From Dehalococcoidia bacterium (lineage in GTDB: Bacteria; Chloroflexota; Dehalococcoidia; UBA2979): a stretch of DNA of 64,000 nucleotides. Location: positions 288,001 to 352,000 of the forward strand of contig CAXXDN010000001.1 of NCBI GenBank assembly GCA_963667465.2, read 5' to 3'. A program made the translations under genes and the position numbers. Of the stretch, positions 1 through 64,000 are shown piece by piece. The notes below the pieces were generated by a model that worked only from the letters and a program-made list of their open reading frames with translations, had not been told where the DNA came from and did not search any database. The stretch's first letter is position 1. Each line of letters begins with the position of its first letter.

Positions 1-197
1 TTGCCGCAGGAGTCGCCGGCCGTCGCCTGGTGGCTGGCCAGCCCGTCGATCTCATCGACGGCAAGGCCGGCGTCGGCGGCGGCCGTGACGATCGCCTGGC
101 AGGCCATCGAGAGCGTCGTGCGGCCGGACCAGCGGGAGTACTCCGTCTCGCCGACGCCGACGATGCAGTAGCGGTCGCGCAGGCCGGATCCCTCCAC
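1..197 (-). CDS. Thiolase-like/lipid-transfer protein, N-terminal part (runs off window)
   Basis: Manual translation from GTG197: VEGSGLRDRYCIVGVGETEYSRWSGRTTLSMACQAIVTAAADAGLAVDEIDGL, a typical SCP-x/Ltp thiolase N-terminus; not in ORF track. Confidence 0.75.
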   Translation of the reverse strand, partial: MEGSGLRDRYCIVGVGETEYSRWSGRTTLSMACQAIVTAAADAGLAVDEIDGLASHQATAGDSCG

Positions 198-227
198 CGC
201 CGCTGCCCTCCCCGTGCCCCGAGGGCG

Positions 228-1085
228 CTACGACGCCTCCGCGCTCCCCGCGACCGCGAGCGGGAGCACCTCGTTCATCGAGCCGGAGCGGAAACCCTCG
301 AGGTCCACGGCGACGTAGGCGAAGCCTGCGCTCTTCACGGCGGCGACGATCTGCGAGCGCAGCGGCTCGGCGAGCGCGCGCGCCAGCTCCTCGGCGCCGA
401 GCTCGACGCGCGCGACGCGGTCGTGGTGACGGACGCGCAGTTCGCGCAGGCCGAGCACGCGCAGCGCCAGCTCCGCCTCGGCGATCTGGCGCAGCTTCTC
501 GGGCGTGACCGCGCTGCCGTAGGGGATGCGCGAGGCGAGGCAGGCCATGGCCGGCTTGTCCCAGGTGGGCACGCCGAGCCGCTTCGCCAGCGCGCGCACG
601 TCGCCCTTCGTGAAGCCGGCCTCGGCGAGCGGGCTACGTACACCATGCGCGCGAGCGGCGCGGCGGCCGGGCCGGAAGTCGCCGCTGTCGTCGGCGTTCG
701 CGCCGTCGAGGACCACGGCGTCTCCGAGGTCCTCGCGAGCCAGCGCGTCGAGCAGCGAGTAGAGCTCGTCCTTGCACTCGAAGCAGCGCTCCGGCGAGTT
801 CTCGACGTAGCCGGGGCGGTCGATCTCGTTCGTGTCGATCTCGCGGTGCGCGATGCCGATCGCGGCCGCGACGCGGCGCGCCTCCTCGCGCTCGCTCGGG
901 GCAAGCGAGTGCGAGACGCCGGTTACGGCAAGCGCGCGATCGCCCAGCGCCTCGACGGCAGCTGCGGCGAGCAGGCTGGAGTCGACGCCGCCGGAGAAGG
1001 CAATCACGGCGCGCGGCAGCTCCGCGAGCAGGCGGCGCAACTCGGCCGCCCGGGCATCGAGGTCGCGTGCGTTCTGATCGTCCAT
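228..1085 (-). CDS. larE: ATP-dependent sulfur transferase LarE (nickel-pincer cofactor biosynthesis)
   Basis: PP-loop AFSGGVDS, CFECK, DxRPG, WDKPAMACLASRIPYG, GFRSGSMN. Confidence 0.92.
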   Translation of the reverse strand: MDDQNARDLDARAAELRRLLAELPRAVIAFSGGVDSSLLAAAAVEALGDRALAVTGVSHSLAPSEREEARRVAAAIGIAHREIDTNEIDRPGYVENSPERCFECKDELYSLLDALAREDLGDAVVLDGANADDSGDFRPGRRAARAHGVRSPLAEAGFTKGDVRALAKRLGVPTWDKPAMACLASRIPYGSAVTPEKLRQIAEAELALRVLGLRELRVRHHDRVARVELGAEELARALAEPLRSQIVAAVKSAGFAYVAVDLEGFRSGSMNEVLPLAVAGSAEAS

Positions 1086-1215
1086 CGCTCATCCTCGCGC
1101 GGCGGCGGGGTCCGCCGTGGGCCGCCGCCGCTGTAGTCTAGCGCAGTGGCGGCTGACGGCCCCGCGCCCCGGGCGCGGGTGCGCGCGGTACGCCGCCGAG
1201 GGGTGGGGGTGCGAT

Positions 1216-2037
1216 CTGGTCGAGGACAGCACACGTTCGGCGGCACAGTCGGGTGCGCAGCCGGGGACAGAGCTGGATGCGCTGCTGGAGCGGGTCGCGC
1301 GGGGTGAAGTGAGCCCGGGCGACGCCGCCGACCGGCTGCGCGCGCTGCCCGTCGAGGACCTCGGCTTCGCCCGCCTCGATCACCATCGCGCAATCCGCGA
1401 CGCCCTCCCGGAGGTGGTGCTCGCCGAGGGCAAGACCACGCAGCAGGCCGTCGCCGCGGGCTGCGCAATCCTCGAGCGCGCCGGCTGCCTGCTCGTCACC
1501 CGTGCCTCCGAGGAGATCGCGCAAGCCCTCGAGGCCGCGATCCCGGACCTGCGCCGCCACCCGCCCTCGACGGCGCTGAGCGTGGACCGCCGGCCGCCGC
1601 GCACCCCGCGCAGTGGCGTCGTCATCGCCAGCGGCGGCACCGCCGACCTCGCCGTGGTCGAGGAGGCGGCGGCGACGTGCGCGCTGATGGGCCACGCGGT
1701 GGAGCGGATCGTCGATGTCGGCGTGGCGGGCATCCACCGCGTGCTCGCGGAGACGGAGGCGCTGCGCGGGGCGAACGTGATCGTCGTCGTCGCGGGCATG
1801 GACGGTGCGCTGCCGAGCGTCGTCGCCGGCCTCACCGCCACGCCGGTGATCGCCGTGCCGACGAGCAACGGCTACGGCGCGGCCTTCGAGGGCCTCGCGC
1901 CGCTGCTGACGATGCTCAACGCCTGCGCGACGGGCGTCTCCGTGGTCAACATCGACAACGGCTTCGGCGCGGGCTACATCGCCGCGCTGATCAACGAGCA
2001 GGCGTGGTCCGGGCCGCCGGACCCCGCCTCCGGGTAG
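1216..2037 (+). CDS. larB: Nickel-pincer cofactor biosynthesis protein LarB (start uncertain; ORF open from 1117)
   Basis: DLGFARLDHHR, EGKT, GTADL, DVGVAGIHR, AGMDGALPSVVAG, PTSNGYGA, NIDNGFGA. Confidence 0.92.
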   Translation: MVEDSTRSAAQSGAQPGTELDALLERVARGEVSPGDAADRLRALPVEDLGFARLDHHRAIRDALPEVVLAEGKTTQQAVAAGCAILERAGCLLVTRASEEIAQALEAAIPDLRRHPPSTALSVDRRPPRTPRSGVVIASGGTADLAVVEEAAATCALMGHAVERIVDVGVAGIHRVLAETEALRGANVIVVVAGMDGALPSVVAGLTATPVIAVPTSNGYGAAFEGLAPLLTMLNACATGVSVVNIDNGFGAGYIAALINEQAWSGPPDPASG

Positions 2038-2050
2038 CGGACGGCCGACG

Positions 2051-3244
2051 ATGCGGGTCGCCTACGTCGATGCGCGCTTCGGGGCGGCGGGCGACATGCT
2101 GCTCGGCGCCGCCCTCGATGCGGGCGCAGACCTCGAGCCCGTGCGCGAGGCGCTGGACGCCCTGCCGGTCGGGGGCTGGTCGCTCGACGTGCACGCCGTG
2201 CGCCGCGCGGGCTTCGCGGCGACGAAGGCGGACGTCTCCGTCGAGACGCCGCAGCCACCGCGCACCGCGAGCGAGATCGTCACGATGATCGAGGCCGCCG
2301 CACTGCCCCCGCGAGTGCGCGAGCGCGCCGTCGCCACCTTCGAGCTGCTCGGCAGCGCCGAGCGCGCCGTGCACGGCATGCCCGAGGAAGAGGACGCGCA
2401 CCTCCACGAGGTGGGCGGCGTCGACGCGATCGTGGACGTGGTCGGCACGTTCGCCGCCCTCGAGACGCTCGGCGTCGAGCGGATCTGCGCAAGCGGCCTG
2501 CCCGCGGGCGGCGGCACGGCGCGGGCCGCGCACGGCCGCCTGCCGGTCCCCGCGCCCGCGGTGCTGGAGCTGGCCGCGCGCAGCGGCGCGACGCTGCTGG
2601 AGGCGCAGCCGGGCGAGCCGCCCTCCGAGCTGGTCACACCGACGGCGATGGCAATCCTCGGCGCGGTCGCGGAGTTCGAGCGGCCCGCGCTGCGCCTTGA
2701 GCGCATCGGCCTCGGCGCCGGGACTCGCGACCCCGAGGGCTGGCCGAACGTCGTGCGGCTCTGGATCGGCGAGGCGGAGGCGAGCGCGACGAGCCGTGGC
2801 CTGCGCCCGATCGCGCTGCTGGAGACCAACGTCGACGACATGCCGGGCGAGCACCTCCCGTTCCTCGAGGCGCGGCTGCGTGAGGCGGGCGCGCTCGATG
2901 TCTGGTGGACGGCGGTGCAGATGAAGAAGGGGCGGCCCGGCCTGCAGATCACGGCGGTCGCCGCGCGCGAGGACGCGGACGCCGTCGCTGCCTCGCTGCT
3001 GGAGCACTCGCCGACACTCGGGGTGCGCGCGACGGAGCTGCTGCGCTACGAGGCGGAGCGCGAGGTGTTCGAGTTTGAGAGCTCGCTCGGTCCGGCCGCG
3101 GTGAAGGTCAAGCGCCTGCCCGGCGAGCCGCCCCGCGCGGCCCCGGAGTACGAGAGCGCACGCGCCCTCGCCGAGCGCAGCGGCCTCCCAATCGCCGCGG
3201 TCTACGCGCTGCTGACGCAGGAAGCCCTCGCGCAGCTCCCATAG
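2051..3244 (+). CDS. larC: Nickel insertion protein LarC (single ORF)
   Basis: GAAGDMLLGA, HLHEVGGVDAIVD, ELVTPT, ETNVDD, MKKGRPG, PEYE. Confidence 0.92.
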   Translation: MRVAYVDARFGAAGDMLLGAALDAGADLEPVREALDALPVGGWSLDVHAVRRAGFAATKADVSVETPQPPRTASEIVTMIEAAALPPRVRERAVATFELLGSAERAVHGMPEEEDAHLHEVGGVDAIVDVVGTFAALETLGVERICASGLPAGGGTARAAHGRLPVPAPAVLELAARSGATLLEAQPGEPPSELVTPTAMAILGAVAEFERPALRLERIGLGAGTRDPEGWPNVVRLWIGEAEASATSRGLRPIALLETNVDDMPGEHLPFLEARLREAGALDVWWTAVQMKKGRPGLQITAVAAREDADAVAASLLEHSPTLGVRATELLRYEAEREVFEFESSLGPAAVKVKRLPGEPPRAAPEYESARALAERSGLPIAAVYALLTQEALAQLP

Positions 3245-3257
3245 CCCGGCCGCACCA

Positions 3258-4085
3258 TCAGTAGAGGCGCTGCGCCTCGGCCTCCAGCGCGCGCTGCTCA
3301 GCGGCCTCCAGCGGTTCGTACGAGGTGGCCGTGGCTACGTTCTCCTCGATGCGCGCGGGGTAGCGCGCGCCGGGGATGGCAACCGAGACGCCGGGCTGCG
3401 AGAAGACGTAGCGCAGCAGGTTGGGCGGTGTCAGCGGGCCGGCGTAGCCCTCGGCGATGCGGCCGCGCATCACGCTCGTGCGGCCGGAGCCGCCGAGCGG
3501 GCGCATCACGATCACCCCCACGTCGTGCTCGCGCGCCAGCTCGACCAGCGGCGCGGTCTCCGTGAAGAACGCCGAGTACTCGAGCATCACCGTCGCGAAC
3601 TCGCCACTCTCGATCGCCAGCTTCAGCACCTCGAGGCTGTGCGAGGAGATCCCGATGTGCTCGACCAGCCCGCGGTACCGGGCGATCTGCAGGCCTTCGA
3701 GCGCGCCGTCCTCGCCGGTCGCCTCCTCCCACGCTTCGAGCGAGGAGATGTCGTGCAACTGGTAGAGGCTGATCCGCTCCACGCCGAGGGTGCTGAGCGA
3801 GCGGTCGACGTCGTGCTGGCTGCCGTTGATCGAGTGGCTGAACGTCTTGCTGGCGATGTGGAAGGCTGGCCGGCCGGCCTCGGCGCGGGCGCGCACCGCC
3901 TGCCCGATCATGAACTCGCTGCCCGCGTACTCCCGCGCCGTGTCGACGAAGTCGATGCCGAGGTCGAGCGCGCGCTCCAGCGTCTGCGGCCCCTCGCGCG
4001 CCGTCGGCGTGTCCATCGCGCCGAGGCCCAACTCGGTGACCATCAGCCCGGTCCGGCCCAGCCGCCGCCGCCCCAGCTCTGCCAT
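3258..4085 (-). CDS. Aldo/keto reductase
   Basis: RRLGRTGLMVTELGLG, DTAREY, IASK, LYQLH, IGISSH. Confidence 0.9.
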   Translation of the reverse strand: MAELGRRRLGRTGLMVTELGLGAMDTPTAREGPQTLERALDLGIDFVDTAREYAGSEFMIGQAVRARAEAGRPAFHIASKTFSHSINGSQHDVDRSLSTLGVERISLYQLHDISSLEAWEEATGEDGALEGLQIARYRGLVEHIGISSHSLEVLKLAIESGEFATVMLEYSAFFTETAPLVELAREHDVGVIVMRPLGGSGRTSVMRGRIAEGYAGPLTPPNLLRYVFSQPGVSVAIPGARYPARIEENVATATSYEPLEAAEQRALEAEAQRLY

Positions 4086-4118
4086 GCAGTCAGCCCTGCG
4101 TACCCACGCCCGAGGCAG

Positions 4119-4505
4119 CTAGCCGCCCTCGCCCCGTAGCTGCTCGAAGTCGAAGTCCTCGGGCATCGGGACGACGATGGAGCGGCGAGGCACCTCGACG
4201 GTGCGGGCGATGTGGCCCCTGCCGGTGGTGTCGTCGGCGAAGAAGACGTCACCGACGCCGAAGCTGCGCTTCGACCCGTCGCCGCACTCGATCTCTGCGC
4301 TGCCGGAGACGGTGATCACCCACTGACGGTGCGGCGCGGGGTGGTAGTCGGTCTCGAAGGCCTGCGTCGACTCGTGGAGGCTGATCTGACCGGCGTCGAG
4401 CAGCGGCGTGCGCACGCCGCGCCCGACATCGAGGGCGAACGCAACCTCGATGTCCTCGAAGTGGGACTCCCCGTCGTCGCCGGTGTAGATGCGGGTGATT
4501 CGCAT
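4119..4505 (-). CDS. Small cupin-fold protein (paralog 1)
   Basis: RIYTGDDGESHFED, HPAPHRQ, GDVFFADDTTGRGH. Confidence 0.8.
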   Translation of the reverse strand: MRITRIYTGDDGESHFEDIEVAFALDVGRGVRTPLLDAGQISLHESTQAFETDYHPAPHRQWVITVSGSAEIECGDGSKRSFGVGDVFFADDTTGRGHIARTVEVPRRSIVVPMPEDFDFEQLRGEGG

Positions 4506-4611
4506 GAGTCGCTCCCTCGCGCGGCGGCGATGCTAGCAGGCGACCGCTGCGCCGGCCGCGCCGGAGTAAGGTAGCCGCGAGCAGCAGCGGGCGATCAGCG
4601 AGGAGGGCGCG

Positions 4612-5385
4612 ATGGGCTTCATGATGGACGGCATCCGCATGGACGGCCGCGTCGCCGTCGTGACCGGCGCGGGCAGCGGCATCGGCCGCGCGATCGCGAT
4701 CGGCATGGCCGACGTCGGCGCGCGCGTCGCGATCGGCGAGATCAACCCGGAGACCGGCCAGGAGACCGCCGACCTGATCGCCGAGGCCGGCGGCGAGGCG
4801 ATCTCGATCCCGACCGACGTGCGCGACCCGGACTCGCTGCGCGCCCTCGTCAGCGGCGCGCGCGAGCACTTCGGACGCCTCGACGCGATGTTCAACAACG
4901 CCGGCGGCAACTTCCAGGCGCCGACCCTCGATGTCTCCGAGCGCGGCTTCGACGCGGTCGCGCGCATGAACGTGCGCGCCGCCTTCATCGGCAGCCAGGC
5001 CGCGGCGCGCGTGATGATCGAGGACGGCCACGGCGGCAGCATCGTCAGCACCGCCTCGAGCGCCGCCTACCACGCGACGGGGCAGGGCATCGCCGCCTAC
5101 TCCGCAGCAAAGGCGGGAGTCCTCGGACTCACTCGAGAGCTGGCCGCCGAGTGGGGGACGCAGGGCATCCGCGTGAACGCGATCGCGCCCGGTGGCGTGG
5201 ACAGCCCGGGCCGCCACAGAAACATCGCGCGACGCGAGGACGACATCGCCGCGAACTACGGGCTGCTGAAGCGCCTCGGCTCGCCCGAAAACTTCGCGGC
5301 GGGGGCCATCTTCCTCGCCTCGGACCTGGCAGCCCACATCACGGGCCACACGATCCACATCGACGCGGGGACCGGCATCTCGTAG
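4612..5385 (+). CDS. SDR family oxidoreductase
   Basis: TGAGSGIG, NNAG, YSAAK, NAIAPG. Confidence 0.92.
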   Translation: MGFMMDGIRMDGRVAVVTGAGSGIGRAIAIGMADVGARVAIGEINPETGQETADLIAEAGGEAISIPTDVRDPDSLRALVSGAREHFGRLDAMFNNAGGNFQAPTLDVSERGFDAVARMNVRAAFIGSQAAARVMIEDGHGGSIVSTASSAAYHATGQGIAAYSAAKAGVLGLTRELAAEWGTQGIRVNAIAPGGVDSPGRHRNIARREDDIAANYGLLKRLGSPENFAAGAIFLASDLAAHITGHTIHIDAGTGIS

Positions 5386-5389
5386 CGGG

Positions 5390-5917
5390 CTACGCCTCCG
5401 CTTCGAGGCGTGCGAGGGCGATGCGGCGGGCGCTGTTGTCGGCGGGCTCGGCGCGCACCTCGATACGCTCGGTCCACTTGATGCTGGTGAAGCACTCGCC
5501 GCCCGGCACTACGAGCCGGGCGGGCCCGCCGTGCTCGGCGGGCAGCGGCGCATCGTTCACCTCGAGGGCGAGCAGCGCCGTCCGCGCCTCCGCGATCGGC
5601 AGCGGGAGGCTGAAGTCGGCGGCGCTGAGTTGCACCCATGCGGCCTCGCGCGGAGCGGCTGCCCGATCGAGCAGGTCGGCGACGGCGACGCCGCGCCAGC
5701 GCAAACCCGGCACCGTCCAGCCCTCGAGGCAACCGAAGTCGTCGACCAGCAGCTGCTGCGGCATCGCGGCGAGGTCGCCGAGGTCGAGGTCGAGCGGCGT
5801 GTCGACGAGGCCGTCGACGCGCAGCCTCCAGAGCGCAGGGTCGGGACCGTCGCCGGGGTGCACCGGGAGCGCGTCGAGGACGTGCAGTCCGCCATCGCTG
5901 GTTCGCTGATCGGGCAT
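5390..5917 (-). CDS. Molybdopterin-dependent oxidoreductase domain protein (sulfite oxidase/MsrP-like)
   Basis: WRLRVDGLV, DFGCLEGW, WRGV, PLPAEHGGPARLVVP, SIKW. Confidence 0.85.
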   Translation of the reverse strand: MPDQRTSDGGLHVLDALPVHPGDGPDPALWRLRVDGLVDTPLDLDLGDLAAMPQQLLVDDFGCLEGWTVPGLRWRGVAVADLLDRAAAPREAAWVQLSAADFSLPLPIAEARTALLALEVNDAPLPAEHGGPARLVVPGGECFTSIKWTERIEVRAEPADNSARRIALARLEAEA

Positions 5918-5948
5918 TGCTGCTCCTCCGAGGTTCGGACCGCCCCCT

Positions 5949-6917
5949 CTAGTATCCGGCCTGCTTGTCGATCAGGCCCTCGATCGGCTCGCCGGTGCGC
6001 AGCCGCCAGAGGTTGCCGCAAAAGCGGTCGATGTTCCGAGGCGCGCGCAGCTGGCTGGCCCCCGCCGCGTGCGGTGTCATCACCACGTCGTCGCGCTGCC
6101 ACAGCGGGTGGTCCTCGGGCAGCGGCTCGATCGGCACCACGTCGAGGCCAGCGCCGGCGAGCTGCCCGGAGTCGAGCGCCTCGATCAGGGCGTCTGCATC
6201 GATGATCTCGCCGCGCGTGACGTTGACGATCATGGAGCCGCGCGGCATCCGCCCGAACGCCTCGCGGTCGAACAGGCCGTCGGTCTCCGGAGTCAGCGGG
6301 CAACAGACCGCCACCACGTCCGAGGCCTCGAGCAGCTCGTTGAAGCGATCCATCGCCCAGACTGCCTCGACGTGGTCGTCGCCCTCGAGGGCATCGCGAT
6401 CGACGGCGATGCTGCGCATCCCGAAGCCGGTCGCACGCTGCGCGACCGCCCGGCCGGTGCCCCCGTAGCCGACGATGCCCAGCACCTTGCCGGTGAGCTC
6501 GGTCTCCTGCATGCGCAGCGCTCGGCGCTGGTCCCACGCCTCGGGGCCGAGCCGGATCGCCGAGGCGACCTTGCGCGTGAGGGCGAGCAGCAGCGCGAAG
6601 GCGTGGTCGGCGAGTTGCGGTCCGACCTGCCCCTTCTCGCTCGACAGCATGACCTCACCGTCGCGGAACGCGGGGTAGAGGTAACGGTTCACCCCGGAGG
6701 CGATGGCGTGCACCCAGCGCAGGTTCGGCGCGGCCGCGTACAGCTGTGGCGTCACGAAGCCGAGGACCACGTCCGTCTCCGCCGCGAATTCCAGCGCCTC
6801 GCCGTCCGAGTCGACGACCGTGACTTCCGAGTCCGGCCCGGCCGCCTCCATGATCCGCTCGATGATGTCGTCCGGCACCTCGGGCAGGGCCGTACCCGTG
6901 ATGATGAGGATGTTCAT
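5949..6917 (-). CDS. D-2-hydroxyacid dehydrogenase family
   Basis: Start re-called at MNILII; GIVGYGGTG, CPLTPET, NVTRG, LDV..EPL, TPHAAG. Confidence 0.9.
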   Translation of the reverse strand: MNILIITGTALPEVPDDIIERIMEAAGPDSEVTVVDSDGEALEFAAETDVVLGFVTPQLYAAAPNLRWVHAIASGVNRYLYPAFRDGEVMLSSEKGQVGPQLADHAFALLLALTRKVASAIRLGPEAWDQRRALRMQETELTGKVLGIVGYGGTGRAVAQRATGFGMRSIAVDRDALEGDDHVEAVWAMDRFNELLEASDVVAVCCPLTPETDGLFDREAFGRMPRGSMIVNVTRGEIIDADALIEALDSGQLAGAGLDVVPIEPLPEDHPLWQRDDVVMTPHAAGASQLRAPRNIDRFCGNLWRLRTGEPIEGLIDKQAGY

Positions 6918-6976
6918 GGTCCGCCCCCAATCGGCAGGGCGGAGCCTACTCCCCTCGAGGGCGGCGTGGCGCGGCC

Positions 6977-8059
6977 TCAGTCGAACAGCAGGATCGTGCG
7001 CGCGCCGACGTGGGCGCGCTGATCCGCGAAGGCCTGGTCCAGGTCCTCGAGCCGTCCGCGGCGGGTCACCAGCTCGTCGAGCTTGAGCTGGCCCTGGCGG
7101 TAGAGCTCGAGGTAGCGCGGGATGTCGACGCGCGCGCGGGTGCGGCCCATGAACACGCCCTGGATGCGCCGGTCCTGGATGAGCAGGTTGGGCGGCAGCT
7201 CCAGCGGCGCGGTGATGCCCGCCCCGATGATCGAGGCCGTGCCACCGGCACGGGTGCAGGCGAAGGCCTGCTCGGCGGTCGCCTTCAGCCCGATCGCCTC
7301 GAAGGAGTAGTGCACGCCGCGCCCCTCGGTCAGGTCGCGGATCGCCTCGACGGGATCCTCGACCTCGGAGGCGTTCACCGTGTCGGTGGCGCCGAGCAGG
7401 CGCGCTCGCTCCAGCTTCTCCTCCGTGAGGTCGACGGCGATGATGCGGCTCGCGCCGGCGATGCGCGCGCCCTGGACCGCCGAGAGCCCAACGCCGCCGA
7501 GGCCGAAGACGGCCGCGGTCGTACCCGGCTTCAGCTCGGCGGAACGGAAGACCGCGCCGAGCCCGGTGATCACCCCGCAACTGACGAGGCAGGCTGTATC
7601 CAGCGGTACGTCGTCCGGCAGCTTCACGACCCCGGCGTCCGGCGCGAGCATGTACTCGGCGAAGCTGCCGACGTTCGTGAGCGCCAGCACGCCCTCGCCG
7701 TTGAGGGTGATGCGAGGGCGCTCGTGCCGCCTTCGCCGCGGACGGTCGAGACAGCGATGCGGGTTGTCGCTCAGGCACTCCTCGCACTGACCACAGAAGA
7801 CGACGCCCGTGACGATCACGCGGTCGCCCGGCTGCACGTAGGTCACGTCCGAGCCGACCGCCTCGACGACGCCCGAGCCCTCGTGGCCGAGGATGCCCGG
7901 CGTCGGCCACTGGCCGATGCCGTCGACGAACATGAGGTCGCTGTGGCAGACCCCGCTGGCGGCGGTGCGGACCAGCACCTCGCGCGGCCACGGGTCGTCG
8001 ACCTCGACCTCCTCGATCGGCATCGGCTGGTTGGCGCCGTAGTAGATCGCGGCCCTCAT
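6977..8059 (-). CDS. Zn-dependent alcohol dehydrogenase
   Basis: GVCHSD, GHEGSG, CGQCEEC, GLGGVG. Confidence 0.92.
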   Translation of the reverse strand: MRAAIYYGANQPMPIEEVEVDDPWPREVLVRTAASGVCHSDLMFVDGIGQWPTPGILGHEGSGVVEAVGSDVTYVQPGDRVIVTGVVFCGQCEECLSDNPHRCLDRPRRRRHERPRITLNGEGVLALTNVGSFAEYMLAPDAGVVKLPDDVPLDTACLVSCGVITGLGAVFRSAELKPGTTAAVFGLGGVGLSAVQGARIAGASRIIAVDLTEEKLERARLLGATDTVNASEVEDPVEAIRDLTEGRGVHYSFEAIGLKATAEQAFACTRAGGTASIIGAGITAPLELPPNLLIQDRRIQGVFMGRTRARVDIPRYLELYRQGQLKLDELVTRRGRLEDLDQAFADQRAHVGARTILLFD

Positions 8060-8124
8060 GGTGACTCCCCTCAGCGCCGGGTTTCGCGAAGCATAGCCGT
8101 CAAGGTGAAGTGAGGCTCGATACG

Positions 8125-8147
8125 ATCACATGCGTGGCACATGTGAT
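8125..8147. promoter_or_regulatory. Inverted repeat, likely TA operator
   Basis: ATCACATG-N7-CATGTGAT just upstream of the antitoxin ATG. Confidence 0.6.
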
Positions 8148-8159
8148 ACGCTCATGCAC

Positions 8160-8390
8160 ATGCCGAAGATGATTCAGATTCGGAACGTTCCCGACGAGCT
8201 TCACCGCGAGGCGAAGGGGCGTGCCGCGCGCGCCGGGATGAGCCTCTCCGGCTACCTCCTGCGCGAACTGGAGCGGACCCTGTCGGAGCCGACGATGGAG
8301 GAACTGCTGGCGCGGATCGCCGCGCGGAAGCAGCCTCGGTTGTCCGAGACGTCGGCCGAGGCGGTGAGGGCGATCCGCGACAAGCGGTGA
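8160..8390 (+). CDS. FitA-like ribbon-helix-helix antitoxin (VapB)
   Basis: MPKMIQIRNVPDELHREAKGRAARAGMSLSGYL; GTGA overlap with PIN gene. Confidence 0.85.
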   Translation: MPKMIQIRNVPDELHREAKGRAARAGMSLSGYLLRELERTLSEPTMEELLARIAARKQPRLSETSAEAVRAIRDKR

Positions 8391-8803
8391 TCGTCGCCGA
8401 CGCCTCGGTCATTGTGGACGTGCTGCTCTATCCCGACAGCGCGGCAGCACACGCGCTTGCCCGGCGATTCGCCCGCCGGGAGGCGATCTGTGCTCCTCAC
8501 CTCATGGATGTCGAGGTTGGCCAGACCTTGCGCCGCTTCACGTTGAGGGGCGAAATCTCCGCTGTCCGGGCCGTGGAATCCTTCGATGATCTGGCAGGAC
8601 TGTCGATTCGCCGCTACGCACACACGGAACTCTTGGCGAGGGCCTTCGAGCTGCGATCGAACGTAACCGTGTACGACGGCATCTACCTGGCGCTCGCCGA
8701 GATCCTCAATGTGCCGCTGCTCTCATGCGACGCCGCCCTGGCGGACGTGCCCGGCTGCGCCGCCACGGTCGAGATCCTCCCGGTCGGCGTCGCGACGGAC
8801 TGA
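8387..8803 (+). CDS. vapC: VapC PIN-domain toxin
   Basis: IVADAS, APHLMDVEV, TVYDGIYLALAE, LLSCD. Confidence 0.88.
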   Translation: MIVADASVIVDVLLYPDSAAAHALARRFARREAICAPHLMDVEVGQTLRRFTLRGEISAVRAVESFDDLAGLSIRRYAHTELLARAFELRSNVTVYDGIYLALAEILNVPLLSCDAALADVPGCAATVEILPVGVATD

Positions 8804-8837
8804 ACGACACGACAGCGGGGCAGCTCCCCGCCAAGGT

Positions 8838-9977
8838 CTACGCGCCCGCCTCGAGGCTGGCGTACGCGGCCTCGATGAGGCTGCTGGCGCGCACGTCGCC
8901 CGGTCCGCGGATGCGGTTCATGACGTAGGCGAAGCCAAGCCCCGCCGCCGGGTCGGCGAAGGCCTGCGAGCCGCCGACGCCGGAGTGTCCGAAGGCCGTC
9001 TCCGGACGCGGGTCGCCCAGCGCCGGCGAGGGCAGCTGGAAGCCGAGGGCGTAGCGGTTCTCGACGCCGATCGTGGCGTCCGTCCCCTCGCTCTGGAGCG
9101 TGCGGGCCGCCTCGATCGCCTCGCCGCTGATCAGGCGCACGCCGTCCAACTCGCCACCTGCGGCGAGCGCGCCGTAGAAGCGGGCGAGACCGCGCGCGTC
9201 GCTGTGCGCGTTGCCGGCCGGGATCTCGGCCTCGCGCCACTCGGTCGTGTTCGCCGTCTCGAAGGTCCACGGAGGGTTGTTGTGCGCCATCGCGATGATC
9301 GAGGTCACGTCCGGCTCGGGCAGCGGGCTGCGGCTGGGCGGGACGACATCGGCGGCGCGCCCTTGTTCGGAGGCGGAGAGCCCGATGTGGAAGTCGATGC
9401 CGAGCGGTTCCGCGATCTCCTCGCGGATGAAGGCGCCGGGCCCGCGGCCGCTCACGCGCCGCACGATCTCGCCGATGATCCAGCCGTAGGTCCAGACGTG
9501 GTAGCCGTGACGGGCGCCGGGCTCCCACCACGGCTCCGCCTCGGCCAGCGCCGTGGTCATCGTCTCCCAGTCGTACTTCGCCACCTCCGGCAGCAGTCGC
9601 CGCGCGCCAACCACGCCGGAGCGGTGCCCCAGCACGTGGCGTACCGTGACGCCCTCCTTGCCGCCCTGCGCGAACTCCGGCCAGTAGCTGGCCACGGGCG
9701 CCTCGATGTCCACGAGCCCGCGGTCGGCGAGCATGTGCAAGGCGAGCGAGAGCACGCCCTTCCCGGTCGAGTAGAGGTTGACGATCGTGTCGCGCTCCCA
9801 GGCGCGCGTCCCGGCGGCGTCGGCAGTGCCCGCCCAGAGATCGACGACCGGATCGCCGTCGATGGTGACGGCAACGGCAGCCCCGATGTCGCCGCGCTCG
9901 CTGAAGTTCTCCTCGAACGCCTCGCGCACGCTCGCGAAGCGCGAATCGCAATCGCCGTGAATCTCGAGCTCGGACAT
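8838..9977 (-). CDS. Serine hydrolase, beta-lactamase/EstB family
   Basis: Start re-called at MSELEIHG; YSTGK (SxxK), WEPG..HGYH, FGHSGVGG. Confidence 0.9.
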   Translation of the reverse strand: MSELEIHGDCDSRFASVREAFEENFSERGDIGAAVAVTIDGDPVVDLWAGTADAAGTRAWERDTIVNLYSTGKGVLSLALHMLADRGLVDIEAPVASYWPEFAQGGKEGVTVRHVLGHRSGVVGARRLLPEVAKYDWETMTTALAEAEPWWEPGARHGYHVWTYGWIIGEIVRRVSGRGPGAFIREEIAEPLGIDFHIGLSASEQGRAADVVPPSRSPLPEPDVTSIIAMAHNNPPWTFETANTTEWREAEIPAGNAHSDARGLARFYGALAAGGELDGVRLISGEAIEAARTLQSEGTDATIGVENRYALGFQLPSPALGDPRPETAFGHSGVGGSQAFADPAAGLGFAYVMNRIRGPGDVRASSLIEAAYASLEAGA

Positions 9978-10121
9978 ACGCTGCCTCCCGACACGCCGGC
10001 GCAGCGTACGACAGGCCGGGCGACGGTGCGCGCGGCCTTCGGGGGCGCGGCGGCATCCGCTACAGTGCCAGCGCAAGGGCCGCCGAGGCGCGATCTCGCG
10101 CGACGCGAAGGGACCAGCGAG

Positions 10122-10853
10122 ATGCACGAGACGCTGAGCATCGAGCGCGAGGGCCGCGTCGCCACGCTGACCGTGACCCGGCCGCCCGTGAATGCGCTCG
10201 GCCTCGCCATGCTGGAGTCGCTGGCCGAGGAGCTACACCGCCTCGGTGACAACCCGGAGATCAGCGCGATTGTCTGGCGCAGCGGCGTGCCCGGAATCTT
10301 CAGCGGCGGTTTCGACCTCAACGACCCGCGCAGCGCCAGTGCTACGCCGATCCACACCCCACCCGGCGACCACCTGGTGCGCGTGCGCAACGCGCAAACT
10401 GCGCTGCTCGACGTGCCGGTGCCGATCATCGTCGCGATCAACGGCGCGGCAGTCGGCCTCGGAATGCTGATGCCGGCGCTCTGCGACATCGTGATCGCCG
10501 GAAGGAGCGCGCGCTTCGGGCTGCCCGAGATCCAGATCAACTCGATCGGCGGGGCCGGCCACGCGCGCCGCATCCTCCCGGAGCCGGTGCTCCGCTACCT
10601 GATGCTGACCGGCCGCCGCGTGACGCCCGAGTACCTCCAGCAGTGCGGCGCGATCGCGCTCGTCGTCGAGGACGACCAGCTTGACGCCGAGGCGCAGGCG
10701 ATCGCCTCCGAGATCGCGAGCTACGACCCCGTCGTGGTGCGCAACTCCAAGATCTCCCTCGAGGCGCTGCGCAAGATCGACGACGTGGCGCTGGCCTACT
10801 CGCTCGAGCACAAGTGGGGCGCCGCGCTCCGCTGGTCGCGCCAGCAGGGCTAG
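10122..10853 (+). CDS. Enoyl-CoA hydratase/isomerase family
   Basis: RPPVNAL, FSGGFDL, AINGAAVGLG, FGLPEI. Confidence 0.88.
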   Translation: MHETLSIEREGRVATLTVTRPPVNALGLAMLESLAEELHRLGDNPEISAIVWRSGVPGIFSGGFDLNDPRSASATPIHTPPGDHLVRVRNAQTALLDVPVPIIVAINGAAVGLGMLMPALCDIVIAGRSARFGLPEIQINSIGGAGHARRILPEPVLRYLMLTGRRVTPEYLQQCGAIALVVEDDQLDAEAQAIASEIASYDPVVVRNSKISLEALRKIDDVALAYSLEHKWGAALRWSRQQG

Positions 10854-10934
10854 GGTGGCGCGCCGCCTGCCGCCCGGCGCGCACGGGCCGCAATCGAAGC
10901 CGTGTAACATGATTGCGCACGGGAGCGAGCCGGG

Positions 10935-11492
10935 ATGACGACCACAAAGGCGAAGCTGCTGACCGCCGAGGATCTGCTGCGACTCGACAGCCGCGGTGTG
11001 CGCGGCGAACTGATCCGGGGGGTGCTCTGCGAAACCATGCCGACAGGACATGAGCACGGCAAGATCGTCATGAGGCTGGGCGCGGCGCTGTTCAACCTTG
11101 TGGACCCCGGGAAGCTGGGAACGATAGTCGCCTCGGACTCGGGCGTCCTGCTCGAGCGTGATCCCGACACCGTGCGCGAGCCGGACATCGCGTTCACCTC
11201 GGTGGAGAAGATCTCGCTCGACGCGCAGATCGTGGGCTACGCCGAGGCCGTGCCCGACCTGGTCGTCGAGGTGCGGTCCCCAAGCGACAGCCGCCGCGAG
11301 GTCCACGACAAGGCGCGAATGTGGCTGAGCCACGGCGTACGCATCGCCTGGGTCGTGCATCCAGACACGCGCACGGTGGACGTGCACCTGCCCGACCACC
11401 CTGCCGCCACCCTCGGCGCGAACGACAGCCTCGACGGCGCCGACGTGCTGCCCGGCTTCGCCCACCCCGTGAGCGCCATCTTCGAGGCGTAG
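10935..11492 (+). CDS. Uma2 family endonuclease
   Basis: ELIRG, PDTVREPDIAF, PDLVVEVRSPSD, WVVHP, LPGF. Confidence 0.9.
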   Translation: MTTTKAKLLTAEDLLRLDSRGVRGELIRGVLCETMPTGHEHGKIVMRLGAALFNLVDPGKLGTIVASDSGVLLERDPDTVREPDIAFTSVEKISLDAQIVGYAEAVPDLVVEVRSPSDSRREVHDKARMWLSHGVRIAWVVHPDTRTVDVHLPDHPAATLGANDSLDGADVLPGFAHPVSAIFEA

Positions 11493-11507
11493 GCGATCGG
11501 CACGCCG

Positions 11508-13991
11508 ATGCCGCCGTCAGCCGCAGCGCCGCCGCTCTCCGGCATCCGCGTGCTGGACCTGACCACCGCGCGCTGCGAGATCGGCGGCAGGATCCTCGCC
11601 GACCTCGGCGCCGAGGTGCTGAAGATCGAGCCGCCCGAGGGCTGCGACGCGCGCCGCATGCCGCCCTTCGGGGACGGCCGCGAGGGCGAGCCGGACGACT
11701 CGCTCTACTGGGCCGCCTACGGCGCGAGCAAGCGCAGCGTCGTGCTCGACCTCACCTCGGACGAGGGCCGCGCGGGCCTGCGCGCGCTGGCCGAGGGCGC
11801 CGACGTGCTGCTGGAATCGTTCGCGCCCGGTCACCTCGCGGCGCTCGGGCTCGGCTACGAGGACCTGCACGCGCTCAACCCCGCGCTCGTCTACGCCTCG
11901 ATCACGCCCTTTGGGCAGACCGGGCCGGACGCACAGTCGCCGGCGACCGAGCTGACGATCGAGGCGGCGGGCGGGCTGCTCTCGCTGCAGGGCGACGGCG
12001 ACCGCCCTCCCGTCCCGGTCGGCTACCCGCAGGCCGGGCTGCACGGCGGTGCGCAGGCCGCCGCCGACGCCGTCGTGGCGCTCGTCGAGCGCGACCGCTC
12101 CGGCCGCGGCCAGCACCTCGACGTCTCGATGCAGGCCTGCATGGTCTGGACGCTGATGGACGCGAGCGGTTACCCGCCGAACGAGGGCGGCGACAAACCC
12201 GGCTACGGCGACGACCGCGCCGAGCCCCGGCCTCCCCACCCCTCCGGCCTCCACCTGCCGCGCGTGGTCGCGGCCGCCGACGGCCACGTGATCACCACGA
12301 TGGGCGTCAACCTCCCGCAGCGCATCGCACTCAACGAGACCATCGCCTGGATGAAGAAGGACGGCGTCGAGTTCCCCGAGCGCCTGCGGTCGATCGACTG
12401 GGAGCGCTGGCACGAGCAGTTCGCCGACCCGAGCGCCGTGCCGGCGGAGACGCTGGCACTGATCGACGAGGCGGTCCTGCTCGCGGTCGAGTTCATCGGG
12501 ACCAGGCCGAAGCGCGAACTGAACGAGCGCGCCGTGGCGAGCGGGGCGCTGATCGCGCCGATCATGACCGCTGCCGATCTGCTCGCGGACCCGCAGCTCG
12601 CGGATCGCGACTACTGGAGGGAGGTCGCGGGCCGCCCGCACCCGGGACCGTTCGCCAAACCGAGCCGCACGCCGCTGCGCAGCCCGCAGCCAACCCCTGC
12701 CCTCGGCGAGGCGAACTCGCTGCTTGGCGAACCGCGCCGGCCAGCGCCAGCCGTACGCGCCGCAGCGAGCGCCGTCTCGACGCGTACGAGGGCGTTCGAG
12801 GGGCTGAAAGTCGCCGACTTCTCGTGGGTCGGCGTCGGTCCGCTGCTCGGCAAGGCGCTGGCCGACCACGGCGCGACCGTGGTGCGCGTCGAGACGGCGA
12901 AGCGCATCGACACCCTGCGCGGGATGGGGCCGTTCAAGGACGGCGTGCGGGACGTCAACCGGGCGCAGTTCTTTGCCAACTTCAACTCCTCGAAGCTGGG
13001 CATGACGCTGGACCTGTCGAGCGAGGGCGGCCGCTCCGCCGCGCGCAGACTCGCCGCCTGGGCGGACGTGGTCCTCGAGAGCTTCACGCCCGGGACGATG
13101 GAACGGCACGGGCTGGGCTGGGAGGCGCTGAGCCAGGGCCGCGACGATCTGCTGATGGTGCGCACCTGCCTGCGAGGGCAGACCGGTCCGGAGGCGGCGC
13201 TCACCGGCTTCGGCAGCCAGGGCGCCGCGCTGGCCGGGCTGCACGGCGTGACCGGCTGGCCGGACCGCCCGCCCGACGGGCCCTACGGCGCCTACACGGA
13301 CTTCATCAACCCGCGCTTCGGCCTCGCGGTGATTGCGGCGGCGCTCCGTGAGCGCGCCCGCAGCGGACGGGGCCAGCTGCTCGACATCTCGCAGGTCGAG
13401 GTCGGCATCCACTTCCTCGCGCCGCTCGTCCTCGACTACGCGGTCAACGGCCGCGTGGCGCCGCCCGCGGGGCACGACTCCCGCACCGCTTGCCCGCACG
13501 GCGTCTACCGGGTCGCCGGCGCCGAGCGCTACATCGCGATCGCCTGCGAGACGGCGGAGCAGTGGCGTGCGCTGCGCGATCTCGGCGGCCTCGAGGGCTT
13601 CGACGGCGCCGGGTTCGAGCACTACGAGGGCCGCCACGCCGCCCGCGATCGGATCGACGAGGCGCTTCGCGCCTGGTGCGCGGGGCACGACGGGCACGCC
13701 CTCGCCGCGCGGTTGAAGGCAGCGGGCGTCCCGGCCTCGGCGGTGCTGCGGGCGAGCGACCTCCACCGCGACGCGCAGCTCGCGCATCGCGGCTTCTTCG
13801 TCACGCTCGACCACCCGGAGATGGGTCCAACGCCCTACGACGGCCTCGCGACCAGCTACTCCGAGACGCCCGGCACGCCCCGCAAGCCCGCGCCGCTGCT
13901 AGGCGAGGACACGCACTACGTGCTCACAGAGCTGCTCGGCCACTCCGCCGAGGAGGTGGCGATCCTCGCGGCGAGCGGGGCGCTCACCTAG
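11508..13991 (+). CDS. Double-domain class III CoA transferase (CaiB/BaiF)
   Basis: Two CaiB repeats: LSGIRVLDL..LADLGAEVLKIEPP and FEGLKVADFSW..LADHGATVVRVE. Confidence 0.9.
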   Translation: MPPSAAAPPLSGIRVLDLTTARCEIGGRILADLGAEVLKIEPPEGCDARRMPPFGDGREGEPDDSLYWAAYGASKRSVVLDLTSDEGRAGLRALAEGADVLLESFAPGHLAALGLGYEDLHALNPALVYASITPFGQTGPDAQSPATELTIEAAGGLLSLQGDGDRPPVPVGYPQAGLHGGAQAAADAVVALVERDRSGRGQHLDVSMQACMVWTLMDASGYPPNEGGDKPGYGDDRAEPRPPHPSGLHLPRVVAAADGHVITTMGVNLPQRIALNETIAWMKKDGVEFPERLRSIDWERWHEQFADPSAVPAETLALIDEAVLLAVEFIGTRPKRELNERAVASGALIAPIMTAADLLADPQLADRDYWREVAGRPHPGPFAKPSRTPLRSPQPTPALGEANSLLGEPRRPAPAVRAAASAVSTRTRAFEGLKVADFSWVGVGPLLGKALADHGATVVRVETAKRIDTLRGMGPFKDGVRDVNRAQFFANFNSSKLGMTLDLSSEGGRSAARRLAAWADVVLESFTPGTMERHGLGWEALSQGRDDLLMVRTCLRGQTGPEAALTGFGSQGAALAGLHGVTGWPDRPPDGPYGAYTDFINPRFGLAVIAAALRERARSGRGQLLDISQVEVGIHFLAPLVLDYAVNGRVAPPAGHDSRTACPHGVYRVAGAERYIAIACETAEQWRALRDLGGLEGFDGAGFEHYEGRHAARDRIDEALRAWCAGHDGHALAARLKAAGVPASAVLRASDLHRDAQLAHRGFFVTLDHPEMGPTPYDGLATSYSETPGTPRKPAPLLGEDTHYVLTELLGHSAEEVAILAASGALT

Positions 13992-14023
13992 AATCACGAA
14001 CCACGCAGGTGGCCGGGGGTGCG

Positions 14024-14566
14024 ATGACCAGGGTCGAGGGCGAGTACGACATCGAGGCCGTGCGCGCCGAGTGGATCGGCAGGAAGACGCCGCTCTACCA
14101 CGGCCGCTACCCGGTCGAGTACGACCCGATCCGCCGCTACTGCCACATGGTGGAGGACGACAACCCGCTGTTCCTCGATCCCGCGTACGCGGTGACGACG
14201 AAGTGGGGCGGCGTAATCGTGCCGCCAGTAATGACCGACTACTTCGCGGGCAGCGGCGCCTGGCCCGAGGAAGACGAGCCCGCGCTCATCCTCCAGGTGC
14301 CGACGCGCGGCGACCGCACGATCAACCTCAGCATCAGTTGGGAGTTCATCCAGCCCGCCCGCATCGGCGACCGCCTCTCGCGGCAGACGGAGATCGAGGA
14401 GATCTACCAGAAGCCGACGCGGCTCGACCCGAAGTCGATCTGGATCGCCGCGGCGACGACGATCTTCAACCAGGACGGCGAGGTCGTGGCCATCGGCCGG
14501 AACACGATGGTCGCCCACCGCCGGCCCGAGGAGTTCGCGGCCGAACTCGAGGGGAACGGCGGATGA
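14024..14566 (+). CDS. MaoC/FAS1-like dehydratase, N-terminal-type hot-dog domain
   Basis: IRRYCHMVEDDNPLF, VPP, WEFIQPARIGDRL. Confidence 0.8.
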   Translation: MTRVEGEYDIEAVRAEWIGRKTPLYHGRYPVEYDPIRRYCHMVEDDNPLFLDPAYAVTTKWGGVIVPPVMTDYFAGSGAWPEEDEPALILQVPTRGDRTINLSISWEFIQPARIGDRLSRQTEIEEIYQKPTRLDPKSIWIAAATTIFNQDGEVVAIGRNTMVAHRRPEEFAAELEGNGG

Positions 14567-15021
14567 GCGGCGAGCCGCGCACGCAGCGCTATTGGGACGA
14601 CGTCACCGCCGGCGAGGACGTCGAGGGCTTCACGTTCACGCTCGGCTGGACGGAAATGGCGAAGCAGGTCAGCGGCTCGCAAGACTTCCACAAGGTCCAC
14701 CACGACTTCGAGTTCGCGCGTGAGGGCGGACACGAGACGATCTTCTACAACACGGGATTCACGCGCGGCTGCCTCGGACGCCTGCTCACGGACTGGATGG
14801 GCCCGGAGGGCTGGATCCGGACGTTCGGCTTCCAGATGCGGCGCATGAACACGCCCGGCGACGTGATGTCCGTGAAAGGCCGCGTCACCGGCACGTCCGA
14901 GGGCGACGACCCCGAGACGGGCCTCGTCGACCTCGAGATCTGGATCGAGAACACGCGCGAGGGCGTGACGACGCCGGGCACTGCCACGGTGCTGCTGCCG
15001 CGGCGCGCTGAGGGGACATAG
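14563..15021 (+). CDS. MaoC family hot-dog dehydratase
   Basis: RYWDDV..GE, DFHKVHHD, LTDWMGP, PGD; ATGA coupled. Confidence 0.8.
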   Translation: MSGEPRTQRYWDDVTAGEDVEGFTFTLGWTEMAKQVSGSQDFHKVHHDFEFAREGGHETIFYNTGFTRGCLGRLLTDWMGPEGWIRTFGFQMRRMNTPGDVMSVKGRVTGTSEGDDPETGLVDLEIWIENTREGVTTPGTATVLLPRRAEGT

Positions 15022-15025
15022 CACG

Positions 15026-15505
15026 ATGGCCAACGCAACGAAGACCGAGATCGAAGCAGGCGGGACCTACTTCCCGCAGCCCGTCGCCTACCCGGCCACG
15101 ATGAACGACGACCTCGACAAGCCGTTCATCGAGGGCACGCAACGCGGGGAGCTGTGGGTGCAGTTCTGTACCGCCTGCGAGCACTTCCAGTGGGGGCCGG
15201 AGTGGCTCTGCCACCGCTGCCTCAGCTATGACCTCGAGTGGCGGCAGGTGGAGGGGCGCGGGCGGATCTACTCCTGGGAGCGGGTCTGGCACCCGGTGCA
15301 CCCGGTGCTGCGGGAGGCCGTCCCCTACGTCGTGGTCGTCGTCGAACTGCCACACGCCGACGACATCCGCCTGGTCGGCAACCTGCTCGGCGATCCCGAG
15401 GAGGAGGTCGTGATCGGCAGCGCCGTCGAGGCCGTCTACGAGCACCACGCGGACGCCGACCCGCCGTTCACCCTCGTCCACTGGTCACGCCTCGAGAGCG
15501 AGTAG
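15026..15505 (+). CDS. Zn-ribbon/OB-fold (DUF35, ChsH2-like) protein
   Basis: CTAC..CHRC, GRIYSW, VPY, RLVGN. Confidence 0.85.
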   Translation: MANATKTEIEAGGTYFPQPVAYPATMNDDLDKPFIEGTQRGELWVQFCTACEHFQWGPEWLCHRCLSYDLEWRQVEGRGRIYSWERVWHPVHPVLREAVPYVVVVVELPHADDIRLVGNLLGDPEEEVVIGSAVEAVYEHHADADPPFTLVHWSRLESE

Positions 15506-15552
15506 CAGCCGGACGCGCGAATCGACCGAAGCGACAGCGAGAGGAGCGACGC

Positions 15553-16713
15553 ATGGACTTCCAGATGCCGGACGACGTCGTCGAATTCCGGGAGCAGATC
15601 CACGACTTCATCCGCCGGCACCGTACGCCGGAACTGGAGGAGGAGATCGCCGGGCACCACCTGCACGGCTACGGCCCGGCCGCCGAGACCTTCCTGCAGG
15701 CGCTCGCCGACGAGGGTCTGCCCTCGATCGCCTGGCCCGAGGAGTACGGCGGACGCGGCAAGGGCGCGCTCTACCTCTGGATCCTCTCCGAGGAGCTCGC
15801 ACGCGAGGGCATGCCCTGGGACACGCTCACCTTCAACTCCGTCAGCCCGACGATCATGCGCCACGGCAGCGAGGAGCAGCGGCTTGAACTGCTGCCGAAG
15901 GTCCTCACCGGCGAGATCCGCTTCGCCCTCGGCTACACCGAGCCGAACGCCGGCACCGACCTCGCGTCGCTGCAAACTCGCGCCGTCCGCGACGGCGACG
16001 AGTGGGTGCTCAACGGCCAGAAGATCTACACCTCCTCGGCGCACCTCGCGACGCACGTCTGGCTGGCCGCGCGCACGGACCCGGACGCGCCGAAGCACCG
16101 CGGCATCTCCACCTTCGTGGTGCCGCTGAGCACCCCGGGGATCACCGTGCGCCCGCTCTGGGTGATGGGCGAAGGCCGCACCAACGAGACGTTCTACGAG
16201 AACGTGCGCATCCCCGCCGACGCACTCGTCGGCGAGGAGAACCGCGGCTGGTACATCGTCACCGGCGCGCTCGACCTCGAGCGCGTCGCGATCGGCACCT
16301 ACCGCCCGCTGGAGCGCAGGGTGCAACACATCATCTCCTACCTCGTGGCCGAGCGCGGCGATCTGCTGGACGACCCGGCCACGCGCATGGCCGTCGCCGA
16401 GGCCTCGATGCGCGTCGAGGTGGGGCGCGCGCTGTCGACCAACAACGCGGCGATGGTGCACAACGACCTGGTGCCGACGATGGAAGCCGCGATGTCCAAG
16501 ATCTGGAAGGGCGACTCCAGCGAGCGCATCCACGACTCCTTCATGGACATCCTCGGCCGCAGCGGCGGGCTGCACGAGTCGAACGAGGACGCCCCGCTCG
16601 GCGGGATGCTTGAGGCTGGCTGGCGCAGCGACCCGCCCGGCCGCTTCGCAGGCGGCACCAACGACATCCAGCGCCGCGTGATCGCCACGCGCGGCCTGCA
16701 GCTGCCGCGATAG
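15553..16713 (+). CDS. Acyl-CoA dehydrogenase (likely catalytic subunit of a heteromeric ACAD)
   Basis: GYTEPNAGTDLASL, NGQKIYTS, TNETFY, LDLER, GGTNDIQR. Confidence 0.9.
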   Translation: MDFQMPDDVVEFREQIHDFIRRHRTPELEEEIAGHHLHGYGPAAETFLQALADEGLPSIAWPEEYGGRGKGALYLWILSEELAREGMPWDTLTFNSVSPTIMRHGSEEQRLELLPKVLTGEIRFALGYTEPNAGTDLASLQTRAVRDGDEWVLNGQKIYTSSAHLATHVWLAARTDPDAPKHRGISTFVVPLSTPGITVRPLWVMGEGRTNETFYENVRIPADALVGEENRGWYIVTGALDLERVAIGTYRPLERRVQHIISYLVAERGDLLDDPATRMAVAEASMRVEVGRALSTNNAAMVHNDLVPTMEAAMSKIWKGDSSERIHDSFMDILGRSGGLHESNEDAPLGGMLEAGWRSDPPGRFAGGTNDIQRRVIATRGLQLPR

Positions 16714-16723
16714 GAGGCGCACA

Positions 16724-17809
16724 ATGGACCTCCGGCCGAGCGAACTACAGGAAATTCTCCGCACCAGCGCCACCGAATTCTTCGAGCGCGAGGTGAGCTT
16801 CGAGCGGATCCGCGAGATCGAGGCGGCGAACCGCCCCGACGAGCAGTTGCAGGGCCAGCTGACCGAGCTGGGCTGGAACTCGCTGGCGATCTCCGAGGAC
16901 TACGGCGGCCAGGGCGGGACCGTGCTCGACGCGGGCGTGCTGATCACCCAGATCTGCCGCGCCGCGCTGCCCTCGCCGCTCGCCAGCACCCTCGTCGGCG
17001 CGGTCACGATTGAGCGCCACGGCGACGAGGCGCTGAAGACCTCGCTGCTGCCGCAGCTCAACAGCGGACTCACGATCTCGCCCGCGCTGCTCGAGGCGTC
17101 GGACTCGCTCTACGGCCCGGTCACGGCGGAGTACGCCGGCGGCGCGGTCACGGGCGAGAAGCGCTTCGTCGAGTTCGGCGAGACCAGCGACGTGCACCTT
17201 GTTGCTGCGATGCGTGACGGCGCGCCGGGCCTCGCCGTCGTGCGCCGCGACCAGCCGGGCGTAACGGCCCGCGACACGCGCACGATTGGCGCGCTGCCGC
17301 AGGCGACCGTCCACTACGACGGCGCCGTGGCCGAGGCCTGGATCGAGGGCGCGGACGCCATCGAGACGATGCGCCGCCTCGGGGCGGCGGTCGCCGCGTT
17401 CGAGACCTACACCTACGCGCAGAAGGCGCTCGACCTGACGGTCGACTACGTGCAGATGCGGGTGCAGTTCGGGCAGCCGATCGGCGCGTTCCAGATGGTG
17501 CAGATGCGCTGCGCGGACATGGCGACGATCGTCGAGGGCTCACGCTTCCTCGTGCACGAGCTGCTGTGGCAGATCGACGAGGGCCTCGACACGCGCCGGC
17601 AGGTCGCGGTGGTGAAAGCGGTGACGGCGAAGATGGCCCCGCAGGTCCTGCAGGATTGCCACCTGCTGCACGGCGGCATCGGCTACATGCAGGAGTACGA
17701 CCTGCACTTCTTCACCCGTCGCGGCCGCGACGCCGCACTGCGCTGGGGCAGCGCCCGCGAGACGATGAACATCGTCACCGAGGAGGCCTTCGCCGCCGCC
17801 TCGGCGTAG
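16724..17809 (+). CDS. Acyl-CoA dehydrogenase-like partner subunit
   Basis: RVQFGQPIGAFQ, LHGGIG; degenerate N-terminal FAD motif; adjacent to a canonical ACAD. Confidence 0.85.
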   Translation: MDLRPSELQEILRTSATEFFEREVSFERIREIEAANRPDEQLQGQLTELGWNSLAISEDYGGQGGTVLDAGVLITQICRAALPSPLASTLVGAVTIERHGDEALKTSLLPQLNSGLTISPALLEASDSLYGPVTAEYAGGAVTGEKRFVEFGETSDVHLVAAMRDGAPGLAVVRRDQPGVTARDTRTIGALPQATVHYDGAVAEAWIEGADAIETMRRLGAAVAAFETYTYAQKALDLTVDYVQMRVQFGQPIGAFQMVQMRCADMATIVEGSRFLVHELLWQIDEGLDTRRQVAVVKAVTAKMAPQVLQDCHLLHGGIGYMQEYDLHFFTRRGRDAALRWGSARETMNIVTEEAFAAASA

Positions 17810-17899
17810 CGGGGAGGGCGGTGCTGCCTATTCTCGTTTCGGAGCGATTTCGAAAATAAGACCGCCGATTGTTTTCGTTACCGCAAGTAAGGGCAGCAA

Positions 17900-19249
17900 C
17901 TATGGAAGCCGTCCGCGAAGCGCGGCGGCGGCGAGGCGTCGTGATGAATCGGCGCTTCCGTCGGAGAACGCGACACCTTCCTGGCGTAGCAAGTCTGTCG
18001 GATCACGAGTGTCCGCGGGATCACTCCAACGGAAGCCCTCAGCGATCTGACCTTCAGCCGTCAGCACGCGGTGTGCGGATGAGCAATCGTCGCATGCCGT
18101 AATGTGCCCGCCTACCGCTCGTGCGGAGCTATCGATGGCATCCGCAAGGTCACCGTAGGTGGTCCACTCGCCTGGCTCCAACCGCTCCAGCAAGGTATGC
18201 AGGCCAGACCAGTCGCGGGCTGCCGACGCTGCACCGAGACCAGCCAGAGTAGAGAGGGTCTTGCCATTCTCGGTCTTCCAAGCCCGTGGGCCAGAGATGA
18301 CCGCAGGGCGCTCGCCGGTCGCCCGCTCGACAATCTCCTTCGCCAGCCCAGTCGGACTCCAATCTTCACCGAGCCTCCACCTCAGCGGACGGACCGAGTC
18401 ATTCCTCCAAGCCACCAAGCCTCGCTGTGGATCCTCCCTTATCCACTCCTCAACGCGGCTACGCCAGGCAGGCCGAATCCCTCTCAACTCGAGCTCAAGT
18501 AACTCGCCATCGTCAATGGCACCTTCGGCAACAAGCGTTGCGACAGCATTCCGTTCGCGGCGCGTGCGAACGCGCTCGTCGGCCGCCCGAAGTTCCGCCT
18601 GCCCCGGGGAGACCGTGAAGTCCTCAACGTCCGCCACAGGCCATGTCTGCGAGACGGTGAGCACGAGGTCGTTCGCCGTGCGGTAGGCGTTGAACTCGAT
18701 CAGGGAGACCTTCAGGCCCATCTCTGTCAACCACGCCACACTCGCTGTGACCTGGGGTGGAAAGCTAGCCGCCATCAGCACGATCCGCGGCCGACGAAGC
18801 AGCTCAGTATCGAGCTCACCGCCGACATGCTCGTTGATCCGGGCAAGGGCTTCCTCAGCCGACACCGTTTCATCGGTGACCTTCGACAGGTATGCGGCGT
18901 GAGCAACTGCCAGCGTCTGCGGGGTGAAGCGGCTGGCGAACGCGGCGTACTTGATCGCCTGCATCTCGACGGTGTCCGGGGCCGGGCCGCGCTTCAGTTC
19001 GGCCAAGACGAGATAGCCGTCCGCATCGAGCCCGAGCAGGTCGAGGCGGTCGGCCTCGCGCCCTCTCCTCGACCACCACGCATCGAACTCGAAGGTCACG
19101 ATGTAGACGCCGTCGCCGAGGATCTCAGGATTCTTGCGCACCCACTCCTGCAAGTGGGCCCGCTCGCGGAAGCCCGCTTCCGCGAGGCTGATCTGCGTTG
19201 CGGGCGTGGCAGCCCCGGGCTTGACCGTGAAGACCAACTCGCCAGGCAT
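17900..19249 (-). CDS. Fusion: NucS/DUF91-like PD-(D/E)XK nuclease + RAMA-like domain + MGMT/ATL-like DNA-binding domain
   Basis: E..LQEW..NPEILG, RLDLLGLD, LVLAELKRG, QAIKYA; middle SPTGLA..SGPRAW..GKTLSTL; C-term GEWTTYGDLA..ARAVG..AHRVL..LRQEGV. Confidence 0.75.
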   Translation of the reverse strand: MPGELVFTVKPGAATPATQISLAEAGFRERAHLQEWVRKNPEILGDGVYIVTFEFDAWWSRRGREADRLDLLGLDADGYLVLAELKRGPAPDTVEMQAIKYAAFASRFTPQTLAVAHAAYLSKVTDETVSAEEALARINEHVGGELDTELLRRPRIVLMAASFPPQVTASVAWLTEMGLKVSLIEFNAYRTANDLVLTVSQTWPVADVEDFTVSPGQAELRAADERVRTRRERNAVATLVAEGAIDDGELLELELRGIRPAWRSRVEEWIREDPQRGLVAWRNDSVRPLRWRLGEDWSPTGLAKEIVERATGERPAVISGPRAWKTENGKTLSTLAGLGAASAARDWSGLHTLLERLEPGEWTTYGDLADAIDSSARAVGGHITACDDCSSAHRVLTAEGQIAEGFRWSDPADTRDPTDLLRQEGVAFSDGSADSSRRLAAAALRGRLP

Positions 19250-19333
19250 GAAGCAACACCCCCTGCTCCCGGCGCAGGCTACGCAAATGCCGAGGGGCTG
19301 TCACTGGCGCTCGGCGAGCACCCGCCCGGATCG

Positions 19334-20161
19334 TCAGCCGAGCTCCTCCGCCGTCCGATCGCCTGCGTCGTAGTCGGCGAACAGCTCGTCGTAGTGCTCC
19401 TGCAGCACGTCCCGGGCGTCGGGGTGGGTGAAGATGAAGCGGCGGTTCTCGCGGGCGCCCTGCAGCAGGCGAGGGATGAACGCCTCCGGGGGCGGCGCCT
19501 CGATGCGGGGCGGGGCGAAGTCGTCGTCGGGACCGCCGTAGCGCTGCTGGCGGACGCGCACGGCCCTGCGGATTTGCGTGTCCATCCGGCTCGGGCACCA
19601 GCACGAGACACCGATGCCCTCGGCCGCGAGCTCGTGTCGCAGCACGTTCGAATAGCCAACGACGGCGTGCTTCGCGGCGGTGTAGATGCCATTGACGTTC
19701 TGCCGCCCGACGAGGCCGGACATCGAGGAGGTGAGCACGACCTGCGCCGGTCCCTCCTGCTCGCGCAGCAGCGGCAGAAACGCCTGCACGCTGTGGATCG
19801 CGCCCCAGAGGTTGACCGCGAGCACCCACTCCCAGTCCTCGCTTGTCGCCTCGGCCAGCGGTGTGCTCTTCATCACCCCGGCGTTCTCGAACAGCACGAG
19901 CCCGCTGCGCTCGGCGCCAAACTCGGCGCGCGTGCGCCCGGCCAGCGCATCGACCGAGGCGCGGTCCGCAATGTCCGTGCGCACGGCGATCGCCTCGCCG
20001 CCGCTCTCGCGGATCGCCGCGGCGACAGCCTCGCCCGCGTCGCCGTCGATGTCGGCGGCGACGACGCGCATGCCGTCCGCCGCACAGGCATGGGCGAGTG
20101 CGCGCCCCGCGCCGCCGCCCGCACCCGTCACCACCGCCACGCTGCCCATGAAATCCTGCAT
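19334..20161 (-). CDS. SDR family oxidoreductase
   Basis: TGAGGGAG, ENAGV, YTAAK. Confidence 0.88.
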   Translation of the reverse strand: MQDFMGSVAVVTGAGGGAGRALAHACAADGMRVVAADIDGDAGEAVAAAIRESGGEAIAVRTDIADRASVDALAGRTRAEFGAERSGLVLFENAGVMKSTPLAEATSEDWEWVLAVNLWGAIHSVQAFLPLLREQEGPAQVVLTSSMSGLVGRQNVNGIYTAAKHAVVGYSNVLRHELAAEGIGVSCWCPSRMDTQIRRAVRVRQQRYGGPDDDFAPPRIEAPPPEAFIPRLLQGARENRRFIFTHPDARDVLQEHYDELFADYDAGDRTAEELG

Positions 20162-20259
20162 CGCGCACCCCCACGTACGTCGCCCGAGCCTACGGCCTTT
20201 CCACCTCACCCTCACCCGCTCCCGCCAGGGAGCGGGCACAGGAGGGCGGACGGAAGAAG

Positions 20260-21087
20260 CTAGCGGCCCTCGAAGTGTGGGTCGCGGCGCTCGAGGAAGG
20301 AGCGGAAGCCCTCCTGCGCGTCTTCGCTGCCGAGCAGGCCGATCTGCGTGGTCCATTCGTATTCGAGGAAGTGGGACATCGGCAGCTCGCTCGCACGCAT
20401 CAGCATGCGGCGCACACCGGTGTAGGCGAGCGGCGGGCCGGCGGCGATCTCGCGCGCGTAGCCGAGCGCGTGCTCCAGCAGCTCGTCGTCCGGGACGACC
20501 TCGGTGGCGAGCCCGAGCTCCAGACAGCGCGCGGCGTCGACCAGATCGCCGCTGTAGAGCAGCTCGATGGCGCGCGCGTGTCCGACGATGCGCGGCAGCC
20601 AGTAGGCCGCGCCGTAGTCCGCGGCGAGCCCGCGCTTGATGAAGACCGACCCCATGCGCGCCGATTCGCCGAGGAAGCGCACGTCGCAACAGAGCGCGAG
20701 GCCGAAGCCCGCTCCGACGGCCGCGCCGTTGACCGCCGCGATGATCGGCACGTCGCAGCGCGCGAACGTCTCCGCCAGCTCGCCGGAGAGCCCCCGGCGG
20801 TCCATCCGGTGCTGGCGCGGGGCGTCCCCACCTTCCTGCGCGGCAAGGTCGCCGAGGTCGGCGCCCGCGCAGAAGCCGCGGCCCTCGCCGGTGAGCACCA
20901 GCGCGTGTACCTCGTCGCTCTCGTTCGCCTCGGCGACGGTGTCGAGCAGCAGCTCGACGGCGTGCCCGCTGAGGGCGTTCATCGCCTGCGGGCGGTTGAG
21001 GCGAGCGAGCAGCACGCCAGCCTCGATCGAGGTCAGCAGCGGCGCCTCCTCCGTGCCGTCGGGCGGATCCGTCGTCCGTGCCACCAT
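20260..21087 (-). CDS. Enoyl-CoA hydratase/isomerase family
   Basis: LNRPQAMNAL, FCAGADL, AVNGAAVGAG, EGFRSFLERRDP. Confidence 0.9.
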   Translation of the reverse strand: MVARTTDPPDGTEEAPLLTSIEAGVLLARLNRPQAMNALSGHAVELLLDTVAEANESDEVHALVLTGEGRGFCAGADLGDLAAQEGGDAPRQHRMDRRGLSGELAETFARCDVPIIAAVNGAAVGAGFGLALCCDVRFLGESARMGSVFIKRGLAADYGAAYWLPRIVGHARAIELLYSGDLVDAARCLELGLATEVVPDDELLEHALGYAREIAAGPPLAYTGVRRMLMRASELPMSHFLEYEWTTQIGLLGSEDAQEGFRSFLERRDPHFEGR

Positions 21088-21185
21088 CTCGCTACTCCTT
21101 GTCGGCCGTGTTGCCTCGCTGGAGTCTGCGCCACGCCGGGCCGCTGCGCCATCCGTTATGCTCACGCGGCGCGAAGGGAGCCGGC

Positions 21186-22328
21186 ATGAAGATCGGCGTC
21201 CACCTCAACTTCCAGAACTACGGAGACTGGGAACGCTACGAGGCGCGGTCGAACGAGCCGCCAGCCGTCACCGACCAGCAGATCTACGAGGAAGACCTGC
21301 ACCTCGCCTCACTGGTCGAGCCCCTCGGCTACGACTCCTACTGGACGATCGACCACCACTTCTCGCCCTACATCATGACCGGCGGGGCGATGCAGCACCT
21401 GACCTACATGGCCGGCGCCACGGAGCGCATCGACTTCGGGACGATGGTGATCGTGCTGCCCTGGTACGACCCCGTGGTCGTCGCCGAGCAGATCTCCGTA
21501 CTCGACAACATGCTGCAGGGCCGCAAGCTGACGATCGGCCTCGGGCGCGGCGCGGCGCAGCGCGAGTTCGACGCCTACCGCATCCCGATGGGCGAGTCGC
21601 GCGACCGCTTCATGGAGTCGCTCGCGATCCTGCGCAAGGCGCTGACGCGCGAGTGGTGGAGCCACGAGGGCGACTTCTACTCGATCCCGGAGACGACGAT
21701 CCGCCCGCGCCCGCGCAACGGGCCCGAGATCGTCGAGAACCTCAAGGTCGCCTGGGTCAGCCCGGAAACCCTGAAGATCGCGGCCGACGCCGGCCTCGGC
21801 GTGTTGATGACGAACCAGAAGAGCTGGGACGAGTACCGCGACGAGCTTGGCCAGTTCAACCGGATCCGCCGCGACCACGGCTGGGGGCCGGTGCAACCCA
21901 CGACGGTCGCCAACCTCGCCTGCTTCGAGACGGAGGAGGAGGCCTGGAGCGTCATCCTGGAGGCCGTGACGCAGGCGCAGATCAGCAACAACAACCACTA
22001 CCAGTTCGCGGACAGCTCGATCTTCAAAGCGGCGAAGGGCTACAGCTACTACGAGAACTTCGAGAAGACGTTCCAGCGCAAGACGATCGACGAGATCGGC
22101 GAATTCAACGCGCGCCCGCAGGCCTGGGGAACGCCCGAGCAGGTGCTGCAGAAGCTGATTGACATCCGCGACAAGACCAGCGCCCGGGAGATCATCCTTA
22201 ACGCCCGCTACGGCGGCATGTCGTTCGAGCACGCCGAGCGCAGCCTGCGCCTCTTCGCCAGGGAGGTGCTGCCGAAGCTGCAGCAACTCGACGCGCCGCT
22301 CTCGCCCGCGGTGGCCGGGCTGGCGTAG
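21186..22328 (+). CDS. Luciferase-like (LLM class) flavin-dependent monooxygenase
   Basis: GYDSYWTIDHHFSPY, LPWYDP, GLGRG, PRP, GTPE. Confidence 0.9.
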   Translation: MKIGVHLNFQNYGDWERYEARSNEPPAVTDQQIYEEDLHLASLVEPLGYDSYWTIDHHFSPYIMTGGAMQHLTYMAGATERIDFGTMVIVLPWYDPVVVAEQISVLDNMLQGRKLTIGLGRGAAQREFDAYRIPMGESRDRFMESLAILRKALTREWWSHEGDFYSIPETTIRPRPRNGPEIVENLKVAWVSPETLKIAADAGLGVLMTNQKSWDEYRDELGQFNRIRRDHGWGPVQPTTVANLACFETEEEAWSVILEAVTQAQISNNNHYQFADSSIFKAAKGYSYYENFEKTFQRKTIDEIGEFNARPQAWGTPEQVLQKLIDIRDKTSAREIILNARYGGMSFEHAERSLRLFAREVLPKLQQLDAPLSPAVAGLA

Positions 22329-22344
22329 CCCTCGAGGCTGACTC

Positions 22345-23157
22345 TCAGCTCACGCAGCCGACGCCGTCCCCGTCGCGGTCCAACTCGTGCGGGTCGGGGG
22401 GCAGCACGCGGATGTCGTGGTGCTCGATGTCCCCGCAGTTGAGGTTGGGGGGCGGCGGCGGGATGCACACGTCGGGGTAGGCGTCGGCGCACTCGCCGGT
22501 CCCGGATGCCTCGTCGCTCCCCACGTCGGCGTCGTCCTCAGCCTCGCCGTCTGTCTCGCAGGCCGTCCAGAGGCCCGCGCCTGCCTCGCGCGCTCCCGTC
22601 TCGGCGTCCAGCAGGCGCTGCTCGTGCTGCTCATCGTCTCCTGAATGGTAGACGGTCGCGTAGCCGCCCTCGATGAGCAGCTCGTTCAGCATCCGTCCGT
22701 CCTCGAGGTAGACGTAGCGCAGCAGGCGGCCGAACGAGCCCGTGTCCTTCACATCGCGCTCCAGGCGCACCGCGGAGCCCTCCGGCAGCAGCGAGGACAC
22801 GTACGCGCTCGCCTCCGGCCCATAGCACTCCACGCCGCCGAAGACCTCGGGCGTGTCGACGAGCAGCAGCCGCACGCGCTGCGTCTCGCCGCCGATCGTG
22901 ACGTCGATCGTGTCGCCGTCGACGACACGTGAGACGACGGCCTGCGACTCATCGATGACCCAACGCTCGACGAAGCGCTCGTTGACCCAGTCGGGCGCGG
23001 CCGGGAAGTAGGAATGCCATTCGCCGTCCTCGTCCTGCACCCAGACGGAACGCGCGCCCTCGAGGTCGAGCGTGAGCCCGGGCGCGGAGGCGCGCGCATC
23101 GACGGCTGCGACGAACAGGCAGACTGCCGCGAGCAGCGCGAACACAGCCTTCGTCAT
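22345..23157 (-). CDS. Secreted thermonuclease (SNase) with Cys-rich Excalibur-like C-terminus
   Basis: Signal peptide, VVDGDTI, VDTPE, GRLLRYV, GLW, CIPPPPPNLNCGDI..DRDGDGVGC. Confidence 0.85.
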   Translation of the reverse strand: MTKAVFALLAAVCLFVAAVDARASAPGLTLDLEGARSVWVQDEDGEWHSYFPAAPDWVNERFVERWVIDESQAVVSRVVDGDTIDVTIGGETQRVRLLLVDTPEVFGGVECYGPEASAYVSSLLPEGSAVRLERDVKDTGSFGRLLRYVYLEDGRMLNELLIEGGYATVYHSGDDEQHEQRLLDAETGAREAGAGLWTACETDGEAEDDADVGSDEASGTGECADAYPDVCIPPPPPNLNCGDIEHHDIRVLPPDPHELDRDGDGVGCVS

Positions 23158-23270
23158 CGCCCGTCTCCCGTCCTGCGGCGCCCCTCGCACGCCTCGCAGG
23201 CAAGCCTAGCGCGTGGGGCGGCGAGCGACGTGGCGCAGTTGTGCGAAGATGGAGGCCGCCGGAGGCAATC

Positions 23271-23510
23271 ATGGTGACCAGACACTTCCGCGCCAGGTAC
23301 TCGAAGGGCGTGCTCGAACCCCTCGAGACGATCGACCTCGAGGAGGGGGCCGAGGTGTCCCTGTCCATCAAGGAGGAGCCCTCACCGGATGAAGCCGGGG
23401 AAGCATTCCGGCGCTCTGCTGGAAGTTGGGGTGGCCAGGATCCCGACGAGTTGATCCGGATGCTCTACGAGTCCCGCATTACCGGTTCGCGGGAGCCCCC
23501 GGACCCGTAG
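23271..23510 (+). CDS. AF2212/DUF104-like antitoxin, copy 1
   Basis: ARYSKGVLEPLETIDLEEGAEV; RBS GGAGG. Confidence 0.8.
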   Translation: MVTRHFRARYSKGVLEPLETIDLEEGAEVSLSIKEEPSPDEAGEAFRRSAGSWGGQDPDELIRMLYESRITGSREPPDP

Positions 23511-23526
23511 CGCCGGGGAGGCAATC

Positions 23527-23769
23527 ATGGTGACCAGGCACGTCCGCGCCAGATACTCGAAGGGCGTCCTCGAACCCCTTGAGGCGATCGACCTCGAGGA
23601 GGGGGCCGAGGTTTCGCTGTCCATCGAGGAGGAGCCCTCGCCGAAGCACGACCCGGAGGCGATGAGGGCCGGTGCCGGCGGCTGGGTCGGCCAGCATGAT
23701 CCCGAGGAGCTCAAGCGAACGATCTACGAGGCTCGCATCACAGGTTCGCGGGAACGGCCAACTCCCTAG
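23527..23769 (+). CDS. AF2212/DUF104-like antitoxin, copy 2
   Basis: ARYSKGVLEPLEAIDLEEGAEV; directly upstream of PIN gene. Confidence 0.8.
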   Translation: MVTRHVRARYSKGVLEPLEAIDLEEGAEVSLSIEEEPSPKHDPEAMRAGAGGWVGQHDPEELKRTIYEARITGSRERPTP

Positions 23770-23773
23770 CGCC

Positions 23774-24166
23774 GTGGAGCACATGGTCGACACGGACTGG
23801 GTCATCGACTACATGCACCAGGTGTCGCATGTAGTGGACCGCGTTGCAGAGTTGACCCCGGCCGGAATCGGACTGAGCGTGATTTCGCTCGCTGAGCTCT
23901 ACGAGGGTGTGCAAGGGGATGTGGACTCGCAGCGCAGTGAGCGCGAGTTGGACGCCTTCCTTGAGCGCGTGTACTTGCTAGACCTCGATGAGGGGACCTG
24001 CCGAATCTTCGGCAGGGAACGCGCCCGCCTGCGGTCGGCCGGAATGCTTATCGGCGACCTCGATCTCCTGATCGGCGCAACCGCGTTGCGGCACGGGCTC
24101 ACCCTGCTCACCAACAACCGACGCCACTTCGACCGGATCGAGGGGCTGGCGATCGAGTCGGTCTGA
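23774..24166 (+). CDS. vapC: VapC PIN-domain toxin
   Basis: VDTDWVID, SLAELYEG, DLLIGATAL, TNNRRHF. Confidence 0.88.
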   Translation: MEHMVDTDWVIDYMHQVSHVVDRVAELTPAGIGLSVISLAELYEGVQGDVDSQRSERELDAFLERVYLLDLDEGTCRIFGRERARLRSAGMLIGDLDLLIGATALRHGLTLLTNNRRHFDRIEGLAIESV

Positions 24167-24185
24167 GGCCGGACGCGCCAGGCCG

Positions 24186-24635
24186 TCAGCTCGGTCCGTC
24201 GGGCTTGTTCTCCTGGCCGGCCCAGACGACGCCGAGTTCGCGGTGGGCGAAGCGCCAGGCGTCCTCGTGGCGCGCGTACTCGTCGCGGTAGTGGATGTAC
24301 ATCACGCGGTCGCGCGTGCCCTCGTCCCCGGTCTCGGTGAAATGGTGGGCGATGCTGTAGGCCTCGCCGCGCACCACGCCGTCCTCGATCCAGTGGCGCG
24401 ACTGGCCGACGAAGTGGAAGGTTCGGTCGTAGCGCGTGAGGCCGGACACACCCTTCGCGATCTCCTCGCGGCCCTCGTAGCGGAAGCGCGAGGAGATCAG
24501 CACGCCGCCCGGCGTGAACAGCGCGGCGAAGCCCTCGAAGTCCCGCGCGTCGGCGGCGAACGCGTAGCGATGGCCGAGCGCGACCAGTTCCTCGCGATCC
24601 TCACGCGTGAGTTCCGCCTGGGTCGCGTCGCTCAC
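24186..24635 (-). CDS. NTF2/SnoaL-like protein
   Basis: RYAFAADARD, LFTPGG, YRDEY..WRF. Confidence 0.8.
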   Translation of the reverse strand: MSDATQAELTREDREELVALGHRYAFAADARDFEGFAALFTPGGVLISSRFRYEGREEIAKGVSGLTRYDRTFHFVGQSRHWIEDGVVRGEAYSIAHHFTETGDEGTRDRVMYIHYRDEYARHEDAWRFAHRELGVVWAGQENKPDGPS

Positions 24636-25561
24636 GAAGCGGCTTCGCGGAAGGCCTCGACGATGGCGCTGAACTGCTCCGTCGCGGCGTCGCGCTCCTC
24701 GGTCACACGGAAGCCGCCGCGCACGTCCGTCACCCCGGCAGCAACGAGGTCGGGCACCGCCGCCATCGTCGCCTCGAGGTCGATCCCGCCCGCGTCGTCC
24801 TGGACGATCTGCAACCGGCCGACCACCTCGATGTCCGATGGGTCGCGGCCGAAGCCGGCGACGGCCTCGCGCATCCGCTCGATGCCGCCCGCGACGTCGG
24901 CGGCGTCGGGGCCCCAGGGGATCCAGCCGGAGCCGTAGGTCGCGAGCCGCCGCATCGCCCGCGGGTTGACGGTGCCGCTGACCCAGATCGGGACGCCGCC
25001 GGGCTGCACAGGCTTGGGCATCTGGTGGACGTTGCTGAACGTCACGCCCTCGGCGTCGTAGGACGCCACGCGGTTGCGCCAGAGCGTCTGGCAGAGCTCG
25101 AGCGTGTGGTCGAGCAGGCGGCCGCGGCGCTGGTAGGGGAGGCCCGCGGCCTGGTACTCGGCGAGCTGCCAGCCGATGCCGACGCCGATATCGAGCCGCC
25201 CGCCGGAAAGCACGTCGATCGTCGCGCCCACCTTGGCGAGCACGAGCGGGCGGCGCAACGCGGCGAGCAGGATGTTGGTCCCGAAGCGCACGCGCGTCGT
25301 CACCGAGGTGAGGTGCGCGATCACCGTCAGCGGGTCCAGCCAGTAGCCGTCCGGGCTGGTCGGCTGGACGCCGCCGGCCTGGCCGCCCAGCTCGGGCCGG
25401 GCGTAATCCTCGAGCTGCTCGCCGAAGGCGACGTGGTCGGAGACGACGAGCCGGTCGACTCCAGCCTCATCGGCTGCCCGGGCGACGTCGATCAGGTGTT
25501 GCCAGCTGCCGGGATCCTCCGGGGTGAACGAGCGGAGACCTGTCGAGAGTTGCGGCTGCAC
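24632..25561 (-). CDS. LLM class (probably F420-dependent) oxidoreductase
   Basis: Start re-called at GTG25561; VSDHV, DPL, TIDVLSGGRL..GVGIGW, PKPVQ. Confidence 0.88.
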   Translation of the reverse strand: MQPQLSTGLRSFTPEDPGSWQHLIDVARAADEAGVDRLVVSDHVAFGEQLEDYARPELGGQAGGVQPTSPDGYWLDPLTVIAHLTSVTTRVRFGTNILLAALRRPLVLAKVGATIDVLSGGRLDIGVGIGWQLAEYQAAGLPYQRRGRLLDHTLELCQTLWRNRVASYDAEGVTFSNVHQMPKPVQPGGVPIWVSGTVNPRAMRRLATYGSGWIPWGPDAADVAGGIERMREAVAGFGRDPSDIEVVGRLQIVQDDAGGIDLEATMAAVPDLVAAGVTDVRGGFRVTEERDAATEQFSAIVEAFREAAS

Positions 25562-25647
25562 GGCTGTCGCTCCCTTCCGGGCGCGCAGGGCCCGATGCGC
25601 GGCGGCGAGGCCGGGCGATGATAGCGCCTCGGGGGAGGCGGTCCGCG

Positions 25648-27105
25648 TCAGGCGGGAGCCTCGGCGGCGGCGGTGCGGCCCGCGACGCGGCCGAAGGCGA
25701 GCGCGTCGGCGATGTGGAAGCCGCCGTCCTTGCACCAGCTGTAGGTGGAGCTGACCGTGCCCGCGGCGTAGAGCCCCGGGATCACGCGCCCGAACGGGTC
25801 GAGCACCTGCGAGTGTTCGTTGCGCCTCGGCCCGCCGTTGGTCCAGCCCAGCAGCGGCGCCGAGGTGAAGGCGTAGTAGGGCGGCTGGTCGATCGGCGCG
25901 AGCGTCGCGGGGTGACGCTGGAACTGGTCGTCCACGCCCGCCGCGCAGGCCGCGTTGTAGCGCCGCACCGTCTCCTCGAGGACCTCGCCGTCGACGCCAA
26001 GCAGCGCCGCCAGCTCGCGAGGGCTGTCCGCGCGCTTGATCCAGCCCCGCTCGATCTCGGCGCTGTTGTCCTCGCTCCACTCGTAGCCCTCGACGAGCAT
26101 GTTCCAGCCGACCGGGAGCAACGAGGGCGGCGGGCTGATCGGGCCTGCGAGGCGCGTGCGCTCGTCGAAGATCACGTGCATCGGCTGCGCCGGGTAGAGC
26201 TCGTAGCTGCCGTTGATCTTCCCCTGGCCGTGGCCGCCGCGCGGGAACTCGTCGATCAGCCGGCGGCCGTCCATGCCCGTGAAGATGAAGCCACGGGCGA
26301 AGACGAAGGAGACGTAGAAGCCGCTCTCGAAGCCCTCCGCACGGAAGCCGAAGGCGGTCGCCATGTTGTCCATGTGCCAGAGGTCGGCGCCCACCTGCTG
26401 CGCCATGCGGATGCCGTCGCCGGTCCCGGCGGGCGACCCCCAGACGGGCGAGTCCGGCAGCTGCAGGTAGTCGCGCACCATTTGCGGGTTGTTCTCGAAA
26501 CCCCCGGTCGCCAGCACGACACCGCGGCGTGCGCGGACGCGCAGCGGCGTTCCGCCCTCGCTCGCCGCGCTCAGCGCCTCGACGCCAGCGACGGCGCCCG
26601 AGGCGTCCCGCACCAGCTCGCGCCCCGGCGTATCGAGCAGCACCTCGATGCCGCGCTCGCGCACGGCCTCGGAGAGCGTCTCGAAGAGCCGGCTGTTGCC
26701 CAGCTCGCCGTCGACGCCGATGTAGCCGCCGTAGGCCTCGCTGCCGGGCAGCTCCGGGAACTCGGGGCGGTAGTCGCCGTGCGTGGCGACGCGCGCGCCG
26801 AGGCTCTCGACCCAGGCCGAGTTCTCCGCGGTCTCGCGCGCCCAGACCTGGATGACCTCCTCGGGGACGGGGAAGTCGCCGCAGAGGGCGCGCAGGTAGG
26901 TTGCGATGCCCTCCGGGTCGCTGTTGTCGAACCAGACGCCGCCGGAGACGCGCGTGTTTCCGCCCTCGCGGCCTGCCGGCATCTTCTCGAGGACGACGAC
27001 GTCCGCCCCTGCGTCGTGCGCCTCGATGGCGGCGGCACAGCCCGCCGCGCCGAGCCCGAGCACGACAACGTCCGCCTCGCGATCCCACGCCGCTTCGGTC
27101 ATCAC
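25648..27105 (-). CDS. FAD-binding oxidoreductase (fumarate reductase/3-ketosteroid dehydrogenase-like)
   Basis: GLGAAG, GGNTRVSGG, LATGGF, GDG, TNGG, IPGLYAAG. Confidence 0.85.
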   Translation of the reverse strand: MMTEAAWDREADVVVLGLGAAGCAAAIEAHDAGADVVVLEKMPAGREGGNTRVSGGVWFDNSDPEGIATYLRALCGDFPVPEEVIQVWARETAENSAWVESLGARVATHGDYRPEFPELPGSEAYGGYIGVDGELGNSRLFETLSEAVRERGIEVLLDTPGRELVRDASGAVAGVEALSAASEGGTPLRVRARRGVVLATGGFENNPQMVRDYLQLPDSPVWGSPAGTGDGIRMAQQVGADLWHMDNMATAFGFRAEGFESGFYVSFVFARGFIFTGMDGRRLIDEFPRGGHGQGKINGSYELYPAQPMHVIFDERTRLAGPISPPPSLLPVGWNMLVEGYEWSEDNSAEIERGWIKRADSPRELAALLGVDGEVLEETVRRYNAACAAGVDDQFQRHPATLAPIDQPPYYAFTSAPLLGWTNGGPRRNEHSQVLDPFGRVIPGLYAAGTVSSTYSWCKDGGFHIADALAFGRVAGRTAAAEAPA

Positions 27106-27139
27106 GCACTCCTCGATGCTGCGTTGGTGGTGGTGAGGA

Positions 27140-27215
27140 TGGCGCGCCGGGAAGGATTCGAACCCTCGACCATCAGATCCGAAGTCTGACGCTCTGTCCC
27201 CTGAGCTACCGGCGC
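27140..27215 (-). tRNA. tRNA-Arg, anticodon UCG, CCA encoded
   Basis: GCGCCGG acceptor stem, TAGCTCAG D-arm, TCAGA-CT-TCG-GA-TCTGA anticodon arm, GGTTCGAATCC T-arm, ends GCCA; 76 nt. Confidence 0.95.
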
Positions 27216-27298
27216 ACGGGCGATCGGGACGTTATGAGTGTACCCGCGGGCGCGCTAGGATCGCTCCGGGCACGGCGCCTGCGGGAGAGGACGCAACG

Positions 27299-27673
27299 AT
27301 GCAAGTCACAAGGATCTACACCGGCGAAGATGGACGATCGCACTTCGAGGACATCGCGGTCGGCACCGGAGCGGGGGACACGCAGCGCTCGACGGATTTC
27401 CCGGCGACCGCCGTCGGGCTGCGCGAGTCCGACGGCACGCGCGACCTGGACTTCCACCCCGCGCCGCGCCGGCAACTGGTGGCCATCCTCGCGGGGCGGC
27501 TGGAGATCGAGATCGGCGACGGCACGAAGCGAGAGTTCGGGCCGGGCGAGCTGTTCCTCGCGGACGACACCAGCGGACAGGGCCACATCCTGCGCGACGT
27601 CGGCGGCCCACACCGCGGCGTCGTCATCCCGCTCGCGCCCGAGTTCGACCTCGAGGCGTTCCGCGGCGGCTAG
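27299..27673 (+). CDS. Small cupin-fold protein (paralog 2)
   Basis: RIYTGEDGRSHFED, HPAPRRQ, GELFLADDTSGQGH. Confidence 0.8.
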   Translation: MQVTRIYTGEDGRSHFEDIAVGTGAGDTQRSTDFPATAVGLRESDGTRDLDFHPAPRRQLVAILAGRLEIEIGDGTKREFGPGELFLADDTSGQGHILRDVGGPHRGVVIPLAPEFDLEAFRGG

Positions 27674-27946
27674 GTTATCGAGGCCGACGCGATCCCCTTC
27701 GCCCCAGGCCGCTCTATCGACCAGCACCGTGATGATGTTCTCGTGGATCGTCGAGGCGACGAACTCCAGCTCGACCGAGGCCCCACCGGGACACGCGCTG
27801 ATCACCAGGCGTGGCGTGCGCTCGGCAGCCTCCGCCTCGTCCCACTGCAGGAGGCTGAGCAGCGTCTCCTCGCCGGCTGCGCCGAAGGGTGAGCAGGCCT
27901 CGGCGAGCTCGTGGCGAAGCGGCTCGAGGTCTTGCTGAGCCGTCAT
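27674..27946 (-). pseudogene. Possible truncated hypothetical gene
   Basis: About 77 codons with gene-like GC3 from ATG27946, then the frame runs on antisense through the cupin gene. Confidence 0.3.
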
Positions 27947-27973
27947 GCGGGCTACCGTTCGGCGCTCTCGCCG

Positions 27974-28300
27974 CTACGGCAGTGGCGAGTAGTCGGTCGG
28001 CGCGAGGATGTCCGAGCGGATGCGAGTCACGATCGCGCCGTCGCGCTCCGAATCGGCGCGGACCTGCCGCCACTCCTCGTCGTCCCGGAACGCGGCCCAC
28101 TTGCGGTCGCGGTCGGCCATGTCCTCGAACTTCATGAGGTAGACGAGCTGGTCGCTCCAGCCGCCGTGCGCGTAGGTCCAGAAGCCGACGACGTCCAGAC
28201 CGTGGTTGGCGAAGATGCGCAGCGTGTGGTCGCGGAAGCGGCGATGGAGCGCGCCAAGCCTGCCCGGGGCCGCCTCGTAGATTCGCAGTTCGTAGATCAT
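27974..28300 (-). CDS. NIPSNAP family protein, copy 1
   Basis: MIYELRIY, RFRDHT, VVGFW, LVY, PTDYSP. Confidence 0.9.
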   Translation of the reverse strand: MIYELRIYEAAPGRLGALHRRFRDHTLRIFANHGLDVVGFWTYAHGGWSDQLVYLMKFEDMADRDRKWAAFRDDEEWRQVRADSERDGAIVTRIRSDILAPTDYSPLP

Positions 28301-28324
28301 CGCTGCTCCTTCCGTGGGGCGCCG

Positions 28325-28651
28325 CTACGGTAGCGGCGAGTAGTCCGTCGGCGCGAGGATGTCGGAGCGGATGCGCGTGGTGAGCGAGCCGTCGCGGTGC
28401 GACTCGGCGAGGACACCTCGCCACTCCTCGTCGGCCATGAACGAGGCCCACTTGCGGTCGCGGTCGGCCATGTCCTCGAACTTCATGAGGTAGACGAGCT
28501 CGTTACTCCAGCCGCCGTGCGCGTAGGTCCAGAAGCCGACGACATCCAGCCCGTGGTTGGCGAAGATGCGCAGCGTGTGGTCGCGGAAGCGGGCATTGAG
28601 CGCGCCGAGCTTGCCCGGAGCCGCCTCGTAGGTGCGCAGTTCGTAGATCAT
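28325..28651 (-). CDS. NIPSNAP family protein, copy 2
   Basis: Near-identical 108-aa tandem paralog. Confidence 0.9.
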   Translation of the reverse strand: MIYELRTYEAAPGKLGALNARFRDHTLRIFANHGLDVVGFWTYAHGGWSNELVYLMKFEDMADRDRKWASFMADEEWRGVLAESHRDGSLTTRIRSDILAPTDYSPLP

Positions 28652-28821
28652 CGTTGCTCCTTCCGCGTGGCGCCGACGATACCCGGTCGCGAGTCGCGCC
28701 GCGAGACTACGCTGCGGGCCGGCGCCCTCGCTACGCTACGTGAGGGCGCGGCGCCCCCAGGGCGCGCTGCGCCGCGCGGCGCGTGGCCTGCTACCCTCGG
28801 CGCGCGACGAAGGAGGTTGCC

Positions 28822-30024
28822 ATGGGCGCCGGACCGGCGGCGGGTATGCCGCTCTCCGATCTGCTGGTGATCGACCTCACGCGAGCGCGCTCGGGCCCGA
28901 CCTGCGTGCGCCAGCTCGCGGACTGGGGCGCCGACGTGATTAAGATCGAGCCGCCGCCCGCCTCGGGCGTGCAGGCGACGATCACCGGCGGGCGGCACGG
29001 CTTCGACTTCCAGAACCTGCACCGCAACAAGCGCAGCCTCACGCTGGACCTCAAGGCGCCCGAGGGCCGCCAGGTGCTGCTCGACCTCGCGAAGACCGCC
29101 GACGTGGTCGTCGAGAACTTCCGCCCGCTCGTCAAGCAGCGGCTCGGCATCGACTACGCGACGCTGCGCGCGGTCAATCCTCGCATCATCTACGGCAGCA
29201 TCTCCGGGTTCGGGCAGAGCGGGCCCTACCGCGACCGGCCGGGCTTCGACCAGATCGCGCAGGGCCTCGGCGGGATCATGTCGGTGACCGGGCTGCCGGG
29301 GCAGGGGCCGGTGCGCGCCGGGGTGCCGATCGCGGACCTCAGCGCGGGGCACTTCCTCGCGCAGGGCATCCTGCTGGCGCTGCTGGAGCGCGCGCGCTCC
29401 GGCGAGGGCCAGTGGGTCCACACCTCGCTGCTCGAGGCGCAGATCGCGATGATGGACTTCCAGGCCGCGCGCTGGCTGATCGAGCAGGATCTGCCGGGCC
29501 AGGCGGGGAACGACCACCCGACCTCGATCCCCACGGGCGTCTTCCCGACCGCCGACGGCCACATCAACATCGCCGCGTCCGGCCAGCCGATCTACGAACG
29601 CTTCTGCAAGGCGATCGGCGCGCCCGAGCTGATCGAGCACCCCGACTACGCCGACGGAGAAGCGCGCTCGGAGAACCGCGCGGCGCTCAACGCCAGACTC
29701 TCCGCGATCACGAGCAGGCGCAGCAGCGCCGAGTGGATCGAGGACCTCAACGCGGCGGGCGTGCCCTGCGGGCCGATCTACCGCGTCGACGAGATGGCCG
29801 AGGACGAGCAGGTGCGCCACCTCGGCATCGCCCGGCCGGCGGGGCACCCGGAACTGGGCGAGATCGAGCTCGTCGGACAGCCGATGCAGCTTGAGCGCAC
29901 GTCGCAGCCGCCGCAGATGCGCAGCGCCGCGCCGGCGCTCGGCGAGCACAGCGACGAGGTGCTGGGCAACCTCGGCTACAACGACGAGGCGATCGCCGCG
30001 CTGCGCGAGCGCGGCGTCGTCTGA
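28822..30024 (+). CDS. Class III CoA transferase (CaiB/BaiF)
   Basis: LADWGADVIKIE, RNKRSLTLDLK, ENFRP, SGFGQSGP, APALGEH. Confidence 0.92.
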   Translation: MGAGPAAGMPLSDLLVIDLTRARSGPTCVRQLADWGADVIKIEPPPASGVQATITGGRHGFDFQNLHRNKRSLTLDLKAPEGRQVLLDLAKTADVVVENFRPLVKQRLGIDYATLRAVNPRIIYGSISGFGQSGPYRDRPGFDQIAQGLGGIMSVTGLPGQGPVRAGVPIADLSAGHFLAQGILLALLERARSGEGQWVHTSLLEAQIAMMDFQAARWLIEQDLPGQAGNDHPTSIPTGVFPTADGHINIAASGQPIYERFCKAIGAPELIEHPDYADGEARSENRAALNARLSAITSRRSSAEWIEDLNAAGVPCGPIYRVDEMAEDEQVRHLGIARPAGHPELGEIELVGQPMQLERTSQPPQMRSAAPALGEHSDEVLGNLGYNDEAIAALRERGVV

Positions 30025-30079
30025 GCACGCAGCCCAGAGAGCGACCAACCGACCCCGGATGGTGAGCCCCGGAGGAGCG

Positions 30080-30874
30080 ATGGAGACGACGACCGAGCAG
30101 CTGATCGCAGAGGTCGAGGACGGCATCGGCTGGCTGACCTTCAACCACGCGGAGCGGCGCAACGCGCTGACGGTGGCGATGACGGCGGCGCTGCCCGGCA
30201 TCCTCGAGCAGTTCGCCGATGACGACTCGGCGCGGGTGCTGGTGCTGAAGGGCGCGGGCGATCGCGCCTTCGTCTCCGGCGCCGACATCTCAGAGTTCGA
30301 GCAGCGGCGCGCCTCGCCGGAAGCGATCGCGAAGTTCGACGCGGCCGGAGCGCGTATGGCGAAGGCGTTCCAGGACTTCCCGAAGCCGATCGTGGCGATG
30401 ATCCGCGGCTTCGCGATGGGCGGCGGGCTGATGATGGCGATGCGCGCCGACATCCGCATCGCCGCCGAGGACTCGCAGTTCGGCATCCCCGCCGCGCGCC
30501 TCGGGCTCGGCTACGCCTACCAGGGCGTCGAAAACCTCGTGAACCTCGTCGGGCCCGCCCACGCGAACGAGATCCTGCTGACCGGCGGCCGCTTCGACGC
30601 GCCGACGGCGCTGCGCTGGGGCCTCGTCAACCGCGTCGTCCCCGTCGAGCAACTCGAGGCGGAGACGCGGGAAGTGGCCGGCGCGATCGCGGAGAACGCC
30701 CCGCTCACCGTCGCCGCGCTGCGCGCCTCGATCCGCGAGACGCTGCGGGATCCGGCGCGGCGCGACCTCGAGACGATCGCGGAGCTGGTCGCCGCCTGCT
30801 TCGCGAGCGAGGACTACATCGAGGGCCGCCGCGCCTTCATGGAGAAGCGCCGGCCCGAGTTCAAGGGCCGCTGA
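30080..30874 (+). CDS. Enoyl-CoA hydratase
   Basis: RRNAL, FVSGADISEF, GFAMGGG, EGRRAFMEKR. Confidence 0.9.
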   Translation: METTTEQLIAEVEDGIGWLTFNHAERRNALTVAMTAALPGILEQFADDDSARVLVLKGAGDRAFVSGADISEFEQRRASPEAIAKFDAAGARMAKAFQDFPKPIVAMIRGFAMGGGLMMAMRADIRIAAEDSQFGIPAARLGLGYAYQGVENLVNLVGPAHANEILLTGGRFDAPTALRWGLVNRVVPVEQLEAETREVAGAIAENAPLTVAALRASIRETLRDPARRDLETIAELVAACFASEDYIEGRRAFMEKRRPEFKGR

Positions 30875-30881
30875 GCCCCGC

Positions 30882-31250
30882 ATGCACCTCGTGCTGATCG
30901 CTGCCGGTGGCGCGGCCGGCGCGCTGCTGCGCTACGGTGTCAGCGAGTGGGTCACGGCGCCGCGCGGCGGCTTCCCGCTGGCGACGCTGCTGGCGAACAT
31001 CAGCGGCGCCTTCCTGCTCGGCGTCGCCTCAATCCTCCTCGTGCGCCTCGAGGTCTCCGCCGCCGTGCGCCTCGGCCTGACGGTCGGCGTGCTCGGCGCC
31101 TACACCACCTTCTCGACCTTCAGCGTGGAGACGCTCGACCTCGTCAGCGACGGCGAGTGGCGGACGGCCGCGCTCTACGTCGTCGCCAGCGTCGCGGGCG
31201 CCCTCGCGGCGGCGTGGGCGGGCCAGAGCCTCGTGCGGGCGACGGGGTAG
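30882..31250 (+). CDS. crcB: Fluoride efflux channel CrcB/FluC
   Basis: GGAAGALLRY, FPLATLLANISG, GVLGAYTTFSTFSVE. Confidence 0.92.
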   Translation: MHLVLIAAGGAAGALLRYGVSEWVTAPRGGFPLATLLANISGAFLLGVASILLVRLEVSAAVRLGLTVGVLGAYTTFSTFSVETLDLVSDGEWRTAALYVVASVAGALAAAWAGQSLVRATG

Positions 31251-31308
31251 GGGGGGACCTCTTCTTAACTCGCACAACGCCCTACTACACAATAAGATTG
31301 TTGGGTCG

Positions 31309-31680
31309 GTGATCCCCGACTTCAACGATCGCGGGCTCCTCCCACCCGGAGTTCACCTCGCGAGTTGGGACGAGATGGTGGCGAGACTCGGGACCAATCC
31401 GTGGAGGCAACACGGGAGCTTTGTGACGAACAAGAACATCCCGAACGACTACGACGCCTGTTGGGAAGAGGTGGATGTCGATCCTGACGTCCTCGATCCC
31501 GTTCTGCTGACGTTTGACCCGGGGCGCGCGACGCAGAAGGCCAAGTACCTGGGTGAGTTGTTCCCCGCATCGGTAGTCGCCGGTCCGAATGGACTGTCGT
31601 TCCTTGACTTCTTCCAGACCGACGGGGACGCCGGGGAACGCAAGGGCATCATCGCGATCAACCTGGAGGGCCTCACGTGA
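31309..31680 (+). CDS. DUF6932-like nucleotidyltransferase-fold protein, apparently internally deleted
   Basis: MIPDF..GLLPPG.H, GSFVT.K..PNDYD, KGII. Confidence 0.65.
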   Translation: MIPDFNDRGLLPPGVHLASWDEMVARLGTNPWRQHGSFVTNKNIPNDYDACWEEVDVDPDVLDPVLLTFDPGRATQKAKYLGELFPASVVAGPNGLSFLDFFQTDGDAGERKGIIAINLEGLT

Positions 31681-32087
31681 TCAAGAATGAGCGCCAGTAC
31701 CGGATCACGAGATCGCAGGCCGACCGCTTCGCGACAACTATCGAGAACCTGGAGCAGCACCCTGGCGCGGTCGAAGGCGTCCACCCCCGCATCGCCCAGG
31801 CACAGCGGGATGCGCTGAAGAGCCAGCTCGAAGACCTTCAGCAGGAGTTGCGCGAGTACGAGTCACTGAGGGCAGGCGAGTTCGACCTTGATGAGTTGAG
31901 CGTGGTCGGCGAACTCGCGACGTTTCTGATCAAGGCACGCATCGCCCGAGGGCTGAGCCAGAAGGACTTGGCAGAGCGAATGGGACTCAAGCACCAACAG
32001 ATCCAGCGCTACGAAGCCACGGACTACGCATCCGCCAGCCTCGCTCGCATCAAGGAGGTTGCTAGCGCCCTCGGCGCGAAGAGCTAA
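31677..32087 (+). CDS. XRE-family HTH regulator/antitoxin
   Basis: MIKNERQY, LIKARIARGLSQKDLA..QQIQRYE. Confidence 0.85.
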   Translation: MIKNERQYRITRSQADRFATTIENLEQHPGAVEGVHPRIAQAQRDALKSQLEDLQQELREYESLRAGEFDLDELSVVGELATFLIKARIARGLSQKDLAERMGLKHQQIQRYEATDYASASLARIKEVASALGAKS

Positions 32088-32977
32088 CCCCGCGCCGCCG
32101 CCAGCGCGTAGAGCAGCCCCTCCACCTCCCGAGGCGGGAGCGCCGGGCCGGGGGCGAGCAGGCAGTGGGTGACGCCCGCGTCGCCGAGGGCGGAGGCGGC
32201 GTCGAGGATGGCGGCCGGCTCCTGCTGCGCGGCGACGGGGAGCGGGGCGCAGACGTCGATCGCGGCGAAGTCGCGGGCGGCGGCCTCGCAGACCTCCCGG
32301 GCCGCGGCGACCGCCTCGGCAGGGTCTGAGGCGGCGTCGAGGATCAGGCCGTCGCCGACGGCGGCGAGGCGGGCGAGGGCTCGCGGGCCCTCGTCGCGGA
32401 CGTAGATCGGCGGGTGCGGCTTGCGGCTCGGCTTGGGGTAGGCCCCGATGTAGCCGAAGCGGATGTAAGCGCCCTCGAAGGTGCTCGGGTCGTCGCTCTC
32501 GCGCCACATTTCGCGGCAGATCGCGATCCACTCGTCGGTCACCGCGGCGCGCGGCTCGTAGTACTCCTCGACGCCGAGCGCGGCGAACTCGCCGCGCGGG
32601 GCGTCTTCGGAGACGCCGAAGAGCAGTCGGCCCTCCGCGATGCAGTCGAGCGTGCTCACCGCCTTCGCGAGGAAGAGCGGGTTACGCAGCGCCAGCACGC
32701 AGTCGAGCGTCCCGATCTCGATGCGCTCGGTGTTGGCGGCGATGCCCGTGAGCAGCGAGATCGGCTCCAGTACCTCCTCGCGCCAGGCGTTCGCCCCGCC
32801 CGCGCCGCGCAGCGGGGTGGCGAGCCGGTCGGAGGCCCAGACCGAGTCGAGGCCGAAGCGCTCGGCCGCCTCGCCGAGGCTCACGAGCGCCGAGGCGTCG
32901 AGGGCGCGCGCGGGTCCGGCGGCGTTGGGCAGCAGCAGTCCGAAGCGCATCGGCGTCACCTCGCTCTGCTCACTCAA
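32084..32977 (-). CDS. LLM class oxidoreductase, divergent paralog
   Basis: FGLLLPN, WASDRL, LRNP, AYPKPSRKPHPPI. Confidence 0.8.
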   Translation of the reverse strand: MSEQSEVTPMRFGLLLPNAAGPARALDASALVSLGEAAERFGLDSVWASDRLATPLRGAGGANAWREEVLEPISLLTGIAANTERIEIGTLDCVLALRNPLFLAKAVSTLDCIAEGRLLFGVSEDAPRGEFAALGVEEYYEPRAAVTDEWIAICREMWRESDDPSTFEGAYIRFGYIGAYPKPSRKPHPPIYVRDEGPRALARLAAVGDGLILDAASDPAEAVAAAREVCEAAARDFAAIDVCAPLPVAAQQEPAAILDAASALGDAGVTHCLLAPGPALPPREVEGLLYALAAARG

Positions 32978-33950
32978 AGGCCGGCAGGATCTCGTCGGCC
33001 ATGAGCTGGATGCCGCGCATGATGCGCTCGAAGGCGGGCTCGCGGCCCTCGACGCGCGGCAGCGTCATGAAGTGGCGCACGCCCGCCTTCGCGAACCGGC
33101 GCAGGTCGGAGACGATCTCGTCGGGCGTGCCGCTGCAGAGGTGCCGCTCGCCGTCGCGGCGGCCGTTCAACTGGAAGCGCATGCCGTGCGCGCCGCTGGC
33201 GCTGAGCAGCCAGTTCTTCGAGATCTCGATCTCGTCGGGGTCACGGCCCTCGGCGAGGCAGATGCGGCGGAACTCGGCGATGCGCTCGGTCAGCTCCTCG
33301 ATGGTGTCGCCGGTGCAGTCGAAGCCCTGGCCGAGACGGACGGCGCGGCGCATGGCGGCGCGGCTGTGGCCACCAATCACGATCGGCGGGTGCGGCTTCT
33401 GCAGCGGCTTGGGGTAGGCGCCGACGTTCTCGAAGTTGACGAACTCGCCGTGGAAGCTCGACGGGCCGCTGCTCGTCCACAGCTCCTTGACGGCGCGCAG
33501 GTACTCGTTGGTGACGGCGCCGCGGCGGGGGAAGTACTCCGGCGGCAGGTTGAGCGCCGTGAACTCTTCCTCCATCCAGCCCAGCCCCGCCCCGAGGGCG
33601 AGCCGGCCGTTCGAGAGGTGGTCGACCGCGGCCAGCATCTTCGCGAGCACCACGGGGTGGCGCAGCGGGATGATCAGCACGCCCTGGTTGAGGACCACGT
33701 GCTTCGTGCGCACCGCAAGCGCGCTCAGCAGCGTGACCGGCTCGTAGACCGGGTACTGCCAGCGTGTCGCGCCGCGGCGGTCGCGGTGCGCATCGTCGTA
33801 GCCGATCTGCGCCGGCAGCACGAGGTGGTCGCCCATCCACAGCGAGTGGAAGCCGAGCGCGTCGGCGACCTCGCCGATCTCGATGCAGCCCTGGACGCCG
33901 ACGCTCTGGCCGAGATTGCCGACGTTGGAGACGGAGATGCCGAACTTCAC
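32970..33950 (-). CDS. LLM class (F420-dependent-like) oxidoreductase
   Basis: WMGDHL, PLRHPVVLAK, DHLSNGRL..GLGW, YPKPLQKPHPPI. Confidence 0.9.
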   Translation of the reverse strand: MKFGISVSNVGNLGQSVGVQGCIEIGEVADALGFHSLWMGDHLVLPAQIGYDDAHRDRRGATRWQYPVYEPVTLLSALAVRTKHVVLNQGVLIIPLRHPVVLAKMLAAVDHLSNGRLALGAGLGWMEEEFTALNLPPEYFPRRGAVTNEYLRAVKELWTSSGPSSFHGEFVNFENVGAYPKPLQKPHPPIVIGGHSRAAMRRAVRLGQGFDCTGDTIEELTERIAEFRRICLAEGRDPDEIEISKNWLLSASGAHGMRFQLNGRRDGERHLCSGTPDEIVSDLRRFAKAGVRHFMTLPRVEGREPAFERIMRGIQLMADEILPAFE

Positions 33951-33986
33951 CGGCTCGTCCTCGAACGTTGTGTCGCTGCCCGCACC

Positions 33987-34832
33987 TTACACGCCGATCT
34001 CGCCGCGCTGGAACGCCTCGATGGTGGCGCGCAGGCCGTCGCGGGTGATGCGGCGGTTCATCTCGTTCACGGCGTCCGAGTGGTGCGCCGTGACGTTCAC
34101 GTCGACGGACTGGAGCATCGCCTCGCGAAAGCCGCGCAGGTCCTGCGTGCGGTTAATCGCCCGCTTCTGCAGCGTCAGGATGTCGCGAGGCGTCCTCGCG
34201 AGCCTCCGCACGTACTCCTCGACGGCTTCGTCGAGCTGGTCGGCGGGGAAGGCGCGGTTGAAGAGGCCGATCCGCACCGCCTCCGTGCCGCTGATGATCG
34301 AGCCGGTATTGAAGAACAGCTCCTTCGTCTTCTTCGGACCGATCAGCCACGCCCAGTAGACGGAGTTGAAGCCCGCGCCGAGCGGCAGCTGCGGCGCACC
34401 CACCCGCGCGTCCTCGGCGGCGAAGGTGATGTCACAGACGGCGGCGAGCTGGACGGCGCGCCCGAGGCAGTAGCCGTGCACCTTCGCGATCACCGGCAGC
34501 GGCGAGTCCCAGATGCGGAAGTAGCGCTGCAGGTTCAGCTCGCGCCCGGCGCGGTCGTCGACGGTCGAGGTGGGGACCGGGTGCCCGGAGGCCTCGTCAC
34601 GCTTCGTGTCCGCGCCGGTGGAGAAGGCGCGCCCGGCCCCGGCGATGACGGCGGCGTGGACGCCCTCGTCGGCCTCGGCGCGATTGAGCAGCGCCAGCAG
34701 CTCGTCGTCGAGCGCCGGACTGATCGCGTTGAGGCGGTCCTGGCGGTCGATCGTCAGGGTGGCGACGCGGCCTGCGACCTCGTAGCGAACGAAGCCCTCG
34801 GGCAGCGTGTCAGCGGCAGTCTCAGCGCTCAA
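33987..34832 (-). CDS. Enoyl-CoA hydratase/isomerase family
   Basis: RLNAIS, FSTGAD, AKVHGYCLG. Confidence 0.85.
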   Translation of the reverse strand: MSAETAADTLPEGFVRYEVAGRVATLTIDRQDRLNAISPALDDELLALLNRAEADEGVHAAVIAGAGRAFSTGADTKRDEASGHPVPTSTVDDRAGRELNLQRYFRIWDSPLPVIAKVHGYCLGRAVQLAAVCDITFAAEDARVGAPQLPLGAGFNSVYWAWLIGPKKTKELFFNTGSIISGTEAVRIGLFNRAFPADQLDEAVEEYVRRLARTPRDILTLQKRAINRTQDLRGFREAMLQSVDVNVTAHHSDAVNEMNRRITRDGLRATIEAFQRGEIGV

Positions 34833-34879
34833 GCGCAGGCCCCTCTCCAGGATGCGTCCGGGTCTGCGATGATAGCGAG

Positions 34880-35446
34880 GTGAGCGAGAACCTGGTCGGC
34901 AAACTACTGGTCGCGACGCCGCTGCTGCAGGATCCGAACTTCGTGCGCACGGTGGTGCTGATCTGCCAGGAGAACGACGACGGCTACCTCGGCCTGATCC
35001 TCAACCGGCCGCTGGAGGCGACCGTTGCCGAGCACCTGCCGGAGTGGGAGCACCTCGTGTCCGCGCCGGCGCGCATCTTCGAGGGCGGTCCCGTGCAGCG
35101 CGAGGTCGCGCTCGCCCTCGGCCGCCGCAGCGACGGCGGCGGGGACAGCGGCCCCGCGGAGGGCTGGACGCCGGTCGGCGAGCAGCTGGGGCTGCTGGAC
35201 CTGCGCGGCACGCCCTCGGAGCTGTGGGGCGTGGTCGAGGAGCTGCGCATCTTCAGCGGCTACTCCGGCTGGGGCGCCGGGCAGTTGCAGGGCGAGCTGA
35301 GCGAGCAGGCCTGGTTCGTCGTGGACGCCGAGCCGGGCGACCCGTTCGCCGGGGACAGCGAGGGGCTGTGGCGGCAGGTGCTGCGCCGCCAGCCGGGCAA
35401 CCTCGCGATGTTCGCCAACTTCCCGCCCGACCCCGCTCTGAACTGA
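34880..35446 (+). CDS. YqgE/AlgH family protein
   Basis: LLVATP, DPNFVRTV, GLILNRP, GGPV, GYSGWGAGQL. Confidence 0.92.
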   Translation: MSENLVGKLLVATPLLQDPNFVRTVVLICQENDDGYLGLILNRPLEATVAEHLPEWEHLVSAPARIFEGGPVQREVALALGRRSDGGGDSGPAEGWTPVGEQLGLLDLRGTPSELWGVVEELRIFSGYSGWGAGQLQGELSEQAWFVVDAEPGDPFAGDSEGLWRQVLRRQPGNLAMFANFPPDPALN

Positions 35447-35519
35447 CCGGCACTGAACTGGCCGCTCTGAACTGACCGGCACTGAACTGGCCGCTCTGAA
35501 CTGACCACGCTGAACTGAC
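35433..35519. repeat. Tandem repeat, 29-bp unit x3 (six CTGAACTG cores)
   Basis: CCGCTCTGAACTGACCGGCACTGAACTGG twice exactly plus a degenerate third copy. Confidence 0.95.
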
Positions 35520-35524
35520 TGCCG

Positions 35525-36733
35525 CTACGAGGCGAGCAGCAACGGGATGCGCAGCTCCTCCGGTCGCAGCCCGGAGTGGTGCGAGGCGTGGCGCAGCAGC
35601 TCGCGCGCCCCGTTCGCGGGGTGGTAGCCCAGCACCTGTGCGCCTCGGGAGATCGCGACGAAGTCGCCGAGGCGCTCGGCCGTGAGCGGGCTCAGCGGCT
35701 CCGGCCCGAACAACCGCAGCTCGTCCACCTCCTGCGTGGTCAGCAGCAGGAACGCCTCGCCGAAGCGCTCGCGGAAGCGAGCAGCGAAGGCCTCGTGGGC
35801 GCCGGGACGCACGTGGAAGTGCAGCACGCGCGAGTCGCCGGCGGGCTCGGCGGCGAGCAACTCGGGTATCCCGTCGTCCTCGCGAATCAGCAGCACCTCG
35901 TTCCCGGTGACGCCGAGGTGCCCGTGATCGGCGCTCAGCGCGACCACGGCCTGGCCACGCAGCTCCCGCGCGAGCAGGCCGAACAGCTGGTTGATGGCGT
36001 GCAGCGCCCGGGTCGCCTCGGCGCTCCACGGGCCGTGCTCGTGGGCGGCGTGGTCGAGGTGCGGGATGTAGAGGTAGACGAAGCTCGGCCCGTCGGCCCC
36101 GAGCACGGCCCCGATGGTCTGCTCCACGCCCTCGGCGAGCGTCTCGTACCCGATCGCCGGCTCGCCGCCGGTGCCGTAGCGCGAGTAGACACTGCCGGCG
36201 ATCGCCTGCGGCACGAGGACCAGCGTCCTGCGCGTCATCCTCGGCGTGAGCGCGGGCAGCGGGAACAGGTCCTCCGGCCGCACGCCGAGCTCGCCGAGCG
36301 AGCGGTCGTCGCGGCGGCGCACGTAGGGGAGGACGGTGGCCGGTCCGCCGATCGCCTCCACGTGCGTCCACCAACCGGTGACCGCATGCTGCGCCGGCCA
36401 CTCGCCGGTCAGCAGCGTGGTCAGGGCGACCACGGTCGAGGCGGGGAAGATCGCCCGCAACTCCATTGCGAGGTGCGCGCGGAGCACGTTCGCTCCGTCG
36501 CCGCCCTGCTCGATCATGTCGAGACCGAGGCCGTCGGCGAGCACGAACACGATGTGCTCGCGTTCCTCGAGGCGATCGGCGATGGCTTGCGCCTGCTCGC
36601 CCGGCGCGAGACCGCGGACGCCGCAGGCCGAGCCGATGGCGCGCGCAAGGTCGAGGAAGTTCGGAACATCCGCGTCGGGGCGAAGCAGCTCGCCTGCCTC
36701 GAACGCCGCGAGCAGTGCCTCGACATCGCTCAT
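35525..36733 (-). CDS. Alkaline phosphatase superfamily (nucleotide pyrophosphatase-like) protein
   Basis: VLADGLG, FPAST, LDHAAHEHG, SADHGH, HHSGL. Confidence 0.85.
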   Translation of the reverse strand: MSDVEALLAAFEAGELLRPDADVPNFLDLARAIGSACGVRGLAPGEQAQAIADRLEEREHIVFVLADGLGLDMIEQGGDGANVLRAHLAMELRAIFPASTVVALTTLLTGEWPAQHAVTGWWTHVEAIGGPATVLPYVRRRDDRSLGELGVRPEDLFPLPALTPRMTRRTLVLVPQAIAGSVYSRYGTGGEPAIGYETLAEGVEQTIGAVLGADGPSFVYLYIPHLDHAAHEHGPWSAEATRALHAINQLFGLLARELRGQAVVALSADHGHLGVTGNEVLLIREDDGIPELLAAEPAGDSRVLHFHVRPGAHEAFAARFRERFGEAFLLLTTQEVDELRLFGPEPLSPLTAERLGDFVAISRGAQVLGYHPANGARELLRHASHHSGLRPEELRIPLLLAS

Positions 36734-36876
36734 CGGCGTCCCCCTGTCACGCCCATCATGGCCCGCGGCGCGGAGGTTGAACAGCCGCGACCGCGCGAGG
36801 CGGCGGCGCGCCGCGCTCAAGGCGCGCTGCGGCTATGCTGGCGGTCGCAATTCCGGGCAGCGACGAGGAGGGCGGC

Positions 36877-37950
36877 ATGCTGAAACTGGCGATCTCGTGC
36901 GGCGGCGCGACCTACGCAATCCAGGACTTCGACGAGACTACGGTCTACGCGCAGGAGGCCGAGAAGATCGGCGTTGACACGATCTGGACCGCCGAGGCCT
37001 GGATCCACGACGCGATCACGCCGCTCGCCTACCTCGCGGGCAAGACGGAGAAGGTGCGGCTGGGCACGGGCATCATGCAGGTCGGCGCGCGCACGCCAGC
37101 GATGGCCGCGATGACGGCGATGACGATGACGCGGCTGACCGGCGGGCGCTTCATCATGGGCTTCGGCACCTCCGGGCCGCAGGTGATCGAGGGCTGGCAC
37201 GGCATCTCCTTCGACCGCCCGGTCGCGCGCACGCGCGAGTACATCGAGGTGGTCCGCCGCGCGGTCAGTGGCGAGCCGCTGACCTACGAGGGCGAGTTCT
37301 ACAAGCTCCCGCTGCCCGGCGGCGACGGCAAGGCGCTGCGCCCGACCGGGGCGGCGACGCCCGACGTGCCGATCTGGATCGCCTCGATCGGCCCTCGCAA
37401 CCTGGAGCTGACCGGCGAGCTGGCGGACGGCTGGCTGGGCACGGTCTTCATCCCGGAGGAGGCAGAGCTGTTCTTCTCCCATATCCGCACGGGCGCCGAG
37501 CGCGCGGGGCGCGACTTCGACGCGATCGAGAAGCAGACGGGCGCGGGCGTGTGGTTCGCCGACGACGACGAAGAGCTGAACCGGGCGCTGGATGCACTGA
37601 GCGTCGGCGTCGCGTTCAGCCTCGGCGGGATGGGCTCGCGCCGCTACAACTTCTACAACCGCGCCTACAGCCGCCAGGGCTACGCCGACGAGGCGAAGCT
37701 GGTGCAGAACCTCTGGCTCGACGGCAAGCGCGACGAGGCGCGCGCAGCCGTGCCGCGGGAGCTGGCCGCCAAGGTCAACCTCGTGGGCGACGACGCGATG
37801 GTGAAGGAGCGGCTGCGCCTCTACCACGACATCGGCATGGACATGATCTTCGTCTCGCCGCACGGCGACACGATCGAGGAACGCCTCGAGACACTGGGGC
37901 GGACGATGGACCTGGTGAACGCCGTCAACGCGGAGGCCGCGGCGGCGTAG
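36877..37950 (+). CDS. LLM class F420-dependent oxidoreductase
   Basis: WTAEAW, ARTPA, GTSGPQVIEGWHG, GPRNLELTGELADGW. Confidence 0.9.
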   Translation: MLKLAISCGGATYAIQDFDETTVYAQEAEKIGVDTIWTAEAWIHDAITPLAYLAGKTEKVRLGTGIMQVGARTPAMAAMTAMTMTRLTGGRFIMGFGTSGPQVIEGWHGISFDRPVARTREYIEVVRRAVSGEPLTYEGEFYKLPLPGGDGKALRPTGAATPDVPIWIASIGPRNLELTGELADGWLGTVFIPEEAELFFSHIRTGAERAGRDFDAIEKQTGAGVWFADDDEELNRALDALSVGVAFSLGGMGSRRYNFYNRAYSRQGYADEAKLVQNLWLDGKRDEARAAVPRELAAKVNLVGDDAMVKERLRLYHDIGMDMIFVSPHGDTIEERLETLGRTMDLVNAVNAEAAAA

Positions 37951-39337
37951 CCGGCGGGCCGCCCGGAGGCTGCCCGCCCCCGGATTGCGCCTCACCCCGC
38001 TGCGCCTCACCCGGCTGCGCGTCGCCCGTGACGGTGGTGATGCGCAGCCGTTCGCGGGCGACGATCTCCCCCCAGAACGGGCGGCGGATCAGCATGATGC
38101 AAATCGCGGAGAGCATCACCAGCAAGCCGTAGATCATGAAGATGCCCTGGTAGGTGCCGGTACGGTCGAAGACCAGCCCGGCGATGATCGGGAAGGCGAC
38201 CCCGAAGGGCATCTGCGACATCATCGTGAGACCCCGGATCGTCGAGAAGCGCGCCGACCCGAAGTAGTCGGCGATCAGGGTCATGAAGAGCACGACGTAG
38301 GCGCCGTGGCCGAAGACGTAGAACGGGTAGAAGAGCGCGAGCAGCCAGATGCGCTCGGATGTCACGTTGGCGAAGATAATCAGCCCGATGCCCTGCGCCA
38401 CGAAGCAGGCGACGTACGTGCGCCTGCGTCCGAACGAGTCAGCGATCAGGCCGAAGAAGAAGCGCCCCGGGATCTGGATTGCCCCGTACACGGCGACGGC
38501 CAGGCCCGCATGCACTGCGGAGAAGCCGACGTTCTGCAGGTGCGGCACCTGGTGCACGATCCAGACATTCTGCGTGGGGCCGCCGAAGGTTATCGCCACG
38601 GCCAGCAGGTAGAACGCCGGCGTGCGCAACGCCTCGGCGACGGACATCCCGCTCGTCGAGGCGAGGTGCGCCGCGTGGTCGCCTCGACGCCTCGCCTCCT
38701 CGGGAGAGATGCCGTCCGGGTGCTGGCCGTAGGGCTCGGGACGGTCGCGCAAGACGCCCACGAGCGGCAGGCCGACCGTGAGAATCACGAAGGCGGCGAT
38801 GACCAGCGTGGTACGCCAGCCGAACTCCGCGATCAGCACGGCGATGACGGGCGCGATCATGTAGCCCGCTGCGTTCCCGGAGAACAGCAGGCCCATCGCC
38901 CGCGAGCGGCTGCGCTGGAACCAGTTCATGACCGCCGCCGAGAACGGCGTGAACCCGCCCGCGCTCTGCCCGATCGCGATCACGAGGCTGGACACGTAGT
39001 AGTGCCAGACCGTCTGCGCGCTCGCGAAGAGCAGCATCCCGGCGAAGACGATGAACAGGCCGCCGAACGCCATTCGCCGCGGCCCGAAGCGATCGACGAG
39101 GTAGCCCGTGAACGGGGCCATCAGCCCGGACTCGAAGGCTCGCAGCGAGTAGCCGATCGTGATCACCGCGACGGTCCAACCCAGCTCGGCGCGGATCGGC
39201 TCGATGAAGACGCCGAAGCTGAAACCGATCACGCCGCCGATGAGGAAGTTCGTCGTCCCTCCGGCCAGCACGATGTACCAGCCGTAGAACAGCGGGCCAC
39301 CCGTCAGCCGGTTGGCGACGCGCACGAGCGCGCTCAC
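37925..39337 (-). CDS. MFS transporter
   Basis: FYGWYIV, GYLVDRFGPR, DSFGRR; about 12 hydrophobic segments. Confidence 0.9.
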   Translation of the reverse strand: MSALVRVANRLTGGPLFYGWYIVLAGGTTNFLIGGVIGFSFGVFIEPIRAELGWTVAVITIGYSLRAFESGLMAPFTGYLVDRFGPRRMAFGGLFIVFAGMLLFASAQTVWHYYVSSLVIAIGQSAGGFTPFSAAVMNWFQRSRSRAMGLLFSGNAAGYMIAPVIAVLIAEFGWRTTLVIAAFVILTVGLPLVGVLRDRPEPYGQHPDGISPEEARRRGDHAAHLASTSGMSVAEALRTPAFYLLAVAITFGGPTQNVWIVHQVPHLQNVGFSAVHAGLAVAVYGAIQIPGRFFFGLIADSFGRRRTYVACFVAQGIGLIIFANVTSERIWLLALFYPFYVFGHGAYVVLFMTLIADYFGSARFSTIRGLTMMSQMPFGVAFPIIAGLVFDRTGTYQGIFMIYGLLVMLSAICIMLIRRPFWGEIVARERLRITTVTGDAQPGEAQRGEAQSGGGQPPGGPPATPPRPPR

Positions 39338-39459
39338 GACCGTCCCATGGGCCGCGCCCTCCGGTTTCCGTTCGAGTTCATGGCCAGCGTCGGGCCCAAT
39401 GCTAACGGAGGGTCGTCGCGCACAACAGGCACCGCTATAGTCCGCGCGGGAGGTGGCTC

Positions 39460-40293
39460 ATGAGCGGACGACTCGAGGGCAAGCGAGCGGTAATCACCGG
39501 AGCGGCGAACGGCCTCGGCCGCGCCTGCGCGGAGCGCTTCGCCGAGGAAGGCGCTTCGATCGTCGTCGCCGACCTGCTGGCGGACGGCGCGGAGGAGGTC
39601 GTCGAGACCATCCGCGCGGCCGGCGGCACGGCCGTCGCCGTGCAGGTCGACACACGGATGGATGAGAGCAACGCCGCGCTGGCAAAGAGCGCGGTCGAGG
39701 CGTTCGGCGGCATCGACATCGTGATCCCGGCCGCCGGAGTGGCGCACCCTGGCTACGTCACCAACGAGGTAGACCACAACGCCCAGCATTTGGCGGCCTT
39801 CGCCGAGGATCCCCTGGGCCACAGCTTCATCTACCAGCCGCTGGAGATGTGGGATTACGTCATGGACGTGAACTTCACCGGCGTGCTGCTGACGCTGCGC
39901 CACACCCTGCGGCCGATGATCGAGGCCGGCGAGGGTGGCGCCGTCGTCACGATCGCCTCGATCCTCGCGAAGCTGCCTGTCGGCGCATCTTCGGCGGCCT
40001 ACCAGGTGGCGAAGGCGGGCGTCTGGATGCTGACCAAGTCGATGGCGCCGGAGCTGGCGAAGCACGACATCCGCATCAACACGATCGGGCCCGGCTACTT
40101 CGAGACCTCGATGACGGAGATGCTCCGCATGGACGAGGCCACGAAGCAGGCGGTGCTGGCGATGGTGCCGATGGGCCGCATGGGCACGCCGCGCGAGCTT
40201 GCCAACACCGCGCTCTTCCTCGCCAGCGAGGACTCCTCGTACTTCACGGGCCAGCTGCTGATCCCGGACGGCGGGTGGTTCCCGACGGCCTAG
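39460..40293 (+). CDS. SDR family oxidoreductase
   Basis: TGAANGLG, YQVAK, NTIGPG. Confidence 0.9.
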   Translation: MSGRLEGKRAVITGAANGLGRACAERFAEEGASIVVADLLADGAEEVVETIRAAGGTAVAVQVDTRMDESNAALAKSAVEAFGGIDIVIPAAGVAHPGYVTNEVDHNAQHLAAFAEDPLGHSFIYQPLEMWDYVMDVNFTGVLLTLRHTLRPMIEAGEGGAVVTIASILAKLPVGASSAAYQVAKAGVWMLTKSMAPELAKHDIRINTIGPGYFETSMTEMLRMDEATKQAVLAMVPMGRMGTPRELANTALFLASEDSSYFTGQLLIPDGGWFPTA

Positions 40294-40312
40294 TCGGGAA
40301 GCGACGCGCGGG

Positions 40313-40774
40313 CTAGAGCAGCGCTGCGAGGCCGAGCGCGACCGCGCCGAGGATCAGCACGAGCGAGGCGGCGACCGCCCAGAGCGAGAGCAGCCAGTAC
40401 CAGGGCGCGGCGATCATCCCGGCCCCGCGCTCGCGCAGCGCGAGGCGCAGGGTGCGCGCCAGCAGCCGCCCGTCGCTCGACCACGGCTCGCCGCGCAGCG
40501 CGGCCTCGCCGAGCTGCGTCCGCAACTCGTCGAGCATTGCGGCGGCGCGGTAGAGCGTGCGCGCGAGGTGGACGAGCAGCAGGCCGGGCAGCAGCAGCGC
40601 GGCGGCGATGACCGCCGCGAGGCTGAGCTCCACAGGCGTCGCCGGGCCCTCGCGACCCGCGATCAACCACCAGACAAGCGCGCCCGCCACGAGCGAGGCG
40701 AACGCGAGGAGCTCGATAGCGCGCAGGCCGCGCCGCGCGAGTCTTGCGGGATCGGCTACGCGCCAGCTATGCAT
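40313..40774 (-). CDS. Hypothetical membrane protein
   Basis: Three hydrophobic segments; fills the intergenic gap. Confidence 0.55.
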   Translation of the reverse strand: MHSWRVADPARLARRGLRAIELLAFASLVAGALVWWLIAGREGPATPVELSLAAVIAAALLLPGLLLVHLARTLYRAAAMLDELRTQLGEAALRGEPWSSDGRLLARTLRLALRERGAGMIAAPWYWLLSLWAVAASLVLILGAVALGLAALL

Positions 40775-40790
40775 CTGTCACCACCAGTGC

Positions 40791-40899
40791 GCCTCCCCGG
40801 AGGCCAGTGCGTAACCGCCCCTGGATTCCCGCGTTCTCCGGAACGACGGTTCTACAGAGTCTGTCCCGGCGAGACGATACGGACGCCTTCCGGGGAGGC
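40791..40899. repeat. Short inverted-repeat element (MITE/REP-like)
   Basis: GCCTCCCCGGA ... TCCGGGGAGGC perfect 11-bp inverted termini. Confidence 0.45.
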
Positions 40900-40955
40900 A
40901 ACAGCCCCCGCGCGCCGAGGCTAGACTGCGGCAGTCACCCGGAGGAGGCAACGCT

Positions 40956-41297
40956 GTGGGCACATACCGCCTGTACACAGGAGACGACGGCGAATCCCGC
41001 GTCGCGCCCATCGACCTGTCGGACACGCCCGACTGGAGGGCGGGTCTGGACGCCACGACCATCAGCTTCCGGGAGGCCCCTCCGGGGAGATTCGTGGACT
41101 GGCACCCGGCGCCCCGCCGGCAGTTCGTCATCATCCTCTCGGGGCAACTCGAGATCGGGCTGAGCGACGGGTCGAAGCACATCTTCGGTCCCGGCGACGC
41201 CCGCCTGGTCGAGGACACGACCGGCAAGGGCCACACCACCGCGGTGCACGGCGACGAGCCCTGCGTGACAGCCACCATCCCGCTCGCCAACCAGTAG
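40956..41297 (+). CDS. Small cupin-fold protein (paralog 3)
   Basis: RLYTGDDGES, WHPAPRRQ, GDARLVEDTTGKGH. Confidence 0.8.
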   Translation: MGTYRLYTGDDGESRVAPIDLSDTPDWRAGLDATTISFREAPPGRFVDWHPAPRRQFVIILSGQLEIGLSDGSKHIFGPGDARLVEDTTGKGHTTAVHGDEPCVTATIPLANQ

Positions 41298-41455
41298 CAT
41301 CGCCCCAGCCCCGGCGGGCCGGACAGCGTGCGCGATTCCGCCTCGAATCTACCTAAATCGCCGCCTCGATCCGGCAGGCTCGAGGTGGGCCGGTTGTCGC
41401 TTCGCGGGCGGTGGCGGAAGCTCGCGAGGGCGTCCAACCGGCGAGGGGGCCAGGC

Positions 41456-42487
41456 ATGCGCTATCGCACGATCGCGGGTACGGACATCTCCGTCTCGGAG
41501 CTCGGCTTCGGCGTCTGGACGGTCGCCGCCGGGTGGTGGGGCGACTACAGCGACGACGAGGCCGTGACGCTGCTGCGGCAGGGCCATGAGCGCGGCATCA
41601 ACTTCTTCGACACCGCCGATACCTACGGCAACGGGCGCGGCGAGACGATCCTGCAGCAGGCCTTCCCCGGCGCCGATCGAGACAAGATCGTGATCGCCAC
41701 CAAGTTTGGCTACGACTGGGAATCGCAGATCGGCAAGCGCCGCGAGGGCCACCAGGAGGCTCCGCACTGCTTCGAGCCGGACTTCCTGCAGCGCGCCCTC
41801 GACGGCTCGCTGCGCCGCCTCGGCACGGACCGCATCGACCTCTGGCAGCTGCACAACGTGCGCATGGAGCACCTGGAGCGCGACGACGTCTGGAGCTTCC
41901 TCGACCGCGTGCGGCGCGAGGGCAAGGTGCGCAGCGTCGGGGCCGCCCTCGGTCCGGCGATCGGCTGGCGCGAAGAGGGACTGTACGCCCTCGCCGAGCG
42001 GCAGGTCGAGGTCGTGCACATGATCTACAACGCGCTTGAGCTGGACCCCGGCCGAGAGCTGATCGCGGCGGCGCGCGCGGCCGGACGCTCGCTGATGGTG
42101 CGGGTGCCGCATTCCTCGGGGATGCTCGAGGGCAAGTACACGGTGGACACCGTCTTCGACGAGAACGACCACCGCCGCCACCGTCCCCGCGCCTGGCTGA
42201 TCAACGGCCTCAAGAAGATTGAGCAGCTCGATTTCCTGACCGAGACGACGGGCGGCATGCTCGGACAGGCGGCGCTGCGCTACATCCTCAAGGATCCGGA
42301 GATCGTCTGCACGCTGCCCAACATCTACGGCCTCGAGCAGATCGAGGAGTTCGCGGGGGCCGCAGACTGCGGCGACGTGACTCCCGAGGCCGCCGCACGC
42401 GTCGAGGCGCTGTACGAGTCCAACTACGGCCTGCCGCTCGAGCAGGAGGCCGCCGTCACGGCGGCGGCGGGACGGGGGTCGCGATGA
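41456..42487 (+). CDS. Aldo/keto reductase
   Basis: VSELGFG, FDTADTYG, IATKFG, DLWQLHN. Confidence 0.9.
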   Translation: MRYRTIAGTDISVSELGFGVWTVAAGWWGDYSDDEAVTLLRQGHERGINFFDTADTYGNGRGETILQQAFPGADRDKIVIATKFGYDWESQIGKRREGHQEAPHCFEPDFLQRALDGSLRRLGTDRIDLWQLHNVRMEHLERDDVWSFLDRVRREGKVRSVGAALGPAIGWREEGLYALAERQVEVVHMIYNALELDPGRELIAAARAAGRSLMVRVPHSSGMLEGKYTVDTVFDENDHRRHRPRAWLINGLKKIEQLDFLTETTGGMLGQAALRYILKDPEIVCTLPNIYGLEQIEEFAGAADCGDVTPEAAARVEALYESNYGLPLEQEAAVTAAAGRGSR

Positions 42488-43287
42488 CGACGACCGAGGC
42501 ACACAGCGGCTCGCACCCGGCGTCCGGCTACCACTCGCGGCCGGAGGCGGCGGAGGGCGGCGCACCGCGCAGCCCGCGCGGGGTGCAGTCCGTCAAGTTC
42601 AGCTTCTATCGCGTGCGCGACGAGGTGCGCGCGCTGCCGGCGGCCGAGCGCGAGGCGATCGCGGAGGGGCTCGAGGCGCTGCTGGAGCGCTCGGCGAGAT
42701 CGCTGCTGACGCGGCTCTACTCGACGGTGGGAACGCGCGCGGACACGGATTTCCTGGTCTGGCAGGTCCACGACGACCTCGCGCCGATCCAGGACTGGCA
42801 CGCGCTGCTGCTCGGCTCCGCGGCGGGCGCGGCGCTGGAGCGCCCGCACTCCCTTCTCTCGATGACGATGCGCTCGATCTACACCAACCCCCTGCACGAG
42901 GGCACGGGCTCGCGCGACCGGCTGCGCGAAGATGGCGGCGTGAAGGGCTATCTCTTCGTCTACCCGATGGTGAAGACGCGCGCCTGGTACAAGCTGCCTC
43001 GCGACGAGCGGCAGCGGATCATGAACGAGCACATCGCGATCGGCCACCGCTACCACGACATCCAGATCAACACCACCTACTCCTACGGCCTCGACGACCA
43101 GGAGTTCGTCGTGGCCTTCGAGGGCGACGACCCCGGCGAGTTCCTGGCGCTGGTGCGCGAGCTGCGCGACTCCGAGTCGTCCTCCTACACGGAGCGCGAC
43201 ACGCCGATGTTCACCTGCCGCCGCATCGACACGCCTCGCGAGCTGACGGCGCACGTCGGCCTGCGCACTTCCGGGGGCGCCTCGTGA
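42484..43287 (+). CDS. Chlorite dismutase family, likely coproheme decarboxylase (ChdC/HemQ-like)
   Basis: YSTVGTRADTD, YPMVK, WY.LP..ER..IM.EH, GLDDQEFVVAFE; no Arg at the Cld distal position by visual alignment. Confidence 0.8.
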   Translation: MTTTEAHSGSHPASGYHSRPEAAEGGAPRSPRGVQSVKFSFYRVRDEVRALPAAEREAIAEGLEALLERSARSLLTRLYSTVGTRADTDFLVWQVHDDLAPIQDWHALLLGSAAGAALERPHSLLSMTMRSIYTNPLHEGTGSRDRLREDGGVKGYLFVYPMVKTRAWYKLPRDERQRIMNEHIAIGHRYHDIQINTTYSYGLDDQEFVVAFEGDDPGEFLALVRELRDSESSSYTERDTPMFTCRRIDTPRELTAHVGLRTSGGAS

Positions 43288-43586
43288 GCGTGCGGCTCGC
43301 GGCGCTGTTCACCGCCACGCCGGGCGGCGAGCAGCGGCTGCGCGAGGTGCTGCAGTCCGACGCGCGCTCGACGCAGAGCGACGACGGCGCGGAGCGCTTC
43401 GAGCTGTTCGTCAGCGCCGAGAACGAGCGCCGCCTGGTGCTGATCGAGCAGTGGCGCACGCAGGACGATCTGGACGCGCACAAGACGCACGAGCACCGCA
43501 ACGAGACCCACGCCGCGCTGCACGGCGAGGACATCCTCGAGGACCTCGAAATCTGGATCTGCGAACCGAGGGATGGCCCCGCATGA
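43284..43586 (+). CDS. ABM/putative quinol monooxygenase 1
   Basis: G..RFEL, LIEQW..DLDAH..EH; GTGA coupled. Confidence 0.8.
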   Translation: MSVRLAALFTATPGGEQRLREVLQSDARSTQSDDGAERFELFVSAENERRLVLIEQWRTQDDLDAHKTHEHRNETHAALHGEDILEDLEIWICEPRDGPA

Positions 43587-43879
43587 CGATCAAGCTGACC
43601 GTGTCGATCACCGCCAACCCGGACGGCCGCGATCAGCTGCTGGAGATCCTGCGCGGGGACGTCACCGGCAGCCGCGAGGAGCCGGGCAACACCCGCTTCG
43701 ACCTCTACGTGCAGGACGACGACCCCAACCGCTTCGTGCTGATCGAGGAGTGGCCCAACCAGGAGGCGTTCAACCACCACATCCAGCAGGACTACCTCCA
43801 GCGCCTGCGCGAGGCCTTCGAGGACCCCTCGCTCTGCGCTGGCCGCGATGTCTGGCGCCTGGTCGAGGACGACGAGTGA
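43583..43879 (+). CDS. ABM/putative quinol monooxygenase 2
   Basis: EPGNTRFDL, DPNRFVLIEEW..AFNHH; ATGA coupled. Confidence 0.85.
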   Translation: MTIKLTVSITANPDGRDQLLEILRGDVTGSREEPGNTRFDLYVQDDDPNRFVLIEEWPNQEAFNHHIQQDYLQRLREAFEDPSLCAGRDVWRLVEDDE

Positions 43880-44187
43880 GCCAGCGCGCGACGGTCTTCC
43901 TGAGCGCAAACCCCGACGGCCTCGAGGAGGTCCTGGGTCTGCTCCGCGCCTACGCCGAGGCGGGGCCGGGGGAGCCGGGCAACCTGCGCCTGCGGGTGAG
44001 CCGGGACATCCTCGACCCCTCGCAGTTCGTGATGTGCGAGGAGTGGGAGACGCAGGAGGCGCTCGACGCGCACATGACGCACGACCACACGCAGGCGCTG
44101 CTCGCCGCATTCGGCAACTCCGGCCTGATCACGGGAACCGAGATCTGGCAGTCGTTCGAGCTGCAGCCATCGGGAGGAGCGGCATGA
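43876..44187 (+). CDS. ABM/putative quinol monooxygenase 3
   Basis: EPGN, DPSQFVMCEEW..ALDAH..DH; GTGA coupled. Confidence 0.85.
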   Translation: MSQRATVFLSANPDGLEEVLGLLRAYAEAGPGEPGNLRLRVSRDILDPSQFVMCEEWETQEALDAHMTHDHTQALLAAFGNSGLITGTEIWQSFELQPSGGAA

Positions 44188-44480
44188 CCAGCCGCCTCAC
44201 CATCTTCATCTCCGCGAACCCGCAGGGGCGTGAGCACTTGCTGGAACTGCTGCGCGCGGACGCCGAGGCGACCCCGCGGGAGCCGGGCAACGCCGGCTTC
44301 CGGGTGAGCCAGGACATCCTCGACCCCGATCGCCTCGTGCTCTGCGAGGCGTGGGAGAGCCGCGAGGCGCTCGAGGCGCACTTCGCACACGAGCACTACA
44401 AGGCCGTGAAGGCCGCGTTCGCTGACCCACAACTGATCGTCGCGTCCGAGGTCTGGGCCGCGCCGGGGGAGGACGCATGA
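44184..44480 (+). CDS. ABM/putative quinol monooxygenase 4
   Basis: EPGN, DPDRLVLCEAW..ALEAH..EH; ATGA coupled. Confidence 0.85.
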   Translation: MTSRLTIFISANPQGREHLLELLRADAEATPREPGNAGFRVSQDILDPDRLVLCEAWESREALEAHFAHEHYKAVKAAFADPQLIVASEVWAAPGEDA

Positions 44481-45613
44481 CAACCGGGGCGGCCATCCCG
44501 GCCGGCGTCGACGACCCGACCAACGCCGCCATCCTCGCGGTTTCCGAGGATCGCGTGGCCGGCTTCCAGCGCGACCCGCTGGGGCGCATCGCCGAGCGCT
44601 CCGGCGTGGCCCTGCCGGTCGTCGTCGAGCGGATTCGCGTGATGCTCGAGGCGGGGACGATCCGGCGGGTGCGCCAGACGCTGCTCGCGAACAAGCTGGC
44701 GCCGGGCGCGCTCGTCGCCTGGCGGCTGCCCGAGGAGCGCCTGCACGAGGGCTTCGACTACCTCTTCGAGCAAGACCCGTTCTCCGGCCACGTCGTGATC
44801 CGTAGCGCCGACCCGGCCACGCCGGGCGCGAGCTACCGCCTCTGGACCACGCTCAAGACGCCCGTCGGCTTCTCGCTGGAGCGGCACTGCGAATTGCTGG
44901 CTGGGCGCATCGGCGCGGAGGCGTTCCGGCTGATGCCGGCGAAGCGGCTCTTCACCCTCGGCGTCGGCCACGTGCGGCGGCGCGGGCTGGAGCCGGGCGC
45001 GCGCAGCGACGAGCCCGCGCGGGTGATCGACACGGAGATCGTGGACCTCGACGAGCAAGACTGGCGCGTGCTGCTGGCGCTCAAGCGCGAGTTCGCGCCG
45101 GAGGAGATCGGCCCCGACCTCTGGGCAGGTCGCGCCGCCGAGGCGGGCCGCTCCCTCGAGGCGTTCTTCGAGGCCGCCGAAGAGCTCGACCGGCGCGGTG
45201 TCGTCGGGCGCTTCTCGACCTTCCTCGAGCACGTCAAGCGGGTCGCGGGGGCGGCGCCGGTGACGCGCTACAACGCGCTGTTCCACTGGGCCGTGCCGCA
45301 GGGGCGCGAGCTCGACGCCGGGCGCGAAGTCGGCCGCCATCACGTGATGACGCACGCCTACTGGCGCGAGGGCGGCCCGGAGTTCCGCAACGTCAACGTG
45401 ATGGGCGTGGCCCACGGCACGGACAAGGACCTGCTGCTGGCCCACAAGGCGGCGATCGACGAGCACCTCGCCGAGGCCGGCATCACCGTGGGCTACACCA
45501 ATGTCTTCTGGGGCGGTCGCAGCGAGATCAAGCCCTCGGAGATCGCACCCGACGCGTACGTCGCGTGGGTGCGCGAGCAGAGCGTGGACCCGGACGAACT
45601 GCGCGAAGCGTAG
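44477..45613 (+). CDS. Fused two-repeat Lrp/AsnC-like protein, siroheme decarboxylase AhbAB/NirDL-like
   Basis: Two HTH + alpha/beta repeats; GTIRRV, GALVAW, GHVVIR; GRFSTFLEH, NAL..W, THAYWR, MGVAHG. Confidence 0.7.
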   Translation: MTTGAAIPAGVDDPTNAAILAVSEDRVAGFQRDPLGRIAERSGVALPVVVERIRVMLEAGTIRRVRQTLLANKLAPGALVAWRLPEERLHEGFDYLFEQDPFSGHVVIRSADPATPGASYRLWTTLKTPVGFSLERHCELLAGRIGAEAFRLMPAKRLFTLGVGHVRRRGLEPGARSDEPARVIDTEIVDLDEQDWRVLLALKREFAPEEIGPDLWAGRAAEAGRSLEAFFEAAEELDRRGVVGRFSTFLEHVKRVAGAAPVTRYNALFHWAVPQGRELDAGREVGRHHVMTHAYWREGGPEFRNVNVMGVAHGTDKDLLLAHKAAIDEHLAEAGITVGYTNVFWGGRSEIKPSEIAPDAYVAWVREQSVDPDELREA

Positions 45614-45664
45614 CCCGGCGCCCCCGGACCCACCTTCCGGGCCCTCCGGACCTCCTCGGAACCC

Positions 45665-45696
45665 TTAATCGAGGGTTAACCGCGCCCGCTCAGCAT
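45665..45696 (+). promoter_or_regulatory. Pho-box-like direct repeat and -10 element upstream of pstS
   Basis: TTAATC-N5-TTAACC (11-bp period), 9 nt, then CAGCAT. Confidence 0.55.
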
Positions 45697-45789
45697 CGCG
45701 ATCGGTGACGGAGATCGGCCCGCCCGGGGTTGTACTGCGCGCCGGAAACAGAGCCGTCCGTACAGGACATGCCGAGGAGGTAACAGCGA

Positions 45790-46800
45790 GTGTTCGCATT
45801 CCGATGGGGGAGACTGCTCCCACTGGTCATGCTCGCCGTCGCGGCGACGATGCTGATCGTGGCGTGCGGCGACGATGACAGCGAAGACCCCGCAACCGGC
45901 AGCGAGACGCCTGCCACGACGACGAGTGACAGCGAGGAGCTCTCCGGCAGCGTGGCGATCGACGGCTCCAGCACCGTCTTCCCGGTGACCGAGGCGGTCG
46001 CCGAGGAGTTCCGCTCCGTCGCGCCCGACGTGCGCGTCACCGTCGGCGTCTCCGGCACCGGCGGCGGCTTCGAGAAGTTCTGCAACAGCGAGACCGACAT
46101 CTCCGACGCCTCCCGCCCGATCAAGCAGAGCGAGATCGACAACTGCGCCGCGAACGGCATCGAGTACCTGCCGCTGCGCGTCGGCCTCGACGGCCTCGCC
46201 GTCGTCGCCCACCCGGACGCCAGCTTCCTCGAGTGCATCACGATGGAGGAGCTGGCGATCCTCTGGGGTCCAGGCTCCGAGGGCAGCATCAATAGCTGGA
46301 ACCAGGTGCGTACCGGCTGGCCTGACGACGAGATCAAGCTCTTCGGTCCTGACACCGACTCGGGCACCTTCGACTTCTTCACCGAGGAAGTGAACGGCGA
46401 GGGCGGCGCCTCGCGCGCCGACTACACCAACTCCACCGACGACAACGTGCTGGTCACCGGCATCTCCGGCTCGACCGGGGGCTCCGGCTACTTCGGCTAC
46501 GCCTACTACGCCGAGAACCGGGAGCGCCTGCGCGTGGTCGCCGTCGACGGCGGCGAGGGCTGCATCATCCCCTCCGACGCGACGGTCTCGGACGGCTCCT
46601 ACCCGCTGGCGCGACCGCTCTACATCTACGTCTCGCTGGCGTCGCTGGCGGAGCAGCCACAGGTCCGCGAGTTCGTCCGCTACTTCCTGAGCGACGCCGC
46701 GATTGCGCTCGTGCCCGAGGTGGGGTACACCGCAATTGCTGCCGACGAGCTCGCCGAATCCCGCGCCAACCTCGAGGCCGCCATCGCCGGTGGCGGCTAG
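45790..46800 (+). CDS. pstS: Phosphate ABC transporter substrate-binding lipoprotein
   Basis: Lipobox VAC, DGSSTVFP, SGTGGG, DASR, DSGT. Confidence 0.93.
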   Translation: MFAFRWGRLLPLVMLAVAATMLIVACGDDDSEDPATGSETPATTTSDSEELSGSVAIDGSSTVFPVTEAVAEEFRSVAPDVRVTVGVSGTGGGFEKFCNSETDISDASRPIKQSEIDNCAANGIEYLPLRVGLDGLAVVAHPDASFLECITMEELAILWGPGSEGSINSWNQVRTGWPDDEIKLFGPDTDSGTFDFFTEEVNGEGGASRADYTNSTDDNVLVTGISGSTGGSGYFGYAYYAENRERLRVVAVDGGEGCIIPSDATVSDGSYPLARPLYIYVSLASLAEQPQVREFVRYFLSDAAIALVPEVGYTAIAADELAESRANLEAAIAGGG

Positions 46801-46833
46801 CGAGCGAGGAGAGAGCACAGGGGTGAGCAGCTG

Positions 46834-47766
46834 ATGGCTGCCGAAGCAGCAGCAGGGCCGGCGGCGCAATTCCAGCGCCGCCGCAGCCGCGAGTTGGTCG
46901 AGCGCGCGATCGGCTACGCGCTGTTCCTCTGCGCGGCGATCACGGTGCTCACCACGGTGGGCATCGTGCTCATCCTCGTCGTCGAGGGCTTGCAGTTCTT
47001 CCGCGACGTCTCGCCCTGGGAGTTCTTCACCGGCACGAAGTGGACGCCACTCTACACGAACCAGTCGTTCGGCGTGCTGCCGCTGATCGGCGGCACGCTG
47101 CTGGTGGCGGTGGGGGCGGCGCTGATCTCCGTGCCGGTCGGGAGCGCGAGCGCGATCTACCTCTCCGAGTTCGCGAGTCCCGGCACGCGCGCCGTGCTGA
47201 AGCCGATCCTCGAAATCCTCGCGGGCGTCCCCACGGTGGTCTACGGCTACTTCGCCCTCACCGCGGTGACGCCGCTGCTCCGCGCCACGCTCTTCCCGGA
47301 GACGGAGATCTTCAACGGGCTCTCGGCGATGGTCGTGGTCGGGATCATGACCATCCCGATGGTCTCCTCGCTCTCCGACGACGCCCTGCACGCCGTCCCG
47401 GCCGACCTGCGCGAGGCCGCCTACGGCGTGGGCGCCACGAAGTTCGAGGTGGTCACGCGCGTCGTCTACCCGGCGGCGCTGAGCGGGATCATCGCCTCCT
47501 ACATCCTCGCCGCCTCGCGGGCGATCGGGGAGACGATGGCGGTGACGATCGCGGCGGGCGCGTCGCCGAACCTGACGGCGAACCCGCTGGAGTCGATCCA
47601 GACGATGACCGCCTACATCGTGCAGGTCTCGCTCGGTGATACGCCGCACGGGACGATCGAGTTCCGCACCATCTTCGTCGTCGCGCTGACACTGTTCGTC
47701 ATGACGCTCGTCATGAACATCATCGCCGCGCGGGTCACTGCCCGCTTCCGGGAGGTCTACGACTGA
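46834..47766 (+). CDS. pstC: Phosphate ABC transporter permease
   Basis: [28 protein letters not shown]. Confidence 0.93.
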
Positions 47767-48695
47767 TGGCCGCCACGGACATGCAGGGCGCGCACGACCA
47801 GGGCCTGTACCTCCCGAGGCTGTCCTTCCGCAACAAGAAGGGCGCGGCATTCTTCGCGGTCTGCCTCGCCGGCACCCTCGTTGGAGTCGTCTTCCTTGTC
47901 TTCCTGCTGGTCGACGTCTGGCGGGACGGCGCCGGCTTCCTGCGCTGGGAATTCATCCAGAACTTCCCGTCGCGCTTCCCGGAGCGCGCCGGCTTCCAGT
48001 CCGCGCTGTGGGGCAGCCTCTGGCTGATCGCCACGACCGCGCTGCTCGCCTTCCCGATCGGCGTGGGGGCGGCAATCTACCTCGAGGAGTACGCGCCGCG
48101 CGGCTTCGTCACCAGGGCGATCCAGACCAACATCTCGAACCTCGCCGGAGTGCCCTCGATCGTCTTCGGCATCCTCGGCCTGCAGCTGTTCGTGCGCGGC
48201 ACGGTCGGCATCGGTCCGAGCATCGGGGGCGGCTTCGGGCGCTCGCTCATCGCCGGCGGCGCGACGATGGCGCTGCTGATCCTGCCGATCGTGATCGTCG
48301 CTGCGCAGGAGTCGATCCGCGCGGTGCCGCCCTCGCTGCGCGAGGCCTCGTACGGGGTCGGCGCGACACGCTGGCAGACGGTCTGGCACCACGTGCTGCC
48401 GCAGGCGTTCCCGGGCATCATGACGGGCACGATCCTGGCGCTGTCGCGGGCGATCGGTGAGACGGCGCCGCTGATCATGATCGGCGCGCTGACCTTCGTG
48501 GCCTTCCGGCCGGAGAGTCTGCTGGATCCGTTCACGGTGATGCCGATCCAGATCTACAACTGGGTGGCGCGGCCGCAGCCGGAGTTCCAGGATCTCGCGG
48601 CCACGGGCATCATCGTGCTGCTGGTGATGCTACTCTCGATGAACGCGATAGCCGTGCTGCTGCGGCAGTGGACCGGACGGCGCTACGGACGCTAG
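47766..48695 (+). CDS. pstA: Phosphate ABC transporter permease
   Basis: [25 protein letters not shown]. Confidence 0.93.
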
Positions 48696-48752
48696 AACGC
48701 AGGCGTACGCTGGCCCCGCTCGCGGGGTCCGGCGGGAGCGAGGAGCCAGCGG

Positions 48753-49634
48753 ATGGTCGGCAACGTGACCGACGAAGCAGAACGTACGGTGGCCGTGGCG
48801 GCGGCCCGCACCGGCAACGTGAGCGTGCAGGCCGGCGTGCGCGCCAAGGAGCCCCTCCCCGCCACCGAGACCAGCATCGCCGTAGAGATTCGCAACATCA
48901 GCCTCTGGTACGGCCAGAAGCAGGCGGTCGGCGGCGTCTCGCTCGACGTTCCTCGCAACCGCGTCACGGCGCTGATCGGGCCCTCCGGCTGCGGCAAGAG
49001 CACGCTGCTGCGCTGCATCAACCGCATGAACGACCTGATCGACGGCGTTACCATCGAGGGCGAGGTCGTCATCGACGGGGCGAACATCTACGCCCCACAC
49101 ACGGAGCCGGCCCAGGTGCGCCGCCACGTCGGCATGGTCTTCCAGAAGCCCAACCCGTTCCCCAAGTCGATCTACGACAACGTCGCCTTCGGGGCGAAGA
49201 TCAACGGCTACACCGGCAACATGGACGACCTCGTTGAAGAGTCGCTGACCAAGGCGGCGCTCTGGGACGAGGTTAAGGGCGACCTCAAGAAGTCCGGACT
49301 GGCGCTCTCCGGCGGACAGCAGCAGCGGCTCTGCATCGCCCGCGCGATCGCGGTGAACCCGGAGATCGTGCTGATGGACGAGCCCTGTTCCGCCCTCGAC
49401 CCGATCGCAACGCAGCGGATCGAGGACCTGATGCTCGAGCTGGCGAACGACTACACAATCGTGGTAGTCACGCATAACATGCAGCAGGCGGCGCGCGTTT
49501 CGCACAAGACGGCGTTCATGCTCGCCGAGGATGACCTCGTTGGACGGCTGGTCGAGTTCTCCGACACCGACGAGATCTTCCTCAACCCGCAGGACAGCCG
49601 CACAGAGGAATACATCACCGGCCGCTTCGGCTAG
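48753..49634 (+). CDS. pstB: Phosphate ABC transporter ATPase
   Basis: [32 protein letters not shown]. Confidence 0.95.
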
Positions 49635-49746
49635 TCCCCGACGCAGCCCCACGCGGGCGCCCGCGAGTCGCGTTGGCGGCGGCACGCAGCAGCGGCGACC
49701 CTGTCGGCAGAAGGACTGCCACCGCCGGATCGGAGCACCATCGGAC

Positions 49747-50412
49747 ATGCCGCGCGAGCAGTTCCAGGCCGACCTCGACCAGCTCCAGGACGGCCTGCTC
49801 GAGATGGGCGCGATGGTCGATCGCCAGATCGAGCGCTGCATCGTGGCGCTCGTCGAGCGCGACGTCGCACTCGCGGACGCCGTGATCCGCGACGACGCCG
49901 AGGTCAACCGCAAGCGCTTCGACCTCGACAACCAGGTCCTGCACCTGCTCGCTCAGCAAGGGCCGATGGCGCGCGACCTGCGCGTCGTGATCTCGGTGCT
50001 CTCGATGGTTGTCGACCTCGAGCGGATGGGGGACCACGCCAAGGGCATCGGCTCGATCGTGCAGATGATGTCGGACCAGCCGCTGGTCAAGCCGCTCGTC
50101 GACATCCCCGAGATGGCGACACGTGCGCGCTCGATGCTCAACAACGCCCTCGACGCCTTCGTCACCGGCGACATCGAGGCCGCCTACCGGGTCGGGCAGG
50201 CGGACGACGGGGTCGACGAGCTGCAGGACCGCGTCTACCAGGATCTGGTCGCGATCATGATCAACGACCCCACGACGGTGGAGCCGTGCACGCACCTGCT
50301 CTGGGTGGCGCACAACCTCGAGCGGATCGCGGACCGCACCACGAACATCGCTGAGCGCGTCGTCTTCGCGGAGACGGGCGAGATCGTCGAGATGGACCTC
50401 TCGACCTACTAG
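49747..50412 (+). CDS. phoU: Phosphate signaling protein PhoU
   Basis: P.ARDLR, DLERMGDHA, NLERIADRTTNIAE. Confidence 0.95.
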   Translation: MPREQFQADLDQLQDGLLEMGAMVDRQIERCIVALVERDVALADAVIRDDAEVNRKRFDLDNQVLHLLAQQGPMARDLRVVISVLSMVVDLERMGDHAKGIGSIVQMMSDQPLVKPLVDIPEMATRARSMLNNALDAFVTGDIEAAYRVGQADDGVDELQDRVYQDLVAIMINDPTTVEPCTHLLWVAHNLERIADRTTNIAERVVFAETGEIVEMDLSTY

Positions 50413-51119
50413 CCCTCGCGCTGGCCAGCGTCCTCGGAGCCCGGCGGGCTCGCCGCCCGCACGAGCTGATAGAGCAGCGCGCCGAGGATGGCGCCGGCGA
50501 TCGGCCCAACCCAGTAGACCCAGTGGTCCGTCCACGTCCCGGAGAGCAGCGCGGGGCCGAACGAGCGCGCGGGGTTCATCGAGGCGCCCGCGATTGGTCC
50601 GGAGAACGTGGCGGCGAGGCCGACGTAGCCGCCGATGGCGATCGCGGCAGTGCCGCGCACGGCACGCGCGTCGGTGGCGACGGCCATGATCACGAACATC
50701 AGGAAGGTGGTGATCACCACCTCGAGGCCGAGCGCCTGGGCGGCGGTGTCTCCCGGTACGGTGCTGCCGAGGCCGGCGACACGCCCGAACAGCCAGCGCA
50801 GCACCAGTCCGGCCGCGGCCGCTCCGGCCAGCTGCGCGCCGAGGTAGGGCAGCACGTGCGCGCGGGGGAAGCGCCCGGCGACGGCGAAGGCGATGGTCAC
50901 CGCCGGGTTGATGTGCGCGCCGGAAATGTGCCCGGTCGCGAAGACCGCGGCCATCACCGCCAGCCCGAAACTGAGACCGATTCCGAGCGACCCGACCCCG
51001 CCTCCCGAGACGGCGTCGATGACGATCGCGCCGGGGCCGGCGAAGACGAGCAGGAACGTGCCGAGCGATTCAGCCGCGTACGCCCGCCCGTGATCGAACT
51101 TCGGGAGCCAGTCGCGCAT
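50409..51119 (-). CDS. MIP family channel (aquaporin/aquaglyceroporin)
   Basis: AESLGTF, SGAHINPAVT, GASMNPARSFGP. Confidence 0.92.
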   Translation of the reverse strand: MRDWLPKFDHGRAYAAESLGTFLLVFAGPGAIVIDAVSGGGVGSLGIGLSFGLAVMAAVFATGHISGAHINPAVTIAFAVAGRFPRAHVLPYLGAQLAGAAAAGLVLRWLFGRVAGLGSTVPGDTAAQALGLEVVITTFLMFVIMAVATDARAVRGTAAIAIGGYVGLAATFSGPIAGASMNPARSFGPALLSGTWTDHWVYWVGPIAGAILGALLYQLVRAASPPGSEDAGQREG

Positions 51120-51125
51120 CGCCGG

Positions 51126-51157
51126 AGGGTAGCGCGAGGCGGTTACGCCGTCGTTAA
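51126..51157 (-). promoter_or_regulatory. Pho-box-like repeat and -10 element of the MIP gene (likely leaderless)
   Basis: Minus strand TTAACG-N5-GTAACC, 9 nt, TACCCT, 6 nt, ATG. Confidence 0.5.
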
Positions 51158-51180
51158 TCTGGCCCTCGGCCAGCCGCCCG

Positions 51181-51207
51181 GCGCCGCCTGCCGGGCAGGG
51201 GTTGCGC
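51181..51207. repeat. 27-bp direct repeat, left copy
   Basis: GCGCCGCCTGCCGGGCAGGGGTTGCGC; 26/27 identical to 51951-51977. Confidence 0.9.
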
Positions 51208-51342
51208 CAGCGCACGCCTGGCGAGGGCACCACTACCTGCTGCTCGCATCGCGCCAGCCCACTACCCAACCAACCTCCGTTCGCGGCGATGTACCATGAG
51301 TGCATCCGCTCGCTCGCCGTTGGCGAGCCGGGAAGGTAACGG

Positions 51343-51576
51343 ATGATGAGGACGCTGGACAGGATCACCATCGATCCAGCCGTCATGGGCGGCAAGGCCT
51401 GCATCCGCGGGATGCGGGTCACAGTGGGGACCGTCGTGGGACTGTTGGCGTCCGGCCGCTCGCCTGCCGACATCCTGGAGTCCTATCCGAATCTTGAGCA
51501 AGAGGACATCGAGCAGTCTCTGGCTTACGCAGCCTGGAGACTGGAGGAACGAGAAGTTCCCCTCTCCTCACCGTGA
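51343..51576 (+). CDS. DUF433 antitoxin
   Basis: RITIDP..MGGKACIRGMRVTV, YPNLEQEDI. Confidence 0.9.
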   Translation: MMRTLDRITIDPAVMGGKACIRGMRVTVGTVVGLLASGRSPADILESYPNLEQEDIEQSLAYAAWRLEEREVPLSSP

Positions 51577-51941
51577 GGCCAAAGCTCCTGCTCGACATGA
51601 ACCTGTCGCCCGAATGGGTGCGGACGTTGCAGGAACAGGGGTGGGAGGCTGTGCACTGGTCCACCATCGGCGACCCAGGGGCCCCCGACAGGGAGATCAT
51701 GGACTGGGCGGCCTCTCACCAGTATGTCGTGTTCACCCACGATCTCGACTTCGGGACCATGCTGGCGCTATCGCACCGGGCTGGCCCCAGTGTGTTTCAG
51801 ATTCGGGCCGCGAACATACTGCCAGATCAGTTGGAGGGGTCCGTCATCGCCGCGCTCAGTCAGCATGAGGCAGACCTGGCGTCTGGAGCACTGGTAGTCG
51901 TTGACCAGAGCCGGAGCACGGTTCGAGTCTTGCCACTCTGA
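51573..51941 (+). CDS. DUF5615 PIN-like toxin
   Basis: LLLDMNLSP, HWS, APDREI, THDLDFG. Confidence 0.88.
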   Translation: MRPKLLLDMNLSPEWVRTLQEQGWEAVHWSTIGDPGAPDREIMDWAASHQYVVFTHDLDFGTMLALSHRAGPSVFQIRAANILPDQLEGSVIAALSQHEADLASGALVVVDQSRSTVRVLPL

Positions 51942-51950
51942 GATCGTAGA

Positions 51951-51977
51951 GCGCCGCCCGCCGGGCAGGGGTTGCGC
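51951..51977. repeat. 27-bp direct repeat, right copy
   Basis: GCGCCGCCCGCCGGGCAGGGGTTGCGC. Confidence 0.9.
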
Positions 51978-52000
51978 GGCGGGCCTACACTCGTGCTCCG

Positions 52001-53620
52001 GTGCAGCGAGCAGTCTCCCCAACCGACTCGCCCTCCTGCCTCGACCACGAAATCGAGTGGCAGTTCGTCGTCGACGATCTCGCCGAGGCGGAGCGCGTCC
52101 TGCGGCACGAAGCGACGGCCGATGGGCTGAGCCTGGAGCCGCTCGGCGAGCAGCAGCTCATCGATCAGTACCTGGACACGGACGCGTGGGCGTTTCACCG
52201 CGCGGGGTTCGCGCTGCGGCTGCGCGACGAGGGCGGCCCGCCCCTGGCAGAGCTGAAGGCGCTGGCCGGGCGAGACGACGGCTCCGAGGAGCACGCGCCG
52301 CTGCGAAGGCTGGAGATCAGCGAGCGGCTCAGCGCGGCCTACCCGCTCACGCCCCTGGCCGGGCTGCGGGCCGGGTCGGGGCCGGTCTCGCGACGCGTGC
52401 GCGACGTTGCCGGGAACGACGCGCTGCGACCGCTGTTCACCCTGCGCACCGTGCGGCGCCGTTTCGCGCTGCGCTCGGGCTGCGCAACGCTTGCCGAGAT
52501 CGCGATCGACGACACATCGATCCTGCGCGCGGAAGGCGGTGTGGCGGCCGGGTTGCGCCGCCTCGAGGTCGAGGCCGGCGGGGAGGGCACGCCGGAGCGT
52601 GTCGAGCCGTTCGCGCGGCGGCTGCGCGCGGACGCCGGGCTGCAGCCGGCGGAGGGCTCGAAGTTCGAGGCCGGGCTCGCGGCGGTCGCTCTGCAGCCCG
52701 CCCCTCCGCCCGACCTGGGCCCGACAGGCTACGACCACGCCTCGAGCCTCGCGGAGCTGGCCCGCGCCGCGCTGCGACGCCAGCTCGCGGCCTGCCTCGC
52801 CGAAGAGCCGGGGGCGCGGCTGGGCGACCACGTCGAGGCGTTGCACCGCATGCGCGTCGCCAGCCGCCGGATGCGGGCGGTGACGCGCAGCTTCGCGGAG
52901 GCGCTGGCGCCGGAGTTGCTCGCGCTGCGCGAGGAGTGGCGCTGGATCGCCGACGCGCTCGGCGAGGTCCGCGACCTCGACGTGCAGATCGAAGCGCTCG
53001 GCGAGTCGGATGCCGCCCTCGCGCCGCTGCGCGAGCAGCTGCGAGCGGCGCGCCGCGAGGCGCGCGTGGAGCTGCTGGCGGCGCTGAACTCGCCACGCTA
53101 CGAGGCGCTTATCGAAGGCATGGCCGAAGCCTTGCGCGGACCGCCCACGACCACCGGAGAGGGCGAGCGGCCCGCGCATCTCGCGGTTCCGGGGCTGCTG
53201 CGCAAAGCCCGCAAGCGGCTCCGGCGCACCGTCCGGCGCCTCGACGGCGCCGCGCCGGCGCGCGAGTACCACCGGGCGCGGATCCGGGCGAAGCGCGTGC
53301 GCTACGCGACCGAGTGCGTCGCCGACCTCTACGGCGAGCCGGCCCGGGAGCTGATCGGGGCGCTCAAGGAGGTGCAGGACGTGCTCGGCCGCAGCCAGGA
53401 CGCCGCGATCGCGATCGACCGGCTCCAGGGGATCGCTCACACCGATCGCGAGACACCGCCCGGGACGCTGTTCGCGATGGGCCGCCTGGCCGAACGCGAA
53501 GCCCGCGTGCTCGCCACACGGGACGAGGCCTTCCGCGCTGCGTGGGCTCGCTTCCGGAAGTGCTGGAAGCGATTCGACCGGGCGCTCGACGAAGGCGTCA
53601 GCTCCGGAGGATCGCGATGA
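52001..53620 (+). CDS. CYTH + CHAD domain protein (polyphosphate binding/metabolism)
   Basis: EIEWQF, YLDT, ALRLR, LEVE; LHRMRVASRRMR, LGEVRDLDV, HRARIRAKRVRY, QDVLG. Confidence 0.88.
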   Translation: MQRAVSPTDSPSCLDHEIEWQFVVDDLAEAERVLRHEATADGLSLEPLGEQQLIDQYLDTDAWAFHRAGFALRLRDEGGPPLAELKALAGRDDGSEEHAPLRRLEISERLSAAYPLTPLAGLRAGSGPVSRRVRDVAGNDALRPLFTLRTVRRRFALRSGCATLAEIAIDDTSILRAEGGVAAGLRRLEVEAGGEGTPERVEPFARRLRADAGLQPAEGSKFEAGLAAVALQPAPPPDLGPTGYDHASSLAELARAALRRQLAACLAEEPGARLGDHVEALHRMRVASRRMRAVTRSFAEALAPELLALREEWRWIADALGEVRDLDVQIEALGESDAALAPLREQLRAARREARVELLAALNSPRYEALIEGMAEALRGPPTTTGEGERPAHLAVPGLLRKARKRLRRTVRRLDGAAPAREYHRARIRAKRVRYATECVADLYGEPARELIGALKEVQDVLGRSQDAAIAIDRLQGIAHTDRETPPGTLFAMGRLAEREARVLATRDEAFRAAWARFRKCWKRFDRALDEGVSSGGSR

Positions 53621-54165
53621 ACCTCTACCTCGTGCGCCACGCGATCGCCGAGGAACGCGACGCACGACGCTGGCCCGACGACGCGCTGCGCCCGCTGTCC
53701 GATCGCGGCCGCCGCCGCTTCGAGCGCGCGGCCTCGGGGCTGCGCCGGCTCGGCATCGAGGTGGACGTGCTGCTGACCAGCCCCTACGTGCGGGCCTGGG
53801 CGACCGCCGTGATCCTGTCCTCGGAGGCCGGCTGGCCGGCGCCGGTCGTCTTCGACTCCGAGCGGCCGAGGAGCAGGCCGGAGCACGCGCTTGCCGAGCT
53901 CGCCCGGATCGCGGAGCAGCGCAGCAGCATCGGCGAGGGCCGCGCGATCGCGCTCGTCGGCCACGAGCCGGACCTCGGTCAGCTCGCCTCGGTGCTGCTG
54001 ACCGGCGAGGCGCACGCGCTGTGGCTGCACTGGCGCAAGGGCGGCGTCGCCTGCCTGCGCTGCGACCCGGCGCTGCTGCCGGGGAGCGCGACCCTCGAGG
54101 AGTACCTGCCGCCGAAGGTGCTGCGCGGCCTCGCGGGCCGCCGGCAGCGCCGCGCGGAGGGCTAG
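53617..54165 (+). CDS. sixA: SixA-like histidine phosphatase
   Basis: LYLVRHAIA, RPLS, TSPYVRA, LVGHEPDL. Confidence 0.85.
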   Translation: MNLYLVRHAIAEERDARRWPDDALRPLSDRGRRRFERAASGLRRLGIEVDVLLTSPYVRAWATAVILSSEAGWPAPVVFDSERPRSRPEHALAELARIAEQRSSIGEGRAIALVGHEPDLGQLASVLLTGEAHALWLHWRKGGVACLRCDPALLPGSATLEEYLPPKVLRGLAGRRQRRAEG

Positions 54166-55712
54166 CCTCCGCTCGCGACGCCGACCCTCCCTCGCTCGTC
54201 CTCGATCAGCAGTCGCCTGCCGAAGACCTGCTCGAGGCGCCCGGCGATCCGCTCCGGACGCCAGCTGGAGCGCCCCGGCAGCAGCACGCGCAGGTCGCCG
54301 CCCGCATCCAGCGTCACCCGGGGCGGAGCACCGACCGGCAGGCGCAGCTCCATCCCGTCGGCGAGCACGAGAATCGCGGCCGCCCGCTGCAGCGCCTCGT
54401 CATCCTCGGGCCCGAGCAGGGGGCGCAGCACGCGCGCCAGCGTCTGCGGGCGGTGCGCGATGCGGATCAGGGCCGCGAGGCGCGCCACGGCGGCGTGGGC
54501 GAAGCCACTGAGGTCCGCGCTCAGCACGATGTCCGCGGCGGCGCGCTGGCGCCGGTAGGCGTCGACGGAGCCGCCGATGTCGTAGAGCGTCGAGGCGTAG
54601 CGCAGCGTCTCGCGCTGGCCCTCGTCGGCCTCGGGGTCGAGCAGCGCGAGCAGCAGCTCGACAATGCCGGTGCGGCGGCGGGCGCGATCGTCGTCCCAGC
54701 TCGCGAAGCGTCGCGCGAGCGCGCCGACCGAGGCGCGGCGCACGATGGGCGGGTCGGGCAATGCTCCGTCGCCGCGCGCGACGCCCTCGCGCAGGCCCTG
54801 CCCGGAGACGAGCAGCGAGCGCCCTCGCACGTGCTCGGCCACTGCGAGCACGCCACTCGCGCCGGCCACGATGATGTCGCTGCGATCGCGGTTCAGGCCG
54901 GGCACGAGACGGCGCTGCGGCGGGGTGAGGCTCGCGAGGCGGTTGCGCACGCGACGCAGGCGGCGCGAGGTCAGCGTGTAGCCGTGGACCCGCACGATCG
55001 GGTAGCGCCGCCCGCGACGGCTCACCGCCGCGAGATTGCGGACCGTCCCGCCGGTCCCCACCAGCACCTCGTCCTTCGCGAGGCGCGGCACGCCCGCGCT
55101 GACGAGCTCGGCGCGGACGTGCAGGCGCAGCGCCTCGATCTCCTCGTCCGCGGGAGGATCCGAGGGCAGGAAGCGATCGGTCAGCCTCAGCGTGCCAAGC
55201 GGGAAGCTCCAGGTCTCGCGGATCGCGCGATCGCGGAAGCGCGCAATCTGCAGGCTCCCTCCGCCGAGATCGACGACCAGCCCATGCTCGACCGGCAGAC
55301 CGTAGATCGCCCCGAGGGCGGCGCGGCGCCCCTCGGTCTCCCCGTCGAGCAGCTCCAGCTCGACGCCCCAGCGGTCGCGGATCGCCGCCTCGAGGTCGAG
55401 CGCGTTGCCGGCGTCGCGCAGGGCCGCGGTGCCGACGGCGCAGACGCGGGCAACCCCCCGCCGCGCGGCGAGCGCCATGAAGTCAGCGAGGACGGTGAGC
55501 GTGCGATCGATCGTGTCCGCCGAGAGGCCGCCGGTGGCATCGACGGCGCGGGCGAGGCGCACTGTGGCGCGCGGCTCGGCGATCACCTCGAGGTACCCGT
55601 CGTTGCGAGGCCGCGCGATCATCATCCGCAGGGAATTCGAGCCGACATCGATGACGGCGATCGGCTCCGGCTCGCCGGGGCTGGCGTGCGGACCCGTCAG
55701 GCGTACGTTCAT
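54162..55712 (-). CDS. ppx: Ppx/GppA exopolyphosphatase
   Basis: IDVGSNSLRM, GTAALRDA, DLGGGS, GTGGT, GLREG; degenerate HD-like tail (LYDIG). Confidence 0.9.
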   Translation of the reverse strand: MNVRLTGPHASPGEPEPIAVIDVGSNSLRMMIARPRNDGYLEVIAEPRATVRLARAVDATGGLSADTIDRTLTVLADFMALAARRGVARVCAVGTAALRDAGNALDLEAAIRDRWGVELELLDGETEGRRAALGAIYGLPVEHGLVVDLGGGSLQIARFRDRAIRETWSFPLGTLRLTDRFLPSDPPADEEIEALRLHVRAELVSAGVPRLAKDEVLVGTGGTVRNLAAVSRRGRRYPIVRVHGYTLTSRRLRRVRNRLASLTPPQRRLVPGLNRDRSDIIVAGASGVLAVAEHVRGRSLLVSGQGLREGVARGDGALPDPPIVRRASVGALARRFASWDDDRARRRTGIVELLLALLDPEADEGQRETLRYASTLYDIGGSVDAYRRQRAAADIVLSADLSGFAHAAVARLAALIRIAHRPQTLARVLRPLLGPEDDEALQRAAAILVLADGMELRLPVGAPPRVTLDAGGDLRVLLPGRSSWRPERIAGRLEQVFGRRLLIEDERGRVGVASGG

Positions 55713-55901
55713 GCGCCGACCCGTGTGCGCGGTTCGCGCCGTGGCGGGGAGCTATCGGGCAGCCATGATACCGGCAGGGCCGGTTGTGGTATGCAGCGCT
55801 GCGCACGCCGCGCCGCCGAACCGGGGCATTCGAGGCGCCCGGCTGGACTCGGAGCGGCGGTGGCGCACATCATGGAAGGGCAGAGCGAAAGGCGCCCCGC
55901 C

Positions 55902-56075
55902 ATGAAGATCTTCCGCAGGCTCTTTATCCTCGCCGCCATCGCAGGCATCGTGGCCGTCGCCGCCAGGAAACTCGGGCTCATCGGAGAGCGCGAGGACGAC
56001 TCGTTCGACTTCGTGTTCGAGGACTCAGCGGACGACGACTCAGCGGACGACGGCGACGACGACGCTTCCGAGTAG
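55902..56075 (+). CDS. Small membrane-anchored protein with acidic tail
   Basis: MKIFRRLFILAAIAGIVAVAA followed by a D/E-rich tail; RBS-like AAAGG. Confidence 0.5.
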   Translation: MKIFRRLFILAAIAGIVAVAARKLGLIGEREDDSFDFVFEDSADDDSADDGDDDASE

Positions 56076-56228
56076 CGCGATCAGCACGATCGCCATGGCG
56101 ACGCGCAGGAGCACGTTCCCCCAGGCCCGGTGGGCCGGCGGGTCCCAGTACGCGTATCCCGCCTCCTCGGTGAGATCAGGGTCGAGGTCGCCCTCGCTGG
56201 ACTCGATCCAGTCGCCGTCGTTACTCAC
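56040..56228 (-). CDS. Small single-TM hypothetical protein
   Basis: EGDLDPDLTEEAGY..WDPP plus C-terminal TM segment. Confidence 0.55.
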   Translation of the reverse strand: MSNDGDWIESSEGDLDPDLTEEAGYAYWDPPAHRAWGNVLLRVAMAIVLIALLGSVVVAVVR

Positions 56229-56331
56229 GCCTGCGCCTCGCCAGCTCCCGAGCGCCACGCGGCAGCCCGCCCGTGCAGGCTAGCGAACGCGGGCACGGCG
56301 GCGCCAGCGCCCGCGGCGAACGGGCGGCGGC

Positions 56332-57255
56332 GTGACTGCCTCCGCGCAGATCGAGGATCACGATCTCGGGGCGATCGAGGAAGCCACGCTCGACCTCGGC
56401 CGGCTCGCGGGCGAGCGCATCACGGAAGCGCTCGAACGCGAGATCGTCGTCGAGTACAAGGACGAGACCACCACCGCGGGCGGCGCCCCCACCAACCCCG
56501 TCTCCGAGACCGATCGCGCCATCGAGGCGCTGCTGCGCGAGCAGATCGCCGAGCGCTTGCCTGAGCACGGCGTGATCGGCGAGGAGGTAGGTGACGACGA
56601 CGAGGCCGGCCGCGAGTTCGTCTGGGTCCTCGATCCGGTCGACGGCACCGCGAACTTCGTCAACGGCTTCCCGCTGTTCGCCTGCTCGATCGGCGTGCTG
56701 CATCGCGGGCGGCCCGTGGCCGGCGCGATCTGGTGCTCGACCTCGCACGCGCTGCGACCCGGCGTCTACCACGCGCGCGAGGGCGGCCCGCTGCACTTCG
56801 AGGGCGAGCCGGCGCCGCTCGGCCGGCCCAGTGTGGGCGTCACGCGCCGCCTCGGCGCCGCGCCGGGCGGCGCGCCCGGCCGCCTGCGCAGTCTGGATAC
56901 GCGAGTCACGGGGTCGGCGGCGCTGGAGTGCGCCTTCGTCGCCGCCGGCATCTTCCAGTCGGCGATCTTCGGCTCGCCGAGCATCTGGGACGTGGCCGCC
57001 GGCGTCTGCCTCGTGCGCTCCTCGGGCCGCGTCGCGCTCACGATGCAGGGCAAGGAGTGGAGCGCCCTCGAACGCTTCGAGGCGCCCGCGTCCGTCCGCG
57101 GCGACCGCCCGCCGACGATCCGCGACTGGCGACAGCCGCTGATCCTCGGCACGGAGGACGAGGCCGAGGCGTTGGTCCGCCGCTCGCGCAGCCTGGGGGT
57201 GCGCTGGATGCGGGCGCGCTGGCGGCTGAGGCAGCGATTGGGGCGCTGGCTCTAG
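56332..57255 (+). CDS. Inositol monophosphatase family
   Basis: GEE, WVLDPVDGTANF, GSAAL, WDVAAG. Confidence 0.9.
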   Translation: MTASAQIEDHDLGAIEEATLDLGRLAGERITEALEREIVVEYKDETTTAGGAPTNPVSETDRAIEALLREQIAERLPEHGVIGEEVGDDDEAGREFVWVLDPVDGTANFVNGFPLFACSIGVLHRGRPVAGAIWCSTSHALRPGVYHAREGGPLHFEGEPAPLGRPSVGVTRRLGAAPGGAPGRLRSLDTRVTGSAALECAFVAAGIFQSAIFGSPSIWDVAAGVCLVRSSGRVALTMQGKEWSALERFEAPASVRGDRPPTIRDWRQPLILGTEDEAEALVRRSRSLGVRWMRARWRLRQRLGRWL

Positions 57256-57271
57256 CCGTGACGGGCCGCTG

Positions 57272-58033
57272 CTAGATCGGCGGCCAGGGGACGCAGCGCC
57301 AGGGATACATCTCCGGCAGCACCGGGTTTGCGAGCAGTTCCGTGCTGCGCTCGATCAGCGCCTCGACCTCCCGCTCGTGCAGGCAGGCGCGCAGCGCGTC
57401 CGTCGAGGGGTCCGCGGCGCGCAGGCAGTCGCGCACGCGGCGGATGTCGTGCTGCCACTGCTCCGGCAGCCGCTCGCCGGCGAAGTCCCAGACCACCGTG
57501 CGCAGCTTCTCGTGGCTGTGGAAGCAGAGCGCGTTGTCGATGCACCAGAGCTGTCCGGCGGCGTCGAGCAGGACATGCCCGCCCTTGCGGTCGGCGTTGT
57601 TCGCCAGCAGGTCGAAGGCGGCGATGCGGATCAGCGTCTCGCGCAGCTCCTCGCGATCGCGCAGCTCGAAAAAGTGCTCGGCCGGGTTGTGCTCGATGAA
57701 GAGCTGAACCGAGCCCGCCCCCTCGGGCCCCTCGCGCTCGAGGGTGGGCGGGACGAGCGCCCAGCCGAGCAGCCGCGCGTACTCCCACGCCGCGACCTCG
57801 CGGAGGTGCAGCGTGCCGTAGGGGAAGTCTCCCAGCGGGCGCTCGCCTCGCTGCGGCTTGTAGACGGCGAGGCCTTCGCCGTGCGCGGGGTGCGCGAGGT
57901 CTACGAGGAAGACGTAGTTGGAGGAGTCGTAGAGGAGCCGCGAGCGCACGACCTCGGCGTCGCGCAGCGCCTCCTCGACATGGGAGTCGCCGGGTCGCCA
58001 GGCGTTGCGGAGGTCACGGATGCTCTCGGGCAT
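57272..58033 (-). CDS. SCO1664 family (PI3/4-kinase-like) protein
   Basis: SSNY, YKP..GERPL.DFP, REVAA, NNADRKGGH, IDN, KLRTV.W. Confidence 0.88.
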   Translation of the reverse strand: MPESIRDLRNAWRPGDSHVEEALRDAEVVRSRLLYDSSNYVFLVDLAHPAHGEGLAVYKPQRGERPLGDFPYGTLHLREVAAWEYARLLGWALVPPTLEREGPEGAGSVQLFIEHNPAEHFFELRDREELRETLIRIAAFDLLANNADRKGGHVLLDAAGQLWCIDNALCFHSHEKLRTVVWDFAGERLPEQWQHDIRRVRDCLRAADPSTDALRACLHEREVEALIERSTELLANPVLPEMYPWRCVPWPPI

Positions 58034-58093
58034 GCGCCCTCGCTTCCGGCGGTTCGGTTGGCGATTGTAGCGCTCGCCCTGAGCGCGGACAGG

Positions 58094-58921
58094 CTAGGGC
58101 TGCTCGACGACCTCGCGCGTGCGGATGCCGAGGCCGAGCCGCAGCGCCGTGCCGTGCATCATCATCGTCGCCAGCGCCGGGAGCGCGGCGTCGACGATCG
58201 CGCGCGCCTCGGCGATCGCCTCCGCGCTCGCGCCGGCGGCGCGCAGGGCGTCCTCATCGGCACGCAGCGGTTGGGCGAGGAAGCGCGTCGAGGAGCGCGC
58301 GTAGAAGTAGAGCGCGCGCCCGCGCTGGCGGAAGAGCGGGTAGGCGGAGAGGTGCTGCAGCTCGTCCCACGCCGCCTCGAGGTAGCCGGGCCAGACCGCG
58401 ATCGCCCGGTACAGCTCCGGCGGGCGCGCCAGCTGCAGTTGCCCGGCGACGTCGCGCAGCGGCCCGGCAGCCGCCGAGGCGAACTCCACCTCGCGCGCCA
58501 GGTGCGCGCGCTCGCGCTCGCCGTCCTCGCGCGGGGCGGGGCGGCCCTGCCCGCCGACCGAGGGGGCCTCGCGCGCCTCGGCGAGGGCGGCGCAGAGCAG
58601 CAGCAACTGCGGCTGCACCAGGTGGAAGGCGTCGAGCACGGCGAGCAGGCAGTCGAGGTCGTCCGCGGTGAGCGCGCCGCCGAGCAGCGTCTCGCGGCTG
58701 AGCGCGGGCTGGTAGACCTCCTCAACCGCGTCGAGCGCCATGTCCGCCATGTAGAGCGCGCTGCCGAGGAAACCCGCGGTCTCGACAGACGGCTCGAGCT
58801 GCGGCCAGACGGCCTCGAGCACGCCCTCGCAGGCCCCGAGGGCGGCAATCACCTCGGGCACGAAGGGCGAGCGCAGCGCGGCCGCGACGGCCTCGGCTGT
58901 GGGTGACGGCGCGGCGGTCAT
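58094..58921 (-). CDS. DehI-like (group I haloacid dehalogenase family) protein
   Basis: Internally duplicated helical pattern: LRSPFVP..LEAVWPQL and YRAIAVWPGYLEAAWDEL. Confidence 0.55.
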   Translation of the reverse strand: MTAAPSPTAEAVAAALRSPFVPEVIAALGACEGVLEAVWPQLEPSVETAGFLGSALYMADMALDAVEEVYQPALSRETLLGGALTADDLDCLLAVLDAFHLVQPQLLLLCAALAEAREAPSVGGQGRPAPREDGERERAHLAREVEFASAAAGPLRDVAGQLQLARPPELYRAIAVWPGYLEAAWDELQHLSAYPLFRQRGRALYFYARSSTRFLAQPLRADEDALRAAGASAEAIAEARAIVDAALPALATMMMHGTALRLGLGIRTREVVEQP

Positions 58922-59116
58922 CGGGCGGAGGATAGCGCCCGGTCAGCCCGTAGCGGCGAAACGCGGTAGGGTGGATAGGCGGCGAAGGAGCCGCAAGCTC
59001 AGTACCTCTGCCCTGTCGTTTCACCCGAGCGCCCGCGTCGAGCCTGAGATCAACCATGGATCCGTCCGTCTGGACGCATCCGCAGCGCCGGCGTGGCCGG
59101 CAAGGAGTGAAGACGT

Positions 59117-59482
59117 TTGGCCCAGAGAATCTATGTAGGCAATCTGCCCTACTCGGCGACCGAGGACGAAGTGGAGACGCTGTTCGCCACGTACGGCGAA
59201 GTGCTCTCGGTGGCGCTGCCGACCGACCGCGAGACCGGCAGGGCGCGAGGCTTCGGCTTTGTCGAAATGTCCACGAGCGAGGCCGCACAGGCCATCGAGG
59301 GCGTCAACGGCACGGAGTTCGGCGGTCGCACGCTGAACGTGAACGAGGCGCGGCCTCGTGAGAACCGTGGCGGCGGTGGCGGCGGCTACGGCGGCGGCGG
59401 CGGTGGCGGCGGCTACGGCGGCGGCGGCGGTCGTGGTGGCTACGGCGGCGGCGGCGGGCGCGGCGGGTACGACCGTCGCTAG
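59117..59482 (+). CDS. RRM RNA-binding protein with Gly-rich tail
   Basis: RNP2 IYVGNL, RNP1 RGFGFVEM, GGGGY repeats. Confidence 0.93.
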   Translation: MAQRIYVGNLPYSATEDEVETLFATYGEVLSVALPTDRETGRARGFGFVEMSTSEAAQAIEGVNGTEFGGRTLNVNEARPRENRGGGGGGYGGGGGGGGYGGGGGRGGYGGGGGRGGYDRR

Positions 59483-59542
59483 CGTTCGCCCCTGGCATGT
59501 GGGCCCCTGGCCCTCGGGTGACTGACCGTCAGGAGCAGGTGG

Positions 59543-59571
59543 GGAGAGCCCGGCCGGGCGCCGGGCTCTCC
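59543..59571 (+). terminator. Strong hairpin between RRM and helicase genes (terminator or stabiliser)
   Basis: GGAGAGCCCGG-N7-CCGGGCTCTCC; no U-tract. Confidence 0.45.
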
Positions 59572-59717
59572 GCTCACCACCACGCACAACTCGCATCCGG
59601 GGCGCCCCGCCCGCTCGGGCGTCCGCAGACAGTAGTGGCACGTTGAACCAATCACGGCCTCGCTCAGCGCGGAGGCCACCACCACACCCTCCCTCACCAC
59701 GAACGGAACCACCCTCG

Positions 59718-61142
59718 ATGATCCTCTCCCCTCCCGACGCGCCCGCGCTCACACGGACCGCGGGCCTCGATGACGCCCCGGCGCACGGCGAGCACGGCGC
59801 GCACACGCTGCACCGCAACGGCGGCAGCCCCACCCCGACCTTCGAGGCGCTGGGCGTCTCACCCGACCTCACCGAGACGCTGACCGAAGCCGGAATCGAG
59901 CGCCCCTTCCCGATCCAGGCGCTGGCCATCCCCGATGCGCTGGCCGGCGAGGACATCTGCGGGATGGCGCAAACCGGCTCCGGAAAGACGCTCGCCTTCG
60001 GTTTGCCAATGATCGAGCGCACGACCACCGCGCGGCCGCGCCGCCCGCACTCGCTGGTGCTGGCGCCCACGCGCGAGCTCGCGAACCAGATCGCCGAGGA
60101 ACTGACCCCGCTCGCCGCCGCCCGCGGCCTCTGGCTGACCGCGATTTACGGCGGCGTCTCGATGCCGCGGCAGGTGCGGGCGCTGCAGCTGGGCGTGGAC
60201 ATCGTGATCGCAACGCCGGGGCGGCTCAACGACCTGCTCGAGCAGGGCGAGCTGTCGCTCGCCGCGGTCTCGTTTGTCGTCGTCGACGAGGCCGACCAGA
60301 TGGCCGACATGGGCTTCCTGCCGCAGGTGGAGCGCATCCTGAACCAGATCGAGGGGCAGCCCCAGACGCTGCTGTTCTCGGCCACGCTCGACGGCGCGGT
60401 CGGGGCCCTCGTGCGCCGCTACCAGCAGCGCCCCGCCCGCCACGAGATCGCCTCCGCCGCGCCCACCGTGGACGGGCTGGAGCAGCGCTTCATCGGCGTG
60501 CGCTCCGAGGACAAGATCGACGTCACCTCCGAGATCTGCGCCGGAGCCCACCGGGCGCTGGTCTTCGTGCGCACGACCCGCGCCGCGGACCGCGTCGCGA
60601 AGCGGCTGGGGCGGACCGGGCTGCGGGTCGGCGCCATTCACGGGCGGCTCTCGCAGAACCGCCGCGAGTCCACGCTCGAGGCGTTCCGGCGGGGTGACTC
60701 GCCCGTCCTCGTCGCCACGAATGTCGCCGCTCGCGGGCTGCACGTGGACGGCGTCGACATCGTCGTGCACTACGACCCGCCCGAGGATCACAAGACGTAC
60801 GTGCACCGCTCCGGTCGCACCGCGCGCGCCGGCGAGGGCGGCATGGTCGTCACGCTCGTACTCCCGGAGCAGCGGCCCGATGTCGCCGTGCTGCAACGCG
60901 ACGGCGGCAGCAACTACTCCGTCGTCGAGATGCGCGCAGGCGACCGCAGGCTCCTCGACCTCGCCTCGTGGTCCGCGCCGCGCGAGAGCACCAGCCCCGA
61001 CCAGGGCCGAAACGCGAACGGCGCCTCACGGCGCGGTCCCAACGGACGACGGCCCTCGAAGCCCCGCAACGGGCGCGGACGCGCCTCGGGCGGTGGCCCC
61101 CGGCCGGCTGAGCGCCGTCCCGCGCGAAGCCAGCGGCGCTAG
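59718..61142 (+). CDS. DEAD-box RNA helicase
   Basis: PFPIQ, AQTGSGKT, PTRELA, TPGR, DEAD, SAT, ARGL, HRSGRTAR. Confidence 0.95.
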   Translation: MILSPPDAPALTRTAGLDDAPAHGEHGAHTLHRNGGSPTPTFEALGVSPDLTETLTEAGIERPFPIQALAIPDALAGEDICGMAQTGSGKTLAFGLPMIERTTTARPRRPHSLVLAPTRELANQIAEELTPLAAARGLWLTAIYGGVSMPRQVRALQLGVDIVIATPGRLNDLLEQGELSLAAVSFVVVDEADQMADMGFLPQVERILNQIEGQPQTLLFSATLDGAVGALVRRYQQRPARHEIASAAPTVDGLEQRFIGVRSEDKIDVTSEICAGAHRALVFVRTTRAADRVAKRLGRTGLRVGAIHGRLSQNRRESTLEAFRRGDSPVLVATNVAARGLHVDGVDIVVHYDPPEDHKTYVHRSGRTARAGEGGMVVTLVLPEQRPDVAVLQRDGGSNYSVVEMRAGDRRLLDLASWSAPRESTSPDQGRNANGASRRGPNGRRPSKPRNGRGRASGGGPRPAERRPARSQRR

Positions 61143-61165
61143 CCCACTCGCCCCGGCGGCCGGGG

Positions 61166-61765
61166 CTAGCCTGGCGGCGCGCCGTGCCTGCCCGCCTCCC
61201 AGCCGACAGCGGCGAGGTGTTCGCGAGCCCACCTCGCGGGAAGCGGGTGCGTCTCCGTGGCCACGATGTTGTTCCAGTGATTGAGGAAGCCGCGCCAGCT
61301 GATCACGGCGACCAGTTCCACGATCTCGCCCTCGTCGAACCACTCGCGCAGGGCCTCGAAGTGCTCCTCGGTCACCCTGGTCGGCACGACAGAGCCATCC
61401 CTGGCCAGCCGCATTGCAGCCTTCTCGCGCCGCGTAAACAGGTCGCTCTCCTCGAAGTCGTACACCGCCCGCAGCTTCTCGGCGGGCATTCCGTTCCACG
61501 CCGCCCGGAACGCCGCGTGTGACTGGGTGTGCGAGCACTGCGCAGCGATGTCGACGGCCAGCGAGACGAGGCTCTTCAAGTCCCGCTCGACGGTTCCGGA
61601 ACGGGTGGCGGCCAGCATGACGCTCACGGCCTTCACCAGCTCCGGCCGCCGCGCCATCGTCAGTTGCCCTCGAGGGATGTAGCCGCCCGTCTCCTCCAGC
61701 GCCTGGAGCGAGTCCCGGATCTCCGGGTCCACGTCCTCGATCGCCAGGGGTGTGATGTGCGCCAT
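61166..61765 (-). CDS. Carboxymuconolactone decarboxylase/AhpD-like protein
   Basis: MARRPEL, QCSHTQSH, FTRREKAA, EGEIVEL, FLNHWN. Confidence 0.8.
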   Translation of the reverse strand: MAHITPLAIEDVDPEIRDSLQALEETGGYIPRGQLTMARRPELVKAVSVMLAATRSGTVERDLKSLVSLAVDIAAQCSHTQSHAAFRAAWNGMPAEKLRAVYDFEESDLFTRREKAAMRLARDGSVVPTRVTEEHFEALREWFDEGEIVELVAVISWRGFLNHWNNIVATETHPLPARWAREHLAAVGWEAGRHGAPPG

Positions 61766-61881
61766 GCGGGTCCCCTCCTTGTTGCGGTGGTCACGATAGC
61801 GCTCGCGAGCGCCGCTATTCGCGGGGCATGCGTCATCTGTCATGACTCCACATTGCCGCCTTGTGCGTTCAGCCCGTCGAG

Positions 61882-61899
61882 TGATGTAGGCTTACATCA
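61882..61899. promoter_or_regulatory. Palindromic operator of TA operon
   Basis: TGATGTA-GGCT-TACATCA abutting the antitoxin ATG. Confidence 0.6.
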
Positions 61900-62150
61900 T
61901 GAGTCGCCGCACGCAGATCACGCTGACCGACGAGCAGTATGCGCGGCTGCGCGAGGAGTCCCGGCGCTCCGGCCTCGGCCTCGCGGAGCTGGTCCGCCGG
62001 GCGCTCGATCACCGCTACGGAGCGGCTCCCGGCACGGAGTTGCGGAGCGCCCTCGACGCGAGCTTCGCCTCTTGGGGGGACCGTGATTTCGATGGCGCGA
62101 GCTACGTCGAGAGGCTGCGCCACGGCATGTCTCGCCGGCTGGCGGACTGA
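61899..62150 (+). CDS. CopG/RHH antitoxin (VapB)
   Basis: RRTQITLTDEQ..L..LAELVRRALD. Confidence 0.85.
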   Translation: MSRRTQITLTDEQYARLREESRRSGLGLAELVRRALDHRYGAAPGTELRSALDASFASWGDRDFDGASYVERLRHGMSRRLAD

Positions 62151-62530
62151 TGGCGATCGTCGTCGACACCTCGGTGCTGATCGACCAACTGCGAGGCGAG
62201 GAAGCGGCTCGCGAGGCGCTTCGCGGCGCGACGGCCGCCGGCGAGCGGCTCGTCGCGTCCGTCCTCACCAAGGTCGAGGTGCTGGCCGGGATGCGGGCGC
62301 CGGAGGAGCGCGCCACGCGTCGCCTGCTCGACAGCCTCGACTGGATCGAGGTGGATGACGAGCTCGCCGAACGTGCCGGCATGCTGGCCAACCGCTATCT
62401 GCCGTCACACCCCGGTGTCGATCCGGTCGACTACGTGATTGCGGCAACGGCCGAACACCTCGACGCCCGGCTCTGGACCCGCAACGTCCGCCACTTCCCG
62501 ATGTTCCCGGAGCTCGAGCCCCCGTACTGA
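62150..62530 (+). CDS. vapC: VapC PIN-domain toxin
   Basis: [31 protein letters not shown]. Confidence 0.9.
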
Positions 62531-62557
62531 GACGCTGCGATCCACTCGCTCGCGCTA

Positions 62558-62578
62558 CGAACGCACGTTCGCTATACT
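62558..62578 (+). promoter_or_regulatory. LexA (SOS) box and adjacent -10 of ruvB
   Basis: CGAACGCACGTTCG (GAAC-N4-GTTC) followed by TATACT. Confidence 0.8.
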
Positions 62579-62606
62579 GTGCGCGGCGGGTGAGGCAGGA
62601 GGCGGC

Positions 62607-63674
62607 GTGGACGACGAGAAGCGCGGTCCGCTGGCTCGCACGCAGACCCCCGATGACATTTCGATCGAGCCCACGCTGCGCCCCCGGCGCCTCGAGGAGT
62701 ACTTCGGCCAGGACACGGTCAAGGTGTCGCTGCGGATCGCGATCGCCGCTGCGAAGGGGCGGGGCGAACCGCTCGACCACCTGCTGATCCACGGCCCGCC
62801 CGGCCTCGGCAAGACGACGCTCGCGATGATCCTCGCCTCCGAGATGGGCGTCTCGATCCGCGTCACCTCCGGGCCGGCAATCGAGCGCGCGGGCGATCTC
62901 GCCTCGGTGCTCACCAGCCTGCAGCCCGGCGACGTGCTGTTCATCGACGAGGTGCACCGGCTGCCGCGCGTGGTGGAGGAGATCCTCTACCCGGCGATGG
63001 AGGACTGGGCGCTCGACATCATCCTCGGCAGCGGGCCGAAGGCGCGCGATGTGCGGCTCACGCTCAACCGCTTCACGCTGATCGCCGCCACCACGCGCTA
63101 CGCGCTGGTCTCGCAGCCGCTGCGCGACCGCTTCGGGGCGAGCTACCGGCTGGAGTTCTACGACGAGGCAGCGCTGAGCGAGATCGTGCGCCGCTCGGCG
63201 GGTGTGCTCGGCTGCGCCATCGATGCCGACGGAGTGACGGCGATCGCCAGCCGGGCGCGCGGCACCGCGCGCGTCGCGAACCGGCTGCTGCGCCGCGTGC
63301 GCGACTACGCCGAGGTGGAGGCGGACGGTGTGATCACCGAGCCGGTGGCCGCGCTCGCCCTCGCGCAGCTCGGCATCGACGAGCTGGGCCTCGACGCGAT
63401 GGACCGCGAGTTGCTGCGGGTGCTCGTCGAGCGCTTCGGCGGCGGCCCGGTGGGCCTCGAGACGCTGGCCGCGGCGGTCTCCGAGGAGGCCGACACGATC
63501 ATGGACGTGTACGAGCCGTACCTGCTGAAGATCGGCTACCTGCAGCGCACCCCGCGCGGCCGGGTCGCCTCGCGGCTGGCCTACGACCGCCTCGGCCTGG
63601 AGCCGCCCCCCGCGCTGCTCGCCGCCGTCGCGCAGCAGCCCGCACTGTTCGGCGAGGACGGCGCGGGCGGCTGA
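62607..63674 (+). CDS. ruvB: Holliday junction branch migration helicase RuvB
   Basis: [45 protein letters not shown]. Confidence 0.97.
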
Positions 63675-63681
63675 CGCAGCC

Positions 63682-63894
63682 TCAACGCACCCCAAGCACC
63701 ATCGCGTCGACCGGGTTGCCGGCGTCGAAGACGGCGACGGCGAGGCGGCGGCCGGCCGTGAGCTGCGCGGCGGAGATGGCGCGCGAGACCGGCACGGCCG
63801 TGACCACCGAGGAGAGCGATCCGGCGAAGCGGACGGTCGCGGTCCAGGCCCCGCTGTCGAACGAGACCAGGGTGGCGCGCTCCAGCATCGTCAC
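63682..63894 (-). CDS. Small phage-like hypothetical protein
   Basis: RATLVSFDSGAWTATVRFAGS..VPVSRAI; GTGA coupled to the upstream ORF, with RBS GGAGG. Confidence 0.6.
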   Translation of the reverse strand: MTMLERATLVSFDSGAWTATVRFAGSLSSVVTAVPVSRAISAAQLTAGRRLAVAVFDAGNPVDAMVLGVR

Positions 63895-64000
63895 ACCTCC
63901 CCGAGCGTCAGGGTCTGCTCGTAGCGTGGGCGCGCACCGCGGGCGAAGCGCAGCCGCAGGCCCGCGACACGGAACGGCGCGGCAGCGAGGCCTGCCGCCG
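63891..64000 (-). CDS. C-terminus of putative phage tail/baseplate-like protein (partial)
   Basis: ..AAGLAAAPFRVAGLRLRFARGARPRYEQTLTLGEV-stop. Confidence 0.45.
   Translation of the reverse strand, partial: AAGLAAAPFRVAGLRLRFARGARPRYEQTLTLGEV

Follow-up and report, generated by a model that had tools for sequence, protein, structure and literature searches.

The window, i.e., the whole stretch of 64,000 nucleotides that was analysed, carries on its reverse strand a gene for a protein of 449 residues. The protein consists of three domains: an N-terminal nuclease, a middle domain with a RAMA-like fold and a C-terminal alkyltransferase-like (ATL) domain (Table 1). Two acyl-CoA dehydrogenase genes flank it on one side, and genes for a short-chain dehydrogenase and an enoyl-CoA hydratase on the other; the upstream dehydrogenase is on the same strand, 84 bp apart. 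An earlier sequence-only reading of this DNA had stated that no methyltransferase adjoins the gene, and these neighbours bear it out. No defence island was found at the gene in the window, lipid/CoA-metabolism genes lying on both sides, and the nearest defence-like genes, a VapBC pair, are more than 4 kb off.

Table 1. Positions in the window of the gene for the 449-residue protein and of its domains and motifs.
Feature	Positions	Strand	Basis or remark
Whole gene	17900..19249	-	ATG start, 449 codons and stop (stop at 17900-17902)
Nuclease domain, residues 1-210, NucS/EndoMS-type (RecB-like) PD-(D/E)XK fold	18620..19249	-	VIA, Foldseek, PADLOC
Catalytic core, D70 ... E84-L-K86 ... Q97-x3-Y101	18947..19042	-	Conservation and NucS alignment
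Long linker helix, residues ~211-244	18518..18619	-	DSSP helix 215-242, pLDDT 66-85
Middle domain, residues 245-340, divergent RAMA fold, inserted helix ~260-277	18230..18517	-	VIA, Foldseek, hhalign
ATL domain, residues 345-449, MGMT C-domain fold lacking the acceptor Cys	17903..18217	-	PF01035, VIA
H382-x3-C386-x2-C389, family-invariant	18083..18106	-	Each residue in 34/34 homologues
S391-A-H-R-V395, in the place of the PCHRV active site, Cys to Ala	18065..18079	-	Host Ogt alignment

When 8000 candidates were scored, 421 homologues were obtained at E ≤ 1e-3, and 2819 representative clusters matched the protein at the same threshold. The start (MPGELVFTV...) is common to the homologues, and a purine-rich stretch lies directly 5' of the gene. 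Comparison with syntenic orthologues gave a dN/dS of 0.17-0.22, i.e., the gene is under purifying selection, and the AlphaFold2 model of the whole protein had a pLDDT of 90.7, with the three domains confidently modelled. In view of the homologues, the dN/dS and the model, this is a real gene, and a chance open reading frame of high GC was dismissed. An identical copy was seen on contigs from other sequencing runs, and an intact copy with ~97% DNA identity in the runs of another study, where the sole gap, of 1 base, falls in the intergenic spacer. The promoter scan at the gene gave no promoter-like site, and the terminator scan gave one weak terminator-like site, with no excess over shuffles. 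The homodimer prediction score of 0.08, against a mark of 0.42, is uninformative in either direction.

The codon usage is indeed less GC-biased than that of the flanks, as had been claimed: GC3 is 0.74, compared to 0.90-0.95 for the neighbouring genes, and the GC content is 0.636-0.656, compared to ~0.69-0.756. GC3 declines along the gene, from 0.84 in the N domain to 0.65 in the middle domain and 0.58 in the C-terminal 100 codons. All the motifs read earlier were located in the translation: E54, D70-L-L, E84-L-K86 and Q97AIKYA in the nuclease; SPTGLA (298-303), SGPRAW (319-324) and GKTL (329-332) further on; and TYGDLA (364-369), ARAVG (376-380) and SAHRV (391-395) near the C terminus.

Folds of the three domains

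When the N domain was compared by VIA, the best match was the NucS of P. abyssi, 2vld_A (Z 13.3, rmsd 1.9 Å, 108 residues aligned), model residues 29-197 being aligned with NucS 126-233; the match to 5gke_A had Z 13.1. Foldseek also matched the domain to the NucS-type fold (E 2.4e-4). Sequence searches of the PDB, with the single sequence and with the whole profile, yielded weak matches only, to NucS (E 8.7e-4) and MGMT (E 0.022), and nothing for the middle domain. The catalytic residues align with the D-ExK-Q constellation of P. abyssi NucS. D70, E84, K86 and Q97 do not vary among 62 sequences, at least 90% of which also have Y101. The assignment of a NucS-like PD-(D/E)XK nuclease with intact catalytic residues was thus correct.

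The protein is not a bona fide NucS/EndoMS mismatch-repair enzyme. The structural alignments cover NucS 126-233 only, so that the N-terminal mismatch-binding and dimerisation domain of NucS has no counterpart, and the scores against the NCBIfam NucS equivalogs (14.6-17.1 bits) are far under the cut-offs of 216-252. The Pfam model NucS_C matched 19 of the 26 members of the family that were scanned, with E-values down to 9.8e-5, the 449-residue protein itself being below the cut-off. Matches to defence nucleases were also obtained: the fold comparison of the N domain brought up SduA (Shedu) and HamA (Hachiman), and five PADLOC PDC-S11 models matched this domain with E-values of 3.1e-45 to 4.4e-24, the best over residues 16-225.

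The middle domain (model pLDDT 92.3) was compared by VIA with 48,161 PDB representative chains. The two solved RAMA domains ranked first and second, MPND 7ydt_A with Z 7.4 and CcrM 6pbd_B (278-356) with Z 7.1, followed by SAND domains with Z 5.1 and 4.2; taken in the full-length model, the RAMA-fold match had Z 8.2. The top Foldseek match was 7ydw_A (prob 0.89), and hhalign of the domain profile against 12 canonical RAMA domains gave P 9.3e-5 over 72 columns. W269, W281, W291, G320 and W324 are conserved. The Pfam RAMA model PF18755 did not match the protein at E ≤ 1; it matched one of 26 relatives (E 0.084), and DUF4357 matched two (E 0.068). A family search of the host genome for RAMA found nothing. 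The RAMA-like domain suggested earlier is therefore upheld by fold and profile comparison, the Pfam model being silent; as the VIA Z values are moderate, we refer to the domain as RAMA-like.

The same reading had regarded the middle and C-terminal domains as two readers of modified bases. Both folds were found, but for the RAMA-like domain the case for a role as base reader is weakened. Only two RAMA domains have been solved, those of CcrM and MPND, according to PMC9963953, and there both touch the DNA backbone non-specifically, while the binding of MPND is not increased by 6mA. Modification reading by RAMA domains is described as unconfirmed in PMC9963953 and PMC11037411.

The C-terminal domain matched PF01035 with E 8.3e-8 (32.4 bits; cut-off 27). 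PF01035 was found in 22 of 26 scanned alignment members, i.e., in all 22 long ones, the remaining four being short forms. In VIA the best match was the Atl1-DNA complex of S. pombe (3gx4_X, Z 11.5), followed by Atl1 3gva (Z 10.2) and, with vpAtl 2kif at Z 9.6, by MGMTs at Z 7-9.7. The ATL domain named in the earlier reading is thus confirmed, and so is the altered active-site motif: when aligned with the host Ogt, SAHRV takes the place of PCHRV, with Ala at the position of the acceptor Cys. Across 34 homologues with an ATL domain, the residue found there is Ala (27), Gly (5), Val (1) or Pro (1), and never Cys. It may be noted that the host carries a canonical PCHRV Ogt elsewhere in the genome; hence the ATL fusion is not its only alkylguanine-handling protein.

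Y365, R377 and H393-R394-V395 are canonical in the protein. We take Y365 and R377 to be the equivalents of the Tyr and the Arg finger used by AGT and Atl1 for nucleotide flipping, and the Tyr and HRV-type residues frame the alkylguanine pocket. Y365 and R394 are each kept in 33 of the 34 ATL-bearing homologues. At the Arg-finger position, however, no more than 7 of them have Arg (Gln in 14, Ile in 6, Met in 3), and so canonical base flipping may not hold for the whole family. H382, C386 and C389, a motif absent from the canonical Ogt of the host, could together with the invariant H351 form a metal site, as judged from the residue pattern.

Domain exchange, allele turnover and distribution

The same nuclease and middle domain may be followed by nothing, or by ATL, DUF4268, DUF5655 or canonical RAMA, so that the RAMA-like domain always has a further C-terminal module or is the end of the protein. 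A slot that varies among ATL, DUF4268/EVE-like and RAMA domains fits a specificity sensor. The linker, RAMA-like and ATL module is also found behind a TIR domain (P0238), and among 120 listed relatives of that TIR domain 24 combined TIR_2 with PF01035 and two combined TIR_2 with DUF4268. This reuse with TIR effectors makes the idea of a sensor directly testable. As separate observations, one relative (P0264) bears a second, canonical RAMA domain, and two others (P0232 and P0236) are odd chimeric remnants. By eye the N terminus of P0255 resembled GIY-YIG, but Pfam did not bear this out even at E ≤ 5, and the assignment was rejected.

The plasmid collection yielded 110 records with the nuclease, or the nuclease and middle region, only. 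None of these covers at least 80% of the query, and hence no plasmid of this collection was found to carry the form with ATL. One record of the phage collection matched, over the N domain alone, and a scan of IMG/VR gave no relatives with the patterns used.

The gene evolves differently from its neighbours. For orthologues at the same site dS was 0.97-1.10, compared to 0.12-0.23 for two flanking genes. The protein is 66% and 76% identical to its counterparts in G001 and G002, respectively, while the flanking proteins are 92-97% identical. The domains are mosaic, the ATL domain being 90% identical to that of G002 and the RAMA-like domain 67%. Alleles are thus turned over at a fixed site. Of the 18 further genomes of the genus, 7 carry the gene intact and 3 in disrupted form; 5 gave partial or distant matches only, and 3 gave none.

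Elsewhere, defence genes do occur nearby. In 12 of 20 ATL-bearing loci a defence or restriction model was matched by one or more of the six ORFs closest to the gene, the 20 having been hand-picked from 80, with related genomes included, and surveyed by a crude ORF caller with no background control. The matches were to SoFic, HEC-07, ZacA/B, dGTPase, type I R-M, type III MTase with DrmD, McrBC with TIR, Mrr, WYL and PDC-S35. Within the genus, neighbours of family members include a RES toxin, a transposase and Fic. Alkylation-repair genes also occur near homologues, namely an AlkD-type DNA_alkylation protein (L070) and an AlkZ-like fragment (L044).

A proposed modification-dependent nuclease and its rivals

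Modification-dependent restriction enzymes are modular. Their sensors include SRA, EVE/PUA, YTH, winged-helix and inactive EndoIII domains, and the repertoire is thought to be incomplete. The combination that marks a type IV enzyme, a nuclease and a sensor domain with no neighbouring methyltransferase, is found in the 449-residue protein. We consider it rather probable, with a confidence somewhat above even, that the protein is a single-gene, methyltransferase-free, type IV-like restriction nuclease that senses modified bases, with a disabled repair domain as its sensor. We infer an anti-phage function because the RAMA-like and ATL domains occur behind TIR, the alleles have a dS of ~1.0, the copies are patchy or broken, and 12 of 20 loci have defence neighbours. 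The host has three PF01555, one PF00145 and one weak PF02384 match to DNA methyltransferases, and a nuclease that responded broadly to 6mA or 5mC would therefore damage its own cell.

The RAMA-like and ATL pair at the C terminus would be the sensor module. The RAMA-fold domain may clamp the backbone of the duplex, while the Cys-less ATL domain would probe the bases; a non-canonical purine would probably be flipped into the O6-alkylguanine pocket, in the manner of Atl1. Productive binding would then license the NucS-type nuclease, tethered by the long helix, to cut foreign DNA nearby, so that sensing would be coupled to cleavage.

More tentatively, and with a confidence a little below even, we propose that a RAMA clamp with a Cys-less ATL domain constitutes an immune sensor of a class not recognised so far, which detects purines that are hypermodified or substituted in phage DNA and is plugged into varied effectors. 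Candidate targets are O6/N6-substituted, 2-amino or 7-deaza purines; the effectors would be the NucS-like nuclease, TIR (24 protein clusters or more) and further domains at the N terminus. The family would then add an alkyltransferase-like domain to the sensor repertoire. Among the entries listed by a literature search, with most subscription journals outside its coverage, none connected phage defence or modification-dependent restriction with alkyltransferase-like proteins. If the proposal is true, it would yield a new reagent with which modified phage DNA can be detected, and it could supply a tool enzyme for mapping such bases. If confirmed, it would broaden a theme, that of inactivated base-flippers of DNA repair becoming immune sensors, and would point to phage purine modifications in the barely explored Chloroflexota and Actinomycetota hosts.

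The sequence-only reading had left the choice between a type IV-like anti-phage nuclease and a damage-directed endonuclease. Lesions bound by ATL proteins are handed over to nucleotide excision repair, and the latter enzyme would be a nuclease-coupled alternative to that route: its ATL domain would detect O6-alkylguanine or bulky purine adducts in host DNA, and its NucS-type nuclease would incise alongside. The fold match to Atl1 on damaged DNA, the canonical Y365, R377 and H393-R394-V395, the repair function of NucS/EndoMS itself and the AlkD-type and AlkZ-like genes near homologues are all in keeping with this. Repair genes are, however, usually stable and vertically inherited, unlike a gene with such a dS, mosaic domains, copies disrupted in 3 of the 18 genomes and absent from 3, and a GC3 atypical for the genome. 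The attachment of the same sensor module to TIR, a typical immune effector, the homology of the nuclease to an experimentally anti-phage protein (Madara, described below), the defence neighbours elsewhere and the canonical Ogt retained by the host also argue against it. On this indirect evidence we favour the anti-phage nuclease and judge damage repair to be quite improbable. A decaying or selfish remnant with no function in the host genome at present is more improbable still, and hardly credible: disrupted copies in related genomes and the chimeric remnants would agree with decay, but here the frame is intact, the catalytic and structural invariants are all kept, the dN/dS is low, and the ~97% identical copy from another study is also intact.

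The anti-phage role could also be retained without a modified base as the trigger. RAMA and ATL would then be general DNA-binding or positioning modules, and the nuclease could respond to DNA ends or structures (as Shedu does), to a phage protein, or to a sequence motif with separate self-protection. Such a scheme agrees with the non-specific backbone binding of the solved RAMA domains (as given in PMC9963953), with the unconserved Arg finger and with the SduA and HamA fold matches; moreover, H-x3-C-x2-C replaces the canonical Ogt loop, and so the pocket may be remodelled. It is nevertheless unlikely in our judgement, since Madara, the one relative of this nuclease with experiments behind it, is modification-dependent according to its report, the domains that alternate in the C-terminal slot are linked to base or modification sensing in the literature or in the sequence-only reading, and the residues of the alkylguanine pocket, Y365 and R394, are kept almost throughout.

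Comparison with known systems

With NucS/EndoMS the protein shares the nuclease fold and the D-ExK-Q constellation, but not the N-terminal mismatch-binding and dimerisation domain. Like the ATL proteins Atl1 of S. pombe and vpAtl of V. parahaemolyticus, it has the fold and has lost the acceptor Cys, and the Tyr, Arg and HRV residues are present in it. The solved ATL proteins are, however, single domains of ~100-110 residues, whereas the ATL domain here is fused to a nuclease, and the nuclease-fused family has an invariant H-x3-C-x2-C insertion motif and a variable Arg finger. RAMA fusions in restriction contexts include the C terminus of CcrM, and GIY-YIG-RAMA and RAMA-Mrr-NTPase fusions are described in PMC11037411. 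These likewise join a RAMA fold to a restriction-type nuclease, but the middle domain of the 449-residue protein is too divergent for Pfam and carries an inserted helix.

Among the closest known systems is Madara, the PDC-S11 protein of E. coli ECOR34. According to its report (bioRxiv 10.64898/2026.09.05.749240), Madara acts against T4 with glucosyl-hmC, T4(ghmC), and leaves T4(C) unrestricted, loses defence upon the nuclease-motif mutation D63A, and senses through an EVE-like domain. Compared through the PADLOC PDC-S11 models rather than the sequence of Madara itself, the two have homologous N-terminal NucS-like PD-(D/E)XK domains of ~225 residues (E 3.1e-45). Both are single genes with no methyltransferase, the nuclease coming first and the sensor last. 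The sensor is DUF4268/EVE-like in Madara, whereas RAMA-like and ATL domains occupy its place here: the match covers only profile positions 3-225 of 347-379, leaving the C-terminal half of PDC-S11 unmatched, and that half is matched instead by DUF4268-bearing relatives (P0128 and P0293). The earlier description of a stand-alone, uncharacterised protein therefore holds for the architecture but not for the nuclease module, as the E. coli member of that family was characterised in 2026.

The END nucleases would be alike in logic. They include a tested fusion of a NucS-like PD-DExK nuclease with an inactive Ogg1, targeting phages with modified G, as given in PMC12191111. In END-Mag, as proposed here, a disabled base-flipping repair domain fused to a nuclease serves as the sensor of non-canonical phage bases. 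The END sensor is an HhH glycosylase, whereas that of the 449-residue protein would be an MGMT/ATL helix-turn-helix domain, with an extra RAMA-fold domain between nuclease and sensor. An HhH glycosylase (EndoIII/Ogg1) was found neither by Pfam in the protein nor among the fold matches listed, and since the defining iEndoIII domain is absent, the protein is an END analogue and not a member. If the RAMA and ATL pair is indeed a sensor class of its own, it would be the second case, after the END nucleases, in which a base-flipping enzyme of DNA repair has been disabled and turned into an anti-phage sensor.

The three-domain gene and its folds

The genome has ~70% GC, chance long ORFs are expected, and several spurious ORFs overlap the three-domain gene. 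We take the gene to be real because the scoring of 8000 candidates yielded 421 homologues at E ≤ 1e-3, many of which span the full length (~450 aa); because a library of 1.84 billion proteins contained 2819 representative clusters with E ≤ 1e-3, 202 of these with E ≤ 1e-30; and because dN/dS against orthologues was 0.17–0.22 and the AlphaFold2 model of the 449-aa protein had a mean pLDDT of 90.7. When the coordinates were re-checked, all motifs quoted in the sequence-only reading were found at the expected positions of the translated ORF, and its remark on composition held, GC3 being 0.74 in the gene versus 0.90–0.95 in neighbouring genes. GC3 fell in steps from the nuclease domain (0.84) through the middle RAMA-like domain (0.65) to the last 100 codons (0.58), which belong to the alkyltransferase-like (ATL) domain, a gradient that fits the mosaic domain identities among orthologues.

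Location of the features of the gene, of the window and of orthologous loci
Feature	Position	Strand	Remarks
Three-domain gene	window 17900–19249	−	449-codon ORF, ATG start
NucS-type nuclease domain	residues 1–210	−	VIA-align, Foldseek, invariant catalytic residues
RAMA-like middle domain	residues ~245–340	−	separate model pLDDT 92.3
ATL domain	residues 345–449	−	PF01035 score above cut-off
H-x3-C-x2-C motif (H382, C386, C389)	window 18083–18106, residues 382–389	−	plus H351
Upstream operon	window 11508–17809	+	double CoA-transferase III, two MaoC-like hydratase ORFs, DUF35/OB-fold protein, two acyl-CoA dehydrogenases
SNase protein	window 22345–23190	−	281 aa, staphylococcal-nuclease domain, hydrophobic N-terminus, Cys-rich acidic tail
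AF2212-like small protein	window 23241–23510	+	VapBC-type toxin-antitoxin pair with next
PIN-domain protein	window 23672–24166	+	
Tandem 108-aa ORFs	window 27974–28300, 28325–28651	−	85% mutual identity
RES-domain toxin + 239-aa partner	L014:8086–9477 (G011), L015:10756–12153 (G012)		directly beside orthologue
NucS_C protein	L017:14393–15823 (G016)	−	476 aa, C-terminal NucS_C E 3.2e-13

In VIA-align comparisons, the nuclease domain matched the C-terminal nuclease domain of P. abyssi NucS with Z 13.3 (rmsd 1.9 Å, 108 residues) and DNA-bound EndoMS with Z 13.1; Foldseek supported the NucS match (E 2.4e-4). The catalytic residues D70, E84, K86 and Q97 were invariant in 62 sequences, and a PDB profile search placed them opposite the NucS D-ExK-Q residues. 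The active site is intact, and the NucS-like PD-(D/E)XK assignment is upheld by fold and residues alike. Since the N-terminal domain of NucS has no counterpart in the protein, we class the domain as a NucS-like module rather than as an orthologue of NucS.

The model of the middle domain was compared with 48,161 PDB representatives without the Foldseek prefilter. Mouse MPND (Z 7.4) and the CcrM C-terminal domain (Z 7.1) ranked first and second, followed by SAND domains (Z 5.1 and 4.2) and by all others at 3.7 or less; according to the available text of PMC9963953, no RAMA domains other than those of CcrM and MPND have been solved. Foldseek, which had been proposed as a check on the sequence-only reading, likewise gave MPND-DNA as best match (probability 0.89). 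A profile of 71 middle-domain sequences aligned with one of 12 canonical Pfam-RAMA domains from same-class genomes over 72 columns (P 9.3e-5), pairing SPTGLA with SPSAAA and GPRAW with NGWxxW, with one inserted helix. These results bear out the RAMA-like call; we label the domain divergent because the Pfam RAMA model gave no match to the 449-aa protein. By its modelled fold it is predicted to bind DNA.

For the C-terminal domain, the best VIA matches were to S. pombe Atl1 (Z 11.5 for its DNA complex, Z 10.2 for the protein by itself) and to V. parahaemolyticus ATL (Z 9.6), and such structures outscored most true methyltransferases. The host encodes a canonical Ogt with intact PCHRV elsewhere in its genome. 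In an alignment with this Ogt, SAHRV was the counterpart of PCHRV, as had been read from the sequence, and Tyr365 and Arg377 occupied the flipping-Tyr and Arg-finger positions. The domain is thus an alkyltransferase fold predicted from its residues to be unable to accept alkyl groups. H351, H382, C386 and C389 were invariant in all 34 ATL-bearing homologues, the motif standing where the host Ogt has its loop before PCHRV; they may form a structural metal site particular to this ATL subfamily.

Exchange of modules and alleles

The nuclease domain matched five PADLOC models of the candidate defence family PDC-S11 (best E 3.1e-45), only over profile positions 3–225 of 347–379; the C-terminal halves of these models match DUF4268 domains. 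After the shared nuclease and middle domain, relatives carried no further domain (~345 aa), ATL, DUF4268, DUF5655 or canonical RAMA. In the homologue P0238, TIR_2 (residues 12–152) preceded a linker, RAMA-like and ATL module aligning to residues 205–445 of the 449-aa protein; PADLOC models gave no match to P0238. Among 120 listed relatives of its TIR region, TIR_2 was joined to PF01035 in 24 and to DUF4268 in two. The TIR_2, RAMA-like and ATL family (~408 aa) comprised P0238 and at least 23 further clusters among the matches listed; both this family and the TIR_2-DUF4268 proteins (P0293, P0299) had sensor modules in common with the nuclease family, with TIR as effector. The linker, RAMA-like and ATL module also stood behind a further N-terminal domain, of no assigned family, in P0255. 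Judged from these alignments, RAMA-like and ATL domains are reused as a unit with other effectors; swappable effectors ahead of swappable C-terminal modules are, in the available text of PMC12191111, the pattern of immune proteins, modification-dependent restriction enzymes among them. Two proteins looked like chimeric remnants, an acyl-CoA-dehydrogenase fragment with an ATL domain (P0236) and an integrase fragment with a partial RAMA-like domain and ATL (P0232); they suggest that, in related genomes, such loci have been rearranged or misassembled.

The closest named relatives came from Dehalococcoidia/Chloroflexota metagenome-assembled genomes, and full-length forms occurred also in Actinomycetota (Brachybacterium, Gordonia, Microbacterium, Streptomyces, others) and Acidimicrobiales. 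Among 18 other genomes of the genus, the gene was intact and full length in seven, disrupted in three (by stop codons, a frame break and a two-part split, respectively), represented by partial or distant matches only in five and absent from three. In four of these genomes it occupied the same chromosomal place adjoining the same acyl-CoA dehydrogenase operon: directly after the 361-aa dehydrogenase gene in G001 and G002, and separated from the operon by a few extra genes, RES toxin included, in G011 and G012. Against G001 and G002, compared flanking proteins were 89–97% identical and the three-domain protein 66% and 76%; dS at the shared site was 0.97–1.10 for the gene versus 0.12–0.23 for two flanking genes. 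The domains are mosaic, identity to G002 being 90% in the ATL domain versus 67% in the RAMA-like domain. Old alleles in a young locus under purifying selection indicate allele replacement or recombination, not decay.

Window 16500–20500 was whole in six public runs of three studies, one of these runs possibly the source; this run and a seventh with 84% of sampled words are labelled sponge metagenome. Contigs of another study held an intact copy (~3% base differences in the gene, ~1.3% in the flank).

Genomic neighbourhoods

ATL-bearing loci of other taxa (20, hand-chosen for long flanks from 80 kept) were surveyed over three ORFs per side with a crude GC3-based caller. At least one neighbour matched a defence or restriction model at 12/20, a raw count without background control in which some loci are kin; three loci were ambiguous and five had no defence match, L105 among these having a relaxase and a transposase. 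SoFic and ZacA/ZacB were each found at two loci; HEC-07, dGTPase with PDC-S04, type III MTase with DrmD, a type I R-M trio, McrBC with TIR, Mrr, WYL, and PDC-S35 with a C5 methylase at one locus each. In the window itself, the genes directly flanking the three-domain gene are metabolic.

The gene lies 84 bp after a dehydrogenase gene on the same strand, and no promoter-like site was detected. It is wedged at the end of an operon that resembles side-chain β-oxidation clusters. Further off, the SNase protein is probably a secreted nuclease. Within the genus, orthologues had as neighbours a RES toxin pair and transposase (G011, G012; in G012 a DDE transposase beside the pair) or a Fic protein (G013, G016, G018). 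The NucS_C protein of G016, ~4 kb from the orthologue and adjoining the Fic protein, is another candidate nuclease of the same islet.

Proposed mechanism and relation to known systems

We propose that the RAMA-like domain would hold the duplex while the ATL domain inspects bases for a non-canonical purine and binds it; such binding would license the NucS-type domain to cut, and the outcome would be methyltransferase-independent restriction of modified-DNA phages. Broad methyl-dependent specificity is unlikely, since the host encodes several DNA methyltransferases. Foremost among the rivals is a damage-directed repair nuclease, which would fit the ATL fold and the alkylation-repair genes seen as two of the neighbours at surveyed loci; it sits poorly, however, with the allele turnover, the TIR fusions of the RAMA-like and ATL module, the homology to Madara (the E. 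coli PDC-S11 member) and the normal Ogt of the host. A second rival, a defence nuclease without modification sensing, would agree with the poorly conserved Arg finger of the ATL family and with the part of PMC9963953 consulted, where solved RAMA domains are described as binding DNA non-specifically. The earlier type IV-like interpretation appears largely right by analogy with known systems, and its three-domain observation stands.

According to the accessible text of a 2026 preprint (10.64898/2026.09.05.749240), the PDC-S11 protein of E. coli ECOR34, renamed Madara and described by its authors as a NucS-like nuclease with an EVE-like domain, restricts wild-type T4 (glucosyl-hmC) as well as several Tevenvirinae, does not restrict T4(C), and is inactivated by a nuclease-motif mutation. 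In END nucleases, as excerpted from PMC12191111, inactivated EndoIII/Ogg1 repair domains sense hypermodified phage DNA, and a tested NucS-like PD-DExK protein with inactive Ogg1 targets modified-guanine phages. The portion of PMC11037411 seen counts fusions of the GIY-YIG-RAMA and RAMA-Mrr-NTPase types among untested candidates and treats RAMA reading of 6mA as unconfirmed. In the literature searched, neither restriction nor phage defence was tied to alkyltransferase-like proteins. The three-domain protein is a member neither of NucS proper, whose N-terminal domain it lacks, nor of PDC-S11/Madara as modelled, which it matches in the N domain only, nor of the END nucleases. By analogy it would work most like these three, with a sensor not described in the literature searched.
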